Origin: Bacilli bacterium
GTDB taxonomy: Bacteria; Bacillota_I; Bacilli_A; RF39; UBA660
Assembly: GCA_036649735.1 (NCBI GenBank)
Contig: JAVWBB010000003.1
Location: 1-40,042, forward strand
DNA: 40,042 nucleotides
Direction of reading: 5' to 3'
The stretch's first letter is position 1; every line of letters begins with the position of its first letter. Made by a program: the position numbers and the translations under genes. Positions 1 to 40,042 of the stretch are shown here, piece by piece. A model generated the notes under the pieces. That model was given only the letters and a program-made list of their open reading frames with translations. It made no database searches and was not told where the DNA came from.

Positions 1-47
1 CCTTGTATCAATAGTATATCAAATTAGAGGTTAAAAAAAAAGAAGAT

Positions 48-1061
48 TTATAAAATCTCTTCTTTCATTAAATATTTAGCCGTTCTGACCATTTGAGCAG
101 AATATCCCATTTCATTATCGTACCAAGCAACAATTTTAACTAATTGTTTATTATTTACTTCTAAAACGCTTGTTGATAAACCATCGACCATGGCCCCACA
201 TTTTGACCCGATTATATCAGATGAGACAATTGGATCCATTGTGAATTTTAATGTTTCATTGGTGTTGTTTTTAAATATATTGTTTATCTCTTCTACCGTC
301 GTATTCTTAGATAGTTCAAGAGTTAAATCAATAACAGAACCAGTTGAAACAGGTACTCTCATGGCTGTCCCATTTAATTTTCCTTTTAAACTAGGAATAA
401 CTAAACCTATTGCCGAAGCGGCTCCCGTTGATGCTGGAATAATATTAGCAGCGGCGGCCCTTCCTCTTCTTGCTTCAATGCCTTTTTTGTGAGCAATGTC
501 AAGAGTGGCTTGGTCATTTGTATATGCATGTACTGTTGTCATATACCCTTTTTCTATACCAATAGAATCATTTATAACTGCAAGTACAGGGGCTAAACAA
601 TTTGTGGTACAACTTGCAGCCGATATAATTTGCTCATCCTTAGTTAAAGTTTTTTCATTAACATTATAAACAATTGTCTTTAAATCACCTTTAGCTGGTG
701 CGGAAATAATAACTTTTTTGGCCCCAGCTATTATATGAGCATAAGCTTTATCATAATCAGTAAAATGTCCACTACACTCAAATACTATATCAACCATTAA
801 TTCTTTCCAAGGTAAAACACTTGGGTCTTTTTCACAAAACACTTTAATTTGTTTACCATTTACAATAATTAAATCATCAACATAGCTTATTTCATCAACT
901 TTATAATTACGATGATTAGTATCATACTTTAATAAATACGCTAACTGCTTAGCATCCGTTAAATCATTAATTGCCACGATTTCAAAATCTTCATTTCCAA
1001 ACATTTCTCTAAATACAAGTCTTCCAATCCTTCCAAATCCATTAATTGCTACTTTTATCAT
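48..1061 (-). CDS. gap: Type I glyceraldehyde-3-phosphate dehydrogenase
   Basis: AINGFGRIGR Rossmann start, catalytic ASCTTNCLAP, WYDNE C-terminal motif. Confidence 0.98.
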   Translation of the reverse strand: MIKVAINGFGRIGRLVFREMFGNEDFEIVAINDLTDAKQLAYLLKYDTNHRNYKVDEISYVDDLIIVNGKQIKVFCEKDPSVLPWKELMVDIVFECSGHFTDYDKAYAHIIAGAKKVIISAPAKGDLKTIVYNVNEKTLTKDEQIISAASCTTNCLAPVLAVINDSIGIEKGYMTTVHAYTNDQATLDIAHKKGIEARRGRAAAANIIPASTGAASAIGLVIPSLKGKLNGTAMRVPVSTGSVIDLTLELSKNTTVEEINNIFKNNTNETLKFTMDPIVSSDIIGSKCGAMVDGLSTSVLEVNNKQLVKIVAWYDNEMGYSAQMVRTAKYLMKEEIL

Positions 1062-1073
1062 TTCTTTTTCTCC

Positions 1074-2135
1074 TTATTTACAACATTTTTCTACTTGTTT
1101 ACTATAATTTTCATCTAAATAACTTATCAATTGCGTATAATTTTTACCTACATCAAATGTTGATTCAAAAGTAGGACCTGATATTTCACTACTATAAAGA
1201 CCAATTTGTTTATCTTTACTAACATTCTTATTTATATTATTAACAATTTTTGCTATATTCCTAACTGCTTCTACTTGATATTCATTCATATTATCTGGCT
1301 GCCAAATAATTAAAAAGCCTAAAGATACTTGTACTAAAACATCAGAACTGTTATAAACCATTGCAGGAATATCCATCTTAGAAGCATCAATATCTGAATT
1401 CATATTTTGAAAAACTACATCAAATTCAAAAGCATGTTGCATTCCTTTTACAGTACTTTCATAAGTTTTTTCTTTTGTTATAACCATCACACCTGCATTT
1501 GTATTATTAACTGGATATTTACTTTTATTATCTACTGTTAATACTTCTGTTAAATCAAAATTACGATATTTATCAAACATTTCTTGTTCTTCTTTAGTTA
1601 ATTGTCCTAGTTTTTCTTTTAAATAATAGTCCAAAATCATCGAAGTTAAAACATGATTGTTTTGCCTTAAGTCATAATTATCAATAGTAAAACCATTCTC
1701 ATTTTGCAAATAATTTTTTAATTTAATAAAATCTTTACTAGAAGATGCTTCTAATTCTTTGAATTTTGTTCTTATATTTATCGCATCTTTTGAGGTAATA
1801 AATTGTGCTACAACACAACTTAATGACCTTCTTTTATCTGCTGTAATATTGCCTTCTTCTGTTTTTCTTATTAATATTCCGTCTCTAATAACAGAAAAAC
1901 CTGCATTAATATATTCTTGATACATTTTATCTACATCAACATTATAATCGTCATTAATAAAAGATAATTGTCTTTCCTCATCGCTGTTTATATTATAATC
2001 AAAATTTAATTTTAAATCATCACTAATTATTTTTAAGCTAGATTCAGTAATAGTTAAATCTAAAACAGTAACTTCTCCTTCTTTAAACAAATAAGTTTTG
2101 CCAATATCATATTTAGTATCTTTAAATTTAAACAT
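1074..2135 (-). CDS. Hypothetical soluble protein, 353 aa
   Basis: Long ORF with RBS AAGGA and its own promoter; no family recognised. Confidence 0.8.
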   Translation of the reverse strand: MFKFKDTKYDIGKTYLFKEGEVTVLDLTITESSLKIISDDLKLNFDYNINSDEERQLSFINDDYNVDVDKMYQEYINAGFSVIRDGILIRKTEEGNITADKRRSLSCVVAQFITSKDAINIRTKFKELEASSSKDFIKLKNYLQNENGFTIDNYDLRQNNHVLTSMILDYYLKEKLGQLTKEEQEMFDKYRNFDLTEVLTVDNKSKYPVNNTNAGVMVITKEKTYESTVKGMQHAFEFDVVFQNMNSDIDASKMDIPAMVYNSSDVLVQVSLGFLIIWQPDNMNEYQVEAVRNIAKIVNNINKNVSKDKQIGLYSSEISGPTFESTFDVGKNYTQLISYLDENYSKQVEKCCK

Positions 2136-2162
2136 ATTAAAATCCTTTCTTACTACGTCTAT

Positions 2163-2191
2163 ATTGTACTATTTTTAACCTACATTATCAA
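2163..2191 (-). promoter_or_regulatory. SigA-like promoter for hypothetical gene and gap
   Basis: TTGATA-17bp-TACAAT on - strand. Confidence 0.55.
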
Positions 2192-2215
2192 TATTTAAGT
2201 AATATTATGTAAAGT

Positions 2216-2246
2216 AAAAAATAGATACTCTAAAATATCTATTTTT
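2216..2246 (-). terminator. Probable intrinsic terminator after tam41
   Basis: AAAAATAGATA / TATCTATTTTT inverted repeat overlapping the stop; AT-rich stem. Confidence 0.5.
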
Positions 2247-3129
2247 GATAAATTCTCTTTTTAACTTTTTGAATAACATATTTAGCCGAATCAGCAGTGC
2301 CTATTGTTCTTAAACCTTTATATGTTTGAATAATACTATCTGTAAAGTTTTTCTTTATAAATTTATTATCAATTTCTTTATTGGATACTTCAAAGAAATT
2401 ATCTAAATCAAAATATTCTAATAATGATAAAAATAAATTATGACGATTAATATTTATTGTTTCATCTTCATTAAGAGTATATAATTCATCATCTGTATAC
2501 ATTAATTTAAATTCATTAAAACATCCTTGAACTGTATTTTTAACTTTATGTGGATTTTCAACAAACAACATACGAGTATCACCCATAAAAGATAATTCAC
2601 ATATTTCTTCAAATAATTCAGTTATCGTATGTTCTTTGCTTTTTTCTTTATATAGTTTCCATAAAACAATAATTAAAGCCTTTTTTCTATTTTTAGCAAT
2701 TCGGTTATCAAAGTTTAAATTAGATTTAATAAAGTTAATAGGTTTTTGAAATCTACCAGCTATAAAATATGATTCCCAATATTCTAATTCACGAATAAAA
2801 CTTTTATTAGAAATTACGCCTATTTTAAATGTATGATTAGCATCTATTAAAAATGGCAAATAAGTTATTTCTGAACCTAAATCATTTTCTTTTTTTTCAT
2901 AATTACTTAAATATTTAGCTGCACTCCTTTTATAATCTTGAGGGTTCATTTGCATATTTTGTTGATGCCACTTTTTCATATCCTCTACAACTAAGATTAT
3001 ATCTATTTGTGTATCTTGATTTAATTTCTTATTTATTTGGGTAAAAACACCGGAACCATATCCATAAGCTCCCAATACTTCAGGTCTATGTTTTAAAAAG
3101 TCTATAATTATATTTTTAATATCATCCAT
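2239..3129 (-). CDS. tam41: Tam41/Mmp37-family phosphatidate cytidylyltransferase (CDP-DAG synthase)
   Basis: Ordered Tam41 motifs: GYGSGVFxQ, DIILVV, WHxxNxxxNPxDY, KIGVIS, WxxxxIAGRFQKP, LSFMGDTRM, ENPHKVKN. Confidence 0.92.
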   Translation of the reverse strand: MDDIKNIIIDFLKHRPEVLGAYGYGSGVFTQINKKLNQDTQIDIILVVEDMKKWHQQNMQMNPQDYKRSAAKYLSNYEKKENDLGSEITYLPFLIDANHTFKIGVISNKSFIRELEYWESYFIAGRFQKPINFIKSNLNFDNRIAKNRKKALIIVLWKLYKEKSKEHTITELFEEICELSFMGDTRMLFVENPHKVKNTVQGCFNEFKLMYTDDELYTLNEDETININRHNLFLSLLEYFDLDNFFEVSNKEIDNKFIKKNFTDSIIQTYKGLRTIGTADSAKYVIQKVKKRIYQK

Positions 3130-3153
3130 GCTACTTCACTCCTTTTAGGAAAT

Positions 3154-3181
3154 AGTATAGCATTTAATTTGTTATTGTCAA
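3154..3181 (-). promoter_or_regulatory. SigA promoter of tam41
   Basis: TTGACA-16bp-TATACT with extended -10 TG (TGcTATACT). Confidence 0.65.
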
Positions 3182-3186
3182 TATTT

Positions 3187-5616
3187 TTAAATATCTGTTC
3201 GACTAAGTATTGCGGCTGGTGTTTTCCTTAAAGTTGTAAAGACTGGAAGGAGCCCAACAATTATATTAAATCCATATATAATTATTAAAGCAACTATTAT
3301 TACAAAAGGGTTAATTAAATATTGATCTTTAAACATTGATATACTACTAGCCTTACTTAATGCATATAACATAAGAACAAATCCACTCATACTACCCATT
3401 GTAGTAATAGAAATAATTTCTCCTAAAAACATCTTATAAATATCACCTTTTTTAACGCCAATCGCGCGTAATGTTCCTACTTCTTTAATACGTGATAAAA
3501 ATGATGCTCTAATCATTAAAAATATTTCAATTAAAGAAATAATCATAATAATACTAGCAAATATAATACTAGATATAATCTTCTCTTTTACTGAACTGAT
3601 GTATTCACTTCTACTTCTTTCATAACTTTCATAAATATTTAATTTTTTTTCATTAAAATACGAAAGTGTTTTATCCTTATCTTTAGGATATATGACAAAA
3701 TTAGTATTATTACTAATTACACTATATTTAATTGTATTACTGTTTACAATCATATTATCCATATTATATTTATTATCATAGTAACCAACTACTTTTAATT
3801 TTATACCATTTATTTTATAATCTATTTCTTTATTTAAAGGCATTGCTTCTTTATTACTAATATTAACTATAACTTCATAATCATTGCTAGGAATTCTTCC
3901 TTCTTTTAAAGTTATTTTATCTTTTAATAAATTATAATTAATAATATTATTTTGCCCCTCGGAAGCAGGATATTTATTTGAATCATTTTTTTCAATACTA
4001 TTAGCAATTATATCAATAAACATTGTTTCATCAACATAAATAGAAGGGCTTTTTAAATCAACTATTCCAACAATCGTAAAATTATTCATATTATCAATTG
4101 TAATAGTTTTACCAATTAATTCTTTAGCATCCCTTACCCCAACTTGTTTAGCTATATTAGATTTAAACATATTATTTATAGTAAATAAATCTACGACAAC
4201 ATCATTAGCTAAACTAGGCATCTTTCCATATATTATATCATTTTTATTCAACATTTTAGTACTTGCTAAAGAACCCTTTAAATTATCCATTGCATTAGCA
4301 GTTTGATAATAATAATTATATCTAAGTTTAAAATTAACTATTGAATTACTTGGTAAAATATAATTAACACTATCTAACTTTTCATATTCTAAATAATTAT
4401 TAATACTTTTATTTCTAACTATTAAATTTAAATAATTTTTATTAACTGTTACAAACTTACTATCTTTTATATTAGTAATACCCATTATATTACTTACTGA
4501 ATATAAGATAAACATTGCTGAAACAAAGAACCCTCCTAATAAAATCTTCTTTAAGAAAGGATAATTAAATACTTTTTTAAATCCATTTATAATTAAAGTA
4601 ACAGGATTAAAAATTGATTTATATTTAAGTTTAAAATTATTATTTATTATTTCATTAAATTTAAATTGATATTTACTTGTTTCATCTTTATTAATCTTTT
4701 TATAATGTTCATCAACTATCTCTATATTTGAATTATCATCAATTACTTCGACTTTTTCTATCTCATTATTTTCTATGTAAATATTTCCGTTTTTTACGAC
4801 TAATAAAATATTTAGTGGTTCTTTTTCATCACTATAATAATTAATATTTAAATTATCTTTTTTTATTTCCTGATGATTTTTCATATCTTTTAAATATATT
4901 TTATTGTCAATTCGATAATCTAATTCTAAAGCATGGTCATTTTCTTTATCGCTAACTATTTTACCATCAGCTAATTCTATAATTCTTGAAGAGTAAAAAT
5001 TAGCTAAATCTTTTTCATGAGTTACTAAAATAACTAGTTTATCTTTAGAAATGGCTTTGATAATATTCATTATTTCTAAAGTATTTTTACTATCTAAGTT
5101 TCCTGTTGGTTCATCAGCAATAATTATATTAGGGTTTTTGACTATGGCTCTAGCAATCCCCACTCTTTGTCTTTCACCACCTGAAAGCATTGAAGTAAAA
5201 CGATTTCTATAACGATATAATCCTAAAACCTCTAATACATAGTTAACGCGTTTAGTTATTTCTGCTTTATCTTTAATACCTATCATTTTTAAAACTAAAG
5301 CAATATTTTCAAAAACACTTAAACTATCAATTAAATTATAATCTTGAAAAATATAACCTATATTTAGATTTCTAATTTCATCTATTTTAGCTGTTGAAAA
5401 TCTAGTTAATTTTTGATTGTTAACATAAATTTCTCCACTATTTACTTTATCTAATCCACCAATAGCATTTAACAAAGTAGTCTTTCCTGAACCAGAGGGA
5501 CCAAGTAAAGATACTAAACCTGTTTTAGGAAGAGTTAAATTTGTATCATTAATAACATGAATTTGATTTTTCTTATGTTTGTTAAAATACTTATTAACAT
5601 TAATTAATTTTATCAT
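3187..5616 (-). CDS. MacB/FtsX-type ABC transporter, fused ATPase and permease
   Basis: GPSGSGKT, LSGGERQR, ADEPTGNLD; one TM, large extracellular domain, C-terminal FtsX motif RIKEVGTLRAIG. Confidence 0.92.
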   Translation of the reverse strand: MIKLINVNKYFNKHKKNQIHVINDTNLTLPKTGLVSLLGPSGSGKTTLLNAIGGLDKVNSGEIYVNNQKLTRFSTAKIDEIRNLNIGYIFQDYNLIDSLSVFENIALVLKMIGIKDKAEITKRVNYVLEVLGLYRYRNRFTSMLSGGERQRVGIARAIVKNPNIIIADEPTGNLDSKNTLEIMNIIKAISKDKLVILVTHEKDLANFYSSRIIELADGKIVSDKENDHALELDYRIDNKIYLKDMKNHQEIKKDNLNINYYSDEKEPLNILLVVKNGNIYIENNEIEKVEVIDDNSNIEIVDEHYKKINKDETSKYQFKFNEIINNNFKLKYKSIFNPVTLIINGFKKVFNYPFLKKILLGGFFVSAMFILYSVSNIMGITNIKDSKFVTVNKNYLNLIVRNKSINNYLEYEKLDSVNYILPSNSIVNFKLRYNYYYQTANAMDNLKGSLASTKMLNKNDIIYGKMPSLANDVVVDLFTINNMFKSNIAKQVGVRDAKELIGKTITIDNMNNFTIVGIVDLKSPSIYVDETMFIDIIANSIEKNDSNKYPASEGQNNIINYNLLKDKITLKEGRIPSNDYEVIVNISNKEAMPLNKEIDYKINGIKLKVVGYYDNKYNMDNMIVNSNTIKYSVISNNTNFVIYPKDKDKTLSYFNEKKLNIYESYERSRSEYISSVKEKIISSIIFASIIMIISLIEIFLMIRASFLSRIKEVGTLRAIGVKKGDIYKMFLGEIISITTMGSMSGFVLMLYALSKASSISMFKDQYLINPFVIIVALIIIYGFNIIVGLLPVFTTLRKTPAAILSRTDI

Positions 5617-5617
5617 T

Positions 5618-7831
5618 TTATACTTCCTCTCTAAATGTATTCATGGCACTTTGTTTAAATAATCCTTTAGCAAATCTTATCGCTAGTAAATATGAAGTTA
5701 ACGCTAAAATAATATATAATATTATATAATCACTAAATTTCAAATATGTAAGCATTTCATAAATACCTTTACTGCCAATAATTCCATTTAATATTAAACC
5801 AATAACTATAAGTACGAATAAATATGATAAAGTAGCAATCGTAAATAATTCTATTTCTAACAATCTTTTAGATACTTTTTTAGATGCTCCTAAAATTCTA
5901 ATTGTTGAAAAATAAATATTTCGCGATTTAAGAATAATTTTAATTATAAAATATGAAATCATAAACATACTGACTACTAATATTCCAATTAAAATTACTT
6001 GTATAACGACAAACATTGCTGTTAATTCTTCCATAGGATTATGAAGAGCATCAATTAAATATAGTGAATCTAATTTTAATTTATTTAATTCTTTAACTGT
6101 CTCTTTAGCTATTTTAGCATCTTTTACAAAAACACTACTTTGATAATTTTCTTTATTATATAAACTTCTATAATCATCTTCATTAATAAAGAAAATACCA
6201 TTATATTGTTCATAGTCTGTTAATCCTGTTATACTTTTAAAATTATTTTTATTATAAATATTATTGATTGTCAAATTTAATTTATCACTAAAATATAAAT
6301 TACTGATATTAATATCTAATTTATTATTTTTGCAATTCATATTAGGACATAAATAATTTAAATCCTCAGGTATATATACATTTCCTTTAGTAACATTTGG
6401 ACTTATAATAATATTATATAAATTATTATTATTTTCATTTTTTAAAACTTTATTATTTAAAGTGGATTCTAAGTTGCTATATATTTTATTTGAGGAATAG
6501 CGAATATCATTCATCACTTTATTACTAGCAAATATTTTACTATGATAATCTTCAGTATAAGAAATTCCGACTATCTTTATTTTATAACTTAATACTTTCC
6601 CGCCTATATTACCATTTTCTACTTCTGTTTCTCTATTTAAAATAGAATCATATTCATTTTTAAACATATAATCATTTTTATAAGCTGTAACAATAACTTC
6701 ATTATCTGCTTTAGGCATTACTCCTTTGTCAACTTTTCCGGTAAAAGTTTTTAAGTTATTAGCGTATGCCCCAATAAAATATTCGCCAATATTAATTGAT
6801 AATTGGGTATCTAATGAAGCATCATTTTCGGTTATATAGTTAACATTTGATAATTTTTCAATCTTTTCATAGTCCAATTTAGTAAATGGGGTCTTATCTA
6901 ATTTTTTAATAACAATACGTTCTGGTACAACATTATTAAAGTATTGATTCCATCCCCCTAAAGAATTATTATAATCTTGTTCTTTAAAAGAGGCATATTC
7001 ACTAATTACTCCAATACTTAAAAATAAATAAACTATCATTAAAAGTAAAAATTTAGGAATAACATTAAAAGTATTTCTAACACCTAAGCGTAATTGATTA
7101 AGAAAAGATATTTGTTTAAAATTATTAATTTTAGGTGCAGTTACTTTTGAATAATCCTTTAATTTTTTATCTTCTAAAATATTCCCATCGTGCATTTTTA
7201 TTTTCCTTGTTGCATATTCTTCTATTTGTTCATAATTATGTGTAACTATTATAACTAATTTATCTTTAGCTACTTCACTTAATAATTTTAAAACACTAGT
7301 GGCAGCCTTACTATCTAAATTTCCAGTTGGTTCATCAGCTAAAATAATTGGCGTATCCTTGGCTAAGGCCCTAGCAATTGCGACTCTTTGTTTTTGCCCA
7401 CCAGAAAGTTTTGATACTTTCGTTTTCTTATATTTAATAAGCCCAACTTCTTTAATAATATTAATTATTTTTTCTTGTATATCGCGTTTATTCTCGCCGT
7501 TTAGTAAAAGAACAAGTTCAATATTTTGATATACCGTATAACTATTAACTAGATTAAAGGCTTGAAAAATATTCCCAATATATTTTTTACGATAATCTTC
7601 TAAATCTTTTTCATTATAATGACTAGTTTCCTCGCCATTTATATACATTTCCCCTTCTTCATAAGAATCAAGCCCTGCTAAAACATTTAGTAAAGTTGAC
7701 TTCCCACTTCCCGATTCTCCGGTAATTGCTACAAATTCGCCTAATTCAAACTCTAAATTAATTTTAGAAAATCCACTGGCAATTACACCTTTATTATAAT
7801 AAAACTTTGATACATTTTTTAATTTTAACAT
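5618..7831 (-). CDS. MacB/FtsX-type ABC transporter, fused ATPase and permease
   Basis: GESGSGKS, LSGGQKQR, ADEPTGNLD; 1+3 TM topology with RILGA motif. Confidence 0.92.
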   Translation of the reverse strand: MLKLKNVSKFYYNKGVIASGFSKINLEFELGEFVAITGESGSGKSTLLNVLAGLDSYEEGEMYINGEETSHYNEKDLEDYRKKYIGNIFQAFNLVNSYTVYQNIELVLLLNGENKRDIQEKIINIIKEVGLIKYKKTKVSKLSGGQKQRVAIARALAKDTPIILADEPTGNLDSKAATSVLKLLSEVAKDKLVIIVTHNYEQIEEYATRKIKMHDGNILEDKKLKDYSKVTAPKINNFKQISFLNQLRLGVRNTFNVIPKFLLLMIVYLFLSIGVISEYASFKEQDYNNSLGGWNQYFNNVVPERIVIKKLDKTPFTKLDYEKIEKLSNVNYITENDASLDTQLSINIGEYFIGAYANNLKTFTGKVDKGVMPKADNEVIVTAYKNDYMFKNEYDSILNRETEVENGNIGGKVLSYKIKIVGISYTEDYHSKIFASNKVMNDIRYSSNKIYSNLESTLNNKVLKNENNNNLYNIIISPNVTKGNVYIPEDLNYLCPNMNCKNNKLDINISNLYFSDKLNLTINNIYNKNNFKSITGLTDYEQYNGIFFINEDDYRSLYNKENYQSSVFVKDAKIAKETVKELNKLKLDSLYLIDALHNPMEELTAMFVVIQVILIGILVVSMFMISYFIIKIILKSRNIYFSTIRILGASKKVSKRLLEIELFTIATLSYLFVLIVIGLILNGIIGSKGIYEMLTYLKFSDYIILYIILALTSYLLAIRFAKGLFKQSAMNTFREEV

Positions 7832-7873
7832 ATTATTTTCCTTTCACACAGTATATATATTATACACCATCTA

Positions 7874-10477
7874 TTAAATATTTTCCTCTCTTATTACATC
7901 TAAAATATTTTCATGCTTTTGTTTTTTAACTGCATACATCATTGTTGTAAGTGTAAGAACAAAAACACCAATAACACTAATTACTATAGCTGTATAAGGC
8001 ACTATTAAATCATATGATGCAATACTATTAAAGATATAATTAAATAAAACAATAAAACCAAATGAGACAGGAAGAGCATAAAATAAAGCTTTAATTCCAT
8101 AAAAGAAACTTTCAAAAAGAATCATTTTATTAAATTGAAGGGGTGAAAGGCCAATACTTCTTAACACAGCAAATTCTTTTCTTCTTAATGCCATACTTGT
8201 ATTTATAGTATTAAAAACACTCGTAACTCCTATTAATGTAACTAAAGTAATAAATCCATAAAGTAATATTGATATAACTAAAACAAAATTATTTTGAAAC
8301 TTTTTCATTTTAGCAACATTATTAATAGACATTTTATTATTTGCATTTTCTTTATAATCAATGGCTTTTTTAATATCTTTTTCACACTTATTAAAATCTT
8401 TAGCTTGAATACCAAAACCAGTATATACATTAATATTAGCCTTTTTAATAATATCCTTTATCATCGTATTAGAAACAATCGCACTAGGAAAACGCCTAGA
8501 TATATCTAAATCTTTTAAATATTTTGGTTCCTCATTAGCTAAATATAATTCATAGTCTAAATTTATTCCATCATTAGGGTACTTATTTGTATCATCACTT
8601 TTACGAGGATTTTCTTCGTAAGCATATAATTTATTATTATCCATATTCTTTAATGGCTTAACAACAAAAGTTTTATGGTTTTCATTTTGATATTTAAAAG
8701 AATTAAAAATAATTATTTTATCTTCTTTTACATGAATCTTATTTAAATATTCTTGATATAATTTATCGTCAATTGCATATATAAGAATAGGAATTTTATT
8801 GTTATTTGATGATATTACTTCAGGATAGAAGTTAATAAATTTATAATAATCAATCCCTTCTTTAGTTAAATTGTTTTTATTAATATCAGCAAATATCGTT
8901 GTATATTGGATAATTATTAATTTATCTATTGATGATACTTTACTTATCTTTTTCGTGTATTCATCTATTTTACTATCTTCTTCTAATTTAGATTCCCATA
9001 AATCAACATAAATATCCATATTATCATACATAAATATATCCTTTGTAGCTTTATTCCCAATTGTTAAAAAAGTAGAGAAGGAAATAAATAAAACGATACT
9101 TACAAATAAACTAATGATAGTAATACGATATTTTTTCTTATTTCTTTTAATGTTTTTATAGGCAATTGAACCTTCAATACCAAATAATTTATTAATTAAT
9201 TTATTACTTTTTACAGATTTCTTATTTAATTTAATATCATCATTTAATCTAATCGCATCAATAGGATTTATTTTAGCTGCTCTTTTAGCAGGCAAATAAG
9301 CTGATATTATAATTGTAATTATCATATAAACAATAGGTAAGATAATAAATAATGGATAAAGAGTAATAACAAAACTTATTTCTAACATTTCAGAAAGTAA
9401 ACTATTGATAACTAAAATAGTAATTGCAACTCCTCCAATACCAGATATAATTCCTAAAGGAATACCAATTGCAGATACGATTAAGGCTTCAAAGAAAACA
9501 GTCTTTTTTAATTGTTTAGAAGTAGCTCCGATACTAGAAAATAAACCAAATTGTTTTTTTCTTTCCATTACAGATATAGCAAAAGAATTATATATTACAC
9601 TAGCACAGGCAATAGTTAATAATAATAAAACTACGGCTATAATTTCAGCTATAAAAGCATTAAAATTGTCATAACTAGATTGACCATAAAACGCTAATAA
9701 AGTATCATTATATGAAACTTTATCATCGCTAATTTTTAAGTTTTTTAATATTTTATCCGTTTTTTCTGTAATATTTTTAATGTTTTTATATTCTATAAAC
9801 ACATCAAGTTTAGAATCACTAGTTAACTGCTTGTTAACTGTAATTGCCGTATACCCTGGTGATGAATAATTTTCATCATTTAATCTTTTAATAATTCCTA
9901 CGACTTTATATTCGCATTTATCAATAAGTTTTAATGTTTCGCCTTCTATAAAAGGATTATTTTGTGTTAAAACTTCTTCTTGATTATTATTAATAATTAT
10001 ACGATTAGAAATATCTAAATTTATGACATCCCCAACTTTAATAGATGACATCCCATTTGTATTAGTGTGTTCTGATATTAATAATTCGTAATTGTTTTTA
10101 GGTAATGTCCCGTCTACTAGTTCAACATCTTTTAAGTATTTTTGGTTAACATTTATAACATATAAATATGGTTTATACTCATTAGAACTGTCTATTTTTG
10201 CATATCCTAAAGCATTAGTCCATTTCAGCTTACTTTTATCAACGTTAATATTATCTTTAATATATTTATAATCATTATATTTAACATCGCCAATAATAAC
10301 ATGTTGTGAACCAGAATGATTAATAGTATCCTCAATTAAAAATTCTCTAAAAGAAGAAGCAAAAGTTCCTATTCCTACCATCAATGCAGTTGATAATATT
10401 ATGCCAATAATAGTTACAATCGTTCTTTTTTTATTCATCTTTAAATGCTTAATAGTTAATTTATTTAATATATTCAT
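7874..10477 (-). CDS. FtsX-like ABC permease with duplicated architecture
   Basis: Two FtsX repeats (ERKKQFGLFSSIGA, RRKEFAVLRSIG), about 8 TM segments, two extracellular domains. Confidence 0.92.
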   Translation of the reverse strand: MNILNKLTIKHLKMNKKRTIVTIIGIILSTALMVGIGTFASSFREFLIEDTINHSGSQHVIIGDVKYNDYKYIKDNINVDKSKLKWTNALGYAKIDSSNEYKPYLYVINVNQKYLKDVELVDGTLPKNNYELLISEHTNTNGMSSIKVGDVINLDISNRIIINNNQEEVLTQNNPFIEGETLKLIDKCEYKVVGIIKRLNDENYSSPGYTAITVNKQLTSDSKLDVFIEYKNIKNITEKTDKILKNLKISDDKVSYNDTLLAFYGQSSYDNFNAFIAEIIAVVLLLLTIACASVIYNSFAISVMERKKQFGLFSSIGATSKQLKKTVFFEALIVSAIGIPLGIISGIGGVAITILVINSLLSEMLEISFVITLYPLFIILPIVYMIITIIISAYLPAKRAAKINPIDAIRLNDDIKLNKKSVKSNKLINKLFGIEGSIAYKNIKRNKKKYRITIISLFVSIVLFISFSTFLTIGNKATKDIFMYDNMDIYVDLWESKLEEDSKIDEYTKKISKVSSIDKLIIIQYTTIFADINKNNLTKEGIDYYKFINFYPEVISSNNNKIPILIYAIDDKLYQEYLNKIHVKEDKIIIFNSFKYQNENHKTFVVKPLKNMDNNKLYAYEENPRKSDDTNKYPNDGINLDYELYLANEEPKYLKDLDISRRFPSAIVSNTMIKDIIKKANINVYTGFGIQAKDFNKCEKDIKKAIDYKENANNKMSINNVAKMKKFQNNFVLVISILLYGFITLVTLIGVTSVFNTINTSMALRRKEFAVLRSIGLSPLQFNKMILFESFFYGIKALFYALPVSFGFIVLFNYIFNSIASYDLIVPYTAIVISVIGVFVLTLTTMMYAVKKQKHENILDVIREENI

Positions 10478-10479
10478 AA

Positions 10480-11157
10480 TTACACCAACTCATCATTGAT
10501 AATTTTTCCATCTTCAATAGTTAAAATACGATCAGCATATAAAGCTAAATTATGGTCATGAGTAATCATAATAATAGTCTGATTATATTTTTTATTAGAT
10601 ATTTTTAATAAATCAATTATTTCTAAACTACTTTTACTATCTAAATTACCAGTTGGTTCATCAGCAAGTAAAATAGCGGGGCGATTCATTAAAGCTCTTC
10701 CAATACTTACTCTTTGTTGTTGCCCTCCAGATAATTCATTAGGCAAATGCATAAGTCTATTTTTTAAACCTAAAGTTTCGATTATTTCATCTAAATATTT
10801 TAAATCTACTACTGCATTATCAAGTAATATGGGTAAAGTTATATTTTCTGTTATATTTAAAATAGGAATCAAATTATAAAATTGATAAATAAGTCCTACT
10901 TGTCTTCTTCGAAATATAGCTAAATTAGTTTCATTTAATTTATAAACATCACACTCATCTACAAAAACTTTTCCACTAGTAGGGCGATCTACTCCCCCTA
11001 ATATATGCATAAGCGTTGACTTCCCTGAACCAGATGCCCCAACAATTGCAATAAATTCTCCTCGTTTAACAGTAAAAGAAACATTATCAAGAGCAGTTAC
11101 TTTTGTATTACCTTTTCCATATATTTTTGTTAAATGTTCAACTTTTAATAATTCCAT
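10480..11157 (-). CDS. ABC transporter ATP-binding protein (LolD/MacB class)
   Basis: GASGSGKS, LSGGQQQR, ADEPTGNLD; start moved to MELLKV after RBS AAGGAG. Confidence 0.95.
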   Translation of the reverse strand: MELLKVEHLTKIYGKGNTKVTALDNVSFTVKRGEFIAIVGASGSGKSTLMHILGGVDRPTSGKVFVDECDVYKLNETNLAIFRRRQVGLIYQFYNLIPILNITENITLPILLDNAVVDLKYLDEIIETLGLKNRLMHLPNELSGGQQQRVSIGRALMNRPAILLADEPTGNLDSKSSLEIIDLLKISNKKYNQTIIMITHDHNLALYADRILTIEDGKIINDELV

Positions 11158-11158
11158 C

Positions 11159-11824
11159 TTATTCTCCTTTAAAATTCCATCTATAATGACCACTTATAGG
11201 ATATTTTTCATCCCATTTAAGTAATGTATCTTCTTCAAAATTAAATTGTCCTGCATTATGAATTATGTAGCTTATACCCTTTTTATTTCTTTTATCTGAT
11301 ATGATACCTATATGTTTTGTTTTAAATATTACAATATCACCAGCTTGAAAATCGCTAAAATTATATGGGTTATTTGAGTGTTTCTCTAAATATTTATCAA
11401 AATATACTTTTAAATTTAATACTCTTCGAAAATCAATATTCTTATCTTGTTTATTGGCAACACGGGGATAATCATTAATATTATTTTTAATATCTTCATC
11501 AATCAAATCTTTTAAATTATATCCAGCATTTTTTAAAGCTCGCCAAATAACATCGGTACATACTCCTTCTGTTTTAGGTGGATATCCCCCACTATAATAT
11601 TTACTTTTATATTTTGGATGACGTTTTGCTTCTTTTTTAGCCCCTTCTAAAATGTCCGTAAAGTCATCTCTCTTGTTATTATTATAATCAAGGCTACTTT
11701 TAATAAAATTAATATTAAAGTCCTTATCATAATAAGCCTTAGGCGGATTCATAAATAAGCATCCCACTAGAAATGCTAATATAATAATGATTAAATAAAG
11801 ATTTCTCTTTTTAGTTATTTTCAT
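11159..11824 (-). CDS. DUF1287-family exported protein
   Basis: N-terminal hydrophobic anchor; YYSGGYPP, GVCTDV, NIDFRRV, HIGI, HN motifs; start moved to ATG after GGAGGA. Confidence 0.85.
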   Translation of the reverse strand: MKITKKRNLYLIIIILAFLVGCLFMNPPKAYYDKDFNINFIKSSLDYNNNKRDDFTDILEGAKKEAKRHPKYKSKYYSGGYPPKTEGVCTDVIWRALKNAGYNLKDLIDEDIKNNINDYPRVANKQDKNIDFRRVLNLKVYFDKYLEKHSNNPYNFSDFQAGDIVIFKTKHIGIISDKRNKKGISYIIHNAGQFNFEEDTLLKWDEKYPISGHYRWNFKGE

Positions 11825-11844
11825 AAAGTCCTCCACTGTTTACC

Positions 11845-11889
11845 ATTATACTTTATATATATGACAAAAAAGTGACTATTTTATTACAA
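11845..11889 (-). promoter_or_regulatory. Candidate OmpR/PhoB-family activated promoter
   Basis: TTGTAAT-N4-TAGTCAC-N4-TTGTCAT (11-bp period) followed after 10 bp by TATAAT. Confidence 0.55.
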
Positions 11890-11900
11890 TGTAGTCACTT
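11865..11900 (-). terminator. Probable terminator after histidine kinase
   Basis: AAGTGACTA / TAGTCACTT stem followed by a T run. Confidence 0.5.
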
Positions 11901-13094
11901 AATATTTTTATATAATTTAATTGTAAAAGAAGTAATATTATTTTCCGACTCTACTTTTATAACTCCGTTATTATTATCTAAGATACTTTTAGTCATATTA
12001 AGCCCAATTCCTATACTACTAATGGAACTGTTTTTCCCCTTATAAAATCTTTTAAACAAATTATTTAAATCTTCCTTATCAATTGTTTCACCTTGATTTT
12101 GAATAATTATTTCACTATACAAAGGATTATTACTTACAGTAACAATTATATCATTATTTTCATAACCATGTTCATGAGCATTTTTTATAACATTAAAGAT
12201 TGCTTCTTTTAACCAATTATAATCACTAATAATCATTATGTCTTTTTCACAATTAATAATCAGATTTTGATTCTTTAATTCAAAATTAATTAACAGTTCT
12301 TCTTTAATATTATTTAATAATTTAAATAAATTGCACTCTTCTTTTTTAAATGTTATTGTCTTACTATCCATTTTAGCAATTTTTAAAAGCGATGTTACTA
12401 ACCATTCAATTCTTTTTAATTGGGAATTACTTTTTGTAATAAATTCTGTTTTATCATTACTATTTAATTTATCATTTAGTAACAACTCATTAATTACAAA
12501 AAGAGATGTCAATGGGGTTTTTAATTGATGTGAAATATCCGACAAAACTATTTCTAAATTATTTTTATCTATATAATAAACATCTCTTTGTTTTTTTAAC
12601 TTTGTTGTTAGTTTATAAATATTATTTATTTCAACACTTTCATCACTTTCATTATAATCAGCAAAGTTAAAGTTAAAGTCATCATTTAAAATACTTTTAA
12701 TATACATTTCTAATTTCTTTTTATGTTTTAAGTCTTTGCTACTTTTTTTAGTATAAATAATAACAAATAAAGTTAATATAGTTATACAAAATAAAATACT
12801 AATTAAAATAGTTCTTTCTTTAAAACTATCAAAATCACTTAATGAAAGAATTGTGGATTTTTCTATCCCATACTTATTTAATAAATGCAAATCATTGCTA
12901 CTATTAGAATCATCTAATATTTCAATTATTTCAGATTCTAAATGGGGATATTTTTCCACTAATTTATTAGTAATATTTGCTGTATTATTCATTAAAATAT
13001 TTTTATAATCATTAATAATTAAAAAAGTAAAACAACTAGTAAAAGTAAAACAAATAAATGTCATTAAAACTAAATTTAAAATGTCTTTTTTCAT
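11895..13094 (-). CDS. Membrane sensor histidine kinase
   Basis: Two TM segments, H-box SHQLKTPLT, N-box NVIKNA, F-box LFKRFY, GIGL. Confidence 0.93.
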   Translation of the reverse strand: MKKDILNLVLMTFICFTFTSCFTFLIINDYKNILMNNTANITNKLVEKYPHLESEIIEILDDSNSSNDLHLLNKYGIEKSTILSLSDFDSFKERTILISILFCITILTLFVIIYTKKSSKDLKHKKKLEMYIKSILNDDFNFNFADYNESDESVEINNIYKLTTKLKKQRDVYYIDKNNLEIVLSDISHQLKTPLTSLFVINELLLNDKLNSNDKTEFITKSNSQLKRIEWLVTSLLKIAKMDSKTITFKKEECNLFKLLNNIKEELLINFELKNQNLIINCEKDIMIISDYNWLKEAIFNVIKNAHEHGYENNDIIVTVSNNPLYSEIIIQNQGETIDKEDLNNLFKRFYKGKNSSISSIGIGLNMTKSILDNNNGVIKVESENNITSFTIKLYKNIK

Positions 13095-13762
13095 ATATTA
13101 GCCTTATATCCTAAGCCTCTAACCGTTAAAATTATTTTAGGATTATTAATATCTTCTTCAATTTTTTCTCTAATTCTTTTTATGTACACAGTTAAAGTAT
13201 TGTCATTCACATAAGCTAAATCACAATCCCAAATGTCGGCAAGTATTTGTTCTCGTGTTAATATTTGATTGCGATTAGTAATTAAAATTAATAAAATTTT
13301 ATATTCTAAAGCAGTTAAAAAAACATCGTGATTATTCTTTGTTACTTTGCCTTGTTTAGTATTTATTACTAAGTCATTTATTTTAATTATGTCACTGTTA
13401 GTAAAATCATTACGTCTTAAAATGTTTTTAATACGCGATAGTAATTCTCTAACTTTAAAGGGTTTAGTAATGTAATCTTCGGCACCTAAATCTAAGCCTC
13501 TAACAATATTAATCTCATCATCAAGAGCAGTTAAAAAGATAATAGGAGCCATAGAATGCTCTTTTATATTAGTATATAAATCAAAGCCATTACCATCAGG
13601 AAGAGTCAAATCAAGAATTATTAAATTAAACTCTTTTTCTGATAATATTTCTAAGGCCTTACGACAATTTCCTACTAAACTAGTAAAATATCCTTCATTA
13701 TTTAACAAATGAAGTAAACTATCACCAATAGTTATATCATCTTCAATTATTAGTATATTCAT
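13091..13762 (-). CDS. OmpR/PhoB-family response regulator
   Basis: IEDD, LDLTLPD, KPF receiver motifs; wHTH ending TVRGLGY; 4-bp overlap with kinase. Confidence 0.95.
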   Translation of the reverse strand: MNILIIEDDITIGDSLLHLLNNEGYFTSLVGNCRKALEILSEKEFNLIILDLTLPDGNGFDLYTNIKEHSMAPIIFLTALDDEINIVRGLDLGAEDYITKPFKVRELLSRIKNILRRNDFTNSDIIKINDLVINTKQGKVTKNNHDVFLTALEYKILLILITNRNQILTREQILADIWDCDLAYVNDNTLTVYIKRIREKIEEDINNPKIILTVRGLGYKANI

Positions 13763-13780
13763 TATTTCACCATTCCTTTT

Positions 13781-15424
13781 TTAAAAACAACTTCCGCCAA
13801 TAAACTCTCTTAAAATCGAATCTTCAGGAACACTATCAGATGGAATTGGCAAGAATACTCTTAAAAAGTTAATTAATCTTCGTGCTTCTTCATAGTATAA
13901 AGATTCTTCTTTTACAGAATATAAAAGTGGTTCTACATAAGTTTTTAAAACTCCCATTTCATATATTAAAGCTGTATTAATTGTATAGTCAGCATCATCT
14001 TGATAAGGAAATATATATTTTTCTTCACCGCGTCTTACTGATGACCATGACTCTAATGTTTTTGTTGCATCATATCCCCTAGTCCTGTTATCTCTTATTA
14101 TTCTTCTTAATAAACGATTATCTGTTGTATTAATTTTATTATGATTATCTAATCCTAATTGCGTTAAAGCTGATAAATATATTTTGCATTTTAAAGATTT
14201 ATCAATGCCTTCTAAGACAATGTTATTTAATCCGTGAATTCCTTCAATAATTAATATATCATTTTCAGATAATTTCAAAGTCTTTTTATATTCTTTCATT
14301 CCTAATATAAAATTATAAGTTGGTATCTTTACTTCTTTTTTATTAAGTAAATCTTTCATTTGGGTATTAAATAATTCTAAATCAATGGCCTTTAAGTTTT
14401 CAAAATCATACTTTCCAAATTTATCTACTTCTAAATCCTTTCGATCAACAAAGTAATCATCCATCGATATTAATTGTGGATTTAAACCAAAACTTCTTAA
14501 ATACATAGATAATTTATTAGCGGTAGTTGTCTTACCTGATGAAGAAGGACCTGCTATTAAAATAATTTTGACAGCCTTCTTGTTATATATTTCTTTGGCT
14601 ACATTTAATAATTTATTTTCAGATAATGTCTCGGACATTCTAATTAAATCATTAATATTTCCTTGACTTACTAACTCATTTAAATTAGGGACATTTTTAA
14701 TTTTCATTAATTCTGCCCATTCACGATGTTCTTTAAAAACTTTAAACATATTTGGATGCTCTACATACTGACTAATTCCATCTTCATAAGTTGTAATATA
14801 TTGAAGTACTAAACCACAATTATCTACTAATTGTAATTGAAATTCACTTAAAAAATTAGTACTTACTACCATAGGACTAAAAAAGTAATTATATAAGTTT
14901 CCTAATTTATATAAAGTAACATAACTATTTACATTGTATTGTAAAATACCCACCTTTGTATAATCACCTATTTTTTTAAAATACTCAATCGCATCATTTC
15001 TTGAAGTGCTAACTCTAGTAAGCGGCATATTACTTTTTATTATATCAATCATCTTATCATTAATTAATTTTAAGTTATTATCATCTAAAGAAAAATTAAC
15101 TGTTTCAATATAAATTCCTTTATCAATAGAATGAAGAACCTTTATATCGCTATTATTGCCAAATAATTCTTTAACGGCATAAATCATTACATAAATAAGT
15201 CCATTTATGTACACTTTATTAGCTAGAGATTTTTTTAAATCGAAAAATTCAATATCACATGACTCTTCAATTATATAACTTAATTCCCTATATTTAAAAT
15301 CTACTCTTCCTAAAATAATTGGATATTTAAATTTACTTTGATAACTTTTAGACAATTCTAAAAGAGTAGTCCCTTTATATATTTCTATTTCTTCATTCAT
15401 AACAATAATTTTTATTGTATCCAT
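13781..15424 (-). CDS. Nucleoside (uridine) kinase with N-terminal ThrRS-like domain
   Basis: AGPSSSGKTT, SMDDYF, IIEGIHGLN, RLLRRIIRD; about 280-aa N-terminal TGS/ThrRS-like extension. Confidence 0.88.
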   Translation of the reverse strand: MDTIKIIVMNEEIEIYKGTTLLELSKSYQSKFKYPIILGRVDFKYRELSYIIEESCDIEFFDLKKSLANKVYINGLIYVMIYAVKELFGNNSDIKVLHSIDKGIYIETVNFSLDDNNLKLINDKMIDIIKSNMPLTRVSTSRNDAIEYFKKIGDYTKVGILQYNVNSYVTLYKLGNLYNYFFSPMVVSTNFLSEFQLQLVDNCGLVLQYITTYEDGISQYVEHPNMFKVFKEHREWAELMKIKNVPNLNELVSQGNINDLIRMSETLSENKLLNVAKEIYNKKAVKIILIAGPSSSGKTTTANKLSMYLRSFGLNPQLISMDDYFVDRKDLEVDKFGKYDFENLKAIDLELFNTQMKDLLNKKEVKIPTYNFILGMKEYKKTLKLSENDILIIEGIHGLNNIVLEGIDKSLKCKIYLSALTQLGLDNHNKINTTDNRLLRRIIRDNRTRGYDATKTLESWSSVRRGEEKYIFPYQDDADYTINTALIYEMGVLKTYVEPLLYSVKEESLYYEEARRLINFLRVFLPIPSDSVPEDSILREFIGGSCF

Positions 15425-15678
15425 TATACTATCTCCTCATCTTTATAATAATATTTTATCATGTTAAATATTATATGTAAAAGCAATTGAAACATTTATT
15501 TTTAAAACCCACTAAAAATCTTATTTTAAAATAAATAATTCAAATACATTAAAGAAAATTTAAGAACTAATTACAAATTACCCACAATTATTAATTAGTT
15601 AATAATAGGTCATATTATGTAATGATTTATTATGTATATTTTTAAGTATTTTTTACTATGATAATAACAGGTGATAAA

Positions 15679-16257
15679 ATGAATTTAGTTCCAATGATTG
15701 TCGACAAAGAAAATTGTGGAGAAAGAAGTTATGATATTTTTTCAAGGTTATTAAAAGAAAGAATTATCCTTTTAAATGGAGAAATTACAGACGATACTTC
15801 TAATGTAATTGTTGCTCAACTTTTATATTTAGATTCCCTTAGTCATGATGATATATCTATTTATATAAATTCTCCAGGTGGTTGTATAACATCGGGGATG
15901 GCTATATATGACACCATGAATTTTATAAAAAGTGATGTTTCAACTATTTGTATTGGCATGTGTGCATCAATGGGGGCTTTCTTGTTATCAAGTGGTAAAA
16001 TTAAGAAACGTTTTATTTTGCCAAATGCTGAAGTAATGATTCATCAACCGCTTGGAGGTGCATCAGGTCAAGCAACAGAAATAAGAATTGCTGCGGAACG
16101 AATTTTAAAATTAAAAGACAAATTAAATAAGATATTAGCGCAAAATACAGGTAAGGATATTAAACAAATTGAATTAGATACAGAAAGAGATTATTATTTA
16201 AATGCCGATGAAGCTGTTAAATATGGACTTGTCGATAAAATAATAATGCATAATTAA
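15679..16257 (+). CDS. clpP: ATP-dependent Clp protease proteolytic subunit
   Basis: [18 protein letters not shown], catalytic ASMG / MIHQP / ERD; start moved to ATG after AGGTGA. Confidence 0.97.
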
Positions 16258-16301
16258 ATACAGTATTTGTATTACTGGTTTATAAGATTAAGTATTAAAA
16301 C

Positions 16302-16606
16302 TTACATCTTTTTTTGGCTTGTTTTATCTTTAAATATTTCATTAACTTTATTTTGGAAAGATAAAAAATTAAAAACATTACCATTTTGGTTTTCTCTTTG
16401 ATACATTTCAAAACCGGTATCGATATCTGTAATTTGTTTATCCTTAATATAATAAGTAATTTTTGCCCTTTTTTTAGATGGATTTAAATAATACCTAATA
16501 ATATACTGTTTAGTAAATCTTTATCTTCTAAATATTCTATTTTTATATATGGCATATTATCTTCACTAATATCAAATATACAGCGTATTTCAATTGGATT
16601 AATCAT
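16302..16606 (-). pseudogene. Frameshifted small hypothetical gene (about 101 aa if repaired)
   Basis: ATG overlaps whiA stop (TAATG); frame 1 gives 40 codons, and an overlapping -1 frame stays open 72 codons to TAA at 16302. Confidence 0.55.
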
Positions 16607-17541
16607 TATTTTTCACTTTCCTTTAATTTATTACTAAACTCTTCAATTTTTTTAAAGCGATGGCTTAAACCTGGCTTAGTTATTTTATTACCAGTTTCTA
16701 TCGTAATAATATTACTAAGTTCAAAGAGCGAAGCATCGGGATACTTTAAACGATAAAGTGATGCTTCTTTTAATTTATCATCTAAAATATCTAAACCCAT
16801 AATATCTTTAATTTTATTTATATAATTTATTTGATTATTAGCGGTTTCTATAATTTTATCAATATTAGCTTGTTCACAATTATTAAGACGATTAGTCATA
16901 TTTTTATGATCGCGATATATTCTAATATCTTCAAAATACATTACGGCAATACTTGCACTTATTATTCTTAGAAAATCACTTATCTTTTCAGCTTCTTTAA
17001 TATATACCATATAACCTTTTTCTCGGTTAATAATTTTACTATTTAAAGAAAAACTATTTAGTAAATCAGCTATATTATTTGCTTCATTTTCCCAATCTAC
17101 TAATATTTCTAAATGATATCTAGATGTTTTAGGATCGTTAATACTGCCTTTTGCTAAGAATACACCTCTTAAATAACTTCTAATTTCTTCCTCTTCACCA
17201 ATTATATATTCTAAAGGTTTCGGTAAATAAGTATTATCTTCCCCAATTACGGATAAATCTTTCAAGATAAATTCTACTTTCTCAACCACTTCAATTATAT
17301 ATATACTATTTTTATTAAAAGTATTATTTTTATGAGCCTCAACCTTTATAGCAATACCATATAATTCTTTAAACAAGGTGTATATTCTTCTAGATACAGA
17401 AGCATTTTCTGTAATTAAACTTATCTTATCTAAACTATAAAAACTATTTGTTCTTATTATTCCTGATAATTCTGAAATCATTTCGGGTTTTGTACACACA
17501 TATTTAGATATTTCATTTTTAATATTAGAACTAAATGACAT
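16606..17541 (-). CDS. whiA: DNA-binding protein WhiA
   Basis: MSFSSNIKNEI start, YLRGVFLAKGS, YHLEI, NRLNNCEQAN; follows yvcK. Confidence 0.96.
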   Translation of the reverse strand: MSFSSNIKNEISKYVCTKPEMISELSGIIRTNSFYSLDKISLITENASVSRRIYTLFKELYGIAIKVEAHKNNTFNKNSIYIIEVVEKVEFILKDLSVIGEDNTYLPKPLEYIIGEEEEIRSYLRGVFLAKGSINDPKTSRYHLEILVDWENEANNIADLLNSFSLNSKIINREKGYMVYIKEAEKISDFLRIISASIAVMYFEDIRIYRDHKNMTNRLNNCEQANIDKIIETANNQINYINKIKDIMGLDILDDKLKEASLYRLKYPDASLFELSNIITIETGNKITKPGLSHRFKKIEEFSNKLKESEK

Positions 17542-17543
17542 CT

Positions 17544-18503
17544 TTAATCTCGCATTAAATAATTAAAAACTAGTGTACTTAGTTTTAAACTATTATGTTT
17601 TAAAGTTCCATCAGAATCGGTTAATAAATCGCCTGTAATTAGTTCACATCCTATTTTATTTATTTTCTCTTCATCAATTACAACTTGATCCTTTTGTTCT
17701 TTTGTTTCATATTTTTTTAACATTTCATTACTTATTTTAGTATTACTAGCAATTACAACATCAATTTTTCTTTTAATTAAATGTTTATTTAATTCTTTAA
17801 TATGATCACTAACTGTATAATTATCTGTCTCTCCTGGTTGTGTCATTGCATTACATAAATACATTATTTTAGCTTTACTTAATTTCATAGCTAATGCAAC
17901 TTGTTTAGATATTAAATGAGGAAATATACTTGTATAAAGACTTCCCATACTTATAATAATTAAATCAGTATTGATAATCGCATCAATTACTTCATCCAAA
18001 ACTTTAGGCTCTTTTTTATAAAATATACGTTTATACTTTTGTTTAGCTTCGGTTATATTAGATTCCCCTTCTATTATTTTACCATCCATAGTTTCGCCCA
18101 TTAAAGTTAGACATTCTTCAGAAAGAGGTAATACTTTATGCCTTACATCTAATAATTTGCTAACATTGTCTATTGATTTTTTTAAACTACCTGTCATATC
18201 GATAAATCCTGTTAACAATAAATTGCCAATAGTATGTCCATCTAAATCACTGCTTGTTTTAAAACGATATTCAAATATATCTTTAATTTCATTATCCATT
18301 CCTGATAAATTACTAATTACTTTTCTAATATCTCCAACTGCTGGAGTATGAAATTCTTCTCTTAAAACCCCTGTTGATTTACCATTATCTGATACAGTAA
18401 TTATAGCGGTGATATCTACTGGGAAATCTTTTAAACCTTTTAATAAATAAGATATTCCAGTTCCCCCACCTAATACTGTTACTTTCTTATGCATAAATTT
18501 CAT
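17544..18503 (-). CDS. yvcK: YvcK/GlmR family UDP-GlcNAc-binding protein
   Basis: LGGGTG, TVSDNG, GDIR, GHTIGNL, GSLYTS, TQPGET. Confidence 0.95.
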   Translation of the reverse strand: MKFMHKKVTVLGGGTGISYLLKGLKDFPVDITAIITVSDNGKSTGVLREEFHTPAVGDIRKVISNLSGMDNEIKDIFEYRFKTSSDLDGHTIGNLLLTGFIDMTGSLKKSIDNVSKLLDVRHKVLPLSEECLTLMGETMDGKIIEGESNITEAKQKYKRIFYKKEPKVLDEVIDAIINTDLIIISMGSLYTSIFPHLISKQVALAMKLSKAKIMYLCNAMTQPGETDNYTVSDHIKELNKHLIKRKIDVVIASNTKISNEMLKKYETKEQKDQVVIDEEKINKIGCELITGDLLTDSDGTLKHNSLKLSTLVFNYLMRD

Positions 18504-18545
18504 CTCCTACTAATGTTATTAAACAACAAAACTCTAATAATTTCA

Positions 18546-18569
18546 ATAAAAGCATCGTTTAGATGCTTT
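18546..18569 (-). terminator. Intrinsic terminator upstream of yvcK
   Basis: AAAGCATC-taaac-GATGCTTT followed by TATT. Confidence 0.6.
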
Positions 18570-18700
18570 ACTTTACATAAATATATAATTATTTAACCTT
18601 AATTTGTTAAATTAGGCATATAAGTTTCTTATAAATTTGTTTATAATACGCTTATTAGTTGTGAAATGTTATTACAAAAAGTTCAAAAAAAATTAAAAGA

Positions 18701-18870
18701 AGGATAGCAAAACAAAGATTAATGGTAAAGAAATTTCAACCTTTGTTAGCAGTATAGTCACTTTAGAAAATGCTCATCCTAGACGAAAAAGGTCTAAATA
18801 TTTCGGGGAGAATCCAGATGGATGCTTCAAGTTATCAACTGTAACGATTGTTCTTTTAAACTACTATCCT
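18701..18870 (-). ncRNA. Candidate 6S-like structured RNA (170 nt)
   Basis: Ends pair (AGGAUAGUAG / UUGCUAUCCU), central apical hairpin UUUAGAC / GUCUAGG, and UUGAAGC / GGUUGAA flank an unpaired region; folded by eye only. Confidence 0.4.
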
Positions 18871-18872
18871 AT

Positions 18873-19853
18873 TTATCGATGAAGCCCCAATACATTCTTC
18901 ATTAAGTCATATTTAACTTTAGCTATTTCACTAGTTTTTTCTTGTCCTTTATCTAAAATATCATCTAATTCTTTACTATTAATTATATCCTTATATTTAC
19001 TTTGAATAACACTTAACTCCTTAATGACAACTTCTGCTACTTCGCCTTTAAAAGTTCCATAATTAGAATCTTTAAATTCTTCTTCTATTTCTTTAACTGT
19101 TTTATTAGTAAATGCCTGATAAATATTAATTAAATTAGATATTCCTGGTTGATTAACAACATCAAATTTAATTTTATTTAATGAATCTGTCGTTGCGCTC
19201 ATTATTTTCTTTTTTATATCATCTTGGTCATCTAATAATTTAATAACTCCTTTTTGATTAGGACTAGATTTACTCATCTTTTTTGTTGGGTCTTGTAAAT
19301 CCATTATTTTAGCCCCTTCTTCTTTAATAAGTGGTTCTGGTATTTTGAATATATCCCCATATTTTTTATTAAATCTAATTGCAATATCCCTAGCTATTTC
19401 TACGTGTTGCTTTTGGTCTATCCCAACTGGTACGTAATTAGCGTCATATATTAAAATATCAGCTGCCATTAAAACTGGATAAGTTAGCAAACCGGCTGAA
19501 AAACTTTCATTTCTACTGGACTTATCTTTAAATTGAGTCATCCTTGTAAGTTCTCCAAAGGGCGTATTGCACTCTAACATCCATGAAACATTAGCATGAT
19601 ATAAATTCTCTGATTGTATATAAATAGTGTTTTTATTTGGATCTATTCCGCAAGCTAAATATATTGCAATTAAACTTCTAATGTTTTTAGTTAATTCAAC
19701 TGGATCATGTGGCATCGTAATTGCATGCATGTCAGGAATAAATAAGAAACTATCATATTTATCTTGATAATCAACCATTTGTTTAATTGCCCCAATATAA
19801 TTTCCAATTGTGATTACTCCTGTTGGTTGTAATCCTGTCAATACTCTTTTCAT
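18873..19853 (-). CDS. trpS: Tryptophan--tRNA ligase
   Basis: GLQPTG, TIGN, YPVLMAADIL, VPVGIDQKQH, KMSKS. Confidence 0.98.
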   Translation of the reverse strand: MKRVLTGLQPTGVITIGNYIGAIKQMVDYQDKYDSFLFIPDMHAITMPHDPVELTKNIRSLIAIYLACGIDPNKNTIYIQSENLYHANVSWMLECNTPFGELTRMTQFKDKSSRNESFSAGLLTYPVLMAADILIYDANYVPVGIDQKQHVEIARDIAIRFNKKYGDIFKIPEPLIKEEGAKIMDLQDPTKKMSKSSPNQKGVIKLLDDQDDIKKKIMSATTDSLNKIKFDVVNQPGISNLINIYQAFTNKTVKEIEEEFKDSNYGTFKGEVAEVVIKELSVIQSKYKDIINSKELDDILDKGQEKTSEIAKVKYDLMKNVLGLHR

Positions 19854-19861
19854 AAATACTC

Positions 19862-20779
19862 CTATCTCTTTGTACTTTTTATAATACTATTTGCTGCATT
19901 CGCACCATCTGCTGCAGCTGTTATTATTTGAAATAAATCTTTTTTAACTATATCTCCGGCAGCATATATACCATCAATTTTCGTTTTCATCTTTTCATCA
20001 ACTGCTACATAGCCATCATTATCTAAAATATCTAAATTAGTTAAAAAATTACTATCCGGGCGATATCCAATAAAAATAAATATTCCTTCAGAATTAACAA
20101 CTAATTCTTCTTTTGTTTTTAAATTAAGAACATTTAAACCTATTATTTTATTATCTTTAACTACTAAGTCTTTTGCAATGCTATTAAAATAATAATTAAC
20201 ATTAGAACAAGCCTTAACTTTATCAATTAATCCTAACTCTCCAGTAAAATTATCTTTTCTGTGAATTATATTAACACTTTTACAAATATTAGATAAATAA
20301 ATTGTTTCTTCCAAAGAAGTGTTCCCACCACCTATAACAATTACATCTTTACTCTTATATAAAGTTCCATCACATGTAGCACAATAACTTATTCCATGCC
20401 CTATATATTCTTCCTCTTTATTAATTCCCAATAATTTAAATGTTCGTCCTGTTGCTATAATTATATTTTTACAAGTAATTTCTTCTAAATCTGTCTTTAC
20501 AGTTTTATATTCACCATTATCAATTATTTCTAATACATTCCCATATTTATAAGGAACGTCTAAACTTTTAATTTGTTCAAATACTTTTTCGCTAAATTCT
20601 GCTCCTGTTACTTTAAGAAATCCTGGATAATTTTCTACTGTCGATGACTTAATTATTTGTCCACCTGGTACCATTTTTTCTAACAGTAAGCAATTTACTT
20701 TAGCTCTTTTTAAATATATTGCTGCACTCATTCCAGCAACTCCACAACCTATTATTATTACATCAAAATTTAATTTCAT
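19862..20779 (-). CDS. trxB: Thioredoxin-disulfide reductase
   Basis: IIGCGVAG, ENYPG, SYCATCDG redox motif, GGGNT, AAGD; start moved to MKLNF. Confidence 0.93.
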   Translation of the reverse strand: MKLNFDVIIIGCGVAGMSAAIYLKRAKVNCLLLEKMVPGGQIIKSSTVENYPGFLKVTGAEFSEKVFEQIKSLDVPYKYGNVLEIIDNGEYKTVKTDLEEITCKNIIIATGRTFKLLGINKEEEYIGHGISYCATCDGTLYKSKDVIVIGGGNTSLEETIYLSNICKSVNIIHRKDNFTGELGLIDKVKACSNVNYYFNSIAKDLVVKDNKIIGLNVLNLKTKEELVVNSEGIFIFIGYRPDSNFLTNLDILDNDGYVAVDEKMKTKIDGIYAAGDIVKKDLFQIITAAADGANAANSIIKSTKR

Positions 20780-21575
20780 TAGTTTCCCTCTCATTATACA
20801 AGTTATCAAACTTGGCTCCACGACTGAAGTATATAATCATTATAATACCAATTATAAATAATAAAACTGATACTAAAACAGCTATTTTAATCGGACCAAG
20901 CATTAAACTATCTGCTCGATTAAATTCAATAAAGAATCTACCAAACGAATACCAGACTAAATAAAGTCCAGATAATTGACCGATCTTTAAATATTTATAT
21001 TTTCGAATAATCAAAAGTAAAAAAAATCCCGTTAAGTTCCAAATAGATTCATATAAAAAAGTTGGAACTCTATATTCCCCATCTATTCTCATACCTTCAA
21101 TAATAAAATTTGGCACTTGTAGTTTAAGTAATTGAGCCTTTGTTGTAATCGCTCCATATGCTTCACTATTAAAGAAATTACCCCACCTGCCAATTGCTTG
21201 GGCTATTAAAAGGGCTGGTGCGGCTATATCTGTTATTCTAAAAGTGTTAATTTTATATTTTCTAGTATAATATAATACAAATAAAAAGCCAAATAGTAAT
21301 CCACCATGAATAGCTAATCCACCATTCCATATTTCGAATATTTCTAAAATATTTTTACTATAATAATCAAAATTAAAGGCACAATAATATATTCTAGCGC
21401 CTAAAAACCCTACTATAATTGAATAAAAAAGTAAATTAACAAAGAAATCTTCATTAATATTTCTTTTTTTTATTTCTCTAAACATAACAATACTAGCAAA
21501 AAGGATTCCCAAAAAGATAAAGATTGAATACCAATAAATTTGAAAAAATCCTAAATCTATTGCTACCCTATTCAT
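20763..21575 (-). CDS. lgt: Prolipoprotein diacylglyceryl transferase
   Basis: GARIYY, GGLAIHGG, GRWGNFFNSE, PTFLYES, RFFIE. Confidence 0.97.
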   Translation of the reverse strand: MNRVAIDLGFFQIYWYSIFIFLGILFASIVMFREIKKRNINEDFFVNLLFYSIIVGFLGARIYYCAFNFDYYSKNILEIFEIWNGGLAIHGGLLFGFLFVLYYTRKYKINTFRITDIAAPALLIAQAIGRWGNFFNSEAYGAITTKAQLLKLQVPNFIIEGMRIDGEYRVPTFLYESIWNLTGFFLLLIIRKYKYLKIGQLSGLYLVWYSFGRFFIEFNRADSLMLGPIKIAVLVSVLLFIIGIIMIIYFSRGAKFDNLYNERETNEIKF

Positions 21576-22011
21576 TTTCTTTTAATCTTTCTAGTATTGG
21601 TTTAATTATGAATCCTTCCATTAATATATTAAGTACTGAAATTAATATTGCAATAACAAATAATATAAATGTTCCATGTAAAACAAACTTACTACCCAAT
21701 AATAATTCAACCATTTTTAAAACAAATATATTTAATACTGGATAAAATAATCCCATTGTAAGTCCTGTAATTGGAAGGGTTAAAAAGAATAGAATTGGTT
21801 TAACAGTTTTATTTAATGCATAAATTAAAACTGCGGCCAATAAATAATAAAGTCCAAAGTAACTACTGTCTATTTGGAAAGATTTTTTAAATAGTGTTGC
21901 AATAATAACTAATACAACTGCATATCCCACCATATAAACTAACCAATCAATTAATCCCATTAATCTTCTTTTTTTAATATCTTTTTTGTTTTCAACGATA
22001 ATCATTCCCAT
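21568..22011 (-). CDS. YvlD-like 4-TM membrane protein (phage holin superfamily IV annotation)
   Basis: LNxxVKPILxxLTLPIxxLTxGLF motif; conserved position between uvrA and lgt. Confidence 0.85.
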   Translation of the reverse strand: MGMIIVENKKDIKKRRLMGLIDWLVYMVGYAVVLVIIATLFKKSFQIDSSYFGLYYLLAAVLIYALNKTVKPILFFLTLPITGLTMGLFYPVLNIFVLKMVELLLGSKFVLHGTFILFVIAILISVLNILMEGFIIKPILERLKENE

Positions 22012-22022
22012 AAATTAACTCC

Positions 22023-24830
22023 TTATAATACTTTTTTTAAAAATTCTCCAGTATATGACTCTTTAACTTTGACTATTTCCTCAGGTGTTCCTAAAGCAAT
22101 AATTTCTCCACCCATATCTCCACCCTCAGGACCTAAATCAATAATATAGTCTGCACACTTAATTACTTCTAAGTTATGCTCTATCACAATTACTGTATCT
22201 TTATTATCTACTATTTTTTGAATTATTGCAAGTAGTCTCTTTATATCTGCACTGTGAAGCCCAGTTGTAGGCTCATCTAAAATAAATAATGTCTTTCCAG
22301 TTGCTTTTCTTTGCAATTCTTTTGCTAGTTTGACTCTACCAGCTTCTCCACCTGATAATGTTGTTGCACTTTGTCCTAATTTTATATAACCAATTCCTAC
22401 TGCCTCGAGTACTAATAATTTATTTTTTATTTTAGGAACATTATCAAAAAATTCAATTGCTTCACTAACACGCATATTTAAAATATCTGCAATATTTTTC
22501 CCTTTATATTTAATTGATAACGTTTCACTATTATACCTTGTTCCATGACACACTTCACAAGGAACATAAACATCTGGTAAGAAATGCATTTCTATTTTTT
22601 TAACTCCATCACCACGACATGCTTCACATCTTCCACCTTTTACATTAAAAGAAAATCTATTTTTAGCATAACTTAATATTTTAGCTTCTTTTGTATTTGT
22701 AAATAAATCTCTTATATCATCAAAAACACTTGTATAAGTCGCTGGATTACTTCTTGGCGTCCTACCAATTGGATCTTGCGATATTTCAACAACTTTATCA
22801 ATTAATTCTAAACCATTAATCTTTTTATGTTTTCCTGGTTTATCTTTAGTTTTATATAAATTACTACTAACACCTTTACAAAGTATCTCATTTACTAAAG
22901 TGCTTTTTCCGCTTCCTGATACTCCTGTAACACAAGTAAATAATCCAATTGGAAATTTAACCGTTATGTTTTTTAAATTATTAGCAGTCGCCCCAACTAC
23001 TTCTAAATATTCTTTTGTTGGCTTTCTTCTTTTTTTTGGTACTTCAATATATTCTTTTTTACTTAAATAGCGACCAGTAATACTATTTTCATTTTTCATA
23101 ACTTCTTGTGGTGTCCCTTTTGCAACTATATATCCTCCATCAGAACCAGCACCTGGCCCAATATCTACTAAATAATCACTAGCTAGCATTGTATCCGTAT
23201 CATGTTCTACAACAATTAAAGTATTTCCTAAATCACGCATATCTAATAAAGTTTTAATAAGTTTTTCATTATCTTTTTGATGAAGCCCAATACTAGGTTC
23301 ATCTAAAACATACAATACTCCTGTTAATCTAGAACCAATTTGAGTTGCCAAACGAATTCTTTGTGATTCTCCTCCTGATAAAGTCCCTGCCATTCTTGCT
23401 AAAGTTAAGTAACCAAGTCCCACATTAAATAAAAACATTAATCGTTCTTTTATTTCCTTAATTACTAATTTTGATATTTCTTCTTGTTGTTTTGTCAACT
23501 TAATATTATTAAAAAACTTCAGTAATTCTATTACGCTCATACAAGTAATCTGATAAATATTTTTATTATTAATTAAAATAGATAAAACACTATCTTTTAA
23601 TCTAGCCCCATGGCAAGTTTCACAAACTTCTTCAATCATATAGTTTTCTAGCCAATCTCTAATCCACTCACTTGATGTTTCCATATAACGTCTTTCTAAA
23701 TTATTAATAATTCCTTCATAATAATCTTTAGAATTAAAAGTATTCCCACTTTTTGAAGCATAATTAAAATGAATTATCTCATCACTTCCATAAAGAATAA
23801 TTTCTAATTCTCTTTTTGTATATTTATTTACTTTTTTATTTAAATCTATCTTATAATGCTTACAAGTTGCTTCCAATCTTTTATAGTAAATTCCTTCTTG
23901 ATCATCGCTTAAAGTTAAAATTGCCCCTTCATTAATTGATTTATTTTTATCCGGAATAACTAAATCAACATCTATTTTTAATTTAATTCCTAGTCCTTTA
24001 CAATCAGGGCATGCACCATAAGGGGCATTAAAACTAAAAGTTCTAGGCTCTAATTCTGGTAAAGAAAAATTGCACAGTGGGCAAGCAAAATTTTCAGAGA
24101 ATACTATTTCTTTATCCCCTACGATATCGACAATTACTTTTCCTTCTGATAACTTTGTCGATATTTCTATTGATTCATATAGTCTACTTCGACTATCTTC
24201 TTTTAAAACAATACGATCGACAATTACTTCTATCTTACTTTTTTTATTTTTATCTAAATCTATTTCTTCTATTAAATCTTTTAATTCACCATTTACTCTT
24301 ACACGTACAAATCCTTCTTTTTTTAATTTTTCTAAAGTTTCTTTATGTGTTCCCTTTTCTCCATCTACAACTGGGGACATAATAATAATCTTAGTTCCTA
24401 GTGGATATTCTAAAACTTTATTCGTTATTTCTTCAATGCTTTGTGATGAAATAGGTATTTTATGAACAGGGCAATAAGCTGTTCCTACTCTAGCGTATAA
24501 AAGTCTCAAATAATCATATATTTCCGTAACTGTTCCAACGGTTGAACGTGGATTTTTGCTTGTTGTCTTTTGATCAATGCTAATAGCTGGTGATAATCCT
24601 TCAATAGAATCAACATCAGGTTTATCAGCGTTTCCTAAAAATTGTCTAGCATAAGCAGATAAACTTTCAACATATCTTCTTTGACCTTCAGCATATATTG
24701 TATCAAACGCTAAAGAACTCTTTCCACTTCCCGATACTCCAGTCATAACAATAAGTTTATTTTTGGGTAATTCTATATCAATATTTTTTAAATTATTCTC
24801 TCTTGCACCTTTAACTATTATTTTATCCAT
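22023..24830 (-). CDS. uvrA: Excinuclease ABC subunit A
   Basis: GARENNLKN, two GVSGSGKS Walker A, zinc fingers, LSGGE; start moved to MDKII after GAGGTG. Confidence 0.99.
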   Translation of the reverse strand: MDKIIVKGARENNLKNIDIELPKNKLIVMTGVSGSGKSSLAFDTIYAEGQRRYVESLSAYARQFLGNADKPDVDSIEGLSPAISIDQKTTSKNPRSTVGTVTEIYDYLRLLYARVGTAYCPVHKIPISSQSIEEITNKVLEYPLGTKIIIMSPVVDGEKGTHKETLEKLKKEGFVRVRVNGELKDLIEEIDLDKNKKSKIEVIVDRIVLKEDSRSRLYESIEISTKLSEGKVIVDIVGDKEIVFSENFACPLCNFSLPELEPRTFSFNAPYGACPDCKGLGIKLKIDVDLVIPDKNKSINEGAILTLSDDQEGIYYKRLEATCKHYKIDLNKKVNKYTKRELEIILYGSDEIIHFNYASKSGNTFNSKDYYEGIINNLERRYMETSSEWIRDWLENYMIEEVCETCHGARLKDSVLSILINNKNIYQITCMSVIELLKFFNNIKLTKQQEEISKLVIKEIKERLMFLFNVGLGYLTLARMAGTLSGGESQRIRLATQIGSRLTGVLYVLDEPSIGLHQKDNEKLIKTLLDMRDLGNTLIVVEHDTDTMLASDYLVDIGPGAGSDGGYIVAKGTPQEVMKNENSITGRYLSKKEYIEVPKKRRKPTKEYLEVVGATANNLKNITVKFPIGLFTCVTGVSGSGKSTLVNEILCKGVSSNLYKTKDKPGKHKKINGLELIDKVVEISQDPIGRTPRSNPATYTSVFDDIRDLFTNTKEAKILSYAKNRFSFNVKGGRCEACRGDGVKKIEMHFLPDVYVPCEVCHGTRYNSETLSIKYKGKNIADILNMRVSEAIEFFDNVPKIKNKLLVLEAVGIGYIKLGQSATTLSGGEAGRVKLAKELQRKATGKTLFILDEPTTGLHSADIKRLLAIIQKIVDNKDTVIVIEHNLEVIKCADYIIDLGPEGGDMGGEIIALGTPEEIVKVKESYTGEFLKKVL

Positions 24831-24895
24831 AATCCACCTCATTAATTCCCTCCTATTATACCAAATTATTTAAATATCGTATATATTTATTATAA

Positions 24896-24922
24896 GCAAA
24901 AAGAATATTGCTATTCTTTTTT
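24896..24922 (-). terminator. Probable terminator after AAA/DUF4143 gene
   Basis: AAAAAGAATA-gcaa-TATTCTTTTT. Confidence 0.55.
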
Positions 24923-26243
24923 ACTTACTTTTACTTATTTCCTCAGCTAAACAAAATACGGCATATAGTGGTATTGACTTAATATTATTTTCAAATCCAA
25001 AATTTTTAGGTGATATTCTAATTGCATAACTAGGATTAAATTTATCAATGTAAAAGCCTAAACTTTTTGAAGTGTTATTATAACTTGATTTAATTTCTAC
25101 TGGAATTATTCCATCTTGATTATATATTAAAAAGTCTAGTTCTGCATTTCTCTTAGAAGTCCAATAATACAAAGATACTTCTTGTGATTTAAATTCCTGC
25201 GCAATATAATTTTCTGATAAGGCCCCCTTAAACATAAATAAATTATCTAACATTATATCTGATAATTTAACTTCACTTAAATTTGTAAGTATTCCTACAT
25301 CACTTAAATATAATTTAAAATTATCTTCATCTTTATATACTTTTAAAGGTTTCTCTGGCTTCGTAACATTATTACATTCCAAAATCATGTTTCCTGCTAC
25401 TAACCATTCTATAGCTGTTTGATAGTGTCTTTTCCTTGCTGTTTCTTCTAATAGTGCATATTTAAATCTCTTGTTTTCCTTTGCCAATTGACTAGGTATG
25501 TTTTTGTACACTTTCTCTATTTTTATACTTTCAATACTACTTATTGTATATTTATTCATATCAGCTATATACATATCTACAATATTTGAAAGAATTTTAG
25601 TATCAAACAGCATCACGTCATTATTACATTCTAAAAAATTGGCAACTGCTTCGGGCATTCCACCGATACACAAATAAAGTTTATATAAATAAATAGCTTT
25701 TTCATGCAAAAAGTTTGGCATACTTGAAAAGTCTTTATAACAATTTCTTATTTTATCTATTAACATTTCCTCTTTCAAAGCTATTAAAAATTCTAAGAAA
25801 TTCATTGGATACATGTATTCCATTCTTACTTTTCCTACAGGAAAAGACGAAGAAAATCTATTTATTTTAACTCCCAACAACGATCCCGCACATACAATTT
25901 TATAATTTAATTTTGATTCACAAAAATATTTTAATGAAGTAATAAACTTTTCAGATACTTGAATTTCATCAAAAAACATAATAGTTTTCTCTATGTCTAT
26001 TTTTTTCCCTATTTTTAACTCTATTTGCTCAATAATTTTAATATCATCTAAAGTGTTTTCAAATATTTCTTTTATATCTTTATCTAGTTCGATGTTAAAA
26101 TATAGGACTTCTTTAAAATTATTTTTACAAAATTGATTAATTGTATATGTTTTCCCTATTTGTCTTACACCAATAACCATCAGTGGCTTTTTCATTCCTG
26201 ACTTAACCCAATTCATCATTTTTTTTTCAAATAATCTTTGCAT
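24921..26243 (-). CDS. AAA_14 ATPase with DUF4143 / PD-(D/E)xK-like C-terminus
   Basis: GVRQIGKT, FFDEIQ, AGSLLG, GGMPEAV, KLYLSDVG, ELDFLI...PVEIKS; start moved to MQRLF after GGAGGT. Confidence 0.9.
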   Translation of the reverse strand: MQRLFEKKMMNWVKSGMKKPLMVIGVRQIGKTYTINQFCKNNFKEVLYFNIELDKDIKEIFENTLDDIKIIEQIELKIGKKIDIEKTIMFFDEIQVSEKFITSLKYFCESKLNYKIVCAGSLLGVKINRFSSSFPVGKVRMEYMYPMNFLEFLIALKEEMLIDKIRNCYKDFSSMPNFLHEKAIYLYKLYLCIGGMPEAVANFLECNNDVMLFDTKILSNIVDMYIADMNKYTISSIESIKIEKVYKNIPSQLAKENKRFKYALLEETARKRHYQTAIEWLVAGNMILECNNVTKPEKPLKVYKDEDNFKLYLSDVGILTNLSEVKLSDIMLDNLFMFKGALSENYIAQEFKSQEVSLYYWTSKRNAELDFLIYNQDGIIPVEIKSSYNNTSKSLGFYIDKFNPSYAIRISPKNFGFENNIKSIPLYAVFCLAEEISKSK

Positions 26244-26263
26244 AAATACCTCCATTCAGTTAA

Positions 26264-26292
26264 ATAATAACAAAAAAAAAGGCCTTTGTCAA
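26264..26292 (-). promoter_or_regulatory. SigA promoter of the AAA/DUF4143 gene
   Basis: TTGACA-17bp-TATTAT with extended TG; spacer contains T9. Confidence 0.7.
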
Positions 26293-26296
26293 CACA

Positions 26297-26381
26297 ATTG
26301 CACCTTTTGACACCCTCTTTTCGGACAACATTGCACCTTTTGACACCCTCTTTTTGGACAACATTGCACCTTTTGACACCC
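26297..26381. repeat. 33-bp tandem direct repeat, 2.6 copies
   Basis: ATTGCACCTTTTGACACCCTCTTTTYGGACAAC starting at 26297, 26330 and 26363 (third partial). Confidence 0.97.
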
Positions 26382-26398
26382 AAGTATCTAGATTATGC

Positions 26399-28348
26399 TT
26401 ATTTTCCGCTCTTTATTTCTAACATTATATCTCTTAATTCCATTGCTTTTTCAAAATCTAAATCTTTAGCAGCCTTACGCATTTCTTCTTCTAAACGTTC
26501 CAAAGTAAATTCTTTTTCTTTTTTAGACATCTTAATTTTTTTATCACTACCTAAATCAACATTGCTAATTAAATCTCTTATATCTTTAATAATCGTCGTA
26601 GGTATAATATTATGTGTTTTATTATATTCTTCTTGAATAGCTCGTCTTCTTTTAGTTTCACTAATTGCAAAAGCCATACTATCAGTAATTTTATTAGCAT
26701 ACATAATACACTTACCACTAGAATTTCTTGCACATCTTCCTATTGTTTGAATCAAACTCCTAGAACTCCTTAAAAATCCTTCTTTATCAGCATCTAAAAT
26801 TGCAATTAAACTTACCTCTGGTAAATCTATTCCTTCACGAAGTAAATTAATTCCCACAATACAATCATATTTACCAAGTCTTAAATCTCTAATTATTCTA
26901 AGCCTTTCTAATGTTTTAATCTCACTATGTAAATATGCCACCTTAATATCTAAATTAGTTAAATAACTAGTAAGTTCTTCGGACATTCTAATTGTTAAGG
27001 TTGTTATTAATGTTCTTTCATTTCGACTAATTCGCTCTTTTATTTCGCCAATTAAATCATCTATTTGTCCATCACTTGGCCTAACTTCGATAACTGGATC
27101 TAATAAACCAGTTGGCCTAATTATTTGTTCAACAACTTTATTATTAACTTTTGTTAATTCATAATCCCCTGGAGTTGCCGATACATAAATAGCTTGATTT
27201 ATCTTTTTTTCAAATTCTTCAAACTTTAATGGCCGGTTATCTAATGCACTTGGTAATCTAAAACCATAGTTAACTAAATTTTGTTTTCTTGCTTGATCAC
27301 CATTAAACATTCCTCTTATTTGTGGCAATGTCACATGTGACTCATCTACCACTAATAAAAAGTCATCGCCAAAAAAATCAACTAAAGCCGTAGGTGCTTC
27401 CCCGGGTAACTTACCGGACATATGTCTAGAGTAATTTTCTATACCGTTACAAAATCCTGTTTCAGCCATCATTTCTAAATCATAATTTGTTCTTTCTTTT
27501 AATCTTTGATGCTCTAATAATTTATTATTATCTAAAAAATATTTTAACTGTACCTCTAATTCTTCTTTAATTGTTTTTAGAGCATTTAATAATTTAACAT
27601 CACTTACTACGAAGTGACTAGCTGGAAATATACTAACAGATTTTTTATTTGTAATAATATTTCCTGTTACTACTTCTATTTCACTAATTCTATCTATTTT
27701 ATCGCCGAAAAATTCAATTCTAAAAGCATTACTTCTTTGATATGCAGGAATTAATTCCACAACATCCCCTTTTACACGAAATGTTCCTCTTTTAAAATCC
27801 ATATCATTTCTTTCATATAACATTTCCACAAGTTTTGTTAATAAAACGTTTCTTTCCATTGTATCGCCTATATTTAAGGTTAACATTTTATTTAAATATT
27901 CTTCTTTTTCGCCGATTCCATAAATACATGAAACAGATGCGACTACAATTACATCATCTCGTGATAATAAACTACTTGTTGCGGCATGTCTTAATTCATC
28001 TATTTCATCATTGATAGATGAATCTTTTTCTATATATGTATCAGTTGAAGGAACGTATGCTTCAGGTTGGAAATAATCATAATAAGATACAAAATACTGA
28101 ACAGCATTATTAGGAAATAATTCCTTAAATTCTGAATAAAGTTGGCCAGCTAAAGTCTTATTATGCGCTAGTATTAAAGTCTTTTTATTAACATTTTTTA
28201 TGACATTGGCAATTGTAAAAGTTTTCCCACTTCCTGTCACTCCTAATAAAACTTGTTCTTTTTTATTTGCTTTAATTCCTTCTGTTAATTCTTTAATTGC
28301 CTTAATTTGGTCTCCTGATGGGTCATATTTTGCATGTAATTCAAACAT
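26399..28348 (-). CDS. uvrB: Excinuclease ABC subunit B
   Basis: [19 protein letters not shown] beta-hairpin, [18 protein letters not shown] domain. Confidence 0.99.
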
Positions 28349-28519
28349 ATTTATTTCCTCCTAATACTTTATTATGAGTATCTATAATTATATAATTCAT
28401 ATAACTAACTTTTAATTTTAAATTACTCTACGCATTTTCCTCGTTTTTTACAAACTAGTTTTTATGACAAATAATACTTAGCGGTATAACTAATAACTAT
28501 ATGAATTTAATGTTACTAT

Positions 28520-28528
28520 ATTCTACCA
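28520..28528 (-). promoter_or_regulatory. Extended -10 promoter for uvrB
   Basis: TGgTAGAAT about 170 nt upstream of the uvrB start. Confidence 0.5.
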
Positions 28529-28643
28529 TTTATGCTTAGAAAAAACAAGATTACTAAGAAAGTGACCTTGTTTTTCGTTAAAGTTTAATCAGATAAATCC
28601 TAGGTTTAAGACTTATTTTAATTAAAATTTGTAAAAAGTATAA

Positions 28644-29348
28644 TTATAACAAACTATCTTCAATTAATTCAGCCAACTTTTTAGCTGCTAACTCATTTAA
28701 ATGAATACTATCAACCGTAACTTCAAGTTCCCTTTTTTGGGATATTTGCATTGAAAATGGTAAAACCGAAGTCTTAACTGTATCTAACATTAACCCCATG
28801 TTAGTTTTACCCCAAACGTATAAATTACCCTTTTTTGTTTTTAATTCTTCTTCCATTTTTCGCAAATCAACATATGAAATGTTATGCTTTTTAGCTAATT
28901 TTTTTACAATAATATTATATTCTTTAAACTTTTCATCAATACCTAAATCATCGTTTTCAACGATTGGCAAACCAATAATTCCTATTTTTTTATTATGAGA
29001 TTTTAACAATCTTATCAATTCTTCATATTGTTCTTCAAACTTATTAATATTGTTAGTTGGTATACAATTTAATACTTCTTTTTTTAAATCTACAAACTTA
29101 TCCCAATATTTAGAATGTTCTTCTAAAATAGGCACTAATATATCATTTGCCCCTACTTCAATAATATATTTTTCTATATCATCATATTTATGATTACTAA
29201 GCATTCTATTTATTCTTTTAGTTACACCAAATAAGGTGTCCCCACCTATTCCTTTATTAATTAAATTCGTTTTATCCTTTAAGTGTTTCCAATAAGAAAC
29301 TCCTGGAAGTCCACTAGTTAAACTATCCCCTACAAATACAGTTTTCAT
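28644..29348 (-). CDS. SGNH/GDSL hydrolase
   Basis: GDSLT block I, GIGG block II, GAND block III, DSIH block V. Confidence 0.92.
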   Translation of the reverse strand: MKTVFVGDSLTSGLPGVSYWKHLKDKTNLINKGIGGDTLFGVTKRINRMLSNHKYDDIEKYIIEVGANDILVPILEEHSKYWDKFVDLKKEVLNCIPTNNINKFEEQYEELIRLLKSHNKKIGIIGLPIVENDDLGIDEKFKEYNIIVKKLAKKHNISYVDLRKMEEELKTKKGNLYVWGKTNMGLMLDTVKTSVLPFSMQISQKRELEVTVDSIHLNELAAKKLAELIEDSLL

Positions 29349-29360
29349 TTTTACCTCTAA

Positions 29361-30248
29361 TTACTTTCCTCCATCAACTTGATATGCATCGCTTACAACA
29401 ACAAAAGCTTCATTATCAACCATTGTTATTCCTTCTTTTAATAAAAAATATTCTTTACTGGGAATGACTGTCATTAACATCTTCTTTTTATCTAAAATAA
29501 AGCCACCTTTAGTATCAAAAACTGTAACTCCTCTTTTTAAATTATTTATTATATAATCTTCAATTTCTTTTTCTTTTTTAGTGATGATATAAAAACATTT
29601 ATTTTTCGATATTCCCAGTAAAACTTTATCAGTTATGACAGAACTAATATACAATATAATTATAGCATACATTACTTTTTCCCAACCAAAGACAAATCCC
29701 CCAATTAAAACTATTACCGAATTGATTGTAAGTGATGTCTTAGATAAAGATATTTTAAAATATTTATATAATATTTGACTAATTATATTAAAACCACCAC
29801 CACTAAAACCGATTTTAAACGTAATCCCACTAGTTACACCACTAATAATACCTACTATTAATGAAACTAATATCAAATCACTTGTATCTATTCTAAGCAT
29901 ACTAATGTATGGTGCGGTGACTTCTACTAAAAAAGGATAAATTAAGGTTGATACAACGGCACTAGAAGTTTTTTCAAACCCTAATGCAAATAAACTAACG
30001 ATTAATAATGATGATCCTAAAACCAATATAAATAAAGACGGTTTAATACCCAATAATGATTCCATAATTATTGATAAACCACCCACACCACCTGCTACTA
30101 TTTTAGTAGAAAATAAAAACATATTAAAACTTATTGCCGAAATAAATAACATACAAATTAAAATGAAATATCGCAAAAATAATTTCTTTTTTTTAATATT
30201 TTTTAATACCTCAAAAAACTTATTATTATTTAATATCCCTTCATCCAT
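29361..30248 (-). CDS. YitT-family membrane protein
   Basis: GGVGGLSII, multiple TMs, RGVT...GGF and AFVVVSDAYQVDG C-terminal DUF2179-type domain. Confidence 0.92.
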   Translation of the reverse strand: MDEGILNNNKFFEVLKNIKKKKLFLRYFILICMLFISAISFNMFLFSTKIVAGGVGGLSIIMESLLGIKPSLFILVLGSSLLIVSLFALGFEKTSSAVVSTLIYPFLVEVTAPYISMLRIDTSDLILVSLIVGIISGVTSGITFKIGFSGGGFNIISQILYKYFKISLSKTSLTINSVIVLIGGFVFGWEKVMYAIIILYISSVITDKVLLGISKNKCFYIITKKEKEIEDYIINNLKRGVTVFDTKGGFILDKKKMLMTVIPSKEYFLLKEGITMVDNEAFVVVSDAYQVDGGK

Positions 30249-31132
30249 TATTCTCCCCCAATTACTTCATAAGAATCAGTAACTACAAAAAAAGCATCGG
30301 CATCTATTTCTCTTAAACCTTCTCGTAAAACAAAATATTCTTTTGTTGGAATTACGGCAAGTAACATTGTTTTCTTATCATTACTATATCCACCTTTTAC
30401 GTTAAAGATTGTTACACTATGACCTAAAACATTAATGATATAATCCCTAACTTCTTCATCTTTACTTGTCGTTATATAAAAAGCTTTGCTCTCAGAAATA
30501 CCTAATAATACTTTATCTGTAATGACCCCAATTAAATAAAGAATAATTAAAGCATACATAAATTTTGTAAAGCCAAAGACAAATCCTCCTGCTAAAACAA
30601 TTAGTCCATCAGTCATTAACATTGCTTTTCCCATACTTATTTTTAAATATTTAGAGGCAATCTGATTTAAAATATCAGTTCCTCCGGTAGTAAATCCCGC
30701 TTTAAAGACTAATCCCGCTCCAAAGCCGTATAAAACACCACCAAATATCGCTGTTAAAAGTAAATTACTAGTATCAATATCCAAATACATATTAATATCT
30801 GCTGTTAACTTAACAAATAAAGGAAATAATAAAGTCCCTAAAATTGACATGGCTGTTTTTTCTTTACCTAAAGCAAAAAAACTAATAATAAGTAAAACTA
30901 ACGATGATATAAAAATAAATGTTGCTGGTTCAAAACCGATTAATTCTTTTACAATAATAGCTAGACCACTGACACTTCCATATACAATATTATTACTCAA
31001 AAAGAAAACGTTAAAAGTAAATGCTAAAATAAATAGTCCCAATAACAATCCTAAATATCTTCTAATTCGAAATTTCTTATAAATGTTTTTAATAATATTA
31101 TTATTTGTTATCTTTTTTTTAAACCAATTCAT
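30248..31132 (-). CDS. YitT-family membrane protein
   Basis: TTGGTDIL, multiple TMs, IDADAFFVVTDSYEVIG. Confidence 0.92.
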   Translation of the reverse strand: MNWFKKKITNNNIIKNIYKKFRIRRYLGLLLGLFILAFTFNVFFLSNNIVYGSVSGLAIIVKELIGFEPATFIFISSLVLLIISFFALGKEKTAMSILGTLLFPLFVKLTADINMYLDIDTSNLLLTAIFGGVLYGFGAGLVFKAGFTTGGTDILNQIASKYLKISMGKAMLMTDGLIVLAGGFVFGFTKFMYALIILYLIGVITDKVLLGISESKAFYITTSKDEEVRDYIINVLGHSVTIFNVKGGYSNDKKTMLLAVIPTKEYFVLREGLREIDADAFFVVTDSYEVIGGE

Positions 31133-32227
31133 AATTTATTCCCTCGCTTTAAATATTCTTCAATAAACTTATCTATATCTCCATCTAATACTTTATCGAC
31201 ATTACTAGTTTCATAATTTGTTCGATGATCTTTAATCATTGAATACGGATGTAGTACATAACTTCTAATTTGTGACCCAAACTCATTATTTAAGTGCTGT
31301 CCTTTTATCGTATCTAATTCTTCTTGTTTTTTTTCTATTTCTAATAATTTTAATTTGCTTTTAAGCATCGACATAGCCGTTTCTTTATTTTTAATTTGAC
31401 TTCTTTCATTTTGACAAGTAACTACTATTTTTGTAGGTAAATGGGTTATTCGAACGGCTGAATCAGTTGTATTTACATGTTGTCCCCCAGCACCACTAGC
31501 GCGGTAAACATCTATTTTTAAATCGGCTTCGTTTATTTCAATATCTACAACATTTTCAAAAACCGGCGTAACTTCAACTGATGCAAATGAAGTATGTCTT
31601 TTATTATTAGAATCAAATGGTGAAAGCCTTACTAAACGATGAACACCTTTTTCACATTTTAAATAACCATAGGCGTATTCGCCTTTTATTAAAAAGGAAA
31701 CCGTTTTAATTCCAACTTCTTCTCCTTCTTGATATTCTAACACTTCTATTTTATAGTTTCTTTTTTCACACCATCTTTCATACATTCGATAAAGCATGTT
31801 AGCCCAATCACAAGCTTCTGTTCCACCAGCTCCAGCATGGACCTCTAAAATACAATTATTTAAATCAAATGACCCATTTAATAATAAAGTAATTTCTAAA
31901 TTGTCTAATTCTATTTTAAAACTATTTAATTCTAAAACTAATTGGTTATATAAATCTATCTCTTCATCATTTAATAATAAAATCAATTCAATATTATTAA
32001 TAATATTCTTTTTCAAACCAACAATATTATTGGTTAATTCTTTTAAAGACTTTAATTCTTTTATAACCTCGTTCATTTCACTACTATTCCAAAAATTATC
32101 TTTTATAGTTTCATTTTCTAAATCGATAATTCTTAATAATTTATTGTCAATGTCAAAGAGACCTCCACAAATCATCTATTTTAACTAATAATTTATCATA
32201 ATTCCTACTTAATTCATTTATATCCAT
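31129..32227 (-). CDS. prfB: Peptide chain release factor 2 with programmed +1 frameshift (about 365 aa)
   Basis: SPF and GGQ motifs; upstream 24-codon ORF MDINELSRNYDKLLVKIDDLWRSL ends in GGAGGT-CT-CTT-TGA-C (32166..32152). Confidence 0.97.
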
Positions 32228-32296
32228 AATATATCTCCTATCTTTATCTTTATTATAATTTATTTAAATGATTTTTGCAAAAGAAAAGAAATACAG

Positions 32297-33277
32297 TCAA
32301 CTACGATATTTCTTTTTCCACTCATTAAAATCCCAATTAGCTAAGAATTTGTGAGCTGCATATATACCATTTTTGTATAATTCTTTACTTTCAGTCTTAG
32401 AAATAGCAAAATTAGTCGCACTTATATCTTTCTTTTGACCTTTCAAATAAACCATTGTAGAAATAGGAACAGTTCTAGCAAAATCTCCTTTTGAGATTGA
32501 AATATATTCTTTATCATAAGCATCTAAAGTTGTTGTAATAATCATTTTTAAATATTCTATAATATTAACATCATATATTTCTTTTGTTAACTTAGTAGAA
32601 TCACTGACAAATTTAAAACCAAAGGTAGGTATAAGTGTTTCTTTCTTGCCATTGTCTAATACCCAAACCGGGTAATTACTTAAAAGACCACCATCGACAA
32701 TTAAATGAGTATTACCATAATTATCAATTAGTTTAAATGGCTCATAAAATATAGGAATACTCATACTCATTCTTACAGCTTTAGCTATGCTAAATTCATC
32801 GGGATTAAGTCCAAATAGCTTTAAATCATCAGGTAAAATTAACAGCCTATTATTGGTTAAATCTGATGCCGTTACATATAATTTATATTTATGTTCTTCA
32901 GGCTTTAAAATGTTCCTTTTAATATCTTTAAATTTAACTTTTCCTTTTTTAATTAACAATTCATTTAGCCATTCTTCAAAGTAATCAGCATTATAAATTC
33001 CAAAGTCTAGTCCTATATTTAATGTTTTACCAATTATTCCAAATTTAGATAAAAAAGAAGGTTGTTTAAATTTTAAATAATTAAGAGAACCCATTATTTT
33101 AGTTATTTCCATAGTATTATATCCTACAGCAAGTAATGCCCCAATAATTGCCCCAGCTGAGGTTCCAACAATATTAATAAATTCATAATTGTTATTTTCA
33201 AAAACAGAAATAGCCCCAACTAATCCAATTCCTTTAACGCCACCACCTTCAAAAGCCCCATTACATTTAATACTCAT
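32297..33277 (-). CDS. Patatin-like phospholipase
   Basis: GGGVKG, GTSAG, DGG; start moved to MSIKC after GGAGTG. Confidence 0.93.
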   Translation of the reverse strand: MSIKCNGAFEGGGVKGIGLVGAISVFENNNYEFINIVGTSAGAIIGALLAVGYNTMEITKIMGSLNYLKFKQPSFLSKFGIIGKTLNIGLDFGIYNADYFEEWLNELLIKKGKVKFKDIKRNILKPEEHKYKLYVTASDLTNNRLLILPDDLKLFGLNPDEFSIAKAVRMSMSIPIFYEPFKLIDNYGNTHLIVDGGLLSNYPVWVLDNGKKETLIPTFGFKFVSDSTKLTKEIYDVNIIEYLKMIITTTLDAYDKEYISISKGDFARTVPISTMVYLKGQKKDISATNFAISKTESKELYKNGIYAAHKFLANWDFNEWKKKYRS

Positions 33278-33337
33278 AATTATCACTCCACTGTAACATA
33301 TGAATATTTTGTAATTGTAATGATTAAAATTACCCAT

Positions 33338-33360
33338 AAAAAAAGCCTTTTATGGCTTTT
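33338..33360 (-). terminator. Terminator after GGDEF gene
   Basis: AGCC-ataaaa-GGCT followed by a T run. Confidence 0.55.
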
Positions 33361-34963
33361 CAATACTATCTAATTTTTTTGTATATACTATGTAATTAAC
33401 TTTACCTTTATTAGATTTAGCTTTATACATAGCTGTATCTGCTTTTTTCATTAGTTTACTATAAATATCTTCATTATTAGAAAAAGCTACTCCAATACTA
33501 GCGGATACTTTAGCATCACTATTTTCTATTATTATCATGTTATTTATATCATTATAAATATTACATAACATATCTAAAACCTCTTTCTTTGATGCATAAA
33601 TATCTATAAAGCCATAAAACTCATCCCCACCTAAACGACTAAACAAAATATTTTTACTTTGATACTTATTAAGTATTTCGGCCGTTTTAATAAGAACAAT
33701 ATCACCCACATCATGACCATAAGTATCATTTATTTTCTTAAAGCCATCTAAATCCAACATAATAGCTGCTTGTTTTTCTCCTTTTACAAATCTCTGCTTC
33801 ATTACTCTATAAATAGCTTGTCTATTGGGAATATTAGTTAATACGTCAACAAAAGCATGATATTCTAAATCTTTTTGAGACTTATTTAAATTCTCAGCCA
33901 TAATATTTATATCATCATACAGTTGTTTAAATTCATCATCATTGTTGTATCTTGTTCGATATGTTAAATTACCACTGGCAATTTTTTTAATATTATTAGA
34001 TAAATCTACTAATGGCGTAATTAACTTTTTAACTGTCTTAATACTTATATGAGTTGATATTGCATAAACAATTGTCGTCAACATTAAAATAAGCATACTA
34101 ACTCTAATAGCCTCAGCAAATACTTCTTTTTCATTAATAGTTGCAACTACTACCCAATTATTATGATAAACTGTATGATAACTAGCTAAAATAGATGTAT
34201 TTTCTTTATCATAACTAATAAAACCCGCTTTTTTTTCCAACTTATTTTGCTTAACATTATTTAACAAATTAATCAATTGCTTATTATGTGGTGTTTTATT
34301 AATCTCTCCTACATAATCCTTATAATAGTGACTAATTATTTCCCCATCATTATCTATTACATACAAATAACCAGATATTCCTAGTTTATAATTACGAATA
34401 CTAGAAATTACATAATCCATATTAAAAAAGTTGACAATTAACCCTATTGGTTTATTAAATTGATCTAAAATAGGAGCACTCACAACAATTTCTTTAGCGT
34501 TATTCTTTTTTTTATTTAATTGCCAATTATATTTTTCTGAAAAATTAAAATATTTTTCTAATTTGACATTTGTTCCTTCATAGTCTTTGTCTGATGAGCA
34601 AATTACTTTTCCATTTAAATCAACTATGGCACTTCTATTCATATAAATACTAGTTTTATTAGACAGTTCTAATAATCGACTAACATCTGTGTATAAGTGA
34701 TTATCTACTATATTTTGTTTATTAGAAATATCTAATAATTGTTTATATGATTCAATTTCTTTAGAATATATAATTGTGTTTATTTGTTCAGTGTAATAAT
34801 TGTTTATTTGCTTAGAAACCGCTAATGCAAGGTCCTTTAAATACCGTTTATTAGTATTAAAAGCGGAGTAAGAAATAGATATAAAAGTAATTACCGATAT
34901 TAAAACAAGTGGCACTACAGCCAATGATATTAATAATTTAGGCATTTCTTTTTTAACATTCAT
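33350..34963 (-). CDS. Membrane diguanylate cyclase (TM-dCache-TM-HAMP-GGDEF)
   Basis: DVLTNIPNR, DLDGFKKINDTYGH, RLGGDEF, ADTAMY; Cache motif GYLYVIDNDGEIISH. Confidence 0.93.
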   Translation of the reverse strand: MNVKKEMPKLLISLAVVPLVLISVITFISISYSAFNTNKRYLKDLALAVSKQINNYYTEQINTIIYSKEIESYKQLLDISNKQNIVDNHLYTDVSRLLELSNKTSIYMNRSAIVDLNGKVICSSDKDYEGTNVKLEKYFNFSEKYNWQLNKKKNNAKEIVVSAPILDQFNKPIGLIVNFFNMDYVISSIRNYKLGISGYLYVIDNDGEIISHYYKDYVGEINKTPHNKQLINLLNNVKQNKLEKKAGFISYDKENTSILASYHTVYHNNWVVVATINEKEVFAEAIRVSMLILMLTTIVYAISTHISIKTVKKLITPLVDLSNNIKKIASGNLTYRTRYNNDDEFKQLYDDINIMAENLNKSQKDLEYHAFVDVLTNIPNRQAIYRVMKQRFVKGEKQAAIMLDLDGFKKINDTYGHDVGDIVLIKTAEILNKYQSKNILFSRLGGDEFYGFIDIYASKKEVLDMLCNIYNDINNMIIIENSDAKVSASIGVAFSNNEDIYSKLMKKADTAMYKAKSNKGKVNYIVYTKKLDSIEKP

Positions 34964-35248
34964 ATTGTTAATCTCCCTTTAAATATTTCCTAAATATTTA
35001 TTATGGGTATAATTCTTATTAATAGTACTTAATAATATCTTTATAGCCATAATTTAATACACGAAGAATTTTATAATTATTTTTAATTACAAAATTTTAC
35101 TGCTATAAATGAATTATATTCTTTAACTCAATATAATAATTATAAAGCTCATCTTAACTAAAGTAAAGAACTATCTTTTTTTATAAAAATCATGTTTTTA
35201 AAGATTGCTAATAAGGTGTTTAAATTTTGTAATCTAAGACATTATATC

Positions 35249-35276
35249 AAAATAAAAGCCCTTATAAAATAAGAGC
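35249..35276 (-). terminator. tmRNA terminator
   Basis: GCTCTTAT-ttt-ATAAGGGC followed by TTTTATTTT. Confidence 0.75.
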
Positions 35277-35287
35277 TGCATTATTCA

Positions 35288-35630
35288 TGGTGGAACCGAG
35301 GAGAATTGAACTCCTGTCCGAAACCATTAACCTAAGACCTCTACAAGCTTATTTAACTTGATTTATTTTGTTATATAAACTCAAATTAGCGAAAATTTAA
35401 ATAACTAGTTTAGTAAAATTCATTATATTCCCTAAACATAAATATAATATAACCTACTTTAATGAGTCTCTAAAATTCCTCGTAGATAAAGAAATAATAG
35501 AAACGCCCTCTCTTATATTAAGCGAAAGCTAATTGATTATTGTTTCCAGTTATTAAACTGATACATTTAACGATTGCCATCGGCTTGCTAGTCTTAACCT
35601 AATTAATCCCGTCGAAACCAAATCGGCCCC
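35288..35630 (-). ncRNA. ssrA: tmRNA (343 nt), tag (A)GNNNQLAFA
   Basis: 5' GGGGCCGAUUUGGUUUCGACGGG; 3' GACAGGAGUUCAAUUCUCCUCGGUUCCACCA with G3-U pair; resume context AUAACU-GGA. Confidence 0.97.
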
Positions 35631-35663
35631 ATTAATAGATTTTACCATTAAAAAAGAGAAAAT

Positions 35664-35888
35664 TCAATCATTTACTCTTTTATTTCTAAATAATTTTAAA
35701 GCATTATCAAACTCTTGTTCATTATCTAAGCCAATTAAATCTTGATTATTTATTAATTTTCTAATACAAAAATCATTTGAATCCAAAGCATTTGTTAAAT
35801 AAACATATTTAAAATCATTGTATGGTATTTCATCGATAATAATATAATTATTATTATCCTCTAATAAAATAGTATTAATATCATTCAT
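35664..35888 (-). CDS. Small acidic protein, DUF1292-like
   Basis: YIIIDEI...KYVYL...LIGLDNEQEFD pattern; start overlaps upstream stop. Confidence 0.7.
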   Translation of the reverse strand: MNDINTILLEDNNNYIIIDEIPYNDFKYVYLTNALDSNDFCIRKLINNQDLIGLDNEQEFDNALKLFRNKRVND

Positions 35889-36403
35889 TATTTTATATTA
35901 CCTTTCTTGGCTTCTAACAACCTTGCTTCTTCATAATTAACCCATACTGTCATCGATGGATGACCTTCTGAATCAAAATAACCATTCATTGATAAATAAT
36001 TATTAAAGTCTGTATATCCTAATGCTCTAACTACTTTTTCTGCTTCCATTTTTCCTAAATATATAGTAAACCCATATAAATCATCTTCGCATAAATCTTC
36101 TATTTTACCGTAAGAATTACGCCAATTACCATTGTCTGGTACGACAAATAAATCATTTTCAACTAATTTTGTATTAGCCTTTATACTTTCTTGTGTTTGA
36201 ATACTTTTAATTTCCGAAAAGCGTTCAACATTATCTGCAACTTTTTTCACACCCATTCCCATAATTGCTATAACTGCCGTAGCTAAAAATACTGCAACTG
36301 TTCTTCTTACAATATATTTAGTTTCTAATTTTTTCCTTTTTCCATAATCTGTTTTGGGAACATTAATACTCTTTTTTAAACTGTTTTGATAATTTTTTTC
36401 CAT
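35888..36403 (-). CDS. Hypothetical single-pass membrane protein
   Basis: Basic N-terminus, one TM (VAVFLATAVIAIMGMGV); start MEKNY after GGAGGT, 2 bp after the secA stop. Confidence 0.75.
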   Translation of the reverse strand: MEKNYQNSLKKSINVPKTDYGKRKKLETKYIVRRTVAVFLATAVIAIMGMGVKKVADNVERFSEIKSIQTQESIKANTKLVENDLFVVPDNGNWRNSYGKIEDLCEDDLYGFTIYLGKMEAEKVVRALGYTDFNNYLSMNGYFDSEGHPSMTVWVNYEEARLLEAKKGNIK

Positions 36404-36405
36404 TT

Positions 36406-38898
36406 TTACCTCCCACAACAATGCTTATATTTTTTACCACTTCCACAAGGACATAAATCATTTCGCCCTATTTTATCTACAGTTTTAGGTTTTTGTTTTA
36501 CCCCATCCTTGCCATCATTAGTAAGTAGTTTCTTTGGCTTTTTCTCTACCTTTTGTTCAATAGATACTTCAGCTTTTATTAAAAACATAGTAATATCTTT
36601 ATCTATTTTTTGTAGCATCTCATCAAATAAATTATATCCTTCCGATGTATAAGCAATTAAAGGATCTTCTTGAGCATAACTTCTTAAATGTATTCCTTCT
36701 CTTAGATGTGACATTGTATTAATATGTTCCATCCAATGTTGATCAATAACCATAATACATACTGATTTTTCAAATTCATTAATCGCATCACTTGGCAATT
36801 TTTTTAATTTTTCATCATATTCTAAAACCAAAATATCTGTTAATTTATCAATTACAGCATCGGGTTTTAAGCCTACTAAAATATCAGATTTAATATCATT
36901 AATTAATAAGTTTTCATTAACCATAACAACTATTTTATCTAAATCATCAGTTGAAATTGTTCCATCTACAGATAAATGAGCATTTACAATATCCATTATA
37001 TGATTTTTAAAAACGCCTAAAACTATTTCTCTCACTGACTCATTATCTAAAACTTGATTTCTCTTAGCATACATTATTTCACGGTGATTATTCATAATAT
37101 CATCATATTGTAATAATTGTTTACGACTATCAAAGTTATTACCTTCAACGCGAGATTGAGCAGTTGATATTGAACTTGTAAATACCTTACTTTTAATTGC
37201 TTGGGTTTCAGGGAAACCAAAGTTTTGCATTAATTCTTTAATTCTATCTGATCCAAATCTAACCATTAATTCATCTTCCATAGAAACATAGAATTGACTA
37301 AATCCTGGATCTCCTTGACGACCAGACCTTCCTCTTAATTGATTATCGATACGACGAGACTCATGTCTTTCCGTACCAATTACACACAACCCTCCAAGTT
37401 CTTTAACTCCCTCGCCTAATTTAATATCTGTCCCACGCCCAGCCATATTAGTAGCAATTGTAACAGAACCCCTCGAACCAGCTTTTGCTATAATCTCAGC
37501 TTCACGAGCATGATTTTTAGCATTTAATATTTCATGAGGGATTTTTCTTTTATGCAATAATTCACTAATTAGTTCACTTGTTTCAATAGCAATTGTACCA
37601 ACAAGAACCGGTTGTCCTTTTTCATGCCTCGCTGCTATTTCATCAATAATGGCAGTGTACTTTCCTTTTTTAGTCGAATAAACTAAATCTGGTTCATCTA
37701 TTCTTATAATATCTTTATTAGTTGGAATACATATTACAAACATATTATAAATGTTTCTAAATTCTTCTTCTTCCGTTTTGGCAGTTCCAGTCATTCCTGA
37801 TAATTTTTTATACATTCTAAATAAGTTTTGGAAAGTAATTGTTGCCAAAGTTTTAGTCTCTTCTTGAACTTTTACGCCTTCTTTTGCTTCAATTGCTTGG
37901 TGAAGTCCATCACTAAAAGCACGTCCTATCATTAAACGCCCTGTAAATTGATCGACAATGACTATTTCACCTTCTTGAACAACATAATCAATATCGTTTT
38001 TCATTGAATAATTAGCGCGCAAAGCTTGGTTGATAAAATGAACTTGTGTATTATTTTCCATATCATAAAGATTGGCTAAGTGAAAATGTTCTTCAGCTTT
38101 TTTTGTTCCTTCATCTGTTAAATTAACACTTTTTGTTTTTTCATCATAAATGTAATCAACATCAACTTTTAATTTCTTAGCAAAAGAATCGGCATCTACA
38201 TAATAATTAGCCCCTTGAAATACTCCTCCTGAAATAATTAAAGGCGTTCTAGCTTCATCAATCAACACTGAATCCACTTCATCAATTATTGCAAAATTAA
38301 GTGGTCTTTGAACTCTATTTTCACTTTTTTCCACCATGTTATCTCTTAAATAGTCAAACCCTATTTCATTATTTGTCGAATATAAAATATCACACGAATA
38401 AGCCTCTTGTTTTTCAGCAGGGGTCATTGTTCTTAAATTAACGCCTACAGTTAATCCTAAAAAGCGATATATTTCCCCCATCCAATTTGAATCACGTTCA
38501 GCAAGATATTCATTAACTGTTACAATATGAACACCCTTATTAGTTAAAGCATTAAGATAAGCCGGAAGAACAGAAGTAAGCGTTTTCCCTTCTCCTGTTT
38601 TCATCTCAGAAATATTACCATAGTGAATAGCTAATCCTCCTAAAAGTTGAACATAAAAGGGTTTTTCACCAATTACACGAAATGCTGCTTCACGAGCAGT
38701 TGCAAAAGCTTCAACTAAAACGTCTTCAATATCTGTTCCATTAGCTACTTTTTCTTTTAATTTAATTGTATTTTCTTTCAATTGTGCATCTGATAATTTT
38801 TGCATATCTAAGTCCATAGCCTCAATCTTATCAGCTATTTTTATAAATCTACTCAATTCTTTATATTCATGATCAAATAATTTTTTTAATATCTTCAT
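36406..38898 (-). CDS. secA: Preprotein translocase subunit SecA
   Basis: EMKTGEGKT, DEVD, ATNMAGRGTDI, QLRGRSGRQGD, SEC-C motif GRNDLCPCGSGKKYKHCC. Confidence 0.99.
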   Translation of the reverse strand: MKILKKLFDHEYKELSRFIKIADKIEAMDLDMQKLSDAQLKENTIKLKEKVANGTDIEDVLVEAFATAREAAFRVIGEKPFYVQLLGGLAIHYGNISEMKTGEGKTLTSVLPAYLNALTNKGVHIVTVNEYLAERDSNWMGEIYRFLGLTVGVNLRTMTPAEKQEAYSCDILYSTNNEIGFDYLRDNMVEKSENRVQRPLNFAIIDEVDSVLIDEARTPLIISGGVFQGANYYVDADSFAKKLKVDVDYIYDEKTKSVNLTDEGTKKAEEHFHLANLYDMENNTQVHFINQALRANYSMKNDIDYVVQEGEIVIVDQFTGRLMIGRAFSDGLHQAIEAKEGVKVQEETKTLATITFQNLFRMYKKLSGMTGTAKTEEEEFRNIYNMFVICIPTNKDIIRIDEPDLVYSTKKGKYTAIIDEIAARHEKGQPVLVGTIAIETSELISELLHKRKIPHEILNAKNHAREAEIIAKAGSRGSVTIATNMAGRGTDIKLGEGVKELGGLCVIGTERHESRRIDNQLRGRSGRQGDPGFSQFYVSMEDELMVRFGSDRIKELMQNFGFPETQAIKSKVFTSSISTAQSRVEGNNFDSRKQLLQYDDIMNNHREIMYAKRNQVLDNESVREIVLGVFKNHIMDIVNAHLSVDGTISTDDLDKIVVMVNENLLINDIKSDILVGLKPDAVIDKLTDILVLEYDEKLKKLPSDAINEFEKSVCIMVIDQHWMEHINTMSHLREGIHLRSYAQEDPLIAYTSEGYNLFDEMLQKIDKDITMFLIKAEVSIEQKVEKKPKKLLTNDGKDGVKQKPKTVDKIGRNDLCPCGSGKKYKHCCGR

Positions 38899-39007
38899 TA
38901 TGTCATCTCCTAATACCTATTATTCTACCAAAATTTTACTAATAATAAAAGTATTTTCCACTTTAATCAACTTAATAAATATTTAATATGAAATATATAT
39001 GTAATTT

Positions 39008-39817
39008 CTAATTAATTTCTAAATATTCTTCTAATGTTTTACCACTATTATATATTTTAGTAGCTAGATCAATCCCAACATACCTAATATGCCAAGGCTC
39101 ATACATATATCCTGTTATTGCTTCTTTATTCTCAGGATATCTGATAATAAAGCCATACTTATGACAATTGTTTTTTAACCAAATTCCTTCTAAAGTATTC
39201 GCATAGTTTTGATTTAAACTAGTTATATCAAAAGCAAGTCCAGTTTGATGCTCTGATTCTCCTGCTTTAGCCGAAAATCTATTTGCTTCGGTTATTCCAT
39301 GTAAATTAGCATAGTCATTAAATAATTTTTGTTGATATGAAAAACTTCTAAAACTAGATATTATTGTCAGTGGAAATTTGCTATCTTTTTTCATATTAGC
39401 ATGTGCATCTAATGCCACTTTTTGCACATTAGGGTTATATGTACTTGGTAAATGATACTTTTTATTAACTATCAATACCCCTTTAACATAAGTTATCCCA
39501 TCAACAACACTAATTTTTTTCATTACGGTTACTTTCTTAAGTATTTCTGTTTTATTACCGCTTTTGTCTTTGGCACTATATTTAATCGTATAAACCCCAG
39601 CTTTTTTATTGTCAACATCATCACTCACAAGAACTTTTATGTCTTTATCTGCGTTATCGGTTACCTCATATTCAAGTGTAGGAACAATGTCTCCTTCATA
39701 TATAACTATGTCTTTAGAATCTTTTAAAGTAATTATTGGTTTTTCATTATCAAGTACTTTATTAGAACAACCACTTATAAACATACTAATAATTAGTATT
39801 AATATCATCTTTTTCAT
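39008..39817 (-). CDS. Lipoprotein M15B (VanY/LdcB-like) carboxypeptidase with Ig-like domain
   Basis: Lipobox ISGC; DUF5011-like Ig repeat (GVYTIKYSAKDKSGN); SEHQTGLAFD and EPWH zinc motifs. Confidence 0.92.
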   Translation of the reverse strand: MKKMILILIISMFISGCSNKVLDNEKPIITLKDSKDIVIYEGDIVPTLEYEVTDNADKDIKVLVSDDVDNKKAGVYTIKYSAKDKSGNKTEILKKVTVMKKISVVDGITYVKGVLIVNKKYHLPSTYNPNVQKVALDAHANMKKDSKFPLTIISSFRSFSYQQKLFNDYANLHGITEANRFSAKAGESEHQTGLAFDITSLNQNYANTLEGIWLKNNCHKYGFIIRYPENKEAITGYMYEPWHIRYVGIDLATKIYNSGKTLEEYLEIN

Positions 39818-40042
39818 CTTTTCCTCTTTCCTTATTATAATATTCATCAATTAATTATATATATTATACTATTTTTAACAAATAAATAATAGACTAAAAT
39901 TTTAAAAATCCTGTATTTATAACAAAAAAGATAAAATAAATTATCTTTTATAATATAAGACATTCACATTTTAAATTAGTTACTATAATTAATAATGGAC
40001 TTTATCAAATAATATTTGACAAATACAAAGCATTGATATAGT

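Follow-up and report, generated by a model that had tools for sequence, protein, structure and literature searches.

Background

FbTam41, a Tam41-type enzyme of a Firmicutes bacterium, is said in the abstract of Kimura 2022 to be active in vitro and to substitute for yeast Tam41. Its structure is PDB entry 7ECD (Kimura et al. 2022, J Biochem 171:429). The passages on bacterial Tam41 in PMC11646218, which cite Kimura 2022, describe it as making CDP-diacylglycerol (CDP-DAG) and as probably membrane-bound via its C-terminal domain, and place homologues in firmicutes and proteobacteria. In mitochondria, according to the Tam41 passages of PMC7018664, the enzyme turns CTP and phosphatidic acid into CDP-DAG as a peripheral protein anchored through a basic amphipathic helix at its C-terminus, and for the S. 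pombe Tam41 the same passages give the domain layout, the sequential binding of CTP and phosphatidic acid, and the C-terminal amphipathic helix. The same reaction is predicted for CdsA (PF01148), an unrelated integral-membrane fold with the same downstream consumers (PgsA); the E. coli CdsA has a further part in making the MPIase glycolipid, a task of which yeast Tam41 is incapable (Sawasato 2019, as cited in passages of PMC7018664). The Tam41 passages of PMC8027125 and PMC7050145 are silent on its distribution in bacteria, and a full-text literature search, the coverage of which leaves out most subscription journals, returned neither a survey of bacterial Tam41 nor a report of carriers devoid of CdsA.

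Here we present a computational analysis of a Tam41-like gene found in a window of 40,042 nucleotides, i.e. the whole stretch of DNA analysed (contig C3 of assembly GCA_036649735.1), from a gut-type Bacilli bacterium. Bacterial Tam41 was known before, and the gene of the window is a divergent further member of the family. We compared it with the characterised enzymes, looked for CdsA in its genome and in those of its relatives, and placed it in trees with eukaryotic homologues.

Tam41 family membership

The gene is the only open reading frame (ORF) at its position, and is accompanied by three candidate expression signals:

2239..3129, minus strand: predicted Tam41/Mmp37-type CDP-diacylglycerol synthase gene, ATG start, TAG stop, 296 aa
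3139..3144, minus strand: ribosome-binding site AAGGAG, read from the sequence, 9 nt before the ATG at 3129
3154..3181, minus strand: promoter-like site, -35 TTGACA (3181..3176), 16-nt spacer with TG, -10 TATACT (3159..3154)
2217..2246, minus strand: AT-rich 13-bp hairpin, overlapping the TAG stop and running into a short U tract

The ORF belongs to the Tam41/Mmp37 family, far above chance. It matches the Pfam profile PF09139 (Tam41_Mmp37) with an E value of 5.2e-51 and 174.3 bits for a cut-off of 24, in two stretches, the best of which pairs residues 17-213 with positions 11-205 of the 322 of the profile; this stretch ends at position 205 in the window protein versus 322 in its relatives, the C-terminal third fitting less well. 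At E <= 0.1 the ORF matched no second Pfam family, PF01148 (CdsA / CTP_transf_1) included, and the sole NCBIfam hit, to AAC(6')-Im, reached 15.4 bits for a cut-off of 350. Among PDB sequences searched with phmmer, the protein matched 7ecd_A, the Firmicutes Tam41 that carries the PDB name phosphatidate cytidylyltransferase, at E 4.9e-47 and 163.8 bits over residues 4-275, and the S. pombe mitochondrial Tam41 (6ig4/6ig2) at about E 4e-26 (6ig4, E 3.9e-26) over residues 20-211. Tam41 is single copy in the genome according to a six-frame PF09139 search (164.7 bits). A word-indexed protein search of public data returned 23 hits, the best of which, P0001, is 98% identical to the window protein and of equal length, all others being at most 41% identical. 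An earlier note, made from the letters of this DNA, had read the ORF as a Tam41/Mmp37 protein and proposed the Pfam profile as a check; this assignment is borne out by the 174.3-bit match, by the PDB sequences and by the fold. The strand, which the note leaves unsaid, is minus. The note was also right that a Firmicutes Tam41 had already been structurally characterised, 7ECD being recovered both by sequence and with Foldseek.

Conserved residues, fold and C-terminal helices

The window protein was aligned with 25 bacterial homologues obtained from the word-indexed protein search and from the genomes of relatives (26 rows). All 10 invariant columns are kept (D43, N58, K102, R126, K129, S180, R186, E191, K195 and Y211), a set that includes the single conserved aspartate and the basic residues (K102, R126, K129, R186, K195) of the predicted pocket. 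At columns conserved in at least 90% of the sequences, 24 of 26 are retained, the exceptions being Y181F and P233F. The motif blocks GAYGYGSGVF, AGRFQKP, LSFMGDTRM and ENPHKVKN stand in the order typical of the family, as the earlier note had said of the hallmark motifs.

An AlphaFold2 model built on the same 26-row alignment (pLDDT 90.1, pTM 0.89) has the domain order of Tam41, with a nucleotidyltransferase domain at about 1-135, a helical/winged-helix domain at about 138-240 and two C-terminal helices within 250-295. The top five Foldseek matches in the PDB are all Tam41, with 7ecd at the first rank (E 2.5e-25, TM 0.80/0.87, 37% identity) and four 6ig4/6ig2 chains at ranks 2-5 (E about 1e-13, TM about 0.6, identity about 26%). 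The next class consists of antibiotic nucleotidyltransferases (best E 1.8e-4, TM about 0.25). These proteins, AAD(9), ANT(4'), ANT(6) and LinB, share a remote nucleotidyltransferase fold likeness with the window protein (E 1.8e-4 to 5e-3) but differ from it by TM values of about 0.25-0.31, by the lack of any sequence-level match and by the absence of the Tam41-specific motifs; the ORF is not an aminoglycoside or lincosamide nucleotidyltransferase.

The modelled C-terminal helices span residues 250-276 and 278-295. With hydrophobic moments of 0.51 (260-277) and 0.47 (278-295, with a net charge of +4), they rank among the most amphipathic 18-residue windows of the protein. Since a matching helix is described for Tam41 in passages of PMC7018664 and PMC11646218, these predicted helices fit a peripheral binding to the membrane by a basic amphipathic C-terminus.

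The window protein thus resembles FbTam41 (7ECD) in its PF09139 match, its two-domain fold with C-terminal helices, its length (about 290-300 aa), the lack of a presequence and its membership of the same bacterial Tam41 clade, but is only 37% identical to it and stands on a long separate branch. With the mitochondrial Tam41/Mmp37/TAMM41 it shares a homologous core of nucleotidyltransferase and winged-helix domains, but its GYGSG motif starts at residue 23 versus about 56-78 in 12 rows of the eukaryote side of the tree (including three named fungi), its C-terminus is shorter and identity falls to about 26%.

Expression signals and gene surroundings

The promoter-like site falls within the 57 nt that separate the ATG of tam41 from the stop codon of the ABC gene upstream. 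It scores best among the sigma-70-like sites of positions 1-11000, with 11 of 12 consensus matches, in a scan that stands overall at chance level (99 sites versus 96.3 in shuffles). This consensus match makes a function as tam41's own promoter plausible. The hairpin that overlaps the stop codon folds with a dG of -9.6 kcal/mol (z -2.14), a stability that 5 of 200 shuffled sequences also reach, and a terminator scan requiring three G-C pairs reported nothing 3' of tam41, this hairpin included; a role as weak intrinsic terminator is possible. Of the promoter and terminator that the earlier note had attributed to the gene, the former is therefore plausible, with its 11/12 site and the ribosome-binding site AAGGAG, but the latter is weak.

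Directly downstream of tam41 lies a 353-aa ORF (1074-2135, minus strand) with its own promoter-like sites in a 103-nt gap. It matches neither Pfam nor NCBIfam, ESM Atlas gave nothing usable for it, and no counterpart stands beside Tam41 in 53 related loci. On the other side, positions 3187-13762 (minus strand) hold a row of genes for two fused ABC ATPase proteins, of which one carries an FtsX domain, for a large FtsX permease and a further, separate ABC ATPase, for a DUF1287 protein, and for a histidine kinase together with an OmpR-type regulator, an ensemble that presumably resembles a BceAB-type module for peptide-antibiotic sensing and efflux. Further along (32297-34963, minus strand), a patatin-like phospholipase adjoins a Cache-HAMP-GGDEF diguanylate cyclase, an unexpected signalling capacity in a genome of about 1.1-1.5 Mb.

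The CDP-DAG pathway in the host genome

The assembly comprises 1.147 Mb in 137 contigs, is 77.6% complete and has a GC content of 25.0%. The window is an ordinary piece of chromosome with gap, fused ABC transporters with FtsX permeases, a two-component system, clpP, whiA, trpS, trxB, lgt, uvrA, uvrB, prfB, secA and vanY, and the composition of tam41 (GC 23.3%, GC3 12.5%) is like that of the neighbouring genes.

The search for cdsA that the earlier note had called for was successful: an intact gene, separate from tam41, stands on contig C5 (PF01148, 192.2 bits, 266 aa) in the usual order uppS-cdsA-rseP. Because of this intact cdsA operon, Tam41 can only supplement CdsA in this genome, and of the two roles offered in the note, replacing or supplementing CdsA, the second alone holds here. 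The genome also carries two CDP-alcohol phosphatidyltransferases (PF01066), one in a pgsA-recA context and one beside corA. A cardiolipin context such as that of the mitochondrial enzyme was not seen, the best match to a PLD-type cardiolipin synthase staying under the cut-off (19.2 bits) in this 77.6% complete genome.

Distribution of bacterial Tam41

Tam41 is confined to the window's own family within the class genomes sampled. Among 60 relatives, three of 36 genomes of this family exceeded the PF09139 cut-off, with one further degenerate hit of 20.9 bits, and none of 24 from other families did. In an even sample of the class, carriers amounted to 4/49 in the own family and 0/349 in the others (two more genomes being unscored), and a sample drawn at the level of the phylum gave 1/16 and 0/382 over the cut-off, respectively, with one 17.7-bit hit in the latter. 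A wider scan of one genome per species over 185,579 species, based on two peptide patterns taken from an 11-row alignment, revealed at least 53 species genomes with a Tam41 relative, a count that is a lower bound. The genomes of these 53 loci nearly all go by names such as uncultured Bacilli or Tenericutes bacterium, Candidatus Scybalousia or Candidatus Coprovivens. Finally, when 1.84 billion cluster representatives were searched with a profile, 3097 hits were obtained at E <= 1e-3, of which 957 reached E <= 1e-30; these counts include eukaryotes. The rarity of bacterial copies asserted in the earlier note is thus true of the class genomes sampled, with their single carrier family, but has to be set against 53 species genomes with a relative.

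Several copies depart from the single ordinary gene. In genome G422, two Tam41 genes of 289 and 318 aa follow each other in one frame, with a single stop codon and 21 nt between them (L008:316-2163), and in another tandem (L040:822-2717) one copy is ordinary while the other stands on a very long branch (2.85). The degenerate hit in the window's own family corresponds to a 274-aa Tam41-like ORF (L006:1153-1977, genome G035) that scores 20.9 bits, below the cut-off, and in which the GYGSG motif is replaced; it is a degenerate or repurposed copy.

Gene neighbourhood was tried as a functional clue and rejected. Around the 53 loci (436 ORFs), 20 neighbour clusters were annotated from one representative each, and no phospholipid gene was found among them, so that context lends no independent support for the role of Tam41. 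The recurrent neighbours are XseA/XseB, ValS, a small RelA_SpoT-domain protein, a CmpB-like membrane protein, ProS, Ddl/Mur ligase/MurI, RadC and MreC; as the loci come from related genomes, these recurrences represent synteny. The idea that Tam41 goes together with a second CDP-alcohol phosphatidyltransferase was likewise dropped for want of a usable pattern in 24 family genomes: the two Tam41 carriers (G010, G019) have three copies each, and the 22 genomes without Tam41 include 15 with two copies and two with three.

From coexistence with CdsA to its apparent replacement

All five Tam41-bearing family members examined also have CdsA. Across the genomes of the 53 Tam41 loci, PF01148 was found over the cut-off in 45 and not in the remaining eight, five of which (L013 G573, L014 G574, L016 G576, L034 G571 and L060 G619) share gene order around Tam41. 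The four of their Tam41 proteins that are full length group together in the FastTree to the exclusion of all others (support 100). PgsA-type enzymes were detected in all five of these genomes and a match to CarS (PF01864) in none of the five. The usual flanks of cdsA are also visible, with uppS in 3/5 genomes and a strong rseP match in 4/5, each without an adjoining cdsA; the three rseP loci showing their upstream side are preceded by ORFs of 225 aa and 118-119 aa, neither of which appears to be cdsA. Since cdsA is missed in all five genomes while both usual flanks can be seen, a true loss is likely in this subclade, though its assemblies come without a completeness figure, and Tam41 may be its sole CDP-DAG synthase.

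The protein of L016 matches 7ECD with 427.9 bits, where three other clades reach 270, 236 and 195 bits and the window protein 163.8. L016 being by far the closest, the characterised enzyme belongs to the subclade with apparent CdsA replacement. Replacement of CdsA therefore seems to occur in the five-genome subclade and not in the genome of the window, which keeps its CdsA, unlike the closest relatives of FbTam41.

A different arrangement was observed in genome G034, where tam41 stands in the order valS-uppS-tam41 (L003:724-2379). The only uppS found in this genome is directly upstream of tam41, and cdsA-rseP lies on another contig without uppS, so that tam41 holds the usual place of cdsA beside uppS.

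Phylogeny and the eukaryotic gene

A FastTree phylogeny was computed from 217 rows, comprising the window protein, the stored proteins up to P0168 and the proteins of the loci, all of at least 250 aa, shorter rows being dropped. Its midpoint split separates 131 from 86 rows. The larger side holds the window protein and 50 of the 51 GTDB loci, with no named eukaryote, and the smaller side holds all named eukaryotes (fungi, Heterostelium, Thecamoeba, Diphylleia, Paramecium and a jellyfish, according to cluster look-ups) together with the remaining locus, L061. A second tree (IQ-TREE, quick search, LG+C20) was limited to 55 rows, including 24 bacterial loci picked at random from the 50, 10 named eukaryotes and three rows labelled archaeal, of which only P0079 bears an archaeal name. 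The 13 eukaryote and archaeal-labelled rows fall on one side of a branch with an SH-aLRT of 92, and the window protein falls among the bacterial rows, on a branch of length 1.32 within a group supported by an SH-aLRT of 93. This long branch, of about 1.1 (FastTree) to 1.32 (IQ-TREE) changes per column, is shared with P0001. Without a presequence and without any grouping with eukaryotes, the window protein does not belong to the mitochondrial Tam41 subgroup. The phylogeny suggested in the earlier note, which had seen in the gene a bearing on the origin of its eukaryotic counterpart, thus yields a bacterial clade apart from the named eukaryotes, but as the trees are unrooted the direction of transfer between bacteria and eukaryotes, donor or recipient, cannot be read from them.

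The exceptional locus L061 (4977-5864, genome G570) encodes a Tam41 homologue identical to P0079 in a 1.1-Mb archaeal-labelled metagenome-assembled genome. The genome is labelled Methanosarcinales and the NCBI name of the protein is Nanoarchaeota archaeon; no PF01148 match was found in G570. On the eukaryote side of the tree, the L061 protein falls within a subclade made up of short metagenomic proteins.

Discussion

We propose, with a probability of about 80%, that ORF 2239..3129 encodes a working Tam41-type CDP-DAG synthase, a peripheral-membrane enzyme that operates in parallel to CdsA as a second source of CDP-DAG and not as its replacement. Family membership, fold and conserved residues are observed, as are cdsA and pgsA in the same genome, and we infer the catalytic activity, the binding to the membrane and the division of labour with CdsA. 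CTP-Mg2+ would be held in a basic pocket between the nucleotidyltransferase and the helical/winged-helix domains, while phosphatidic acid would enter from the bilayer, at which the basic amphipathic C-terminal helices would hold the enzyme. CMP would then be transferred onto phosphatidic acid, giving CDP-DAG and pyrophosphate, and PgsA and the second CDP-alcohol phosphatidyltransferase would consume the CDP-DAG delivered by both Tam41 and CdsA. This proposal has to contend with the long branch, the 37% identity to the characterised enzyme, the weaker C-terminal fit to the Pfam profile, the presence of CdsA in the same genome, and the absence of a phospholipid neighbour among the 20 clusters annotated from 53 related loci.

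Part of these observations would also suit a redundant relic, in which constraint has relaxed because CdsA does the work and a drifting Tam41 copy, weakly active or inactive, is maybe heading for loss. Consistent with this are the long terminal branch shared with P0001 (1.1 and 1.32 in the two trees), the intact CdsA, and the degenerate 20.9-bit ORF of the relative G035; moreover, most sampled family members are devoid of Tam41 (carriers 3/36 and 4/49), and its loss is thus evidently tolerated. Against this, the 10 invariant columns are complete, 24 of the 26 near-invariant ones are kept, the frame is open and is preceded by a ribosome-binding site and a strong promoter-like site, the model is confident over the full length (pLDDT 90.1), and a 98%-identical full-length copy (P0001) exists elsewhere, so that we consider the relic unlikely. 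Divergence of the sequence could alternatively reflect a shifted acceptor, the Tam41 fold now serving a nucleotidyltransferase acting on another lipid phosphate or on a small molecule, a different job that would explain the coexistence with CdsA. The remote fold neighbours among aminoglycoside and lincosamide nucleotidyltransferases (E 1e-4 to 1e-3) point that way, as does the adjacency of uppS and tam41 in G034, with cdsA elsewhere, which hints at a link with polyprenyl-phosphate metabolism. Against it, the Tam41-specific invariants, including K102, R126, K129, R186 and K195, are all kept, TM values are 0.6-0.8 to Tam41 structures versus about 0.25-0.3 to the antibiotic nucleotidyltransferases, and its nearest characterised relative reportedly makes CDP-DAG (bacterial Tam41 passages of PMC11646218), which leaves a change of acceptor quite improbable.

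A recent transfer from a eukaryote, or a eukaryotic contamination of the assembly, might come to mind for a family best known from mitochondria, of which named eukaryotic proteins match the bacterial profile at E 1e-57 to 1e-66. It is hardly credible here, being contradicted by context, composition and trees alike: tam41 is located inside a 40-kb contig of bacterial housekeeping genes whose composition it shares, and its product has no N-terminal extension and groups with the bacterial sequences in the trees, apart from all of the 10 named eukaryotes.

Taken alone, the gene of the window adds little, a bacterial Tam41 structure having already been solved and the enzyme reported to make CDP-DAG. 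Beyond the working second source proposed for the window's genome, its relatives reveal that Tam41 recurs as an accessory gene within a single lineage of small, low-GC genomes. They form a natural series, from coexistence to a state in which an essential membrane enzyme has apparently given way to a soluble one unrelated to it, which could be used for asking what each of Tam41 and CdsA contributes. They also offer a broader prokaryotic sample for rooting the tree of the eukaryotic Tam41. A more far-reaching and doubtful view is that Tam41 and CdsA are non-redundant in this lineage, that Tam41 provides a separate membrane-surface pool of CDP-DAG, made for example from phosphatidic acid scavenged by these gut bacteria with their small genomes, that it is able to replace CdsA fully, as in the five-genome subclade, and that the prokaryotic Tam41 radiation with its archaeal-labelled subclade is the source of the eukaryotic gene. 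If this were true, the five-genome subclade would be the first bacterial lineage to run its phospholipid synthesis solely on a mitochondrial-type enzyme.
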